Part shown: positions 1-64,000 of the stretch, one piece after another
How positions within the stretch are numbered: the stretch's first letter is position 1
Layout: each line of letters starts with the position of its first letter
Assembly: GCA_020536535.1 (NCBI GenBank)
Contig: JAHLWZ010000183.1
Location: 1 to 64,000 of the forward strand
Reading direction: 5' to 3'
DNA from: Pelomyxa schiedti
Lineage: Eukaryota > Protista > Evosea
DNA: 64,000 nt
Notes under the pieces: model-generated
The model's input: only the letters and a program-made list of their open reading frames with translations
Databases searched by the model: none
What the model was told of the DNA's origin: nothing
Translations under genes and position numbers: made by a program

Positions 1-732
1 AGAAGAAGCCAAAGGTCGGAGTTGACGTCAAGGTTGATGTGCCAAAGCCAGAAGCACCAAAAGCAAAGGTTGACGTGAAGGTTGATGTGCCAAAGCCAGA
101 GGCGCCAAAACCAAAGGTTGAACTGAAGGTTGACGCCAAGGTGAAGAAGGGGTCAAAGTCATCTTCGTCGTCGTCATCAGGAAAGAAGGGTGCAAAGGGA
201 GGAATCGGGATTGGGTTGCCACACATTGGAAAGCCCGACCTCCACATTTCAGGGCCAAACTTGGGCCTGCCAAAGATCAAGGGCAGCAAGAGCAAGAGCT
301 CAAGCAGCACCAGCAGTGGCGGGAAGAAGAAACCAAAGGCCGGCGTAGCTGTGGACCTGAAGGTTGATGCCAAGGTGCCAAAACCTGATGTCAAGGCCCC
401 AGCTCCAGCAGCGAAGGTCGAGGTTGATGCTTCTATCAAGAAGCCAGAGGTGCCAAAGCCATCCAAGAGCAAATCAAAATCAAAGTCGAAGTCTTCTTCA
501 TCATCAAGCAGTGACAAGGGTGGAAAGAAGAAGGGATCAGGTTTCCACCTTGGCATTGGGCTCCCCAAGTTGTCCAAGCCAAAGGGACCAGAGGCCTCTG
601 TGAAGAAGCCAGAGCCTGCTGTCAAGGTCACAGCCGACGTGAAGGTAGCAGCAAAGCCAGAAGTGCCAAAGCCAAAGGTGGAAGCTGACCTCTCACTCAA
701 GAAGAAGGGATCCAAGTCGAAGTCATCCTCGT
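1..732 (+). CDS. Fragment of Lys/Ser/Pro/Val-rich repeat protein (same repeat family as 55433-57192; truncated by window start and gap)
   Basis: Open frame with KPEVPKPKVEADLSLKKKGSKSKSSS and GLPHIGKPDL repeats. 1-121 is identical to 56806-56926 and 612-732 is identical to 56229-56349. Confidence 0.8.
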
Positions 733-832
733 NNNNNNNNNNNNNNNNNNNNNNNNNNNNNNNNNNNNNNNNNNNNNNNNNNNNNNNNNNNNNNNNNNNN
801 NNNNNNNNNNNNNNNNNNNNNNNNNNNNNNNN
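733..832. other. Scaffold gap (100 N)
   Basis: Run of 100 N. Confidence 1.
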
Positions 833-859
833 GACAAAACCACCGTGCGCGATCCCAGC

Positions 860-2100
860 ATGTTGTGAAATAACTTTTTCGTGTCGCTTCTTGGAAACAC
901 GCCGAAACGAAGTGAATCTCTAGCAGAATTGGCAAATTCTGATATGGTGGTTTCGATGTTCTCGGTGCGCAGCTGATCAGATGGCTGCTGCCACGCATGT
1001 ATCGCCGATGATGACGATTACTATGGACACAATGAACGCTTTTACTCTTTTGAAAGTGGTTCAACAAGCAGTCTGCCGTCTTGTTTGATGCTGAGATACT
1101 CTCCATCATGATGGTGAATGGGCCCTCTCCTGGCGGGCCCTGGCTTTGTGTCCTTAATGAGTGCCCCACACAATCGCCGCCTCTAGCTCGCGCACGGTGT
1201 CGTACTTCTTTTCGTGGGGGGGTGGTGACCCTGCTTGCAAGCTCGACGATGCGTTCTGTCTTTCGCATTCCTTTGTACCAGTGCGGGCATCCGTGTGAAT
1301 TTCCAGCCTGAACTCCGAGCCGTACGCAATCAGGGTGCTCAAGCAGTAATTTTTCGGCAATCGGGTGCAGCACAAGCCTTGCGTAGTAATTCACCATGTT
1401 TCCAACCCCCCAGCCCATTGCCTCGGTTTCGGCCAGCCAGTGAGTACCTTGATTCTGCCCTCGTCCATTTGCACACCCTTCTCAGACACCATGTGACCCA
1501 ACTAGCTGACTTCTCGGTTGACCAAGCTACATTTCAGCGCACGTGCTCTCAGGTTCGCCCCTCTCAGCCGGGTGTACACGGCTCTCAGGTTTTCCAAGTG
1601 CTCCTCAAACGTGTGCCCCATCACGATGATGTCGTCAATGTATACAGTGCATGCCTTCCCTGGGAGGGCTGCCAAACAACGCTCCGTGAGTTGCTGGAAA
1701 GTCTGGGATGGGAATCAATTTTAGATGATCCCACTAAGAAACAAGGGAATGTACCTTGCAGATATTCACTACCACGGGGCATCCCCACAATTTTGCTGCA
1801 TTAAGTTGAGATTAGAATAGACTGTGGGACCCAACAAAGAGCATCGAACCTTCGAGACCAACTCCAAAGATACCCTGTCCCAGTTCCTTTGTTGCTGCGG
1901 GGAACTTGATGTCATTCCAGGATTCTATTACATATCCAAGGCCCTCAAGTTGAAGTACCAGAGCGTAGCCCTCTGGAAATCCTACTGAGTGTGGAGATTG
2001 TTGCTGTAGTGCTGGTTCTCGAGCATGTTCTTCAGAGGACTGCAGGTCCCCACCTTGCTCTGTGTGGTATTGGGGTGCTCACTGAACATGGAGATGCACT
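860..2100 (-). mobile_element. Degenerate Ty3/Gypsy LTR-retrotransposon pol remnant (RT + RNase H)
   Basis: Minus strand reads TFQQLTERCLAALPGKACTVYIDDIIVMGHTFEEHLENLRAVYTRLRGANLRARALKCSLVNREVS*LGHMVSEKGVQMDEGRIKVLTGWPKP (YIDD at 1631-1642; in-frame stop near 1502). After a frameshift it reads GNMVNYYARLV, then RNase H-like PFTIM...HRRYMRG. No introns. Confidence 0.9.
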
Positions 2101-2832
2101 TTCTTTTTCACTGTGGTACATAACAACAACAAGTTGAAGGATGCCATTTCCCTCTTTGTAGCTGCAACAGAAGCTTCAGGGGTTTTGAAGGAAATGAACG
2201 TTTTCCATGAACTATACTGAAAACTCACTCGCTCTCTGTCAAAGAAAGATTGGTATCTGTATCTCCCCAACAACAAATAAAAAAATCCAAGCGAATAATA
2301 ACAAGCATAGGATTGAGGATATATAGATTACAGCGGCGTACACGTTATTATGGTACAAGTGTTTGATTTGAGGAACGGAGAGTTGGCCTATAGATCGATC
2401 ATGTGTGACCAAAGTCTTGAAATTCACCACCATTACTGACCCAATCATAGCAACACAGTCCCGCCAGTACTTTCCTGTCGTCTGAGTTCCTCGAAATCAC
2501 GCAAGCACCCTCGGCTGTCGCTGCTGCTCTTTTCTAGGGAACCACTCCAGTGGTTGCATCTGCGGCGCCGGCATTATGGGCCCGCCGCGGCCTCGTGCTC
2601 ACCGAGATCTGCGGTATCTCTTACACTCACTGCCCCGTTTTAGGGATTGGAATGCCGTTTCTCTACAAGTGGAGGCTGCTGGCCATAATTTCCAGTCTTC
2701 GGCATGCTTTGTTAGCATGCCTTCGGCGGGTATCAGGCAATCCCTTTACTTCAGCATACTCATCCCTCTAGGTTACACCCAGCTGGTTCTTCCGTCACGC
2801 AACCTATCATGCCCATGTCTGTTCCCCTGTTC

Positions 2833-3443
2833 CATTTGTATTGTGTTCTAACTTGCTTTGTTACACTAGACATGGACCCAGACAGGAGATGGACCACTGT
2901 GGAAAACTGGGGAGAAAAATAAGGAGAACTTGTGCCACTGTTCCTGAATGTCAATTTGATTGAAGTAGTTCAGACGTGAACATGCCGGTTGGTATTCGTT
3001 TCTTCTCCCACGTTAATGCATTCTCATATATAGACAAGGTCACGCCTTCCATATTTCCACCAGCTGCAGGCATGATACCTTGATGAAGCTGGCACCACTA
3101 TGTAGAGGAACCTCTCGCTGTTGGGACTCCCATACCTTTGCCCCTCTCGTAGCACTCCTTGACAGAGCACCAGCCAATAGTGGCACCGTGCTCCCCCTTT
3201 GACAGGGGTCTGTAGTTTCCGGCTTTATGCCACCGTGCACCAAGCATATCAAGTCTGTTTTCCTCTTTCGTTTGTATCCTATCAAACTTGCACTACAGGT
3301 AACATTGTTCTGCAACGGTTGCAACAACTCTCAGGTCCTCGACATAGGACCAGCCCTTTTTCTTGGCCCTCTGGGGCACTATTTCAAGAACAGTAATGCT
3401 CAGGTCTAGTCCCTATTTCATTTGTATTGTGTTCTAACTTGCT
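2833..3443. repeat. 25-nt direct repeat CATTTGTATTGTGTTCTAACTTGCT (2833-2857 and 3419-3443)
   Basis: Exact match at 586-nt spacing, with partial similarity continuing (acacta[g/t]acat). Confidence 0.85.
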
Positions 3444-4004
3444 ACACTATACATAAACCAAGTCTTTTTTTTCCTTTCTACCAAGAACACGAAGGTGTAC
3501 AGCCTTGATCCTGGTGACAGTAGCATAAAGGAAGCACTGCCGGCATGTTCACCCTATTAACCACATTCAGGAGAACCCCTGCCCCAGGCTGGCCCTAGAT
3601 CAGTTCCGGCAACACAAACAATCACCAACACTCACCTGTGGTATCTACACCAAGAAACATGCCAGCACCACCCACGCTCCACTGTTGCCAGGGACAGTAA
3701 CATGCCGCACCACCTATTAGATGTCTAGTTCTTTTTTTCCAAATGCTATTCCATTTCTATCTCTCTAGATCTTCTTGGTTGCCGCCGTTACACGAAACAC
3801 CATTTAAATAAATTAAATTGGCCACCAAAATTTTAAAACATTCCCGCCAAAATACCCATCTAAAATAACCATAAAAAAACTAAATGTAAGATCTGGTGGT
3901 GCGTCAAGGCGAGATCCGGTGGTGGTACTACAAATCTGCAACCTGCGCGCACTGTATCAACACGTGTGCACTCTTGTGGCGCTGTAAATTGCGTCAGGTC
4001 ATAT

Positions 4005-4165
4005 TGTGCTTGCTTCAGCTGGCAAGGGGTTCTTGTTCATAATTTCGAAATTTTCTTTCTGTTTCTGCTGGGGCTTATTCTGTGCTTGCTTCAGCTGGCA
4101 AGGGGTTCTTGTTCATAATTTCGAAATTTTCTTTCTGTGCTTGCTTCAGCTGGCAAGGGGAAATT
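4005..4165. repeat. Tandem minisatellite, about 2.5 copies of TGTGCTTGCTTCAGCTGGCAAGGGG(TTCTTGTTCATAATTTCGAAATTTTCTTTC)
   Basis: Unit starts near 4006, 4081 and 4136. A second 23-nt direct repeat (CATTTTGGGCGATTCCCAACCTC) is at 4434-4456 and 4485-4507. Confidence 0.85.
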
Positions 4166-4622
4166 CATCCATCCAATCCATCATCATAATTTAATTCTTC
4201 TCTCCAACAAACAGCTTCTTTTTCAAATTTCTGGCAAGGAAATTCATTCAGTATATTCTGGCAAAGGAATCAAACACTACTAAAGGGTTGTAAAAAACAG
4301 GAAGGAAAAACAAATATTATTATAAAAGACAATAACAAAAGCAACAGCACTGCAGGCAAGGCAACAAATCGGACTTACTGCAAGCAAATTCAGCAAAGAG
4401 AGAGCCACAACAACCTGTATTCTCCTCTACTCTCATTTTGGGCGATTCCCAACCTCTTTGGTCTCTACTCTCCTGTTCCTCCTTCATTTTGGGCGATTCC
4501 CAACCTCCTTTCTCACCTCTATTCTCTGCACTCTACTCTCCATTTCTCGGCCTTTTTCCCTTCTTCTTCCTCCTGGCAAATTCCAGTTCCGAAACAACTC
4601 TGTCTACCCCCTCTGTGTATTG

Positions 4623-5820
4623 TTACGGGTGGAGCGTGGTACCATGAACTGTGTGGTTGGATGCACCTTGGGGACGATTGGTTTTTTGAAAAAACAAAGC
4701 CCGTATTTTTCGTTTAAGCGGCGTATCCTTGGTGCAATCAAATTTTAGAACCGTATGGTATTCAGGCGGATCATCTCCGATTGCAGTACCGCACATAATT
4801 ACAGAAGAGTTCCTCACCTGGATGAAGGCAAGAGTTGGATCTGACAACTAGTTTTCGAGCTGCGATACATTCCACTGCGTTGTGCTGTCAAGGTTGAGTG
4901 TGAGAACTTTGTTTCCTTGAGTTTAGACAATTTCGCAGGTTATCTTATATTCATTAGTGGAGATTGGGGGGAAAACCTAGTAACAATGTTGGAGCTTCTG
5001 GGGTATTTACTTCTCGAGATTCTCACTGTGACTTCGCCTCCACAGAGGAAATTATTTACTCCTGTATTCTTTGGGTCTAAGTGGAAATGAAGAAATGAAA
5101 ATGATGATACCCAGTATTTATTGCCACAAGTTGTCCTTTTAGCGGGGACTGTAAAGTTCTCACTTCCCAGCCTTTTGGTTCAGTCATAATGCACTGCTGA
5201 GTGGTTAGTAAATTCGCATGATTCAGCATAACAGACACAACCTGCAAAGGAGGTACCTGTGCCCTCTGACTCTATTGGCGCAATTACATTAGCATGATGA
5301 ATGGCACTCTTACATAGATAGGGAGCGAACGCATTTCCAGCCTTTCTTCTTTCACCAAAATCCCGTGTTGGATCATACACGGCTCTCAAGATGTCAACAA
5401 ACCAGAAACTTACCCCCCAAACGCCACACACGCACGCACGCACGCACAGGCACCCCCTTGCTCCTGGATGGACATCGCCTGTACCCCAAGGTTCCCTCCC
5501 CGGCCCTCCTCATCCAGCATAGATTTCGTCGCGCAAGTGTCCGATGATAGCATCACTCTTGTGCCGCCGATCCATCCCCCTGATGGTGGGTAATGTGGTG
5601 CCTGATCCCCCGTACTTGAATATGCCAAACCCTGCCTTGCATCACGTTCTTCTCCCGTTGGGTACATTTTCTCATCTGTCCATGTGACTGCCGTGGTCGT
5701 TCCTGTTCGCTTCCCAATGTCCTCAATTGAGCCTGGAAGGCTCTCCCTTTCCCCACCCAGTGGTGCCCATGGTGTCAACTGACACTGATGAATTGGCCGG
5801 TGTAGGGAACACGGTTCCAA
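4623..5820 (-). CDS. Possible spliced hypothetical protein
   Basis: Successive open segments (VDILRAVYDPTRDFGERRKAG..., QCIMTEPKGWEVRTL..., DPKNTGVNNFLCGGEV..., DPTLAFIQ...) separated by GT..AG pyrimidine-rich spacers. No family recognised and the boundaries are uncertain. Confidence 0.35.
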
Positions 5821-6094
5821 GGGGTAACGTGGTGCCTTGATATCTCTTTAGGACGAAAAATTACTTAATTTCTTCTGAGGTCAAGGCTGAGGTTTCATCT
5901 GGCAAAAAAAATAAGAGATATGTCGAGGCGTTTTTGCATCAAAACTGCCGCGGACGCGACTCGTGGAGGGGGTTCTAGAGAACTTCGTGGAATCAGACCA
6001 TCAAACTCCCCAAATGTTGTTGGCACATTAGAAATTATGCCACAGTTTTGACTTTCTTTTTCGCAATTTGAAAAAAAAAATCTGTGTGGGTCAG

Positions 6095-7314
<1,220 letters not shown>

Positions 7315-7481
7315 ACATGTGATTGCCTTTTTTTTGTACATCTTTTTTTTTTTTTTTATCAACAAGGCACCAAAACAAGTTTATGCCCTCCCCGTTTTTT
7401 TTTACATCTTTCATTAATGCCTGGTCAATGGGCTCACTTAATAGTATCATTACATGTAGTCTGGTACTATGTGATTACAAC

Positions 7482-10400
7482 TCAAAACATGGTGGATGCA
7501 ACGTGAATGGCTTTTGCCCACAGAGAGGCGGTGTATTCGGTCTTAGCCTCAAACAGCAGCTCCTTGCCGTCATTGTCACCGCTTTTCTTGATTGTGATCA
7601 GGGCACCTTTGACTGTGGGGGTTGGTTCCAGTAAGCTAACTGGCACTTTTTTACTCCCATATGTGAAGTTGTGGCTGTCGAGTGAGCACTTGAGTGTTCT
7701 GTTGATCATCCCCGGCCGCACGAGAATCCCTTGCATCAGGCAGTGTGCTGACTCGGGAGAGTAGAACTGGAATGCTATGTCGTCGACTTGGTAGAATAAG
7801 TGTTCCAGGAAAGGCCTAGGTGTGTGGTTAGGAACGCTTAGGTATCTCTTCTGTTGTGTTTATTCGGTTTGTTGTCGGTGATTACGGAAATGTGTGTGCT
7901 TTTAGAAGGGGATATACTTGGGAAATCCTTGCTTATCGTTGAATTCCTCATTGCTGAGGTACCACTCATTGATGCCGAGTTTCATTGCATTTGGGTGGTG
8001 GCGTGATGTGTTCAACATGATACAAGAAAACTACAGTACGTTAGAAGGGGAAATGTGTAATCATGTGGGAAATGACTCAACTGAAAGTTCGTAAATGGCA
8101 CTCTTGTTCCGGAATACACCGCTTTCTACGGCAGATGCAAAATAGCGAGAGGAAAAGGCGTTCATCATGCGGTCAATTTTCTGTGATTCCCCAGGAAGAT
8201 ACAGACTCCACAGGAAACGGCGCAACGCCATTTCAAAGTTGAGTTTGCTAAAGTCAAGGAGCTGCAAGAACTGGTATAGTACTTGTTCACTTCCTTGGGT
8301 GCCCAGGAAATCCCCAATAACAGCTCCAGGCAAATATGACCGATTGTGAAATTCTCGGGCAACTGATCTTGGTGCATTGGTTATTACTCCAAGGTCGACT
8401 AATTGCTTCAGTCCTTTGATGGGATTCTGTGCAAAGACTTTGATTGCCAGTTCCTTGTGGTCAATTGGGGTGGGATGGTCTGATGCTGATGCCGAGCGCC
8501 TTCTGATGGGTGAAGACCTTGATGGTGAGCTTGACACTCCCCTTTCTGGAGCTATTGAAGACTTGGTTGTTGTAATCGAAACGCTTTCAGGAACGATTGG
8601 CTGAATATTAGGCACTGAGGCAGTAGTAACCAAAAGAGGTTTTTGGCACGCACTGTCAGTAAGAATAAGTGTATATGAGCTGCCACAGGCAACTTGCTTA
8701 ACCTGTCTTGCAACTAGTTTGGGAGGAAAATCTCGCACCAAGTTTTCATCAAAGATCATCTCCTCAGCACAGCCTAGTCTACAACTCTCACTGCTTCCCC
8801 ACATCCATAAGTCACCGGCTTCAGTCAAAGCACCAAAGTGATTTGCACCACAACTGATTCTGACATGTGGTGGCAATGCACTCAGAGCACATGGTCGAGG
8901 GAACCCCATAAATCCAAGAGGAGCAAGAGAAGGATGAACGATGTGATTTCCTACATCACCCCAAAACCAGACACTTCCACTGGCATCTGTGGCGTATGTA
9001 ACATTGCGGCCACAGGCTACAGAAGTTATGTTTTTGCCTTCAAGAATGAGGTGAGGTACAGGAATCACAGATTCGTCGTAGTCAGCAGCAAGGGAAATAT
9101 TGTAACCCCAGGCCCATACATCGCCTTGCAGGGATACAGCCGCCACATGGCTATCCCCACAGTCAAAAGAGACAAAAGTTACCTCTTGTTGACTATCTTC
9201 ACTAGCGTTGGCCATAGTTCCTTTATCAACTGACTTGCTTGGACTGGTTGATCTAGCTCTTTCCTCAGCTGGGCCCATATCACTTGTAGATGTACTCGTT
9301 GTTGTTCTTGTAATTGTAGTTGTAGTTGTAGTTGTCGTTGTCGTTGTCGTTGTTGTGGTGGCTGTCGCTGTCGCTGCAGTGCAAGTAGAGACCTCACTGC
9401 TTGACTCTAGATCAGTTTTTATATCGGTTTCTTTTTTGGGGGGTTCTTTGCCATTTGGGTCCTGTTTCCGTGGGGTTCTCGAATATGTAAATTGCTTACG
9501 TGGTGGAGGTTTATGCAGAACGATTCGTCTTGGTTCTGTACTGACACATGGAATATCATCACCCCAGCCCCAAAGTGTGCCATTTGTTAACCTTGCAAAA
9601 GCAAAGGCTTTATCACTGCCAGCATGAACTTCCTCTACGTCATCAAGGGGGAGGGGTTCCAGTGAGCGGTGTGCATCAAATAAATCTTTGCAGCAATACA
9701 ACTTGCCACTAGTGCCGATTGCAAGTACCAATAGTGTGCCAACGCACAGATGCTTGATTGGTTCTGGGGCATGAATTACAACAGGTGTAGATATGTTGAG
9801 TCGCCCCATCTCACAACCAGGAGGGCCATTCGGATAGCATAGTACCGTACCACCCGCAGTAAGAAGAACCTAACATGGATCACTCATAAACGAATTTAAC
9901 AATATGAAACACACACAGCCGCGCGGGTTCCATGAGCGCAAATTTCCACAACATCTCTTCTGCGAAGCACATGAGGTCCCGGCACCGACTTCCCAAAATA
10001 GAACAGGACACCCTCGCCACCAGGCACCTCCTCCTCCGCCTCCTCGTCGTACGGAGTTGCAGCCGAAGCAGTTGGGAGGCCGGACCTCGGCCTCCCGCCC
10101 AGTCCCGCGGTGTCGATAGTCAGAGTGGCGCGGGCGCGCTCGATCACGCGCGCGGCCTCGTCGGAGGGCTCGGAGTTCGTGCAGGAGCGCTGCCGGCGGT
10201 ACCCGGTGCCCCGCGCCCCGGGCGAGGCCGACGGCGCGGGGTCGGCGGGGGCCCGCGGTGGGGAGACAGACAGCGAGGAGCTGCGCGTGCGGTGTGGCCC
10301 GCCGCCGCCGTGGTGGCCGTGGCTGTGGTGCCCGTGCCCGTGGGCGTGGCCGTGCCGGTGCCGCCGCGGCGACTCGGACTGCGAGGGGGACTCTGGGGCG

Positions 10401-10927
10401 GGGGGCTGCTGGGGGAGCGGGGGCCGCGCCTGGGGCGGAGGCGGGGGCCGGGGCGACGAGTCTCCGAGGGGACTGGGAGAATGGTGGGAAACGGGGCGAA
10501 CGGGAGAGGCCGAGGATGCGGACCTGGCCTTTGTCGGCGTTATCGGTAGCGGTGTGGCCAGAGCCGCGGCGGGCTTATTGTACGACGACGAAGATGATGC
10601 CCTCCGTCGGTTCTGCGGTTGGTTTTGGGCCTGCTGCGGTTGCAGCTGTTGCTGCTGGAGTTGGCCCTGGTGATGGCTGTGGTGGTGCTGGCTGTGGTGG
10701 GCGTGGTGGTGATGATCGTCGTGCTGCTGTTGCTGCTGAGCCTGCTGGCTACGAGGGCTCTCGGTTGCTGCGCTCGGCGGGGGCGCCGGCGGTGCACTTG
10801 TTACTATCACTGCCACTGTTTCTATCCTTGTGACCGTCGCCGTAGAAAAGCAGGAGTCAGAGTCCCCATTTTGTGCTGCCACCGTCGCGTTCGCATTTTG
10901 TGCTTGTACACCTCCCAACAGTGACAT
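7482..10927 (-). CDS. ArfGEF with low-complexity His/Pro-rich N-terminus, RCC1-like repeats, Sec7 domain and C-terminal PH domain
   Basis: RCC1 repeats (CGDSHVAAVSLQGDVWAWG; ISCGANHFGALTEAGDLWMWG). Sec7 motifs (DFSKLNFEMALRRFLWSLYLPGESQKIDRMMNAF; FSCIMLNT). PH C-terminal helix (LLFEAKTEYTASLWAKAI). Exons join through GT-AG introns near 9890-9935, 8030-8070 and 7850-7900. Confidence 0.85.
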
Positions 10928-11117
10928 TGAAGTTTGTTCCTAGATTTCAGAGAAAAGCTCTTCTGATCTACTTACGGTCAATCACAGGGTGAGGGACCCT
11001 GGTCATAACAGAGCTCTCAAGCGCAATCAGCGCCGTGAGTAATAGTGGTTTCCTAAGCCCTGGTTTTGACGCAGTCTTTTAAAGTCTGCCTTTCGTGTAA
11101 AACGGTTCATCACAGGC

Positions 11118-13784
11118 ATGCTCAAGCGTACTTTTTCCCTAGACCTGTTGTAAGTCGCTGCGTCTCTCTTGTCACCTCATTTGTTTCACTCTCACAACTA
11201 CCCCTACAACTACAAACACCTTTTGTAGTGCTGGAGGGTCTGGTGCATCCAGGAAAACCGACTCAAATGGGGGGATTGAATCAGGCTTGGGGGGCTATTC
11301 AGGCGGGACAGTGGGGAAGCGGAAAGGCAGGGCAATGGGGAGGTACCAATGCTTTGGTGCTGCCATAGACCTCAATTCTGGTGAGGTCCCTCGCGTCATA
11401 GCCATCTGTCTCCCTTTCCTTAGAAATCGTATGACTGAGTTTGTTTTTTTTTTTTTTTTCCCCTTCTTCTTCCTTGGTTTTAACGAGCTCCATGTTAACA
11501 GGAATGGAGGAATCTGGAATTTTTCGAATCTCCGGGCAGATGACCCAGATCAATGCACTGCGAGCTATATGGGATAAAGGTAAAATTTTGCTATTCATAG
11601 ACTCTGACACTACCTGGCTTTTGTAGGCCAAGTCCCTAACTTAGACGACTTCACGACACACACTGTCGCAGGAGTGCTCAAACTTTATCTGAGGTTCAAA
11701 ACTTGATTCGACTTCTTCGATTTATACATTCTTTAGGCAACTCCCTGAGCCAATTCTTACCTTTGCTCTATATAGTCAGTTCATTAAGTTAGCTGAAGGC
11801 TTGTAATCCACCCTAAATTGATATTTTGCATTAGTTTTTGTAATATGAAATACAGAGCATAATCAGTTGGAACCTGCAGAAACCATTAACACCATAAAAT
11901 CCTTGGTTGCTAAGATTCCATATACATACCTTGTTATACTTAATGACCTTATGCTGTTTTCCCGTGATATGGCTTCAAAATCCAGTGTCAATTCTATGAC
12001 TGCAGCAAACATGTAACCACCCCTAAGTACCTCTCTTGCAGGAACTTATTTCAGGCAGTGCAACGTGCCTTGCAGCAAATATTCTCCGGACTGACAATGA
12101 ATATTCTATGGAGACAATTGTTCTACACACAGCCTCTGTGAATTGGGTCGTTTTCTTTCTGATATCAAACTACGATGCCATCTTTGTATGTGCAACCAGT
12201 ATGAAATCAAATAGTGATGTCAAATAGCCTGCACTACTAGAAGCAGCTGAAGCAGCAGCCGCTGCAGCCCGAATACCGGTTTCTCTTCCACCAAATGATC
12301 AGAAGAAAAAACCACAAGCACCAACTAGACCCCCTCCCCGTACCTTACGCAATCGCCCAAAGCCACCTTCACCTTCAGTCTATGGAGTACTAGCATATAC
12401 ACCCCCAAAACCAGTTCGTGCACCCTCTCTCCTTAATCTGGTACGCCCACCAGAAACCGCGAAAGAGATCGATATACAAAATACTTCCGTGCCACCAACA
12501 GAACAATTTGATGAAGACTCCTTGTACAAAAGGGCTCCACCTGCAAAAGCTCCACCTCCAATCCCACAGCCACTTCAGGACAGTGATCATGTCGACACTC
12601 CGCAATCAAACCAAACGGGCATTACACAACTACCATCAACACTAGCTCCGCCTCCCCCTTTGATTCCACCCGAATCAATACCACTTTCACCAGCTCCATT
12701 GCCACCAAATTCTCTTCCACCTCTCGCCCCATTACCCCCAGTGCCACAACTTCCCTCATTGGCTCCAATTCCTCCTCCACCTCTTGAGTCTCTTCCATCT
12801 ACTCCCCCTCCTGATATCAATTCAAGTACAACTCTTGATGCATCTCCCCTAGTTCCCCCCAACAAAGAAGAAAGTCCCCCTTCAGGATCGACATCAGAAG
12901 TCCAATCAGAAGCCACAATAACATTATCTAAATCACCCAAAACCACTATAGTCTCTGATGGCCAGGAAGAGGAAAAGCTCGAGAGTGGAGAAGAGAGCAA
13001 AGATAAGGCAATTGAAGAATTTGAGGAAGGATATGATGAAGGGGAATTATATGAGGAAGAAAGTGAGGAAGAATATGAGGTTATCCATTAACTTAGAACC
13101 TATCCCATTTTTCACTAAATATTTACCAAGGATGAGGAAGTATTTAACTATCGAGAGAAGTCCTATTCAATTGTCAAGGACATCTATGATCTCTCGTCCG
13201 AAATTGATCTCCGGCTCTGTGATCAGCCTCTTATGCGGGAGCAACTTCTCTACTGTGTCAAAGCAGCAAAAGAACTTAAAAAAGTATGTCATGCAAATCA
13301 GCCTAATTTCATCAATGCAAATAGTGCCAAGCACTTCCTCTTGGTGTTTCTGACATTCCTGATATAGAACCGCCTCCTGATTTCAGTCAACAACCACCCA
13401 TGCAGAACACTGGTCACCTAATGTTAGCTTCTTGTTCATAGTTTCTTTTTCTTATTTTTTCGTTAGTAAACCTCTCCTCCATGTTGTGAAGGTTTCAACT
13501 AATTACGTTGAAAAAATTTCTGATGTACTGGCTGAACTTGATACGATTGAAGATATGTCTCCATTTAGTGTCAGACTACTATGGCTGCATAATGTATGAA
13601 CCACTTTTTTTGTAACTACAAGTTATTGGCACCCAGGCGTTCACATTGATGTGTATTGCATTGCGTACTGAATCTTCATGTGACCCACCTCAAAAACTAC
13701 CCTCGGAATCACAGCAGTCGCAAATGCAAGAACAAATCCAACCGCAACCGCAACCACAAACACAGACACAAACACAACCACAAC

Positions 13785-13836
<52 letters not shown>

Positions 13837-14784
13837 AGCACAAGCACCACCGCAACCCCAAACTCAACCCCAGATCCAAGCAAAAATTCAATCACAAGTA
13901 CAATCCCAAGCTCAAACACAACAGCCATCCCCCTCACCACAGACAGTGCCGACTCCTCAATTACAACCACAAGCTCCACCCAAACTTATTGAAGCAACCA
14001 CTGTACAAACTAGGGCACCAATGCAACAGGTCCGGCAGCAGGTACAAATGCAGCCACTTCACACAGAGCCACCTCAAAATGAATTGCACAGTACACCGAC
14101 ACAAACACTTACCAAGGGTAAAGCAACGCCGGATACACAACCACAAATACCAAGCAAACTTCTGAGTCAGTCCCAATTGCAACTCCTACAATGGTCTCGT
14201 AAAATCAAAGAGGTCTCCATTGGTATACCAAGTATGGTTCTATTTCCTTGAAACTGCACACTAAATCTGAGCTAATGCTTAAACTTGAACAGCAATCCCG
14301 ACCTTACCTGATGCAGTTTCCCTTATGCCTGCCCTCGAACACATCTGGACTCTCATTGGCGAACTTCATAATGATGTTGAAACCTGTTATAATCTACTCA
14401 ATAGGCCAATTAACAATTACCCCCCACTACTCTGTGCCTATCAGACATCCCTACTCAAGACCATCAAACAAATTAAGCTAGTAAGTAGCTTTGGCAAAGC
14501 TCCATCCACATTTCTAATAATTCCTATAGATTCTAGAATTCCCAAAGCGAGACCCAGTAGTCCTATACATGTACCACATCACTGAACCTCCACTCCGGAT
14601 AAGTTCAACAACGGAGGTGTTTCAGCAGATACAAACATACATGATAAGAATGAGGGAGGGTGTTTTACTAGCCACAAACAAAGAGGACCTCTGTGCCACT
14701 ATCCATACAATGCGTAAACTTATGGTTGTCCTGAGGAAAAGAGAGCTTGAAGAGCTCACTGACCTCCAATCAATTGAATTGTAA
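11118..14784 (+). CDS. RhoGAP-domain protein with long Pro-rich, acidic and Gln/Ala-rich tail
   Basis: GMEESGIFRISGQ (arginine finger), HTVAGVLKLYLRQLPEPIL, NSMTAANIATCLAANIL. Downstream Pro-rich and acidic exons, a QA repeat and a helical C-terminus ending ...DLQSIEL*. The start codon is inferred. Confidence 0.85.
13787..13846 (+). repeat. (CAGGCA)8(CAAGCA)2 coding microsatellite encoding a (Gln-Ala)n tract
   Basis: Read directly from the sequence. Confidence 0.95.
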
Positions 14785-14913
14785 CAATCCAAAAAAAAAA
14801 ATCTCATTCACTTGCACATTCTTAAATCGGTAGTGGTTGGGGGACTGTTGAGGCTGTGAACAAAAAAAAAAGTGGTGGACAGAGAACTTTGTTTTTTGGG
14901 TTGTGTTTTCTGA

Positions 14914-16821
14914 TTACCAAGTATAAACCCAGGAGTAGGAAACAACATTGGAGGAGGTTGGACTGCCAGCCCATATTCCACCCTCTTCCATCATACACTT
15001 GACACCAGCCGCGTCATACGTGTCTCCATTGCGCCAAACAAACCTCATTCCATTGGAGAACATCAAGGGGTCCATCTCGTGGAACCTTTGGTTGGTTGTG
15101 AGGGGAGTGACGATAGTGATTGATTCTCATTTTAGGGAAGATACCGGTATGCGGAGAAGTAGATTCGGCCCCCACTCTCGGCGTAGTGAGTATAGCCAGC
15201 AACAGGCAAGTGGAACTCTCCAGCGTTGAAATACCAACCGGAATCTGAGGATAGTGAGTGAACTGGGAAAAAAAACAACACCTCCATTACCATAGTAATC
15301 TTCAGTTCCTGTGCTCAGAACAGTCCCCGGCCAGTCCTCATCATTAGTGAACATGTGGTAGCAACCCTACGTGATGATAAGAAAAGGAGTATCCAAGACT
15401 ACTGGGTGCCGGACATACCTCCAAGAAGTTCAAGTTTCCAGAGTCGACTTGAAGTGTATGGAAGAAAACCATACCAGCCCCAGACTTTATATTCACGAAG
15501 TCGACGTACTCCATGGATGAAAGAGTACCTGCACAAATAGAGATACATCAGGATACTGAGATGACTAGGACAGATGAATACCTTCCCATTTCACCAATGT
15601 CAATTTAGTGGTAGAAGGGAGTGTCAATGAGCCAAAGTGGATAGGAAGGTCTGAGCAAGGATATAAGATGAATGTGGGGAACCCTATTCATACTGGTTTG
15701 TCCGCGAACAATAACATAAAATCCCCCCTACAAAAAGAAGCATTACGAAAAGTACAGAAAATAAGGTGCCCTTACTTGGTCAGAAACTGTGTGCTGTACT
15801 GTGACAACGATTGACCGCTGGAAAGGAATCATAATGTTATTGAACCAACTGCCATCAGCTGCACCCTTGCCTACCCACTGAGTGCCCCAAGGTGCTTGCT
15901 AATGTGGCTATAAGAACATCAAAGGAATGGTATTGTTTACACACGTTATCGTTATACCCAACTCCACAAGCCAATCCAGGCTGGTATTCAACAGAAGCTG
16001 TTGCCTCCCCATCTATGTAGTACCTCACGATCATGTTACTTTCTACATTTGATGGAATTGTCATCCAGAAGTGTGTCATTACTCCCTATTGAAGTGGGGT
16101 AAGAATTAAATGTCGGATTCCCAGTTACATACATAGTCACCAGCTGCCAACCAATGTTGGAATACAATCCACTCTTTTGCACTGTGAAAAAGTCAGGGGA
16201 CTTAGACATCGAAGAATGATTACTGAAGAACGCCATTGGAATAGCCAAATCCAAATGTGGTTTCTGATGCCGATGGAGCTTCACATCTAATGACGGTAAG
16301 TGGAAAGGAAAACATCATACTTCATATCACCTGCAGAGCCTCTTCACAGTTGAGTAAGATACACCACAAACTACTCCACCAGGAACAGAGGTGTAGCCTG
16401 TGAAAGATGAGCTTTTATAAATAGGATTATAATATGTATTCAGTGCGTCTAAAAAGAGGGATAGATCACCAAGGCATCTCCCATAATTTGCGTCGCTCGG
16501 ATCAGAGACGTAGCTTGGTTGATCCTCAGCCCACCACTCCCTAGTATCCTCGGTACAAGAAATTCCAAGTTGGTGGAACAAAGCCGCTGAATTGTTGGTC
16601 TCAATATGCTACATTCCAAACGAGAAAAAAAAAGGTATGTCAGTGGCGAAGGCTTTTGTTTTTCTCCCTCCCCTAAGTAGGAATGCGGAGGTCACCGGAT
16701 GGCAGTTTAATTGCCTCTTGTGGCAGGCGTAGGCGCAAGATTCGCCCTGCTCACTCATCAAGTACGTGGTTTCTCCATACACCACAACCGCAAAAAAAAG
16801 AACCAGCACCAACCCCCTCAT
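14914..16821 (-). CDS. Secreted DUF2961 (GH172-like) protein with Cys-rich N-terminal module
   Basis: Signal peptide MRGLVLVLFFAVVVYG. Cys-rich segment, then GVMTHFWMT...IVRYYIDGEATASVEY...NNIMIPFQRS...SGNLNFLEG...VLSTGTEDYY...YRFHEMDPLMFSNGMRFVWRNG...YSWVYTW*. Confidence 0.8.
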
Positions 16822-17205
16822 CTCAGACGGTTTATTTTTGTTTTTATGGCGATTCGTTCAAGAAAGAACTGAAGAAAGGATTTTTCATTTTCAAAGAAAA
16901 AAAAGTAGTCGAGTACAGCAGAGTGTTACCATAGACTAGAGATCCCAGGCCCACGTCTAAGCCAGTGGGACCATTTCTTCTATTGGTCGGATCTAGCTCA
17001 CACCAAAAATCACCAGAGGTTCTCTCACGGCAACCAACGGTAGAGTGTTGTGTCGCAAAGGTTTTCTGCTTCTTCGCATCCCTCCCTCCGAGTTCCACTT
17101 TTTATGGGCCATTATGGGTGAAAGAGAAGGAAAAAAAATCCAAAAATAGCAGTACAAGACAGAGAGGCGAGATTGGGCGTGGGTAGATCTCGAGGTACAT
17201 AGCAC

Positions 17206-18949
17206 CTAGTTGTCAGAGGTTGTCATCGTTGCTGTTGCTGTTGTTGTCGTCGTCGTTGTTGTTGTTGCCGTTGGGGATGAATCTGCCGTTGTGGATTGTG
17301 TTTCGAGCTCTGTTTCTGGTTCCAGATCGGCTGCAGTCATGTCGTCGTCATCGTTGCCATTGAGGGTGTCCATCTCGATCTCTGTGAGCTGGGGCCCGTG
17401 GAATAGCTTAGATCGGACAAGCCGGAGTTGCAGAACTATGAACTTCCAGTGCTCAGCACCGTAGAAGAGCTATTCTGAAGTGAGTGGTGTAAGTATGTGT
17501 CTTTTTTTTGGAAATTACAGAGTTTAGGAAGCCCTGAGACTCCTGGAAAATGATGTGTACTATCTGTAGAGATATTATTACATGTGACGACAATACAGAA
17601 AGAATGTTACTTGCATCCCCATTCCCTGTGCTCCTGGATCGGCATAGTTCCAAACCCGGTTGATTGTTGGAGGTACCTTTCAGTTGTGAAAAAGAAATTA
17701 ATGAAAACAACTTTCCGGCAGACCCCTTTGATCCGGCAGGGATTTGGTTGGGATATAAGTACCAATAATTTAGAATGGTTAACTAACGAATATAAAACGC
17801 ACATGTGATAAACAAGATTATAGGGTATGGCGACAGTTGCCTTAGCACTTTCTTCATGTATCTTCTGGTGAGTTCCGAGGCTTGCTTAGAGAGCTTTGAA
17901 CTCTTTCCGTGATGAGTTCCTAAATCTATACTTTGTGCCCTTGCACGTGTATCTTTGTAAACTCCTGAATAGGGATAAGTTCAAGGCATGCAGAAAATTT
18001 CGATTACGATGTGCAACAATTGCATAAATAACTGTGATGAATAAGAATGAAAACCACAATGGCACATAAACAAAATAAATTCGTTGTTCTATCCCGTTGA
18101 CCCAACACCATGCAACTAGAACAGTTAAGCTGGAGAGTATTGAAGGAAAAGGGAAAGGGACAAACCTACAACTCCATATCCATCGGCAATATCAAAGAGA
18201 GGAAGAATAGCCACAACGACTGCAGGTAGATAGGCCACAAGCATGAAGAGCCAATCTTTGAACCACCAGGTCTTCAAAGGCTTGAAATGCAAAATGGCCT
18301 GCAAAAACCTGCCGTTTAGTTCCGGTAAGTGCACTCAAGTTTTTTTGTTATTTGTTGCAGTACATCACAATCGCAATATTGTCAACCCATATGAAGCTAG
18401 CCAGCAACCCTGTTTGATGTCCGAAACCTGTAACCTGGAATGGATAAAATACTTACTATTACATCTAGCTTCACTTACATTGCACAAAGTGTCTGGAGTG
18501 TGCCCACCAGAAGCGATGTATGAACTCAATGAAATAGTGATACATGTCTAATCACTTGTATAAGGTGGAGTTTCCTTCCCGTATCCCCACTCTAAATCCC
18601 ACTATGGCTTACCACTGATAGTAAGTCGCATGCACACAAGTTTACAATCATCCTGGACCTGAAATTTCTAGCCCTTTTCAAGAAGAAGCTTGAAACATAT
18701 TAGCATTGTGAGTGTCATCCTCCCAAACAAGTTCCCAACCCTCAACCATAGATGATAGAGTTTCATACAAGCACAATATTACAAAAGAACTTCCTAAAAG
18801 CGATAGTAAAGCAGACACCAGACCCACAATTGCCACGGCGTAATACTGTAGGTACAGGCATTAAGTTACGAGGACGAAACAACCAAAATCACCTTTGGGT
18901 GTTCGGGCTCATTGGGGCTGCTACTAAGGCTTAACGAGGATGAGTTCAT
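17206..18949 (-). CDS. Seven-transmembrane GPCR, cAMP-receptor-like (CAR/Crl) family
   Basis: TM1 YAVAIVGLVSALLSLLGSSFVILC; RSRMIVNLCACDLL; LASFIWVDNIAIVMY; WLFMLVAYLPAVVVAILPLF; YGVVG..AWCWV; YVPLW. Acidic Thr-rich C-terminal tail. Confidence 0.8.
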
Positions 18950-19072
18950 TACCTTTTCTTTTGAAAAGAAAATGTGACAAAAAACCGATTCTCTTCTGTG
19001 GATTTGGAGACTTATTTGGGGTTAGAGCTTTTAACAGTACAATAGGTTTCAAACAACTCTGTAGTATTCACA

Positions 19073-21109
19073 TCATTCCGCCTGGTGACGAGAGAATGAC
19101 CTGTAGTGGGCAGGGTGCAAGGTGACCTCGGTGCAATTACTAGTTGTTACTGGTGGAAGGTGGATGCCTTTTGAGTGGTTGCTTTGATTCCGGTTATTTA
19201 CAAGTGCTTGTGCCTGTGCTCGTTGTGCCTGCTGCATGTGGGATTCTTGCATTAGTCTCTGGCAGTTGCAGGTTTCAGCAAAGTGCTTAAAGAGACTGAT
19301 GAAGTCCATGTTGTATGTGCTGGTTTCTGGGAGGCTATTGACCGAGTCACATAGTGAAGGAGGAGAATGGGTTGAGGTAGAGGTAATGGTTGTAGAGGAA
19401 GTGGATGTTGTGGTAGAGGAGATGGTTGGGGTCGGGATAGCGGTTGCAGTGGCAGTTGCAGAGCTACTGGCAACATCTCGTTGCAGTGTAATACTTATAC
19501 CATTTCCACTGGGTGTGCTGCTGCTACTGTTGCTATTGGATTCTGTGCTTACTTCTTGAGTGTAAGTTGCTGGAGTATGTGTTTTGTGAGAGGAAGTGTG
19601 CTTATGAATTTTCTGAGAGGGTGGTTTAAGGCAATGAAACTGCAGGGAATGGAAATGCTTATCCAAGTATAACAATTGGAGTAGATAACCTGGCTCAGGA
19701 AAAGAAGCATGGAATGCAAGTTTGAAAGTGGAAACAGCCTCTGAAATCCTCAATCTAAGAGCGGCAATCATATATGCGAGCACAATAACAGAGCCCTGGT
19801 TCGTCCCGGAAGGAAGTCCGTCGTGTATTAGCAATAAGGGTGTCTCATCACTGTGGGTCTGACCTTTGACCATGCCATCAATGAAATCAAAGCAGCGGGG
19901 CAGAGCATCAATTAGTTTCCCTTTTCCTTTCCCGGAATGAGACATATGTACTCGTAGAAGGTGAAGGCCGCGAGTGTGGCTATAGCTTGTACACGTACAC
20001 ACGCCGCACACTCCACCGCACTTGCACGTTGAGTTGGACGGGTTGGCACCAGGGTAAGTCGAGTCAGCACTTTTTGCAAGTATCTTCCCATTTGTGTGTT
20101 CATGGTGGCTAACTTCACTTCTGTTAGAAGCTACAGGTGCGCTGTGCTGATGTAAATCTAGACCTAAAGCATTGGTCAAGTTATAGAGCAGAGAACTAGC
20201 AGCCTGTGACATCTGTGTTACATTACCAGCTGACTTGTGTAACGAAGAGGAGGTATTATCCTCTTGTGGGATAGGTTGTGTATTGCCAGTACTGTGCCTT
20301 CTAGGCCTTGGAGAAAGTTGGGTATTTGGAGTATTTGGTTTGGTCAGGGTGAAACTGGTCTTTGATATCTTAGAGAGGGTACCAGAAGGTGTTGGCGCCG
20401 TTTGGCAACTTGTTGTAGTCTGTGCTTGCACTTGCGACGTGCCACTGAGTGGAGCGAATATTGGGATATCGCGCTCTGACTTGGAAGAGCTGACACATAA
20501 AACGTGGGTAATTTTGTACGCACAGAGGAGTTGGTGCAAGTTGTGAGTGTAGGTATCTACAGTAGTACTGGGAGAGGCGTTTCCGGAAAGGAGGTTAGGG
20601 GAAGACCGCCGCGGAATACCCAGATTCCCAACACAAATGTCAACACCAGCTAGGTGCAAAACATTGACGAAGCACAAAGAGGCCTTTCCAAAGGTTGCAT
20701 GGAGCCGGTGCCCCTTTTGCACCTCAGAAGCAAGTAGACGAGGTGGGTGCACTGCGTTCGGAGAGAATGCACCGTTACTAGAACCAGGGGGAGCTCCAAA
20801 ACTTGTGGTGGTGGAAATGGCAGGTTTGCTGGCGTTGTGCCGAGGGGCTGGTGGCGGCGGCGACGGCAGCAGACCACGTGTATGAGGCATTTTGGATAGC
20901 GGCTTAAGAGCCGGGGCAACTAGTGCAGGCGACGAGGTCTGCCTAGCGGGAGTCGGGACTTCGGAAGTGTGCCAATTGGGCTGGCTGTGGTGAAGATGGG
21001 GATTGACAGGGTGCAAGTAGTCGAGATCTGGCAAAGTGGGTAGGCCGGTACAGCGGCTGCCCTTATTGTTTCTGCTGTTGCAAAGCTCAGATCCGTCAAA
21101 TGGGTGCAT
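19073..21109 (-). CDS. Dual-specificity-phosphatase-like protein, probably catalytically dead; intronless
   Basis: 678-aa ORF. DSP-like segments ICVGNL, YKITHVLCVS, LIDALPRCFDFID, LLIHDGLPSGTNQGSVIVLAYMI, FPEPGYLLQL. The HCX5R motif is replaced. Confidence 0.7.
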   Translation of the reverse strand: MHPFDGSELCNSRNNKGSRCTGLPTLPDLDYLHPVNPHLHHSQPNWHTSEVPTPARQTSSPALVAPALKPLSKMPHTRGLLPSPPPPAPRHNASKPAISTTTSFGAPPGSSNGAFSPNAVHPPRLLASEVQKGHRLHATFGKASLCFVNVLHLAGVDICVGNLGIPRRSSPNLLSGNASPSTTVDTYTHNLHQLLCAYKITHVLCVSSSKSERDIPIFAPLSGTSQVQAQTTTSCQTAPTPSGTLSKISKTSFTLTKPNTPNTQLSPRPRRHSTGNTQPIPQEDNTSSSLHKSAGNVTQMSQAASSLLYNLTNALGLDLHQHSAPVASNRSEVSHHEHTNGKILAKSADSTYPGANPSNSTCKCGGVCGVCTCTSYSHTRGLHLLRVHMSHSGKGKGKLIDALPRCFDFIDGMVKGQTHSDETPLLLIHDGLPSGTNQGSVIVLAYMIAALRLRISEAVSTFKLAFHASFPEPGYLLQLLYLDKHFHSLQFHCLKPPSQKIHKHTSSHKTHTPATYTQEVSTESNSNSSSSTPSGNGISITLQRDVASSSATATATAIPTPTISSTTTSTSSTTITSTSTHSPPSLCDSVNSLPETSTYNMDFISLFKHFAETCNCQRLMQESHMQQAQRAQAQALVNNRNQSNHSKGIHLPPVTTSNCTEVTLHPAHYRSFSRHQAE

Positions 21110-21580
21110 CTCTCATCTGAAGGCCTACACAGTACGAAACACACGTGTCAACCATACAGACGTTTGATTGTTTATTTTATGAAAAAGTACAGGGGTGAAG
21201 GCAAACATGCCAATAGCAAAAAACCGGTAAAAATGGGGATCTGAATCAGCGCGGCCCGGATTCGGTTTGTTTCCCGAATGTCAAAACGACACGGTGTTTG
21301 TTTGTTTGGCGGGTATGTGTGGTGCCCCTGTTGTTGGCTTTGTTTTTTGTTTTAATAATGGATATGGCGGCTTCTCGTTTAGCTTTTATGGGTCATCCAC
21401 TCTGCATCTCTTGATGTTTCCGTTCCACGGCGAACGGTGAATGACATTCTCATGGACATTTACGATAACTGGAAATTTTTTCCACAATTACTGGCCCTTG
21501 TTTTAGTGCCGAATTGATGAACTAACCGCTCCCAAGGTTTTGTTACGCCCCACATAAGTTTAGAAACTTCGTCGGTTGGC

Positions 21581-24329
21581 ATGGATTCCACTGCCTGCTG
21601 GGGGGAATCTGTTGCCGACGACGTCTGGCTGCAAGTCGCCTCGTTTGTCGATTTTTGTACTTGCTCGTCGTTGTTGGTTTGTTGCAGACGATACCACAGG
21701 CTTTTGTCCTCCTCCAAAGCTTCACGTGTGTGTGTGTGTGGGGGGGGGTTTTTTTTTTCTTTAACTTTCCTCCCTTCTTTCGTTCTCCCTCTCGACATGC
21801 AACATCAATTGTTTGTCGTCGATGGAGTGTTTTCGTTCATTTCCTTGCTTTGTTAGTCCTCATTTCTTTGTTTTGGTCTTTTTTCTGGCAGTTGACATTT
21901 GGAAGCGACACTTTGATTGGTTGATTCGCGAGTTGCCGTCGCAACACAGGGAGTCTATTGAAGGAAAGAACGCAGAAGCGCATTATCTTGACAGAATACG
22001 ATTTGCATTGCGCGTGCTAAAGAATTCCAAATCTAATCACCTCTGTATTTGGTATCGCGATACCAAATACCCTTTTTGATTTCTCAATACAAAGAAAGGT
22101 CAAGTAAAAAGGGTCTCCTGCACATTCTAAGGGACTATTCATTACCAGAACTGAACGAAGCAGACTCGTTTGGCTCCAGACCTCTACTGGCAGCTTGTGC
22201 AAATGGACAACTGCATGCACGCCCATTTTCCTTGCTAAACCACTTTCTGACTACATTCAGGTGGTGAAGTACATGGTTAACCAAATGCACGTTACCATTG
22301 AAACGAAGTCTGGCTCGTTCTCCGGAGTTGTTGCGCTACCAGATGCCCCTTGCTCTGAATATGTGGAGCAGGACTCTTCTTTAGTTACACCCGTCATAGC
22401 CGCTTGTATTGGTGGTCATGAGGATGTAACCCGATTTCTTTTAGAATCTGGCGCGGATCCGTTACACACAACCGTGGATGGGGAGAATGCTATAACGCAA
22501 GCCTCGATGCATAACAATCCAAAGCTCATGAAACTCTTACTGGACAATGGTTGTTCTGCAACCTATTCTGGTATTTTCAACAGCCCGTTCTATTACGTCT
22601 AGCTTTGAACCAGTTCCCGCGAGTAGATATACACCTTTGCATAATGCCTCTAAACTTGGACATAGCTCTGTGTGTAAATTGTTACTGATGCACGGTCAAC
22701 AAATAATTCTAACAATCTTATGATAACCTAACACGTTTTTTCTCTGAAGGGGCACAAGTGGATGCCACCTCCAAAGATGGAAAAACTCCTCTATATTTGG
22801 TTTGCTATTCTTGTGACTCCAATTTACTCCCCACCTCCAAGGCGTGCAAATATGGTCGCCGAAGTGTAGTTGAGGTGCTAATGGAGTTCTACCCTAGAAA
22901 ATTATCATTGGAGGAGATCTGTTTTGTGTGTCATCTTGGTACAGGAGCTTTGTAGTAATCAAAATTCAAATTTACATACCTAGGTGAGGTTCCAGTTCGA
23001 ACTTTGTGTACGTGCTCTGATACTTACACGTGCCTGAAAGCAGCTATACTGTGTAACAGAGCATCCATAGTACAACAAATTATACAGGAATATCCTGAGG
23101 TAGTATTGCGTTTTGGCGCCTTCTAAAGACAGAAACAGATCCTGAGGAAAGAAAACGATTTAATGTCTCTCTTATCAATTGCTGTTGCTTGTCAATCGGA
23201 AGGGTGTTCTCAGTTTAGTTTGTTTCGTTCTTTTCTTACAATCACAGTACCTTAGATTACCATTATTTGACAGTATCTGGGAGTCAACAGCTGGTACAGA
23301 GCTATCATTCTTGTCCCCATTAGCACTGAGCACACTGATGAGTAGGGGAGGAATTTTCCTTTGTGTACTAACCAAGCTTGGTTAGGGCAAAGCTTCGGTG
23401 TTTGTAACGTTTCCTTACGGTACCTCCTACGAATGGCTATGACGCACCTCAAACCAGAGGTGGTCACAATTAGCGGTCCTCCAAAATCTGGTTTGCAACC
23501 TCCGTTCTCTTAGTTTCCTTCCTTTAAATACCGCTATGCAGGAAAGACCGAAGCTGTGCATTCTTTATGTAATGAAGAACAACGTACTGTTTTTTGCGTT
23601 TCTTTTTCTAGATTGAGGCAATTGTATCTCGAGCAACCAAACAGGTATTACCCTAGGATATGAAATGCTTATTTCACATCGTGCAGGGACTACCTTTTTT
23701 CAGAAATAAGGAGACTATGGGATCAATCTCGTGGCACTGAAAAGGCTGCTATACTGTTGGACAAACCAGAGGAGTTTCTTTCATTGGCAAAGAACTCTGG
23801 TTCGGAGTCGGAGTTAATTTTCTCTGCTGCCTTTATGTGCCTAGTTAGTGAGATTGATTGCTATGCCTCACCAAAGTGTAAGGTGTGATCACTGTTTAGG
23901 GTATCATCTTCTTGTAACAAAATGCACAAGGTTTTTTTGGAAACAACGGCACCCGAATATGTTATAAGCGACATTCCTTCCTATGCAAGACGAGAGAATT
24001 TCCGGCTCACAACTCAGTTGACACCATCCGAATCACGTGAAATACTAACTGCAACTGCTGAACGTTATGCCACTGGAATCTTTTCCCAGGAGCAACTGTT
24101 TTCTCATCCCTCACACAATGGCCAATCCTGCCCTATTGGTGCAGAATGGACCATAGAGCGATGCATACAATGCGAATTGGATGCCTACTATGTTATCAAC
24201 CTTGCACTGGAATTTGCCAAAACCTCTACTGAATCCACACACAACACCAGCAACCCCATATGCACAGCACTGTATGTTCGTGGGCTCTATAGAGAGTCCC
24301 AAACCCAACAACTTCCTCTCTTGCATTAA
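21581..24329 (+). CDS. F-box-like + ankyrin-repeat + P-loop-like protein
   Basis: N-terminal VADDVWLQVASFVDFCTCSSLLVCCRRYHRL. Ankyrin repeats (SRPLLAACANGQL, TPVIAACIGGHEDVTRFLLESGAD, KTPLYLACKYGRRSVVEVL). Spliced VTISGPPKSGKT. Confidence 0.75.
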
Positions 24330-24476
24330 TACAACATCTTGTGCCATTCCAAAAACAACCCCTCAAAAATCGTCTTTGGCCCCAACCGATTTAGAAACTC
24401 CGCTTTTTCTAATTCCAAGGGCCCGAAAGAACGAAAAACAAGATTAAAAAAAACCATAAAATAAAGATCTCAAGGG

Positions 24477-24880
24477 ATGGCCGCGACGACACCGGAACCG
24501 GACCGGGGGCGTGACGCTGATACGGTAACTACGACAAGCTCCGCGTCGTCTATCGTTCAGTCTCTGTCTTATCCTGGTGGCAAATCGTTAAGTATGGCTG
24601 ATATTTTACTGGGCTGTTTTTTTTTTTTCGCCTGCTTTTCTTTGTAGTGGAGGCAGTCTTTTATTACTATAAACAAACCAAGCGGAACTCACACTCACTC
24701 TCCGTAGAGGGAGGTTTCCAGCTTGAATTGGTCTCTACTTCGTTTTCTCTGCCTGTTGCACTCGGTAGTGTGATGATGATAGACTGCAACAATGACCTTA
24801 TTATTGCAACTCCTACCAGTATAACGAAATTCACACCTGCTGACACTTTGCAGTGCGCAGCGTATGCGAACCCCTTCTTC

Positions 24881-24911
<31 letters not shown>

Positions 24912-27328
24912 TTCATTTTCTTCACTATAAGCTCAATGCCACACAGAAAAGTTATAAATAGGCATACCGCCAAAGCTATAAAATTCTCCCCAGATAATTC
25001 TTTTGTTCTATGTGTTGCTGAAAATACAATAGTGCGTTCTCCCTTTCCATGTACCTCTAACCTGAAGTAGGACTGCCATGCTGTAGATGGTTCGTGGAAA
25101 GACGAATGCCGCCCACGCATGAAGGAAAAAGGTTGCGCCCTACTAGGAGCAGCCTGGACATCAACTGAGTACTTCGTTGCTATAACAACACACTCCGTCG
25201 AAATGTTTCAGGTGAAAGTCCCAAGAATAAAGCAAATAAAATCTTCAAGTGTCAGAGTCTCTTGGTTCTCTTACTGGGTAACTTAGATTCTTCTCTCTTT
25301 TTTTTTTTTTATCCTCACACACAAAAAAGAGTTCCGCGAAGTTACTTGTGGTGTGTGTGCTTAAGGATGGCTCTAGCCCCCAGCTCGATGTTTTTGACTT
25401 CAGTAGGAAGCCAGGTGATATTCCCAAGGCAAAACATTACGAGCTTGATGCTACACCCTTCAAATCTGATATAACAGTGGTCGAACTGTGCGAATCTTCT
25501 TTCACTTCCATTTACGACTTAAATTGCAAAGGTATAAAGAGATATACATTGTACATTTTATTGCACAATCAAGTGAGCTAGTACTTTATCTTCACGGCAT
25601 TCGTCCAAACAGTTCTAGTGGCTCCTCTTCTCCCTCACTGATGAGTTCTACAAGCAGTTCGGCAACAGGAACAACTTCTGCTGTTGGTGGATTGGCAAAG
25701 CGAATCAAACTAAGTTCTGCAAGTTCTACTACAATAAATGCTGAAAGTGCTGGGAAAGTGGTGTTACAAGTCTTTGATAACTTACTCTTAGTGAACGTTT
25801 GCAACACAAAGGTGTGGACTAAAAGTATTTTACACTGCTTAACTTCACACCTAAATAAGTTATCAATGATAGTCGATATACGATCCAATACGATCATTGT
25901 ATACCCGAAATCACTTCAGGGAACGGACAATGATGGAATGATTGACCCATGTGTGCACAAATTTTTCTCTGATTTGAGATTTTAATCTCACTTTCTTAGA
26001 TTCCAAGCCTTGCTCTTTTTTGCCGCCTAATTTTGTAATTGATACGCGCACAGGAAGTTGTTACCAAGTTGTGGTGAGTGTAAAATTGCATTACACAAAG
26101 CTGCACTTATCAATTCACACGAATCTCAACCTCAATGACCATCCACAGCCTACCTTCCTCCTCCTCTCTTAAGGTGAATTTAGAACAACTTGCGCAAGAC
26201 ATGGAAAGTAAGCTTGGCGCTGTTGACCTGCTACAAAGACGAACCCCTTCAATTGGAAGGCTTGTTTTGCTAAATGTTATCAAGGTACTTTTGCAACAAT
26301 GAGTTCATTTCTCAAGAGAAATTTTCAAGACAGGAATAATGTCAGGTAGACCACTCAAAGAACTTGCTGCCATTTTCTCCCATTTGTGTCGCATTCTAGC
26401 AGAGTACATTTTTCCTTGACTAGACTTTCCATTCACTTTCAATAGTCCGAAAATTTATGGTGCTCTACAACTTGCACATCGATCAAGTGACACGTACCAC
26501 CCCTCCTCCGATGTTTGACGCACCTCTAATAAATCAAAAGTGGTTCTGCACAGGAAGTTATAACCGACTCCGGCTATTTTGTAATAACACAACATGACAT
26601 ACACGCCTATGTCTTCACACCTTCAGAGGAAGCCAAGGTGAATCTACATTTACAATTTGTCCTTACCAACTGCAGCACGATAGCAAATACCTTATTGCTG
26701 TCTTCACGGAGTATATCAGAGCACTGTGCTATGCCAAATTGCATGTTGAGCCTTTTATGCATAGCAGGCTTATTCAACTGCTGGTCACCAGCTCCCGTTT
26801 TTACCAGCTTCACCAAGTTTGCTCCTTTTCTAGTTTCTCTTAGCGATTGATATACCATTCGGTAGCTATTGCAGTATCACGTAATCGGTGATAGTGCACA
26901 TGTTGCATGTTTGCTCTTGTCACTTGAGTCCAAGTATCCCCCCGCCTATCAGCTGGCCATTGACATGCTCAAGAGGCTGAATGAACATGCACAAATACTT
27001 GAAGTACTGCTTTCTACAAACCAGGTTTGCATTTCCTTTGTTTCTTGAGTGGTAACTTTGACAGGTTATTCCTGCCCTCAAATTCCTCCGGGCACACAAG
27101 CAGCTGGTGGGTCGCCCACTTCGGTTCTACGATGCTGCTGTGGCAAATGGCGACCCACTTGTGTTTCACACTGTCTATCAGTTCTTCGCACAAGGTAACA
27201 AGCTTACAGCCCCGGAAATGGAGAAATTCCAAACCAAATACCAACAACTATTTCTGTCCGACCCCAGCACAACAGCAGCAACAACAACCACATCCACAAC
27301 CGCAACCACCTCATCCTCGTCGCTGTAA
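24477..27328 (+). CDS. RMC1: Regulator of MON1-CCZ1 complex (RMC1/C18orf8, Mic1 domain)
   Basis: C-terminus KYLIAVFTEYIRAL...FYQLHQLLQYHVIGDSAHVACLLLSLESKYPPAYQLAIDMLKRL...EVLLSTNQVIPALKFLR...LVFHTVYQFFAQ matches the Mic1 domain as I recall it. Confidence 0.9.
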
Positions 27329-27530
27329 GTCACGACACATGACACCTAACTTAACCACCCAAACCAGAGGTTCTGGTGTGAAGGGATTTTTCGAAAATAA
27401 AAACCCTTTCATGCTATGCTTTTTGTTTACAAAGAAAAAGGCAGGAGTTTCTGCCCTTTGAATTTCTTTCAAAGTCAAACTAGTCGTAATTTGGGGTGTG
27501 TAAGTATTTCACAGTGAGGGTTGTAGTAGC

Positions 27531-29345
27531 TCAACTGTCTCCATCGTCTGAATCAGTTGGCAGTCCCCCAGCCCACAAGTCCCTGCTGCTGTCGCCATCA
27601 GGGTCAGAGGTAGTGGAAGTTCCGCGTGTTACAGCGGTTGTTGCTGCCGACGCTGCAGCGGTCGTTCCAGTGGTAGACGACGACGACGGGGCGGCTGTTG
27701 CGCCCCCGCTGGCGCCCAGGCCGCTGCCAGTGGTGTCGATGTCGGAGGAGTAGCGGTCGCACCTCTGGCGCCACCTTCGCAGCTTCCTCTGCGCGGTGGC
27801 GAGGGAGGGAAGCGACTTGGTGGCGTCGCCGTACTTGGTGAGCCACGGGTGCTCGAGGCTGTCCGCCGCGGTGAGCCTCTGGCTGGGTTTGAGCACAAGT
27901 AGCTGCGATATGAAGCTCTTGGCTTTTTGTGTTGTGTTTTGTTTGGTTTTGTATGTGTGTGTGTTGGGTGAGAGAGGGAGGAGAGATGGGGAGAGATTGG
28001 GAAGAAACGGTTAGAAGGGAGTGTGCAAAAGGAATGGAGATGTACCGTCGTCGGATATTTGTGTCCACTCTGGCTCTGGGAAATCAAAGGAGAGAGTTGA
28101 TATACGATGAAATAGTTCCTTGTGGTTATTTCCATAAAACGGGGTGAAGCCACACAATCTACATAAAAACGGAAAAAAGTTAGGATATCTCAAAAACAAA
28201 TTAATGTTACAATGTGTATGTGATCACTCCAATGGCCCACATATCTACAGCAGATGTGTAAGGTTTGCACCTAAGAATTTCTGGAGCTGCAGATAAAGTA
28301 TTACTTCGGGAAGATGTTGGTTATCTGCTATTTACCAACATAGTCTGGAGTTCCACAAACTGTTAGCATCTTTTCTCCTTGGTCAATTATCTTCGAGAGA
28401 CCTTCGAGAGTCAATGGCAACGAGGGGAAAAAGGATGAAACCGAAATCTGCTATTCTAATGTAAAGCTCTTCATCTTCTGAGCACAAAAGGTTTTCTGGC
28501 TTTTTTATTTTTGTCAAAAAATGGGATGGAATTCAGATATAACCTTCAAGTCGCGATGGCAGACTTTATTTTGATGCATGTAATTAACAGCACGCAAGAT
28601 CTGGGTAACAATAACGGCAGCGTCTGCTTCACTGTAATATCCTCGTGCCACAATCTTATCAAAGAGTTCCCCACCTCGCACTCTGTCTTACTTTGAGAAT
28701 ACGTTTCAGAATTTTATCACTCATACAGTTCCACGACAAGGTCAACATAAGTGGGAGTCTCAAAGCAATCCAGAAGTTGAACAATATTTTCGTGTTGGAG
28801 TTTTCGCATTACCTCCACTTCAATATACAACTTTTTGAGAACCTCTGGCTTGATTAGACTCTTGTTTATCCTTTTCACAGCCACAGCCTGCTTAGTTTTA
28901 AGATGGACTGCTTCATAAACAATTGAAGATGCACCCCTTTAGCATAAAAGTGAGTGAGTTTATGACACCCCAAGCCAAACAAAAAAAAAAAAAAAAGGGA
29001 GGGAGGAAAAAAAAACCTGCCAAGTTCTTTTCCAATTATGTACTCTGCTTCCAAACGTCTGTTTGGGTCCACTTTCTTTGCCTTTGGTGACTTGGCTGGC
29101 TTCTTCCCATGAGTAGAAACCGGCGGCGTCACCGGCACACTAGTAGAAGCCAAAGCAGACGTCGGAGAAGATGAGGACGAAGACGCTGAGGTCGATGACG
29201 AGGAAGAGGAAGAAGATGACGACGACGCAGTCGAGTGTGATGACGACGAAGAAGAAGCAGAAGCAGAAGAAGAAGAGGGGGAAGATGGAGGAGAAGGCTC
29301 GGCGTCCTTCTTCTTTTTGGACGAACTTTTAAAGAGGAACGCCAT
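27531..29345 (-). CDS. CAMK1/MLCK-A-like Ser/Thr kinase with Ser-rich N-terminus
   Basis: [118 protein letters not shown]. Confidence 0.92.
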
Positions 29346-29821
29346 TGGCGAATTGTGGGAGGGCCGGAGCGGAGGCGCCTGATGCTGTGTGGAGAGTGTT
29401 GGTGTACTTGGCGGTTATTGAGAACCAATGAAGTGGGGCGAGAGGAGAGTTATGGGTGTTTTTTTGGGGTCTTGTGGGGATTGGGGGAGAAAAAAAAAAA
29501 GTTGGGTTGTGGGCGATAACGATGGCGATATCGATCACTCGTTGTGTTGATGAAGTTGAATTTTTTTTAATTTACAGGAATGTGAGCACATCCACAACAA
29601 CATTGTGAAGAGTCAACTGGCAGGTGTTTCCAAGAGGAGTTCTTCTCGTGTGAATGAGACAATCTGGAACAGCTACACTTGGAGTCTTGATTCCTTGTTC
29701 TTACTTGCATGTTGATGGCAGTGAAAATGGAAATTTCCCGGGACGGACCGATTTATAGGAACTGCACGAGCAAAAGGAAGGCTATTCGATTTTAAATTCA
29801 AAAAGTTTCCAGGGCAGCAAC

Positions 29822-30980
29822 ATGGCAGCACAGACAGTGGTTATCCCTGAGACTGCGGTTGAGGATGCCCAGAAATTTCACACATGGTTGCATGGTGTGC
29901 ATTGTTTGGCTCCATTCCACTACTAACACTGCCTTCTCCACTAACAAAAACCAAAAAGGGAACCCAGGGTCAGAGTGTGCACAGGCGAACCTTTTTGCTT
30001 CCCGGCCCAGGGCGCACATGCAGTTGGTGGCCATGTCTTACAATCAGCAATTTGGACACACACTTGAGAGTGAATTGCGTGGTTGTCCAGCATTCAACGG
30101 CTGTATGGCTGCATTATGTAAGCTTCCCCTCATCGAGACTGTTCCAATGTTAAGAAAAATGACTAGGTAAGGCGCATGGGGAGTTCCTTGCAGATACAAT
30201 TCACGAAGCAGTGCACGGTCGTGGCGCCAATGAGGCATTTATTGATGTACTCACTCAAATTTCCAGTGAAGAATTGGCAGAGCTGAAGGAAGTTCGTGAA
30301 AAATGTGCCCCTCCTAGGGTTCTCATATCCTTTCATTTAGGCATGGACCAGAAAGTATAACAGCACCTTGGAGGGAGTCGTTGCTGGCGAGACCACTGGT
30401 GACTTCCAGAAAACTTTGCTGGAACTCCTCAAAGTGGGTAGTGGGAGCTCTGTATCGCATTCTTCTCACAGAAGGTACTTATTAGGGTACCAGAATGCCG
30501 CCAGGAACAGTTGACGAATCCAAGATAGAGGCACAGGCACAGAGGCTATTTGCGGCCGGTGAAGGCCGTCTTGGAACCGATGAGGATGCATTCATCGATA
30601 TTCTGACACACAGCTCCGCCGCCCACGTCCAGGCAGTGTCCAAGTTCTATTACAAGACGTACAACCACCATTCGATACAGACTGCAGTCAAGAAGGAAAC
30701 AAGTGGCGATTTCCAGCGGTGCTTGCTTGCTCTGTGTGTCCCAAGGGACTTTTACACGGCCGAGCGCATTCACCATGCCATCCAAAGTTCCACCCCACCA
30801 AAAGAGGCAGACGACGCTCTCTTCATACGGTTGTTCTGCATGAATGACCACAAGACTCTGGGGCAGGCGGTGGTACTGTACATGGGAGTGAACGCCGAAA
30901 GGGTGGAGAATGCACTAACTCGAGTATACCCCATGGGCTCTGTCTCTGTCCTGCTGATGAAACTGGTGACCAGAACCTAA
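29822..30980 (+). CDS. Annexin
   Basis: Annexin repeats: IHEAVHGRGANEAFIDVLT, AGETTGDFQKTLL, LFAAGEGRLGTDEDAFIDILT, VKKETSGDFQRCLLAL. Confidence 0.9.
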
Positions 30981-31078
30981 AAAACTATCCAAAAAAAAAA
31001 AAAAGCAGCCAATTCCCCCCTGGATGGTGTTGGTTTTTTCATCACTTTTGTTGTTTGATTGCAAAGATCCGGAATACG

Positions 31079-33814
31079 ATGGCCAGCAACGGGAGCAAGC
31101 GGGCCAGGGTTTTGCCTGCGTCGTTGTTGCCTCCTCCTCTTCCTCCTCCTTCACAAATCGCGCCCCCACTCCAGCCTCCCGGTCCTGCTGCTGTTGTCGC
31201 CCCTGCTCCACCTCCCCAGGCTCCCCCCCCAGTCCCCGTCCTCCCCCTCCCCGCCCCAGCCTCCTCCTCCTCCTCTCCTCCCTCGCTCCCCTCCTCTTCA
31301 CCCACACTCTCCTCGCCTCTTTTCCCACCACCACCAACAGCAACAGCAGCAGCAACACCGCCGCGACTACGACTATGACGAGGACGCTGACTTGGAGCTG
31401 GCGCTGGCCCTCTCGCTCTCCGCGGCCCAGGCGGCTCCCCCTCCTCGTGCGCCCCCCCGCTCCTCGACTGGTGGCTGTGCTTGCTGTGATTCCGCAGCCG
31501 CCGCCGCCGCCGCCACCACGACGTCGAGTGCCGTTGGCGCCCACAGTCCTGGACTCGGTTGTGAAGACGGGAACGCGAACCGCGAAGAGGACGAGGAAGA
31601 CGAGGACGACGACGACGTTGTTGTTGTTGTTGTTGGTCACAAACGGCCTCACAGCCCGACCGTCTCCCATAAGTCTGCATGGGGCTCTGCGTCCAAGGGC
31701 ACGGCGGCCAGTGATTCCTCCGCTGTTTTCACGACTTCTAGCACAATGACGAATGTGACGAAGACGGAAACGCCAACAACAAAAGCTACACATCCAGAAA
31801 CAACAAATGACAAAGCAACCGAAAACGCAACGAGCAAAATCAAAAACACAATAACGAACGCAAATACACATACAAAAGCAAATGCAAGTGGAATTTTGCC
31901 AATGAGCTCTACTCAGAATCATCACACTTGCACTTGCTATGAGAATATCACTTCAAATGCTGATTCTGATATTTACTACCTCAACTACTTGCCTGGTTTT
32001 TCAGAGTCAGCGATATGCAATAGGCGCACACTGTCAATCAATGACATAGTGAAGGTTTTGCCGCAAAAAGTCTGAGATTGAACCCACATGCTTATTCCCT
32101 TAGAAAGATGCACGCATCTGCTTGCTCACCACATATGAACTCGACTTAGGCTGGCTCTTTAAGCGCCTTCCATGGCTTCCTGGAATTCCCACAACCATTG
32201 TGCATGGCAACGTCCAGCTTGCAAAAGAAAACCTAAGGCTGCCACCACTCATTAAGTTGATCTTGCCAAGGCTTCCCCTTCCCTATGGTATCCACCATGG
32301 GTATGCACTATAATTCATAATTCTTATAACAGTCCCCTAATATCCACTCGAGAAAGCTGTTCATTGTGTACTATGACGGTACGCAACACATCACCGTTCT
32401 ATGCTTAAAAACAAGCAGATTTCGTTCGAGTGTGTGTCAGTACAGCAAACTTGATTGATATTGACTACAACAGAAAAACACAAGTAATCACCCTTTTCAC
32501 TTCCATCATCCAACGAGGAACAGGCACTTTGGGTACAAGATTTTCCGAGGAAGGCTCATCCTCAACCTTCCAAGGACTGCGACTTCGAAAATACTTTAGT
32601 TGACTATGTTAAACGCCTCTCTGTCAACCCTGACCCTCTTTTTGGCTTTGACTTTTCAACTGCTTCAGCCATTCTCATTCCATGTGTACCAGTGAGCTAC
32701 TGTTTCTTTTTTTACTTCCACACCATCTCACCTCGCTTCACTTAGGGCATTCACACTGGCGATTCTATTCACAGATATGGCCACATGAAAATTCGAAAGT
32801 ATATTCTCACGTAATTTGCCACAACATTCACTAATGTTTAGAATTTTGGCTTCCACTGCTATCCCTGAAAGGTTTGCATCGTCTCCAGTACTCTGTCAGG
32901 TAGGCGTTTTCATGCGGATGGCCTTTAATATGTTCATCCAGTTTTCCAGCTTGGGCTCTTTGAATCAAAAATGGGTCACGGAATTCCATACAAGCTTTAG
33001 TTCTGGTTTGTTTGCACCACCAAGAAAGCCATCTGTCTCCAGTGGTCCTTTAGGAAATCGAGTTCGCTTGATCTGGCCAACTGTGGAATTTGTCCGAAAT
33101 TCCATAGATGGTATACAACTCTTAATGGCGTCTAAAGTAATCTAATATTCAGGTTATGATAGTGGAGGTAGTTTATGCCTGGCCAACAAGAATATCAAGG
33201 TACAAGGATGAATTTCATCTGTCTTCTTACATCCCAAGGAATTTTTTATTACGAATGAAATGCTGTACAAGTATGAACCACCTCAGGGCTTGGGACGAGA
33301 AGCCGTGCCACCTCATATCAAGGTGGCACCTTGTCCGTGAATGAAACTTAAACTGGACTAACACCGCGTTTTAGACATACACCCGCGTACATGTAGAGGA
33401 TGGAAGTGCTGCTTGGGTGGTTTGGCTTCCCCACACACTACCAGTTCTAACTCCCTTCAGGTTGTTACCAGTGCCAACATGAGTTCTGCCGCCTGGGGGT
33501 GCCTACAGAAAAACGGTACCCAGCTGCTCATACGCCACTACGAACTAGGCGTCCTATGCCTTCCCCAATCTCCCCACAAGTTCTTCCGCATCACCACACC
33601 AACCAATATCAACACCAACGCCAGCACAAGCACCACCACCAGCCCAACCACCCCCACCACCGCAACCACCACAACAACCAATGACCCACCTAGCATACCT
33701 CTTCCCTACGGCATTCCGCTCGGCAAATACACACACAAGGACCACCCCTGGGTGTGGGACATACCCCACACACAGCCTGATATCCGGGGCCTAACGTGGC
33801 CGCCAAAGTTCTGA
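31079..33814 (+). CDS. TDP1: Tyrosyl-DNA phosphodiesterase 1 with N-terminal UIM
   Basis: Two HxK motifs (YGIHHGKL; VPPHIKTY), VSTANLIDID, QFSSLGSL, LIWPTVEFVRNSIDG, SANMSSAAWG, IRHYELGVL, PLPY, PWVWDIPH. UIM DEDADLELALALSLS. Confidence 0.92.
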
Positions 33815-33943
33815 ACAGAAGCCCACACCCCGCCTCTTCTCTTCGTGGTTTTTTTTTTTCGTTCGGTATTTTTTCTTCGCCAAGCGGGGAGATTCACGGA
33901 AGACCTATCAAAAACCAAACAAAAGACCCTACCCGTCAACGAC

Positions 33944-35883
33944 ATGACGAGCCCTGAAAAGTTTGGTCCCTCGACTGAACTTTACACGTGGGGGTGCGCA
34001 GAGCACGGCCAACTTGGCCGCGGGAAGCAAGTTGTTTTTACTAGTTTATTGTGGGCTTTTTTTTTTTTGTCTAAGGTTTTTTTTTTTGTTTCTTTTTGAA
34101 ACAAAAAAAAGGAAGGGAAACAACCTGTTCCAAAACCAGTGGAAGCACTGTTTCCTTTTAAGGTGGAGGATGTGGCTTGTGGTGGAAGGTGAGTCTTACT
34201 TGTACAAAATAATATAGAGAAGATAGTTCCAAACACTTATAAGTAAAGCCACACTGCTGCCCTGTGCAATAAACAACTTATGACATGGGGTGGAATTCAT
34301 TCATCACCAAGGCCTCGGTGGCTGGTTAACGCAAGAACCTATTCTAAATTGTATGTTTTCATTGGAATCTTCAGTGCTCATAGTGGCAACAAATAGTGTA
34401 AGTTGCAGTGCCTTGTCTACATGGTTGGATTCAACTTATTCGGTAATGTATTGGGATTTGGAGACATCAACGGAAACCAATCCTTCAACTGCCATAACCA
34501 CCTCATTGACATACCCAAAGTGGGTGTCTCCCCCAAGCAGCCGTATGTCCTTTTTTTAAAAAAAAACAAGGAACTTCCCAAAATAAGGCGGCAGAGTCAA
34601 TGGACTGTCTTGTGGAAGTCTTCATACTTTGGCAATTTATGACACAGCTCTGTATTCTCTGGGCTCCAATGATAAGGGTCAGCTTGGTGTCGGAGATACA
34701 ACTGACAGGCACCCTTTTTGTACTGCATGAGACAAAACTCAGATAACACAAGGACAACTATTACTCTGTGTAAATTCGACTCTGATGTAGTTATTTCCCT
34801 GGCTGCAGGAGGGGGGAAGCATAGTGCAGCTCTCACAAAGGACGGGAATCTGTATACATGGGGTTGTGGATCGATGGGTCAGCTTGGTATCTAAACTTTC
34901 CCATTTATTTTGAAAATCTAAACCTCCCTGAGGGCATGGAGATGTGGTATGTACTTTTTTCTGATTAACATAGAAGCGAAGTCCCTAATCTTGGTTCAAG
35001 TCTTCTACACTTATCCCTGTGCAAGTTGAATACTTTTCTGCATCCAGCCTGAAAGTTACCCGAGTTGCTTGTGGTGATAATCATACAGTTGTTATAACTG
35101 AGGCTGGAAAACTGTATACTTTTGGGGATAATAGATCGGGACAGCTAGGACTTGGGGACAACATCACACGAAATGTTCCCACGTTAGTAAATGCTCTTCA
35201 AGCTAGTAGAGTTACTCAGATCGCTGCTGGAGGTGCATATGGGCATGGACACACATTAGCAGTAGTTGAACCTTCTGTACTATATAGCTGGGGCGCAAAC
35301 TCTTATGGACAACTTGGTCTGGGAGATTTTGAAAATAGGAACCTTCCTTGTGTAGTTCCATTGGAAGGTAGGAATATTTTGAAGATTTCTTGTGGATGGC
35401 TTTCATCTGCCTGCATCCTTCCTGCTTCATCGCATACTACTGTTATATCTCCATCTGATACCGACTCAAATGTCATAGGTACCGTGCACCTCAATTTCCC
35501 GGCTAACTCCATTAGGTGCCTTTAGTTTCCTACCAGCTGATGTAATGCAGTATGCTGCCATTCACACCCTCATTCTCGTTAATCTATTGCAGCCAGATTA
35601 TGTGTTATTTAGATGCAGAAGCACTAGCAAAGTTTTCCATGTCTTGTCGCACACTCTATAGCATTTGTTCGGACAACGATTTATGGAGGTCACTCTTTGA
35701 GGTGGCTTATTTCCAACAACACATACAAAGCAATATTCCTCTGCTTTCTAAGTACAATTACGGCCTTTCGTCTCTTTGGATAATGCAACCCACAGTTGTG
35801 GTGGAAACTGGAGGAAGCTGTATTCTTTAGCTCATGAAAAACCTGTTACTTTTGGTAGTTGCGTTTGCTCCAAGTTGTTCTAG
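33944..35883 (+). CDS. RCC1-repeat protein with C-terminal F-box
   Basis: Several RCC1 repeats (LYTWGCAEHGQLG, VACGDNHTVVITEAGKLYTFGDNRSGQLG, LYSWGANSYGQLG), then IMCYLDAEALAKFSMSCRTLYSICSDNDLWRSL. Confidence 0.85.
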
Positions 35884-35972
35884 TAAAACCGTTATAATTC
35901 TCTCATTGGCAATGTAGGTCAGCACATGAGCTGCTGACAGCAGCTCGTACAAATGATTCCTCGATTTTTTCA

Positions 35973-36944
35973 ATGGTATCAAAGGCTTTCTCTTGGATGT
36001 CAAAACCAAAACTTCCCACAAAAACGAACATTCTTCTGAATGGCCTAGATGCTGCTGGTATGTTCATACAATCCCTACCTTTTTTGGGGCACTTACTTTT
36101 GTGTCTAGGAAAGACGACTATGTTGTACAAGATGAAACTTGGTGAAGTCGTAACAACGATTCCCACTATTGGCTTCAGTGAGTACAACCCACATTCTCGA
36201 GTCATTCTTTACCGTTTCGTTTCTTACAAGATGTGGAGACAGTTGATTACAAAGATATACACTTTATTGTGTGGGTATGTTTTTCTTGAATAAACAATAT
36301 TACACTAAGAAATGGTAGGATGTTGGAGGAGGTTTGCCCATTCCCTGTTTCACTCATTTGCCCCCTTTTTTTTTAACCTTTTGCAGAGGACAAGATACGG
36401 CCATTGTGGGCACATTGTAAGTCAACCCACTTGTTCCATCACAAAATAACAACAACACAGACTACACTGGGTCATCTGCCATAATTTTTATGGTGGATGC
36501 CTATGACAGGTACCGCATTGAAGAAGCCCGTGACGAACTTCTCAAGGTGTGCAAACCTCAAGCTTTCCCGTTTCATTCTCATTTTCATTCAGTTGGCCCA
36601 GGAGCCAATGTTGGCTGGCTTACCAATTTTGGTTTATGGTATTTCTTCCCTCAACCGATTCATTCTATCTTCTTTCTTCCCTTCCTCTTTCCTATTTTCA
36701 TTCTTCCTTCCACCCATAATGCTTACCCAACTGCCTAACTGACTGCCTTATTACAGCTAACAAGCAAGATCTTCCATCCGCATGGTCCGGCGCCGAGGTA
36801 GCGACCAGAATGGGACTCACGAAGCTCACTCTGTACTCACACCCAATCTGGTACTGCCAACCGTGTTGCGCCACATCTGGCGATGGTATTTATGAAGGCC
36901 TGGACTGGTTAGTAACCACAGAACAACAACTAAGGAGATCTTGA
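35973..36944 (+). CDS. Arf-family GTPase (divergent)
   Basis: [33 protein letters not shown]...[13 protein letters not shown]...[16 protein letters not shown]...ANKQDL...[15 protein letters not shown]. Confidence 0.9.
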
Positions 36945-37019
36945 GTGCCCTTTTTCTTGGTGTTTGGCGAGGCAGAAAAGATAAAAACAAGTTGGGAGGG
37001 TAAGCTTTGTCTTGTACTT

Positions 37020-37965
37020 TTAAGGTGAATCAGGGTAAGGACAAGAGAGGGACTTGCCATTGTCGGCCGTGGTGAGGGACAATATGTACGGCACAGCGCG
37101 CTTGACCCACACCTCGGGAGTCCAAAAGTCAGAAGCGTGGGCTCCGAATGCGGCGGCGCAGGTGTCCAGGAGTGCAGTGTTGACGATCCCGGGGTTCAGG
37201 GCCACGCAGGCTATTCGCGAAGCGCCGCCGGTCGCTGTGGTGAGCTCCGCCGCGGCCGCGCGCGTCATGGCTTCCACTGCGAACTTGCTCATGCAGTAGG
37301 GTCCCACGAGGGCGTCGACGCTGCGCCCCCATTCGCTGGAGAAGTTGGCGATGAGCCCTTGCTTACCGCTCTGCAGCATGATGGGAATGAATGCCCGCAT
37401 CACATTGTGCACACCTTTTGGGAATGTATGATGGTTGTTTTTTTTTTTTTTTGTTAGATACAGTGATATATGTAGTTAGATACAACCGTACGTTTTTGTT
37501 TTGTTTAACAATTAGGAGTTAGTGAAGATAAAAAAAAAAAAAAAAAAAAAATAGTCAGACCTGCAACATTGACTTTGTATATCTTGTCCAACTCCTCAGG
37601 TGTGATTTCCCACATTGGGGCCAGCCTGTTGCCCACAGCAGCGTTGCTCAGCACCACGTCCGGGGCGCCAACTTGGCTCGCCCACCGCAGCACCGCCGCC
37701 GGGTCGGTCACGTCCACGACCGAGCACGACGACCTGGGGCTCGTTGCCCTCATCTCCCCACTAAGCGATTCCACTGCCTTTGGGTCCCTGTGTGGCCATA
37801 CATCCCATAAGACAAGGGAGGAAAAAAAAAACCCAACAACCCACAGGGGAAGCAGAGTACTAACCTCCCACAAGTAGCTACCACGTGGCCGAGGGACATC
37901 AACTCGCGGGCCATGGCGAGGCCCAGCCCACGCGTCCCTCCAGTGATGACAATAAGCCTGCTCAT
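37020..37965 (-). CDS. Short-chain dehydrogenase/reductase resembling NADPH-dependent pterin aldehyde reductase
   Basis: ITGGTRGLG, PDVVLSNAA, MWEITPEELDKIYKVNVAGVHNVMRAFIP, NFSSEWGRS..ALVGPYCMSKFAVE (YxxxK), VALNPGIVNTALL, ILSLTTADNGKSL. Confidence 0.85.
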
Positions 37966-38130
37966 CAAATCGCTGAAATCTCACTTTGCCAATACAAAAT
38001 TGATACACAACATGCCCAAGGGGAAAAAAATACGTGCTGTGGAATGTGTTTTCTTTTCTTTTTTTACATATTTGGTGTTATTTGGGGATGTTGTTAGAAC
38101 TCATCCTGATATTACACGGATATTGAAAAG

Positions 38131-40339
38131 TTAGGTGCCCATGTGGTCGTAGACTATAGAGTCGTCCTTACTTGGGCAGACAGTGTAAAGACCAAGTATG
38201 TCTTTGACCCCTACAATGAGGTCGCTGAGAGTTGGGTACGCTTGTGATGTTATTTCTTCAGAGTTGATTTGGTACCCGTTGTGCCGTCTGTGAGAGCGTT
38301 ATGGTGGCGTTCAGAATCCCCCAACTAACCTTGCGATTCTGGAATGCACAACACATAGTTTTCCCGCTTTCGTAATCACTCTGGATATTGTGAAGCAACC
38401 CTGAGATGTGTTACTGAATCGAATGAGGTACGCCCCTGGCTGGGCTGGAAGGCGAGATAGAGCGGCTTTCCCATCTATGTCACCATGAAACCAAGGTGCA
38501 ATAACCACTTGATGAATCTGGACTTATTAAATACTGTTCATATCTCTATGCCTACCTTGCTCAGAAGTTTAATTCCTTCCTCTAAATTCCCAAACCACGC
38601 AAGAGCTCTGCCGAACTGTTCGATTTTAACCATATCCACATTGTTAGACAATTCAGGTTTTCCTGAGACAGGTCATTGTTAAATTGTTAAGAGTCAGAAC
38701 GACTGACTGAAACATACCCACAAGTACGGATTTCAGTGACCGCATCATCGGTTCATGCTCTACTGAGGTGTGAAATATAACGGAGAAGCTTGTGGCAAAG
38801 TTATCCCAAAGAACCTCTTCACACTACCAACGTTAATAGCGAACCGAGCTACAGGAGGAAAAACAAACATTGTCTCCGAAGGCGCCACGCCAGAATTGCT
38901 GCGCATAAGGCTCTGCGATGCACTCGGAAAGTATCTGTTGTTTTTTAGTTGTTTAGATTTATGTGGAGTTGAATGCAAAGGACACACTAAAGTATTAACA
39001 GTTGTGACAATTTGCTTGAAGCTTGGCCTTTCAGCAGAAACGGGGTTCCAGCACTCACTGAAAAAGGCACTGTAAGAATACTGGAGTGCAACTGGAAGCT
39101 TACTTCATAAGTTGCATAAGAGCAGTAATTGTATCCCGTTGGACAAAAACCTCACTTTCGAGTTTTTGCAACATAGCTGTCGGAATTTGTGGTCGAGCAT
39201 TTCCATCACAAACTTCAGCTCTGAATTCTTGAAGGTATGAGCCGAAGAAAGAACAGTACAGCACGTTATAAATAAATAGTACAGAAAAATGAGTAAAAGG
39301 GCTCACGGTCGAGATTAGAGGTTTCGCTGTACTCAGGAAACAGAGGTTTCCTGGCAAGAAGTTGCCAAAGAACTAACCCAAAACTAATTCCAGTTAACAA
39401 AACACTCATGCAAACAAGTTTTACCTGTATATATCTGCCTTTTCATTAAATGGCTCTCCTCTTAATACTTCAGGAGCCATCCACAGAGGTGACTACATGG
39501 AATAAGTCCGATTGCAAATTTCCCTGCATACCCCTGCTGTTCCACGAAGCTGTTGGCCAGGTGGTAGCAATTTACTCAATCCAAAGTCAGATACTTTTAC
39601 TCGAGAGTGCTCATCAAGCAGTAAATTTGAGGCTTGATGTGAGGAGTAAGAAGGAGTAGGAGGACTGCAATTTTAAAATACTTTTTAGATCACTGTGGAT
39701 GATGACAGGGTTTGACCCATGCAACCAGTTCATTCCCAATGCTGCATCCTTGGCCATTAATAATCGCACAAAACCACGAAGAGGTGTTGCCCCAAGCAAA
39801 AGCGATTCCATGTCTTGCTATTATGCCCAAAGTGAGTGAGTAACTATTTAGACGGTCACTCACTTTTAAGAGTTCCATGCACATTAGTAAACACCCTGGT
39901 TTGGAGCATGCTCCCATGAATAAACAAACATTTGGGTGCGGCGCCAATCTTTTTTAATAAAGATTCGGGGGAAAATGGCTTTGAGGAAAAGGAGAGTAAA
40001 TGTATCTTGGAATACCTGTTTGCAACCACTTCTCGTCTAAACGCCTCGAGTGCAGCAGCATCAATTTGACTTTCTAGAACCTTAACAGCCACATCTTTGC
40101 ACCTACATCTCCCTTTCCACACTGTGCCGTACGCGCCTTCAACGAAGTATTAAACCATGGAGAAAAGAAAAAAAAAGGGGAAAAAAAAAAAAAACCGCAA
40201 CAGCGGAAAAAGACAGCAAGCACGTATGGAAGACAGAGAAAAGGAAACGGAAACTACCTTGGCCTATTTGATACTCCAACTCGATCTCATTCTGTTCGAT
40301 CTCGGGGTGCGCCCTGGGTGGCCGTGGTTTCATCATCAT
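38131..40339 (-). CDS. Tyrosine-kinase-like kinase with C-terminal SH2 domain (Shk family)
   Basis: IGQGAYGTVWKG..VAVK, PHPNVCLFMGAC, ALGMNWLHGSNPVIIHSDLK, VSDFGL, PLWMAPEVL, ECWNPVSAERPSF. SH2: WFHGDIDGKAALSRL...YLIRFS...FTIS. Start is approximate. Confidence 0.9.
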
Positions 40340-40517
40340 CCTCGAGTTTTTTCCGTCCGGATCTGAGTTTTTTTGAAAATCGAATTGTTTTTGCCCCTGT
40401 TGTTCTCTTCGCGATTTTTTGGTTTGGCAACATTTGCCTGCAACTTCTTGTTCGCGGAACCACAGGGTTGCCAGATCGACAGGTTGAGAAACAAAAACCA
40501 TAAAAAATAAAAAACCC

Positions 40518-43117
40518 ATGACAAGCACTGCTGCTGTGGTGCCTCCAAGTGACTGGAACGAGGCTGATGTAACCCGGTGGTTGTCTCAAAATGGCTTCTC
40601 TTCTACATCGTTGGTGGTACGTTAGATCTTCTTCTTGTTGTTTGTGGGAATGGTTGTGGAGGAAGTTCAACCACACGGTCTTTTCTTTTTTCGTCTTGGT
40701 GGTGCTAACAGTCCTCCAAAGGGGGTGACAGGAAAAGTTCTTTCGGAATTCACTGCTGATGCACTAAAGGCACCTCCTTATTCACTTCCTGCTGACGAAG
40801 CAAGCAAACTCGTTACTGAAATAGGCAAAGTGGTTGCTGGTATGCACAGAGTTTGAAAAGAGGTTTTCCTTAACTTCTTTCCACCCCCCAGCAAGCGCAC
40901 TTAATGATATCTTTGATTCTATGCTCGACCTTGGGGATACTGGGGAGGAGGAAACCTCGAAACCTGACTTCGATTTTCTTGCGTCTACTGAGTCAGATGA
41001 TGAGGATGATGACGCAAATCTCATCCTTAAGCTTTCTAAAAGCAGTCTTACTGCAACGAAACCTGCAACCCCACCTGCAAGCTCAATTGCAATTTCTCTC
41101 TCACCCACACCATCTTCCCCTGGAAACACAGTGGGTCCCATACGAGCTCCCATGTGCACTTCTGTTTCAACTGCATTCAGTTCTTCCACTCCTGCTCTTC
41201 CAAGTGAGGAACCAGGTGCTGCACCTCTGAGAGCCGAGTTTGTAAGGGTATGCATGATACCTCCTCTTCCTGCAATTCTTAATGAGTTTTAGAACGGGAA
41301 ATTGATTACTCTTGTGGAGTACGTACCTGGGGTATCTGCACCACGACCCCCAAAAGAGTAGCCCTTCCATATCCAATTTCTATAGTTGACCACTTCACCA
41401 GGTTTATCTATCGGCCCGCACATCTCCTTCAGATGATACACACGATGGATGCGTCGGTATGGGACCCTTCAACATCCGATTACTGGAGTACCGCCTCACC
41501 TCCACATGAATCCTGGGTGGTGAGTTACACTGCTACACACTTAATTGATTTGACCATCAAATAGGCACAACCACCAATCAACGCTCTGCAGAACGGGATG
41601 CCTCTTGTAGATATGAAAATTCGCCAGGCTGGCTATAGTGTTGAAATCGACTGGAATTCAGTATCACATAATTATCCTGTTGAACCAAGTATCATTGTAG
41701 ATGCCAATAGCGATACACCCTTTTACAAAGAGACTTTGTCTGATATCCGTATGTTTCTTCCCCAATAGCAAATTCTCACTTATCGCAGCACATAAAAACT
41801 ACGTTATTATTACCGCTGATTGCCCATATATTATTTCGGTTGATGCCCCTACAAGGGACAATGGCTGTCGGAAAGTGTTAATTAGGACTAAGAGCGTATG
41901 AAGTCGAAAATTTTTTTTTGAGACCCCTAAGTGCATCCAGGGTGACAAACGTATTCTTCTTCCAGCAAGTGATAAAGCAAATTTCTTGTCATATATTGCT
42001 GCATTCTGTCTGAGATTACCCCCGTACCCCTCCGCATATTTTTGTTTTTCAAAAAGCCCTGCAATTAATCTATTGCTCATTTTAGAGATGCGCCATTCAT
42101 AGAAGTAAAAAATCCAGCTATAGTCAAGGAACTTATTCAATTTGATGCCCGCAATATGGTTACTACATATAAATTCGCTGTACTATACTGCAAGGCTCTG
42201 CAACATGTTGAAAATGATATATACAGTAACAAGGACGGTAGTCCACAATATCAAGAGTTCTTGAGATTTCTTGGCAATGGGGAGCCAATTACCCTCCTAA
42301 ACTGGCCCAAGTTTAGAGGAGGGTTAGATATAAGGAGTATGCCTCTTTTTGGTTATCTGCTTTATGTAATCTCTACTGCCAGCAAATATCACTGGAGAAA
42401 AATCAGTTTACACAGAGTTTCGTGGATACGAAATAATGTTTCATGTACTTTCCTTCTGTAAAAAACACCTCTAAGTATCTCAATTTCAGGTTGCGACTAT
42501 GCTGCCGTTCCAAGAAGGAGACCCACAAAGAGTACACTTTTTTTTTTATCTGGGGATTTGTCTCATTTTTGCCTAGATTGAACGGAAAAGGCATCTTGGA
42601 AACGATGTCGTTATGATAGTGTTCAAAGAAATGGCCGATGATATGGACCTATTTAACCCGAAGATTATCATGTCGCACTTCAATAGTATCCCTTCTCATC
42701 CCCGTTTTTCTTTCAATAACTCTCCCTCAGACTGCTTCTTTGTGATTACACCAATTACCAATTCCATTGGGAAGACCACACATTACAAGTACTGTATTTC
42801 ATCAAGTTAGGTCGTTCCGGTAATCATATACTCACAGAATGACGGTGGCGAATAAAGAAGGCATCCCTCCATACTCCCCTTTCATGCCCGATTGTCCTAT
42901 CTTCCCCAAAGACAACACATTCAGAGACTTCTTGCTTCTCAAACGTATGTAAAACGAGCACCCCCACATAGTTCTGACCAGAATACTGATACAACTCCTT
43001 TTAGTCATAAATGCCGAGAGAACCACAGTCATTACAGCCAAAGAGTTCCGCTGGAGGTTGGAATTTGCCCGCTCCACATCCCTCACTGAAATGTGCACCA
43101 AGTATTCTAAACCCTAA
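40518..43117 (+). CDS. SAM-like + Rap/Ran-GAP domain protein
   Basis: N-terminal DWNEADVTRWL...GVTGKVL (SAM-like). RapGAP: YKFAVLY...YQEFLRFLG...WPKFRGGLD...YTEFRGYEIMFHV...ERKRHLGNDVVMIVF...FRDFLLLKLINAE. Confidence 0.88.
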
Positions 43118-43350
43118 GATCAAAGTCACTCACAGCCAGCATTTATCTTCCTACTATGCACAACAGCCAGCAGTAATCTATTTAGAAAAAAAAAGTTTTG
43201 TTTTAATCTGCCAAATCTAAACTGTGGTTTTTATTGGGGTTTTCGTTTCTTCGAAGGCGGCACTTAACCTGTCTTTCGCCGTTCATCACTTTTGTAGTGT
43301 GGATCTGCCTATTCTCCGGAGATCATAAACAACAAACATATCATAGGGAG

Positions 43351-46300
43351 ATGACCGAAGTAACGACAGCGTTGAGCCCTGCTGAACTCAGTTGAGTCGG
43401 TTTTTCCCTTTGTTTCTTGCTCACTATCCTTTTACACTTAATACCAACAAACACTCTATGAACACAATAAAAAAACAAAAATTAATGAACAAAAGAAATA
43501 CTGGAGACAGTGGTAAAGGAGAGGAGAGAGGAAGTTAAATTTGCATTGAAAGCACCAGTATTTGTTGCGGGTGAAAAGGCTGTAGCCCCCAGAATAATCC
43601 TTATCAGTAGCAAAAGGGTTTTTATAATTAAGCCTAATGGCAAGGTATGATTCTCTCGAATTAATCTTGGTGGTATGGTGATGGAAAAATCCTAGGGTTC
43701 ATTAGATTCCCATTTTTTGGATCTTTTGGAACTTGTTAGTCCAGCACCAGATGAGGTAATGCAACAGTACTCCTTATTTTTCTTTTGGTTCATTATGACT
43801 AGCTGGCACTCAAATTTCGCTCTTTCTCTGTGAGAATGTCACTCCCTACAGCTACTGACAAAATAACATCAATGATTTCGATGTTGTGGGCAATGTTCCA
43901 AGCCAATTTTCCTTCCACGGATGCGCAGTCAGTTTATCAAATGAAGTTCCTTGTATTGCCACCTGAAAGGTTCCATCGTACCATCGGTTTTACCACTCAC
44001 TTTTTTTTATAGGTTAGACCAGGCTAGGGCAATGGGTAAACAGCTAGCTTTCGATTTCCTTTAATTTTTTATGTAGTTCCACCACTCACTCCTGGCGCAT
44101 GTTGTGGCTTCACTAACTCCTATCAGACTATATGTGACTGGATGGGGGCCACTCCTGTGGCAGAGGTTAGAATAATTTGATTCCCTCTGTGTCTTATTCT
44201 TTCAGATCAATTGGGATATTGACAATTTATATCCCCGGTGTGGATGCAAAGATTTTGATTTTAATGCTGGAAGGAAAGGTACATTCTTTATCTGCCACTG
44301 TTTTGCATGAAATTTTACCCTCTGTAGAAAGCCTCTCAATTCCAGACATAAAGCCTCTCATGTATACCTTGCAAAACAACAATTGGTTTACTTCGCTTAC
44401 TGTAAAGGACTTTCAACTAAAAGAATCCATTTCTTGTATAGCCAATGTGCTGAGGTTCAAACTGCACACTTCTGGCACAAAACTAATCGCAACTTCTGCC
44501 AAAAAAAAAAGAGTGAATAAGTTCATAAACAAACTTGTACTCTCAGGGTGCGGACTCACAAAAGAAAACATTGACGTTGTTGTGGAAGGACTCGTTAATA
44601 ACAAACTCTATCCTCTGACACATCTTGACTTAAGCAATAATATGTTGGAAGTGTGTCTTCGGAAGTTAACCATCGTATCAACAAACTGTTTTAGGATAGA
44701 GGCTTTGCTTCAATTGCATCAGCATTGTCACAAATGCGGGCAATTCATACCCTGGATCTTGGAAACTGTTCAGGTATTCAGCTTTCAGTCTCTTTCCCGC
44801 TAAGTAGCAAAAGGGGGGAAAGTTGGTTCAGCCACAGTTTTGGACGCAATATCCGCCAATGTTCCACTTGTAACAGGACTAAAATCATTCAATTTCTCCA
44901 ACAACATGTACGTTTTTGTGCTTGATGTGCCAATATTTCTCATGGCTTTATCTAGGCTAGGAAGTGAAGGGAGCACTGCCCTTGCCAAGTTGATTGGAGC
45001 AGCAACATCACTTCACACCCTCAATATCTCTGGATGTGCTGCCGCATTTGACATTTTAAAGCTTTCAAAAAGCTACTCCGTGAGGTAGAAATTCGCTTTC
45101 CACAAACCAAAAGGAAGACAAATAAATTCGGGATTGCAGGGATTTGGATGTGTCAAACCACCACATCACCACTTCAAAAATGGATACATGTAGCAAACTT
45201 GCCGGTTTTCTCAAAGGACTCGAAAAACTAGAAACTCTTTCCCTTTCTAAGTGCCAAATAAACATGGAGGCGGTTCAGGTATGCCTCGTAATGGCTGAGA
45301 ATCTGGAGACACTTAAATTTTGACAGGTCCTTACCGCACCAGATAGTAAGCTTATGTCTATAACTTCGCTCAATTTGAATGACAATGACCTCAGTGATGA
45401 TGGGGTTTAGCCTCTTTTTTGTTTGTTTCTATTGACTGTCTGTAGATTGTACGACTTTGTGAAGCCATCTCTACTCATCCTTCACTAACGACTCTCTCTA
45501 TAAGCCGGAATTTTTCTAGAAGGTACTTTGAATTTCCCCTTCCTTCCATTTCTGACAACTAAAGAACCCGGCTGAGGAGTAAAATGATCGTGAGCCTTGT
45601 ACAACTTATTGAATCAGATTGTCCGCTCATCAGCTTGGAAATAGAAGGCAATGCAAGAAATGCACTGAAGACTGAAGTTCTGCCTCTATTGTTCTCAATG
45701 ATGACAAATAAATCAATCACTCACCTCAACATAAGGTTTGTTCTTTTGTTTATGGTGGGTGATAATGTTTAACCCCTAACTCACTTTTCTTCATGAAGTG
45801 GGCATGGAATAGGAGATGACTGCGCAGCAACTTTCTTCAGGGTGTTACAAACTAATAATGTACTGCGGTCTTTACAATGGGATGATAATCATACTACCCT
45901 GCAAGGATTTCAGTACTTCTTAAATGGGATTTCCAAGTAGAACTTCTATTGCCAATAACACATTTACAATCAAAATTTAGAAACACAACATTGAGTGTGA
46001 TGCCACTTCCTGTTGTGGATGTGTCAAGAGAGGTTTTGAGACTCGATAAGCAGCCCTCTTACCAAGTATAACTGTTTTAAAGACGGCTCTGAACATCTTT
46101 TCAGACTTTGCTTGATGTTTTGTCAGACATATCAAAGCATATTTCGAAGAACGTTTCCACACCCCCCTCTGCAGTTGATTTGACAAACCAATTCCTTCCT
46201 CCGCCACTCCCTTTGTTGCATGACGGTAGAGCCCAAACAGCCTCTCCAGCACCTACCGTTTCCTCACCACCACTCTCTGAGGCAACAGCCTCTTCAACCG

Positions 46301-46362
46301 GAACCTGCACTACCCCTCGCCCTTCACACCTTCTGCCCAAGAACAGGCCCTCGCGATCCTAG
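43351..46362 (+). CDS. CARMIL-like protein (PH-like/linker + LRR) with short Pro-rich tail
   Basis: CARMIL linker signature GFTNSYQTICDWMG...INWDIDNLY...IKPLMYTLQNNNWFTSLTVKD, RI-like LRRs (LTHLDLSNN, HTLDLGNC, LQWDDN) and NTTLSVMPLPVVD. The 3' end is approximate. Confidence 0.8.
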
Positions 46363-46552
46363 ACACAATCACACTATTAGCACTGGCAACATCCTCCCTG
46401 TTATCTCACCCTATACCACTGAAGCAACAATAGACCGACAATCACCTTTAATTACCTACTTTTTCCATCACTGAATTTTGGCCTGCTTGTGAGAAACGAC
46501 CCACTGTTTGTGCATAGTGTTGTAGCATTGGTTTTGTTTATACGTGCCCATA

Positions 46553-49500
46553 ATGTCAAGTGGGAGCAGTAAAAATGATGTTATGAGGGACAGGCTTGGG
46601 TTGGGGCCTACCACCGACGAGGACTCGTCGAAAAATGAATTGCCACAACCATCAAGACCAACGACGGCTCAAAATGTGTGTTGTGCACTTTTTTTTTTTT
46701 GTTTGTTGCTTTGTTTATGCCTCTTTCTGGCAATTCCTATATCTTGTGCTTTTTTTGATAGTGTTTTTGAAACATATTAGAGGTATCACTACTTTTCCCT
46801 CTTTGAAGTCACTGTATAAAACCTTTTTGTCAAGAAATAGGGCTCGTGCTGCTTTTACACCGGAAGTGTGAAGTATACATAGTGAGACTATTTCTCATCT
46901 CTCCTACAGGATGAAACCGGCATTTTAGAGTTACTAGAAACACAAGAACCAGGACCCAAAGAAAGGTAAACTTGATATTTACTTTTATCACCCAACAAAG
47001 GGAATAGCAAAGGCGATAAAACCTCTGCTCCGCGTTTCGGTTCAGTTCCGTCACAAACAAATCCACCCCCACAAAGGTGTGCCCCTTTTTCTGTGTCACA
47101 CTTTTGGCTCTATTCATACTTGTAAGTAAAGGGACATTCCAGTCAGAGGAAGAAGGATATGTACCCTCTTCTGGAACTGGAACTCGGAACCTTGGGTTAA
47201 TTCCCGCCATTTCTAATTAAACTCTTACTCAGCACAGAACTCCTGGGAGATTTGGGCCAGTACCAAGTCGACCCCCATCTGCTAGTAATTCCCCTTCTGT
47301 TACACAATTTCCAGTTCAATCAACACACCACAAGCCCCTGTGGCATCAAGCACAGCTACTGCAACAAAGCCTGGGCAAGGGATTGCTAGTTTATTCCCTA
47401 AAACGGGTTTTTCAAGTGCAGGGAGCCCCAGCAAACCCGTACAGCCTTCATCTGCACCAGCCAACAAATCTGGGAACGGAAAAACTATTCTTAAGAATTC
47501 AGTCCTGCGTGATATGTATTCCTGCCTCATAGTTCTGTCTATGATAGTAACATGGTGCAGTAATAAGTGGTATGAGTGGCTCGACCTATCTGGTGCATCC
47601 AATGCACAGTTGATTGCTCTTGCTGAAGATGCATCACGAAATGCAGTCCTACCTGATGGCTGGGAAGAGAAGGTATAAAAATCTCCAAATAACTAATGTT
47701 TTGACTTCTCATAGCCAGGGGGAATTTTTTTTAACAGTTCCACTGGAAAAACAGAGTCCAGTCCCCCCAATATTGGATTTTATCTTGACAGATTAAATAC
47801 TTTAAAACTTCAACTTAAGGCCCAAAATGCTCTGGAAGACTCAGACCAAGGTTTCTCCTTTATCCACTCTTCTAATAACAAAGTACTTCAGAAGAAGATG
47901 AGGACGAACAAGATCCTGAAAATTCTGACTCAGTCGAAGACCAGGAAGAGGAAGACTATGAAGCTCCAGACTTTGAAGAGCCTCCTTCACCCAAAAATAA
48001 AAGACCAACAACGTCTGTATTACACAACTTTGAGTGCCTAAGTAACATCTCTAGCCAACAGACACAATCATCCCAAGGGAATAATAGACAAGTGCATTCG
48101 AGTACTATCACTAACCCTGCAAATGTACAACAAATATCCCATTCTTTGACAACGGCACCACTTCAAATCGAAAACACAATGAAACCCCTTTCAAACAGTG
48201 AAACACTGGCTCAATCCACACAATTAATCCTACTCAAAGAACAATACACGGCAAAGATTCTCGAAATGCAAAACACTGTAACATATCTCTGCTCCCTCTT
48301 GGCCTTAGTTAAAGAGTAAAAGATACAAACACTTAATTCACAATTATCACAAATGGCACAACATCACGCCAAGGAGCTACTAACACAACAAACGATGTAT
48401 GAGGCTCAGGTTTTTTTTGTTCTTCCTCCACTAAAGAATTGACATCCAACAAGATAAAATCTTTGCGTGAAGATATTCTCCTTTTACAACAGCAACATAA
48501 AGAGGCCCTTTCCTCATTTTCTGAACAGCAAAAATCTCAGGTATCTACTTTCTTACTTGAGTTGTCCAGGCAACTCCTTCTAGGAAACTCTATGGTATTC
48601 CAAGCTCCAATCCAGAGAGCAAGAAGTCACCGACACTCGAAATAAATTGGAAATGGAGCGGGCACAACTCGCTCAGGAAAGGGGCAAAGTACATTTCGTC
48701 TATCTCCCATATCATCTAATGAGAGAAGTTTGATGAATTAGTCACCCAGCTGACAAGCTTGGCCTGTGGGCGTCCGATTGACCACTTTGTGGAAAAAAAC
48801 CCCAAGCTCGAGTCACTCAAGGTCAGGAACTAACATGAGACTCCAAGTTGATAAATATTGCTCCAAGGTAGCTTTAGAAGAACAAAAGAAGACTTTTAAG
48901 GCCCAGATGGAAAACGAATTTCAAAAGCAGAAACAATTCCATGACCTTAAACTCACAGAATTGGAGGTCAAGCTAAAAGCAGTTGAAATGGTAAACTTCC
49001 AGCAAAATCAAGTTACTCATCTGGATCGCAGGATCGGGAATTGCTTCAACAACGAGAATTAGCACTCAATTCAACAGCCAAGGAGCTCCTCTCGAGAGAA
49101 AGTGCCTTCAATAAAATTAAAACAGAAAAAGAAGCTGCACTTGAGTTGGGTACCCATTCCTTCATGGTTGGGTGCCATCTAACTGCCACTAGAAAAGGAT
49201 GATTTGTCACGACAAAAAATGAAAAATCAAGCAGAGAAAGAGGAACTCATGCAATTACGAAGCAACCTCACAGAACACCGGAGATCCTTGGAGCGAGTAT
49301 TCTGATCAAGTGTAAGATTTTTTTTACCCATTACACAGGACAGGACTGACTTTTTGTGTGAAACCATGAAAGTTTCTGATACTTCATCTCAACTTCAGGT
49401 GCCTTTCAGCCACACCTTTTCCCAATACTTATCGACTGCAGGCGCAATCACAGCAAGTTGTATTTATGCATCAACAGTGCCTACAGGAAAGAAAGCGTGC

Positions 49501-50273
49501 GGAGGAAATGATGAAGGAAGTGGAACACTTAAGGCAATGGAAAATCAGGGTTAACTTTTTATGCTTACTTGTCTTGTATAAATCCCTCACGCTTAACTAG
49601 GCGGAAGACCAACAGAGAGCATTAGAAGAAGGACACCGAGAATTGCAACAACAGTGGGCACGACTCCGATCCGAAAGGCAACAACTTCTGTACGAGCGCA
49701 CTGCAAAACTAGCAATGTGTGTCCCTGCCCGCCAAATACCCAACTCTCTCAACTAACAAAAAAGCAAGGTCCGGTGTATCATCACCAACATCCAACCAAA
49801 CATATTCATCATTCACACCTGCAAATCCTAACACTGTTATACCCCCACTCACGCCATTGCACTCTCCTATTCCCACAACCGCGGCCACACCCCAACTTAT
49901 TCCACACTCAAATTCAATGCAACAGACATCCTTGCTTCTATCACAGCTGCACTCCCAAGTCAACTCGGAGCTCTCTGCAACTTCTACTGTGTGTTATTTT
50001 TGTTTTTATTTTTCTCACTCTAATAAAACAAAAAAAGCGGCAATCAACCCTGGACAACCAAGCAACGTTTCTTCACTCTATGGGTTTATAAAAACAAGAA
50101 ATTTCTCTCCACAAACTGTTCTTCTTTCCTGGGACACCCGTGGCCCACCACTGGGAGACATTCTCAACAAAGTACTACGTACTACGAAAGAAGCTCTCCT
50201 GGAACAAAGTGGCCTCTTTGAATCCTCCCAGTGTAACACATTGAACGTACCTGATGTGAACATGCAATTCTAG
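46553..50273 (+). CDS. Long coiled-coil protein with WW-like domain (tentatively CEP164-like)
   Basis: WLDLSGASNAQLIALAEDASRNAVLPDGWEEK..GEFFFNSSTGKTESSPP, an acidic tract, then many Glu/Gln/Lys heptad-rich exons and a Pro/Ser tail. Confidence 0.6.
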
Positions 50274-50404
50274 ACGTTTCTTTTATTTTTTTTCCCCTTC
50301 TTCTGATTGGCTTTTAATCTCATGTCCGCCACGGGCCAGATACACAAAATAACAAAAAAGATAAAAAAACCTCCTACTGATTAAGAGTCACATCGACTGG
50401 GGCA

Positions 50405-51842
50405 ATGTACAACAGCAGAATTGACGTGAGTTGCCTGCGCACCTGTCAAATCACCCCACTGCTGCTTCGTTTCTCGTATTATCATTAATTAATTATAAAA
50501 AACACCCACAAACGAGAACGACGGCAGACACGACTGACTTTTGTGTGTTTTGGTATCGCAGCTGTCGAGGCTGGTCATTGAGCGCACCACAACTCCCAAG
50601 CCCAAACCAGTGGACAAATCCAAGCTGCTGTTTGGGAGGCAGTTCACTGATCACATGTTGTTGATACCGTGGGAGGCCGCCTCTGGCTGGGGCACTCCCC
50701 GCATCACCGCCTACGCTCCGTTGGCGCTGGATTTGAGTTGCTCATGCTTCCATTACGGCCTGGAGGTGTTTGAGGGCATGAAGGCCTACAAGGACGCACA
50801 GGGCAGAGTCAGGCTGTTCAGGCCAATGATGAACATCAATAGGTTGAACATTTCTGCTAGGCGAATCGCTCTCCCGGTAACTCAGTCGCTTTACTGTTTG
50901 TGGTCTGTTTAACCCAGTTGTTAGGAGTGTGATGCTGAAGGATTTTTTTCGTGCCTGAAGGAATTGTTGCGACTCGAATCAGACTGGATTCCAGAAGGAA
51001 AAGGCTTCTCACTGTACGTCCGCCCTTGCCTCATAGCAACGCAAGCAACACTGGGAGTCGCTGTTCCTCAGAGTGCCCTCTTGTTTGTCATTCTCAGTCC
51101 AGTTGGCCCATACTATCCCACTGGCTGGAAGGCAGTGAAGCTGTTATGCAGTGATGGCAAGTACTGCAGAGCATGGCCAGGAGGGACGGGGTTCACTAAG
51201 TGTGGCGGGTATTCCTCCTTTTTTCCCTTAACAATGGCAATCTGACACCGCGTAGTAACTATGCCCCGACTATTTTACCTGCCAGAGAGGCTCAAGAAAA
51301 GGGATACCAACAGGTGCTATGGTTGTATGAAGACAGGATAACTGAAGTGGGCACGATGAATTTCTTCGTTTTTATCATCAACGATGGTGCGGATTCGTAT
51401 TGAGATTTTCCTGCTTAATTCATGCAACAAATAGATGGAGAAAGGGAGCTCATAACATGTCCTTTGGGTGATACCATACTTCCTGGAGTAACCCGCGATA
51501 GTGTTCTTGGTATGGCAAGGGCTTGGAACGAATTCAAGGTCTCTGAGAGGTACATCACCATGAGGGATCTTGCCCGACTTGCTGAGGCAGGAAAGGTAGC
51601 TTTCTCAAAAGCATTACCCACCACTTATGCCCCTTCCTTAGGTTATTGAAGCCTTTGGTACCGGTACAGCGGCAGTCGTCTCGCCAGTGTGTATGATCAA
51701 CTATGAAGGCAGAGACTACAAAATCCCACTCAATCCCAGTGACGCTGCAAGCCAGGCTGGCCCTCTCACACAGCGCATCTATGAAGAACTCACCAGGATA
51801 CAATACGGAGAAGTGACTCACGAGTGGTCCGTGCTCCTTTAA
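50405..51842 (+). CDS. BCAT: Branched-chain amino acid aminotransferase
   Basis: FGRQFTDHML, FHYGLEVFEGMKAY, RLFRP, SLYVRP, RAWPGGTGFTKCGGNYAPT, QQVLWL, EVGTMNFF, ILPGVTRDS, EAFGTGTAAVVSPV, IQYG. Confidence 0.95.
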
Positions 51843-52643
51843 TAACTTTGTTGTGATGTCAAGAAAAATAAATGTTCTTTTTATATTTTTGAATTTGAGT
51901 GGGACTCGCACTTTTATTTCTCTTTGGGGTGTGGTTCCTGGGCAACACCAACCGTTTTCCCACACTACCCAAAGAAAAGGGAGGACCAAGGGAACACACC
52001 ACATACAAAACTCACTGGGAGAAGGGGCAGGTGATTTTTGCCTTGTATTCTTGTGGCCTGGTTCCCATAATCCCGAGCCCGGATAAATTCACACGGTAAA
52101 AAGTGATTGTTCGAGCCCTTCTCTTCGGGTGTTGTGTGCTCAATTGCGTTTCTGCTTCTTCGAAATCTATCATCTACTATCTTGCTTATATGCTGAGGAA
52201 GATCTACTGGCAGAGTACTTCGTAAGTTTGGCCTAGCCAAACTTAATCACCCTGGCCCCACCAGGGTGAACTAGTCTACTTGTGGGTTGTGTAATGCAGC
52301 CCGCAGGTGGACAAAAAACCCTCCCGTGTTGACTTTGTCCCCTTAACAGGGGACATAGACTACACATTCCCCAAACCAAAAACCAATTTGCCAGAGACTC
52401 CCCATCACACAATACCCATTTTTTTGGGTAGAAAAAGAAAGAAAGAAGGGTGTCTAAGTTGTACGACCTCACACACAAGTTTAGTCGTTGGAGTGGGGAA
52501 CACACACAACCGCAACAAAAGATGGGTACGCCCTCAACTGACAGGATTGGTAATCAGAAGTACTTCTGAGAAAAACACTGCAAGTTGGTTGGGATGCTGC
52601 TGTTCGGTTCAACCAACCGTTGTAAAAGAAAAAAAACCAAAAA

Positions 52644-53590
52644 ATGGCAGCTACCTCCTCGACAGCTACGAGCAGGCAGAAGGACGCCAGGGAGTCGGCC
52701 GAGTTTGCCTTTGCAAGGCACATCCAGGCCGCCATGGGAGAATTATGGGTGGAGGACGTTCGTCCGCTCGTGTCGACGCAGGACGAGGACGACGGCCAAA
52801 TCTCCACGTCGGTCAGTGCTTTGATATATCTTGGTGTCAATCGCCGTTTGATCCCAGGTGTCAAACGGAGTATCTCTTGTCTTGTGAAATATTTGCTATT
52901 TATCATTATGGGGGCATATTTTTCGAGTAGAAGGAATGACATTAATCGAGTGTAGTATAATAATTTCTTTTTGCTCTATTAATTATCTCATTTGCACGTT
53001 TTCTGTAGGGAATATTTTGCAAGTTGGCTTTCACTGCAAACAAAAAAATCTACTGACCAAGGAAAGTGAGGTGTGCCAGCTTTTGTTCTGTGTCATTATT
53101 TGTTGGGGGGTGTTGATTACCCAAAGGAATGGATAACACTTCCAATGGATGTAATAGAAGAAGAAGACAACTATATGTTGTACACAATGGAGCTGTTCTT
53201 TAAGTGGTACTCCAAAGACCGGCAGGGAAACATAACGTAAGAAAAACACCAAGTATCATTTTCCCTTGCCACTTATGACATAATTCTTCTCAAGGTGGCA
53301 GAGAAACATGGAATATGAGGGTGTCTTCCGTGTGGTCTCAATGGTTGGAACATCCATATCTGCCTACTGGCATCAAAGGAATATGTATCAAAATGTGCAG
53401 CTAACTGAGGAAACAATGGCAACAGCCAGGCAACGTCTAAATGAGTGCCTGGTGCTTTTCCCTCCTCATGTCGATTGGGACACTACAAAATCAAGGCATG
53501 CGTCATTCCCGTATTTCACTTTTTCTAAAACCTTGGCTAGTTAGAGTCGAGGAAAAACAAGCTTGTTGTGTCTTTTTAAAAGGAAAAACG
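52644..53590 (+). CDS. Hypothetical spliced protein
   Basis: ATG-initiated exon followed by several open exons bounded by GT-AG (EWITLPMDVIEEEDNYMLYTMELFFKWYSKD; WQRNMEYEGVFRVV...). No family recognised. Confidence 0.5.
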
Positions 53591-53699
53591 ATTTGAGTTT
53601 TTTATTTTAGAATTGCGTTTCTGTTGGTTTCTTTGGGTGAGAGACGCTCCACTCATGTACAAAAGGAAAAAGCTTGTTGATCTTGGAAACCAATATTTT

Positions 53700-54999
53700 T
53701 CACAGAGCAGTCCCTCTCTCCAGGTTTTGTCGGATTTCAGCGGTGTAGGGATCATATGCTCGTGCAATCTTCTGGTTGAAGTTGCGGTTACGTTCATTGA
53801 TGTAAGTGATGTCTGGTCCCTCATAGAAGCGTCTACGCCGGCTGAAATCTCGTGCTTTCCTGTTGAAAGGGTTGGTTGAAAAGAAGTTTCAAGTGAAATA
53901 CACACTGCTTTGTCATTTCATGAACTAAACGCTCAAGATTCTCTGGTTTTGTGTGTACAGGAGTACCATGCAGTAAACTATTTGAAGTGGCGTAGACTTC
54001 ATCACCCAGCTCCTCTTTTTGTTCCTGGTATTCCTGGCGCACAGTGTCCATGCCCCTTTCAGTATCCAGAGATGATATGCGCTTCATATAGGATTTTTGT
54101 TGACATTCATCATCAAAGACTTTTGTTTGTTTAGTAAATGAAGGGAAAATGAAAAAAAAAAAGGTAGCAATGGTTGAAATTTGTATGCGTTTACCTTGCC
54201 ATCCAAAGAATTCTGTTCGGGGCTTCTTGGCAGAACGAGCTGCAGATTCAGCTGAAACATCAAGAAGCCACTGTAATTCTTGTTCTTCCTTAGACATTTT
54301 AGGTTTCTCTGGCTCATCGGAAGCTGCTGTGGTAGGATCTGTGGAGGTTGCAGTGGGGGCTGTGGTTGTAGTCGAGGCTGCAGTTGTGGTCGAGGCTGCA
54401 GTTTTTCCCTTTCGTTTGGTTGGCAGTTGCGGAGGTGCGTTTGGGCCTGTTCGTTCCTGGAGAAGCTAATAAGCACTCCTGGGATGTAGGAAAGTGTAAA
54501 ACCTTTTTTTTTCGTATTGCCTGTAACCGATACTCTCTTGCTTGTTCTTCAGGTGTAGACCCCTCCCTTTTCGCCTCTTGGAGCAGCAGTTCGTGCGCTT
54601 TTTTACGAGAAACGTTCTAGTCCAAAGTAAGAACAATGTGGAAAAAGGAAGGAAGAAACCAATTTCTGTTGCAAAGCCTGAAGCCTCTCAAAAGTAGAAG
54701 GTTTACCTTTCAAACTTAGTAAGTCATTCTCCAACGACAATTGTCGGTACGAAAAACAAACCAGCCGACGCCGTTTTGGCACTCGGTGCAGATGCAGACG
54801 AAGTCGTTGACGTGGTAGTGCTCGTGCTAGCACTAGCACTAGTGGTAGTAGACGTAGACGTAGAACTTGTTTCTTCTGACGGCACAACATCACCAACGCC
54901 ACTACTCTCAGTCACAGATCCACTCTTTTGTGCACCACTGTCACTTGCCGGTTTTGCGACACTGGTTTCCTCCGCCGCACTACCAACTTCCGATGACAT
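53700..54999 (-). CDS. SYF2: Pre-mRNA splicing factor SYF2
   Basis: EVYATSNSLLHG and the C-terminal FSRRRRFYEGPDITYINERNRNFNQKIARAYDPYTAEIRQNLERGTAL* signature. Confidence 0.93.
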
Positions 55000-55432
55000 G
55001 GTGAAATGTTAAAATTGGAATTTTTCTGATTATGGGATATTTCCGAAACAAAACAGGTTCTCGACCCAAAGATCTCACGGCCAACAACGAGAAGTCCACA
55101 ATACCACACAACAACCCATCCTTTGCCTCAGGCTCAAGGACGAAGACCACTATTTTTGGCGGTTGCGGCCCTTCTGCCCTGTGAACGGGGCTTACCGAAA
55201 TTTCCTCTCGTCAACGGGATTTCACCGAATGTCTAGTGACCGTGGCAAATATGATGAAGAGAAAAAGACAATTTAACAACACAAATAACCTAAAACATTA
55301 AAAAAAAAGCTCGGGAGAGTCCGGGTAAGCAACTCTCAAATAGACTTAAATAACAACGGCAATACAAACTACCTAGGGTAGTCACTAACATCTCACCTTT
55401 AATTACATAATATTAACATTGTACCAGAACGA

Positions 55433-57192
55433 ATGAGTAGCTCCGATTCGTCTCTCTCTTCGTCTTCTTCTTCGTCAGCCAAAGGTAGTCCTTTTGTTCT
55501 TTTACATCAGAACCCATTTACGTTTATTTCCATTATTTCTAATCCTGCGTATTTCATTATATGCGCACATAACAGGGAAGAAGGACAAGATTTCCTCCTC
55601 GTCGTCCGGTTCTTCTTTGTCAGACTTGTCATCATCAGACTCCAAAAAGAAGAAGCCAGCCAAAGCCGCAAAGCCAGCAGCCGCGGCTCCTAAAACTGCA
55701 GGGTCGCAATCGTCTTCTAAACCAGCTGCAAAGCCGGCACTTACACTAAAAGTCGATGCTAAGAAAGCAAAGAAGTCATCCTCATCCTCATCATCTTCAT
55801 CCTCAGGAGGCAAAAAGAAAACACCCAAGGTGGAAGTAAAACCTACTGCACCACATGTCGGAATAAAGGCTGCCGTAGCTGTTGATATCAAGCCCAGCAC
55901 CCCTGTCAAACCTACCCCACAGGCAGACGTCAAGGCAGCTGTAACAACACCGGCCAAGGTGGAAGTCAAAGCAGACATCAAGGTGGGAACACCACACATG
56001 GAAGCCAACATCAGTGTAAAAGCCCCAGTCCCACATATTACCCCCAAAATAGAATTGGCAGGAAAGAAGAAGTCATCCAGCTCATCCTCATCCTCATCTT
56101 CAAAGGATAAACTTAAAATCAAAGTAGTTCCACACGAAGCCACAAAACCAGCAGCAGAGCTTCCTGCCAAGATCACAGTTGAGCCTGCTGTCAAGCTCAC
56201 AGCCGAGCCTTCTGTGCAGCTCACAGCCGAGCCTGCTGTCAAGGTCACAGCCGACGTGAAGGTAGCAGCAAAGCCAGAAGTGCCAAAGCCAAAGGTGGAA
56301 GCTGACCTCTCACTCAAGAAGAAGGGATCCAAGTCGAAGTCATCCTCGTCATCCTCGTCAGGCAAGAAAAAGGGAGGAATCTCGATCGGTTTGCCACACA
56401 TTGGAAAGCCAGACTTGAAGCTGCCATCTCCAAGCCTCAAGGTCAAGGGCTCCAAGTCAAAGAGCAAGAGCAGCAGCAGCGACAGCAAGAAGAAGCCAAA
56501 GGTTGGCGTGAAGGTTGATGTTGATGCCGGCGCAAAGCTTCCAGCACCCAAGGCGGAAGTGCATGTGCAAGTTCCAGCGCCCAAACCAGAAGTGCCAAAG
56601 CCAAAGGTGGAAGCGGACCTTTCACTCAAGAAGAAGGGATCCAAGTCAAAGTCATCCTCGTCATCCTCGTCGGGCAAGAAGGCCGCAAAGGGAGGACTCT
56701 CGATCGGTTTGCCACACATCGGAAAGCCAGACTTGAAGCTGCCATCTCCAAGCCTCAAGGTCAAGGGCTCCAAGTCGAAGAGCAAGAGCAGCAGCAGCGA
56801 CAGCAAGAAGAAGCCAAAGGTCGGAGTTGACGTCAAGGTTGATGTGCCAAAGCCAGAAGCACCAAAAGCAAAGGTTGACGTGAAGGTTGATGTGCCAAAG
56901 CCAGAGGCGCCAAAACCAAAGGTTGACGTGAAGACTCCTTCCAAAGGCAAAAGAACCAAGTCTTCTTCTTCTTCCTCCAAGAAGACACCCACTGTTAAAG
57001 TTTCGGGTCCGTCTCCCATTTCCACTTCTGGTGGTGGTGGAGGATTCTTCTCTCGTTTTGGGATGAAATCATCTGGAAAAGTTGAAACCAAGGCTCCCTC
57101 TGGTTCTGTTAAAGGTGAACTCACCGTCAAACCCACGAAAAAGTCTTCGAGCTCTTCTTCCAAAGAAAAAGGAAAATCTTCTGAAAGACATC
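55433..57192 (+). CDS. Large Lys/Ser/Pro/Val-rich repetitive protein, truncated by gap
   Basis: MSSSDSSLSSSSSSSAK, an intron, then over 530 open codons of poly-Ser/Lys blocks alternating with KVDVKVDV/PKPE and GLPHIGKPDLKLPSPSLKVKG units. Near-duplicate units at about 56270-56520 and 56580-56830. Confidence 0.85.
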
Positions 57193-57292
57193 NNNNNNNN
57201 NNNNNNNNNNNNNNNNNNNNNNNNNNNNNNNNNNNNNNNNNNNNNNNNNNNNNNNNNNNNNNNNNNNNNNNNNNNNNNNNNNNNNNNNNNNN
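57193..57292. other. Scaffold gap (100 N)
   Basis: Run of 100 N. Confidence 1.
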
Positions 57293-58489
57293 ACACCCAT
57301 TCGCCAGCACAAAGCGAGGATGTAATGAGCATCGGCCAGTTCGGGCCAGACCATCTCGTCGTTGAATTTGGTGGAACTGCCCGCGCAAAGGACGGCACGA
57401 TACAACAAGGCAACTGCTGTGTCGCTGTGATCCACTTCAACAACTGGTTTCGGTCCGACAGTGTTCTTGAGTGTGCCACTTGTGATAGTGTGAGATGTGA
57501 AGTCTTTTTTTTTTGAGGGAGAGATACCTTTCAAAAGTGGGTTCTGCAGTTGTTGCACAAGATGACTTCGCAGGACTGAAAACTGGATACAGCAGTGTGG
57601 AACTGTTCGTTTCAGTTGACGACGCAGTTGGTGTTGCTGTTGGTCTGAGCGATGATGTTGGGGTGACTGTTGGTGGGCTCCTGGGCCTTGGTGCGGTTGT
57701 TGTTGTTGTTGGTGATGGTGTGATCGCTGCGGATTTTGCCAGAGTGGAACTCGCCGCAGTGGAACTGTGCATTGTTGTTGTTGTGGATGGTGGTGTTGTT
57801 GGTGTGGATGTGGGGGAACTGGTGGATGTGTTGGTGGTGGTGGTTGTGTTGGGTGATTTCTTGCCATTGGCCTTATTTACAACGCTGCTCAATAAATCAC
57901 CTCGTGGGGGAAGGGTGGGAACTGAAGCAAGACAACGCTTCAATTTTGACATCTTTGCGCGGTAAAGCAACCACGAAGCCAACGCAACGCGAGCTTGTGC
58001 CAACACCCTTGGTGGTGTCAAAGGATTGTCGTCTATAATAATCCTGCGAAGGGAAGTTGCGCCCCTGATCTCGTCCTGAGTGATCCACGGCGTGGCACTC
58101 CCAGTTATTCTGCACAATGCCAAGCAGAGCACGCAAACGTTGAGTACCAAATCGTCTTTGGAGCCCACCCAGTGAGATCCAGACGCGTCGTCGAGAATCG
58201 CCGAGACGCGGAAAGGGTCGCCGTCGCCGCCGTCGATTTCAGGGGGCGTGTAGGCGTCGTCGCACAGATCCTTGTGGGCCTTTCCGCCCAACGTGCGGAT
58301 CTTGTAGAATATGACGCGCACAGTTGACTGAGACCGGACGTTGCGTGAGTTCAGTTCGGCCGTAATCAACGTCCAATCTTCGGGCGCCAACGACTTGACG
58401 AACTCGTCCTCCTCGGCCTCCAGATCTGGCTTTGACTTGGCAACAACTCGACTTGAATCGGTGACAACGGCCGATCCTGTCGAAGGCAT
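57293..58489 (-). CDS. Hypothetical protein, 3' end lost in gap
   Basis: 350-codon first exon with GC-rich codon usage and a Thr-rich linker. A GT-AG intron near 57480-57530 leads to helical VALLYRAVL...ADAHYILALCWRMG. Confidence 0.65.
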
Positions 58490-58589
58490 CGACTGCTTTG
58501 GTTATTATTTGTTTTTTATGTTGTTTTGCGTTTGATCGCTTTTTTGTTTGTGGCACTAAACCAAGTTGATAGCGGTTCAAGTTGGATTC

Positions 58590-60752
58590 TTAAGTTCGGA
58601 ATGTGGTGATCCCAGCTTCCATCTTGGGCCTAAGATGCTTTGGAGGGGCGGCAGCGACGACGTTTGGAAAGTCTTCCCTTCGGAGAAGCCAGGTGATTAC
58701 GGCCTGTGAGCCCCAGAAGCCATCCTCATGACCAGGAATTCTCATGCCAAGGGTGCAACACACAACACCACCAACAACCGCTGTTCTGTCCCATTCCACC
58801 TCGTGGAGGTTGTTGGTGCTGTTGTTGAGGTTGCTTTGGGTGTTATTTCCTATGGCTGTGGGGACCACCTGAGATGCTGTGGGGGGTGCTGGAGATACGA
58901 CGAGATTGTAGACGTAGTCTCCCATAATGTGGTCCGCCGTGCGGGGCTCGCCTAGAACAGAGGGCAGGCACCATGTGTTGTTGTGCCATACGGGGTGGTC
59001 TGTGGTTATTTCCAGAACAGAGGCAGGGTTCCCGGATCCAATTGTTGTTACGATCTCTATTGGTTTCCCAACAGGGCATCTGTGTGAAAAATAAAAACAT
59101 ACTTCAAACTAGATGGAGGAAATCCGTACTTCCAAATACAGATCACAGTAGCAGGTTTAGTGTGCGTTGGGTCACCGTTGATTGCAGTTGCAATGAGATC
59201 ACCTACTTGTAGCTTTTTCAGAAGAATTTCCGTGCCGTTAGCCATCAATATTGTGGAATTTGGACCAAAGCAAACATATTCTTCATCCTGGGGTTTGTTA
59301 GAAAAAAAAAATACGCGCTGGTGCACACCCTCCTCCATCTTCTTGATGATGAACTTACAATAACCCACTCAGAGAAGCACTTCTCGGGATCCCACAAGAA
59401 GCTTGGATTCTTCCAACTCAAGCCATTTATTATACCAGGGTATGTCCATCTCGTGTTGTAGAGTGTATTAGTCCAAAGTGGTTCTGTTTTGGCAAAGTGA
59501 TAGAACTGCCGACATGTACGGGAAACAGCTATCAGGGAGGGGAAGTCAAGATAGCCGAGAATTCCTGGGCAAGTTAACTGATCAGTGTCCAAGCTTACTT
59601 GGATTTCAGAGTCGTATTAAAACTTACCAAGCCAGATATCGCGTGGGAAGAAACTAATTGAAGCTTGAGCAACACCCTCACTGGGTATTTGAATAGTAGA
59701 ACATTTGCTGACACTGTGAGCTTATTAAAGTGTGAATATGATCAAAGAGTTCTGTTCACACCTTACAGATGTAGTACTTTTTGGATTTGGAGTACTTTTC
59801 GAGAAGAAGCTGAAAAAGCTTTTCTTTGGTTTTTCCTCATAGCCAAAGCTTCCAGCTCTACATAGAGCCTCACATAGTTCATTTAATCCTCTCTTTAGTT
59901 TGGAACTTATTGTTGAACCACATCAGTGAGATTAATCTGAGTGGTCCTACCTGCACAGAAAGTAACCATAGGCCTGAATTTTTATTGCCGCAGTGATACC
60001 ATCCTGCAAGATGTCCTAGTCGAAGGTTAGAAAAACTGCTGGACTAGGGAAAAATATGGCAAACAGGGTAAAGGGCTTCTGAAACAAGGTCCATTTTTAA
60101 CCCAACAAGAAAAGTCATAGTCTGCGCATCACGGTCATGAAAACGTAATACTAAAAAAAACTTACCTTAGGTTTGAGTTCCCGAAGTTGATTGTTACTTT
60201 CAGTCAATACCTCCACCAGCGAAGTCTTATCTGCAGCACAATAACATAGGACGACTATATTGGCATTGGAGAAACTGTTGAGAGTCAAAGCAAGGCACAA
60301 GTCATTGTATGCACCAAAGGTCTCTCATGGGCGTGAACTGCTCACATCCCAAACTACCAATGCATTCTATTGCGTTACTTTCACAAAAAAAAAAATAAAT
60401 AACACACTCTAAAAACTCCAATAGTGTGACAGTGTCATCCATCTCAATTTGTTTGCTCCACTTGATTGGATATTAGAAAGCAAAACAGCAGCATAGGCAC
60501 AACTGATGGTTCTATTGAGCCCTCATATACACGGTCAGAGTAGATTCCATTCACACACCTGTGCTTCCATCATTGCCCAACACCAGGAAAACATTGCCCC
60601 AAAAACCCCACAACCTAACGCAAAAACAAAAAAAAAAACCACCAAACGCACGTCTCCACAAGGGTGGTTTTCCCAACGCACGACGGGCCAAACACCATCA
60701 CTTTGCCCCTCAACCGACGCTTCGTTGTGACTGACGTGCTTCCTGACCACAT
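58590..60752 (-). CDS. Fusion protein: Ras/Rap-like GTPase + F-box + Vint-type Hint domain
   Basis: KVMVFGPSCVGKTTLV; GCEQFTPMRDL; LVGLKMDL. F-box FFPRDIWLGILGYLDFPSLIAVSRTCRQFYHFAKTEPLW. Hint CFGPNSTILMANGTEILLKKLQVGDLI...LEITTDHPVWHNNTWCLP...DYVYNLVV...VGGVVCCTLG...FWGSQAVI. Confidence 0.8.
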
Positions 60753-60927
60753 GTTACGCGAAATGAAAAAAGTGAGGAAAAAGTGGCGAACCTGTTGAAA
60801 CGGCATTTGAAAAAAAGCGAATGAGCAATCATTATGTTGTTGTTGGGGGCGTTCTGGGGTTTTTTGGATTGTGTATATATTTGTAGTGGAGTGTGGTCTA
60901 GTATACGCGACAAGTGACAACGAGACA

Positions 60928-61705
60928 ATGGCGTTCAAGGTTGTGTTCATTGGGTGTTTCTAATTCTTACGGGATTTGATTTGCAGAAACTGCATGCTAT
61001 AGCGGCGGCGTTGGCGTTCCTAGCGGTTATGTGTGCTATTGTTGCTCTGTGTACTCACCATTGGATGATTCGCAAAGATGATGGGAAGTGAGTGACCGAT
61101 AAACTTGGGCATTTCCCACCTATTTTTAAACACTATGTAACTTTGAAACAGAACTTCGTACCTTGGTCTCCTCAGGGCAAAAGAATGTACCTCTGAAGGT
61201 TGCAAAAAAACGGGCTTGGGTCAGAGTGATTACTCCTCATTCAGTCACGCTGGCAAGGTGATTACTCCCCTCACTGACTTATATTTGTAGTACTATAATA
61301 GCACCAAAGTATTAACCTACAGACTGACTATATCTTATTGTTGTAATAGTTAACATGAATTTGCCGTATAATACATTAACTTGCACACACATGCAGATTG
61401 CATTCCCTTTGATTTTGGTCGGGATGGTGATCACGGCACTGGCGGCAGGCTATTACGCACTGAATTCGTTTGGATCCAGAATGACGAGCCCGGCGGCCCA
61501 TATGTGCATCAGCGCCAACGCAATTGTGGGAGCGGGCCTGGTGCTGCTCGCGTGGGTGATTTGGATTGCAGTGGTGCCACGTGGAGGCGGCTGGAGGATC
61601 GGGTTCTCGTTCTTTTTGGCAATTGCGGCCTCGGCTCTGGCGGCGGCAGCTTACGCGGCTTCGATGGTCAAGCAAAAACAGGGTGCTGCGTTGCTTGGGA
61701 GCTGA
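60928..61705 (+). CDS. Small four-transmembrane claudin/PMP22-superfamily-like protein
   Basis: TM1 AALAFLAVMCAIVALCTHHW, loop YLGLLRAKEC (GLW-C-like), and three more hydrophobic helices ending WRIGFSFFLAIAASALAAAA. Confidence 0.6.
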
Positions 61706-61888
61706 GAGTGATTCTCTTCGCTGACTGCGCGTTATGGGATTGACGGCTTTGACAGGTGTGGAGTAATAGCCCTGCAATGAGACTGGGATTCGAAAAAGAA
61801 AATTTTTTCAGATCTGTGTTGCTTGTCTTTTTTTCGGACAGAAACAATAAAAAAAAAACCAAAGAGGGGCACGACGCTGCACCGGTAG

Positions 61889-64000
61889 ATGTCGACTAAC
61901 CTCACTGATTGGGTCAACGGCAGTCTACATGACTTAGTTGGGTGCGTTTGTTTTTTCTTCTGTAACACTGGATCTTGCTCACTGTAGGCGTTGGGGAACA
62001 ACAGGTTTGCTGAGAAGAACATGGTGGGGTACGTAATCGCGCTTGCTAAAAGTGAGTCTACGCCGCAAGCGTTGTTGTCTCGCCTGCACGACGAAGGGGA
62101 TATTCCTTTGACTCCTGGAGCAGAAAAATTCGCTCGGGAACTGTTTGCTAGGGTGCCGAGAAAGACTGTTGTGGCTCCACAAAAGGTTTGCTTTTGTTTT
62201 CAATTATTTTTTCCTGGGGAGGGGATATGGGGCGTTGGGAGGGGTGGGGGACGGGGTACGGTTTTGCAGGACATCATCACCTTTCCAACAGTTTTCTCTC
62301 TTTTTATCTTCCTCTCTGTCAGAATACGGGTCTCACGCCTGAGGAAAAACAATCCTTAGAACTACTTCGAAAGGGGCAAACTTATCGCCTTGTGTTTGAC
62401 GATGACGGAGGACAAACGTCTAGTTCTACATCGGCTGCACCGGTGCAGACCACTCCGTCTTCAAGTACTTCCACATCAGTTACCTCTTCCACGTCAACTT
62501 CTTCGACCACCTCTTCCACTACGTCCACCAGCAAAATGGCAGAAGATGATGCTGATGCTGACCGAGGCAAGAAGAAGAAGCACATTCGCAAAAGGGACCT
62601 TACAGCCCACGATGAGGAGGAGGAGGATGAAAAACCAGTTGTCCCCCCACCCAAGAAGTCCAGAACTGGTTTGGCTGTCTTTTTCACACATTTCAAATTG
62701 ACTATTGTTAGAAGCTGATGAGGAAGAAGATGATTACGAAAAGGAAGAGCATGAAAAAGTTGCATTTGAAGAACGGCTCGCACTGCGCGATGCTGAGAAG
62801 ACTAAAAAAGTTGCTGAGCCCACTGAACAACCCATTACAAGTGAACAACAAGCTGAAGCCCAAAAAAGACTTAGTGCATTGAATTCAGAAAACAAGGACT
62901 CCCTTATTGCCAGACTCCGGGTTCTGTCCAGAAGAGCATACCTTGTGGTAGGTGAACACAGTAAATTTCTTGGTTGTACTAATGGCATTGCAGTTGCGAG
63001 AACCAAAGAAACTAAGAGAACTGGTTGGGGAGCTGGAAGATGAAAAATTCTTGTTTGACGGCGTTGAACTAACAGAGGAAGAGAGAGCAGAAATCGAATT
63101 AAAGAAGAGATTGTTGGAGCTTGCAAAAAAACGAATATCCTCCATGAGTACCATTCCTGATGGGTACCAAATACCAGATAGTATGCACGATTTCCTTTCT
63201 CTCACAGTTAATAGTTTTCAGGTGGTTTTGATGCCAAAGGAAAAATTGACAAGGACAAAGAATTTGCACGGTTGACAGCAAGGTACCAGTCAACCCCTGA
63301 AGAACAAAAAGACACTTTCTTTGATAACGTAGACCAACTGGAATGGGAAAAACTTCAACAAAAAGCATCAGAATTCGGGTTTGGCGCAGAAGATAAAACT
63401 GACAAACCAGTTGATTACGACCTTGTGTTTGAAGACCAAATTGAATTCATCAAAGAAGACCTACTTACCGGAAATGCTGATGCGGCCACTGGCGCAATTT
63501 CACACCTTACAGCAGCAGAGCAAATTGCTCGTTCTTTGTCTGAAACGCGCAAATCTCTTCCAATCTTTCAGTATAGAGAAGAGTTAATTCAAAGTGTCAG
63601 AAAGTATCAGACACTGATTGTTGTTGGTGAGACTGGCAGTGGAAAGACTACACAAATACCACAGTACCTTCACGAAGAGGGCTACACCAAGCGTGGCAAA
63701 ATTGGCTGCACCCAACCACGAAGAGTTGCTGCAATGTCTATTGCAAAGCGTGTATCTGACGAAATGGGCACAAAGCTTGGTACTGAAGTAGGATACACCA
63801 TTCGATTTGAGGACTGCACCACAGATAAAACTGTACTGCAGTACATGACAGATGGCATGCTCTTGCGTGAGTTTCTCAGCGAGCCCGATCTAAACAAGTA
63901 CAGTGTTATAATGATTGATGAAGCCCATGAACGCACTCTGCACACGGATATACTTTTTGGTTTGGTGAAAGATGTGGCTCGTGCAAGGCCTGACCTGAGT
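61889..64000 (+). CDS. DHX16: DEAH-box splicing helicase DHX16/Prp2 (5' part)
   Basis: N-terminal [26 protein letters not shown]...[10 protein letters not shown]; [64 protein letters not shown]. Confidence 0.95.

Follow-up and report, generated by a model that had tools for sequence, protein, structure and literature searches.

Hint domains are known from three eukaryotic settings: the hedgehog/Hog proteins, the inteins and BIL domains, and the VWA-Vint proteins. In a 64,000-nt window (the whole stretch of DNA analysed, positions 1 to 64,000 of contig JAHLWZ010000183.1 from the anaerobic amoeba Pelomyxa schiedti), the initial annotation reconstructed a minus-strand gene joining a Ras-like GTPase, an F-box and a Vint-type Hint domain, and proposed that its product might cleave itself. 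The locus raises the question of whether the three modules indeed form one protein and, if so, what a Hint domain would do at the end of a ubiquitin-ligase adaptor.

Gene structure

The GenBank entry for this gene is KAH3765918.1 ("hypothetical protein Pelo_2224"; P0001). It is a single gene on the minus strand, running from 60698, or from 60752 with the upstream start codon discussed below, to 58590, and its 12 exons are separated by 11 GT-AG introns of 40–93 nt (Table 1). All 12 exons join in a single frame, as had been claimed for the fusion, and the deposited protein was reproduced exactly from them. When the curated Pfam cut-offs were applied to this protein, matches above threshold were obtained for Ras (E 2e-14; 53.9 bits, cut-off 21.6), F-box-like (E 7e-9; 35.7 bits, cut-off 24.3), F-box (30.3 bits, cut-off 20.5) and Vint (PF14623; residues 302-419; E 2.6e-10; 40.8 bits, cut-off 27, with paralogs reaching up to 54 bits). 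Individual exons alone match F-box-like (5.7e-8) and Vint (2.5e-5), and the three-domain match far exceeds chance. A pseudogene was considered and rejected, because the frame is intact, the splice sites are canonical throughout and every family-invariant residue is there.

Table 1. Exons and sequence features of Pelo_2224, in window positions.
Feature	Positions	Strand	Content
Whole CDS	58590..60752	-	Deposited start 60698; stop TAA 58592-58590; P0001
Exon 1	60652..60698	-	Reaches 60752 if the upstream ATG is used; contains P-loop GPSCVGKT
Exon 2	60504..60558	-	Switch I region, YEGSIEPS
Exon 3	60408..60460	-	KQIEMDDTVTLLEFL
Exon 4	60315..60353	-	Degenerate G3/switch II, D-LGCEQFTPMRDL; in the Rap1b alignment, Rap1 DTAGTEQF is longer by one residue
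Exon 5	60166..60274	-	NIVVLCYCAADKTSL...
Exon 6	60065..60121	-	G4, LVGLKMDL; Asn replaced by Leu, Asp retained
Exon 7	59951..60015	-	AYGYFLC; G5 region begins
Exon 8	59762..59905	-	Final GTPase helix and conserved linker motif PKKSFFSFFSK; Pfam Ras match extends to 59857
Exon 9	59628..59713	-	Linker and start of F-box, FPRDIWLG; no Met; two in-frame stops closely upstream in the intron
Exon 10	59329..59564	-	Remainder of F-box; conserved linker TEPLWTN..WKNPSF.WDPE; SSSSRRWRR stretch
Pfam F-box match	59655-59467	-	Residues 210-251
Exon 11	59130..59287	-	Predicted scissile Val302/Cys303, Cys codon TGC 59272-59270; Hint motif A CFGPNSTILMANG..VGD..CIWK
Exon 12	58590..59079	-	Motif B ITTDHP: T375 59006-59004, H378 58997-58995
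Exon 12, remainder	58590..59079	-	VYNLVV, low-complexity insert, Cys457 in CCTLG 58760-58758, FWGS, DFPNV tail, stop

A Pelomyxa-specific family

Pelo_2224 is a member of a Pelomyxa-specific family with at least 14 paralogs in the genome, already present in GenBank as hypothetical proteins. A search for the same architecture in other proteins returned nine short (Ras–F-box–Vint) and four long (Rac–Kelch–F-box–Vint) paralogs in the P. schiedti genome. The initial annotation's statement that no protein of this architecture had been described holds for the literature, in which our search for Ras–F-box–Vint proteins found none and papers combining a Hint domain with an F-box concerned bacterial toxin systems, but it does not hold in the sense of a singleton. 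The identical 12-exon structure was present in all five paralogs examined, which shows that the unit was duplicated in one piece.

The joined modules also recur outside this locus. One paralog (P0032) is represented by a spliced cDNA contig from run SRR23919877, in which 12 introns have been removed and which covers Kelch, F-box and Vint in one frame; a Trinity transcript from Pelomyxa sp. JSP encodes Kelch-F-box-Vint; and an unrelated metagenome contig (L001) has an ORF that runs without a break from the F-box through Cys1 to CIWKY, its next intron sitting at the identical position. Relatives are few: HMMER, run exhaustively with the last exon as query, retrieved only 31, none of them a VWA-Vint protein, and a word-based search for homologues that started from the Hint alignment added at least one further environmental protein. 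In JGI metagenome contigs the family alignment picked up 33 pattern matches, but not one was confirmed, and the ESM Atlas held generic Vint/Hint clusters only, many of them from giant viruses, with no F-box-Vint cluster.

At the Pelo_2224 locus itself, the four runs that carry the stretch retain the introns and contain no joints, and consist of contigs from the genomic source sample; the absence of RNA matches does not count against the gene model. It is nonetheless one of the points that could suggest an artefact in which a small GTPase gene and a head-to-tail F-box-Vint gene were merged by both the initial annotation and the gene predictor, the others being that retention of intron 8 would stop a stand-alone GTPase 18 codons on, and that the genome annotation includes, at other loci, an F-box-Vint protein lacking the GTPase (P0033) and a Ras-F-box protein lacking Vint (P0042). 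Such a merger is scarcely tenable, because the first F-box exon offers no Met between the preceding in-frame stops and the F-box, here as well as in four paralogs of identical exon structure, the intergenic space would be nil, and the order Rac-Kelch-F-box-Vint is collinear in a contig of another organism. Judged from the sequence, the GTPase, F-box and Vint modules belong to one gene.

GTPase and F-box modules

The motifs GPSCVGKT, GCEQFTPMRDL and GLKMD were found on the minus strand where the initial annotation had placed them, and by these motifs the first module is an atypical Ras-superfamily GTPase. GPSCVGKT conforms to the G1 P-loop pattern GxxxxGK[ST], and the P-loop, the switch-I Ser and the G4 Asp are retained. 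In place of the G3 pattern DxxG(Q), the domain has D-L-G-C-E-Q, one residue short of the DTAGTEQ of Rap1 and shortened to D-x-G-C, and in place of the G4 pattern NKxD it has L-K-M-D, Leu replacing Asn/Thr in 13 of 13 family members with the Asp invariant. These deviations in G3 and G4 make nucleotide switching by Pelo_2224 uncertain. The designation "Rap-like" survives as the best pairwise match (Rap1b, 6e-13, with Rho next at 6e-11) but not as a subfamily assignment. R-Ras, KRas and Rac are tied at ~5e-20 for P0004, and the Kelch paralogs carry an unambiguous Rac domain (2.5e-46 for the long paralog P0014).

The GTPase is followed by a disordered linker and then by a canonical Skp2-like F-box. 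The latter (FPRDIWLG/ILGYLDFPSLIAVSRTCRQFY) lies at the minus-strand place originally reported for it, and can be aligned with the F-box of Skp2 in Skp1-Skp2 structures (E 3.6e-5). Approximately 50 poorly ordered residues separate the F-box from the Vint domain.

A Vint-type Hint domain

As the initial annotation had proposed, a Vint-type Hint domain starts at the Cys encoded by 59272-59270 and carries the TxxH motif; the segments CFGPNSTILMANG, ITTDHP, VYNLVV, VVCCTLG and FWGS all occur at the expected places on the minus strand. In the AlphaFold model, the core of the C-terminal domain (pLDDT >90) adopts a Hint fold, for which Foldseek ranked 8R2C, the crystal structure of a Tetrahymena Vint domain, first (E 3.5e-8; TM by target 0.77), ahead of BIL2 and then of hedgehog and inteins. 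The family sequence profile likewise matches 8R2C (1.1e-15), as well as hedgehog HhC, with Cys1 and TxxH (TPAH) in register. Across all 22 aligned sequences, which form two deep clades (the Pelomyxa paralogs and a cryptophyte/environmental clade), Cys1 (C303), the motif B residues T375, Asp, H378 and Pro, and Cys457, which is the first Cys in CCTLG, are invariant. Terminal branches among the Pelomyxa paralogs are ~0.5 changes per site long with Cys1 and T-x-D-H-P still invariant, a conservation for which an explanation other than catalysis is difficult to find.

The same Hint subtype occurs in the VWA-Vwaint-Vint proteins (Bürglin 2008, PMC2362128; 8R2C), with which Pelo_2224 has in common Cys1, the T-P-x-H-P motif, the YN..VL strand, the C-x-x-L-G motif and the position of Vint as the last domain of an intracellular protein. 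In contrast to these proteins, in which VWA and Vwaint lie upstream, Pfam finds neither in Pelo_2224 but a GTPase followed by an F-box, in agreement with the original observation that the usual VWA partner is absent, and the Vint subfamily itself is divergent. Pelo_2224 therefore stands outside the VWA-Vint architecture even though its Hint domain is of the Vint type. Some canonical VWA-Vint members contain a U-box, so that Vint is repeatedly linked to components of ubiquitin ligases.

Two known Hint activities were tried and rejected. Hedgehog HhC (1AT0/6TD6) shares the fold, the aligned Cys1 and TxxH, and the C-terminal placement, and by analogy would likewise free the upstream part as a thioester; however, hedgehog is secreted, whereas Pelo_2224 has a GTPase at its N-terminus and lacks both a signal peptide and a sterol-recognition region, and hedgehog has Asp46 as the cholesterol base and Gly at position -1, where Pelo_2224 has Lys/Arg (CIW[KR]C) and Val. 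Sterol transfer of the hedgehog type was rejected on the Asp46-aligned position. Splicing of the intein or BIL type was rejected because there is no C-extein: the family alignment contains no conserved Asn-Cys/Ser/Thr junction after the Hint core.

A candidate self-cutting SCF adaptor

On balance, Pelo_2224 probably encodes a cytosolic SCF adaptor pro-protein with a self-cut at Val302/Cys303. We infer the self-cleavage solely from the invariant catalytic residues and the fold. As in hedgehog, inteins and BIL domains, Cys303, aided by Thr375 and His378, would attack the Val302 carbonyl in an N-S acyl shift, and resolution of the resulting thioester, with water as the default acceptor, would part a ~34 kDa GTPase and F-box fragment from the ~23 kDa Vint domain. 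The freed fragment would dock on Skp1/Cul1 via its F-box, with the GTPase domain (and, in the long paralogs, the Kelch propeller) as a putative target-binding or regulatory module. Two features unusual for SCF adaptors count against this proposal: the F-box follows the putative target-binding module instead of preceding it, and the predicted cleavage would leave a tail of only ~50 residues behind the F-box. The Val at residue -1, in place of the Gly of hedgehog, was also counted against it.

A different fate for the thioester, its transfer to another nucleophile, is unlikely. The acceptor could be a lipid or small molecule, which would provide, for the GTPase-F-box fragment, a membrane anchor at the C-terminus that replaces the lost CAAX box, or a protein lysine, which would amount to ATP-independent covalent conjugation. 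Both kinds of transfer have precedents, since hedgehog passes its thioester to cholesterol and the BIL2 of Tetrahymena BUBL1, the second-best structural match here, attaches a ubiquitin-like domain to lysines, among them those of a Ras GTPase (PMC8616854). Moreover, the GTPase domain has no CAAX end, a conserved extension follows the Hint core (the protein ends ~20-30 residues past it), and the invariant Cys457 may recall C143 of hedgehog, which carries a branched thioester intermediate (PMC12054796). Opposed to this are the Lys/Arg at the Asp46-aligned position, the lack of a sterol-recognition region and of any Pfam match C-terminal to Vint in the deposited protein, and the lack of a C-extein or conserved acceptor; the sequence names no acceptor. 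The "self-conjugation" of the initial annotation is speculation, albeit with a real precedent in Tetrahymena BIL2/BUBL. In its boldest form, which we consider quite doubtful, Vint would be a built-in, ATP-independent activating enzyme that moves the whole GTPase-F-box fragment to a lipid or protein amine; the thioester on Cys303 would perhaps be relayed to Cys457, leaving the SCF adaptor covalently anchored to a membrane or partner. If so, chemistry of the hedgehog or BUBL kind would extend to ubiquitin-ligase adaptors, in at least 14 differently targeted copies in a single amoeba.

It is also improbable that Vint no longer cleaves and instead serves as a protein-binding or regulatory module, in the C-terminal position usually taken by WD40, LRR or Kelch domains. 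Substrate receptors do normally lie C-terminal to the F-box in F-box proteins, the Val at -1 may slow the acyl shift, and our literature search found no published cleavage or function data for any Vint domain. The invariance of Cys1 and T-x-D-H-P, in the Pelomyxa paralogs and the cryptophyte/environmental clade alike, argues against a loss of catalysis.

Relation to other adaptors

The favoured reading, a self-cutting adaptor, would make Pelo_2224 the SCF counterpart of the GTPase-bearing cullin adaptors of the Rho-BTB type. In RhoBTB/RacA-type proteins, atypical Rho GTPases are fused to BTB domains and act as Cul3 adaptors. Pelo_2224 similarly combines an atypical Ras-superfamily GTPase with a cullin-adaptor module, and its long paralogs carry a true Rac; its adaptor module is an F-box (Cul1/Skp1) rather than a BTB domain (Cul3), and nothing in the RhoBTB/RacA proteins matches the Kelch propeller of the long forms or the Hint domain. 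A Cul1-type counterpart would thereby be added to the GTPase-BTB adaptors. BIL2 (6Y75/6TMM; PMC8616854) is, like the domain described here, a protist Hint-fold domain tied to the ubiquitin system, but ubiquitin-like domains lie on either side of BIL2 and a splice junction at its C-terminal end, whereas the Hint domain of Pelo_2224 ends the protein and is preceded by an F-box adaptor, not by a ubiquitin-like modifier.

The Ras–F-box–Vint architecture represents an undescribed use of a putative self-cutting domain in proteins deposited so far as hypothetical. Vint has moved onto F-box proteins and has been kept through a radiation with varied front ends (Ras-like, Rac plus Kelch, Kelch, and ankyrin). 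That the catalytic residues remained invariant throughout this large lineage-specific radiation is evidence from nature of a benefit of the domain to ubiquitin-ligase adaptors. The family also supplies small soluble constructs with which Vint autoprocessing and the fate of the thioester can be studied in E. coli.

Start codon and splice junctions

The deposited model and the first reconstruction differ at three points, all of them in frame. Between exons 8 and 9, the deposited acceptor at 59713, as opposed to 59680, adds 11 residues to the GTPase-to-F-box linker. At the intron following EWVI, the deposited donor at 59329/59328, as opposed to the GTAAGT at 59359/59358, adds VSSSSRRWRR ahead of DEEYV/C, and a similar SSS-RR-S-D-D/E stretch precedes the Cys in paralogs. 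The deposited junctions are favoured by this paralog stretch and by the resulting introns of 48 and 41 nt, which match the usual size in this gene; a search for cDNA-derived protein fragments over the two junctions (P0001:120-330) found none. The initial annotation probably misplaced both junctions by 30-33 nt. Its start codon appears to be the better choice: ATG 60752, rather than the deposited ATG 60698, is probably the true start, as it restores the full first beta-strand RGKVMVFG (compare KVSVMG in P0004).

A Vint-type Hint domain in a multi-exon fusion gene

The peptides from which the initial annotation had drawn a GTPase–F-box–Hint fusion are all present in reverse-complement frames of the minus strand (60752-58590), and a 12-exon open chain assembled from canonical GT..AG sites joins the modules in one frame. 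With the last exon alone (59078-58593) as the query, HMMER was run exhaustively against 1.84 billion cluster representatives and identified a 512-residue protein with 100% identity across the entire exon, P0001 (GenBank KAH3765918.1, 'hypothetical protein Pelo_2224 [Pelomyxa schiedti]'), whose residue numbering is used here. Translation of the deposited exon set matches P0001 at every residue. Its introns (40-93 nt, GT-AG throughout) are in line with genome-wide values for P. schiedti (7.4 introns per gene, 98.4% GT-AG; PMC8887013).

Coordinates of the exons of the window gene and of neighbouring features
Feature	Position	Strand	Remark
Exon 1	60698-60652	minus	deposited model
Exon 2	60558-60504	minus	deposited model
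Exon 3	60460-60408	minus	deposited model
Exon 4	60353-60315	minus	deposited model
Exon 5	60274-60166	minus	deposited model
Exon 6	60121-60065	minus	deposited model
Exon 7	60015-59951	minus	deposited model
Exon 8	59905-59762	minus	deposited model
Exon 9	59713-59628	minus	deposited model; linker and first F-box helix
Exon 10	59564-59329	minus	deposited model
Exon 11	59287-59130	minus	deposited model
Exon 12	59079-58590	minus	deposited model
350-residue ORF	58489-57437	minus	next same-strand gene
116-residue ORF	61355-61705	plus	hydrophobic
Assembly gap	733-832		100-N run
Assembly gap	57193-57292		100-N run, within ORFs directly downstream of the window gene

The spliced protein scored 40.8 bits against Pfam Vint (cut-off 27), and a profile of 22 family members matched a Tetrahymena Vint crystal structure (8R2C; 1.1e-15) as well as Drosophila hedgehog HhC (1e-5), the latter with Cys1 aligned to Cys1 and TPDHP to TPAH. 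In the AlphaFold model, the core of residues 255-512 has a pLDDT >90, and the Hint fold was recovered by Foldseek, with 8R2C on top (TM 0.77 by target); the lower ranks went to BIL2 from the BUBL1 locus of Tetrahymena, then to a bacterial intein-like domain, hedgehog 1AT0 and numerous inteins. Profile, fold and motifs all place the domain in the Vint family, as had been proposed. An identity as a Hog protein or an intein was rejected; the protein carries neither a C-extein nor a signal peptide. It differs from VWA-Vwaint-Vint proteins in lying outside their defining architecture (Bürglin 2008, PMC2362128). The same work describes U-box domains ahead of some VWA-Vint proteins, and AlphaFold DB clusters contain Vint proteins named VWFA- or U-box domain-containing, so that Vint has been paired with ubiquitin-ligase parts before.

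Predicted self-cleavage and fate of the thioester

The Cys1 and TxxH residues pointed out earlier (Cys303, Thr375 and His378), which perform the N-S acyl shift in hedgehog and inteins, are invariant in 22/22 sequences, as are Trp349, Asp377, Pro379, Trp386, Asn408, Cys457, Pro465, Trp472 and Pro488. By analogy with these systems, we consider it reasonably probable that the protein cleaves itself and releases an SCF adaptor, with hydrolysis as the default outcome. Cys303 would attack the Val302 carbonyl, assisted by Thr375 and His378, and on resolution of the thioester the GTPase–F-box fragment would part from Vint and act as an SCF adaptor, its GTPase (together with Kelch repeats in the long paralogs) binding targets or regulators.

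In hedgehog, Asp46 is the base that activates cholesterol. The residue aligned with it here is Lys or Arg in CIW[KR]C and no sterol-recognition region lies downstream, so a hedgehog-type sterol transfer is not supported. That the thioester is passed to another acceptor is unlikely; for such a transfer to a protein amine, BIL2 provides a precedent, conjugating a ubiquitin-like domain without ATP to lysines, including those of a Ras GTPase (PMC8616854, section 2.4). The invariant Cys457 recalls hedgehog C143, which forms a branched thioester intermediate (PMC12054796). It seems similarly improbable that Vint does not cleave, in spite of its invariant residues, and has a binding role instead.

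Abutting the predicted scissile bond in P0001 (residues 288-302; window 59358-59273) and in the paralogs P0007, P0010 and P0012 is a conserved Ser-rich, Arg-rich and then acidic stretch (RRxSxSD[DE]xV-like), which resembles a kinase consensus and could be a gate for cleavage, or a degron.

One gene rather than merged neighbours

Exon 9 has no Met and is preceded by two in-frame stop codons within the intron, so the F-box part is not translatable by itself. At four paralog loci onto which the proteins were mapped (P0003, P0004, P0012 and P0040), we found the same 12 exons and the same intron positions (e.g., after ..IWL in the F-box and after CIWK in the Hint domain), indicating that the entire unit was duplicated as a single gene; exon 9 was devoid of Met in 4/4. 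The architecture recurs in P. schiedti, with nine Ras–F-box–Vint proteins (P0001, P0002, P0003, P0004, P0007, P0010, P0012, P0039 and P0040) and four long Rac–Kelch–F-box–Vint paralogs (P0011, P0014, P0032 and P0041).

The P. schiedti models derive from a single annotation pipeline (Augustus, refined by PASA/EVM and single-cell transcriptomes; PMC8887013), of which three sequences are independent. A Logan contig from run SRR23919877 (L004), spanning Kelch repeats, F-box, Vint and stop, matches the exons of P0032 at 100% identity, with 12 introns (38-59 nt) removed, identifying it as spliced cDNA. A Pelomyxa sp. JSP Trinity transcript (EukProt) carries a complete Kelch–F-box–Vint ORF. Finally, an ENA metagenome contig (L001; 39% G+C, 36-45% protein identity) from a eukaryote other than P. 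schiedti, probably a Pelomyxa relative, is collinear with P0032 along the protein's entire length; its F-box, linker, Cys1 and Hint domain up to CIWKY form one unbroken ORF, and the next intron is positioned as in the window gene. On this contig (ERZ21831265, ctg80510l, 109,759 bp), the gene, of Rac–Kelch–F-box–Vint type, occupies 2350-5330, has fewer introns and is adjoined by TPR and saposin-like genes.

RNA from the window locus was not found: the four public runs containing it retain the introns, with no joints, and are contigs of one sample, seemingly the source of the assembly itself. A search for cDNA-derived protein fragments spanning its junctions likewise found none. Exon 9, the shared exon structure, the repeated architecture, the cDNA and transcript, and L001 jointly make an artefact of merged genes very unlikely.

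Splice junctions and start codon

The deposited model departs from the initial annotation at three points, each with the frame kept. The GTPase-to-F-box acceptor lies at 59713 rather than the implied 59680, and the donor before the Hint domain at 59329/59328 (GTGTGC) rather than at 59359/59358 (GTAAGT). The deposited donor places VSSSSRRWRR ahead of DEEYV/C. Since P0007, P0010 and P0012 have a comparable Ser-rich, Arg-rich and then acidic stretch ahead of Cys, and since the introns obtained with the deposited sites (48 and 41 nt, versus 81 and 71 nt) are closer in size to the others of the gene, we favour the deposited junctions. At the 5' end, the deposited ATG 60698 (MVFGPS...) leaves only 3 residues ahead of the P-loop glycine, whereas starting at the ATG chosen earlier, 60752, brings in MWSGSTSVTTKRRLRGKV and with it a normal first strand (cf. 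HIKVSVMGSGGVGKT in P0004). With the complete first beta-strand of the GTPase regained, 60752 is probably the true start, and the GenBank model begins at the second in-frame ATG.

GTPase, F-box and linkers

Pfam Ras matched residues 2-158 (E 2e-14), for which the full-length AlphaFold model shows the expected alternating strand/helix pattern (pLDDT 70-87). The Rap-like assignment held only in part: Rap1b is the best solved relative (6e-13), but Rho is next (6e-11) and relatives point to other subfamilies, with R-Ras, KRas and Rac tied for the least degenerate short paralog and the long paralogs clearly Rac (2.5e-46 to Rac1). The P-loop is preserved, G3 (D-L-G-C-E-Q) is one residue shorter than DTAGTEQ, and G4 is indeed altered, reading LKMD, of which Leu and Asp are common to 13/13 family members; a CAAX end is absent. 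Judged by these motifs, the GTPase is atypical, with nucleotide binding plausible and hydrolysis doubtful. The F-box was confirmed by Pfam F-box-like and F-box, both over cut-off, and by alignment to the Skp2 F-box from Skp1 complexes. AlphaFold predicts disorder for both linkers (residues 164-210 and 249-300), although each has a conserved motif, which reads KKSGFFSFFSK behind the GTPase and TEPLWTN..W.YPG..L.WKN.SF.WDPE behind the F-box. An atypical GTPase joined to a cullin adaptor module calls RhoBTB to mind.

An old and narrowly distributed family

Within the 1.84-billion library, no more than 31 proteins matched the last exon at E 1e-3 or better, and none of the 31 was a VWA-Vint protein. 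In a maximum-likelihood tree built from the Hint region, two clades were separated with full support (100/100), one holding every Pelomyxa copy and the other the cryptophyte Rhodomonas and environmental sequences. Given the end branches of ~0.5 changes/site and the deep branches without resolution in the Pelomyxa clade, the sequences mark this family as an old radiation, not recent copying. Pelomyxa Vint front ends comprise Ras-like plus F-box, Rac plus Kelch plus F-box, Kelch plus F-box, F-box alone (P0033), ankyrin repeats (P0017) and an unnamed domain (P0009, P0013). P0009 and P0013, together with the Rhodomonas/environmental P0015, P0018, P0019, P0024 and P0030, have ~300 unnamed N-terminal residues that Pfam does not recognize, with a conserved Y.RAC..G...F region directly ahead of Cys1; it was probably with this domain that the Vint subfamily was ancestrally paired. 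F-box–Vint was encountered only in P. schiedti, in Pelomyxa sp. JSP and on L001.

Full-text searches on Vint or Hint with F-box, covering few subscription journals, found no described protein of such architecture, in line with the initial annotation, which knew of none. The genome paper (PMC8887013) mentions neither F-box nor GTPase, and its single 'hint' match is an Augustus reference title. The family sequences are already public, but as unnamed proteins. They are relevant to Hint-domain and cullin-adaptor research, within the restriction of a narrow taxonomic range.

On a 40,561-bp P. schiedti contig, consecutive accessions encode a Ras–F-box protein without Vint (P0042, KAH3763373.1, 362 aa) and an N-terminally short Ras–F-box–Vint protein whose Hint domain lacks its CFGP start (P0002, KAH3763372.1, 402 aa); the two may form a tandem pair or represent mis-split, damaged models. 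Several large ESM Atlas clusters hold stand-alone Vint of ~175 residues, labelled mostly giant virus (Nucleocytoviricota). Around the window gene, Pfam gave no match for the 350-residue ORF, which has a Thr/Ser/Pro-rich tail, and the 116-residue ORF had no match either. Gene spacing is very tight, the former ORF starting ~100 nt past the window gene's stop codon.
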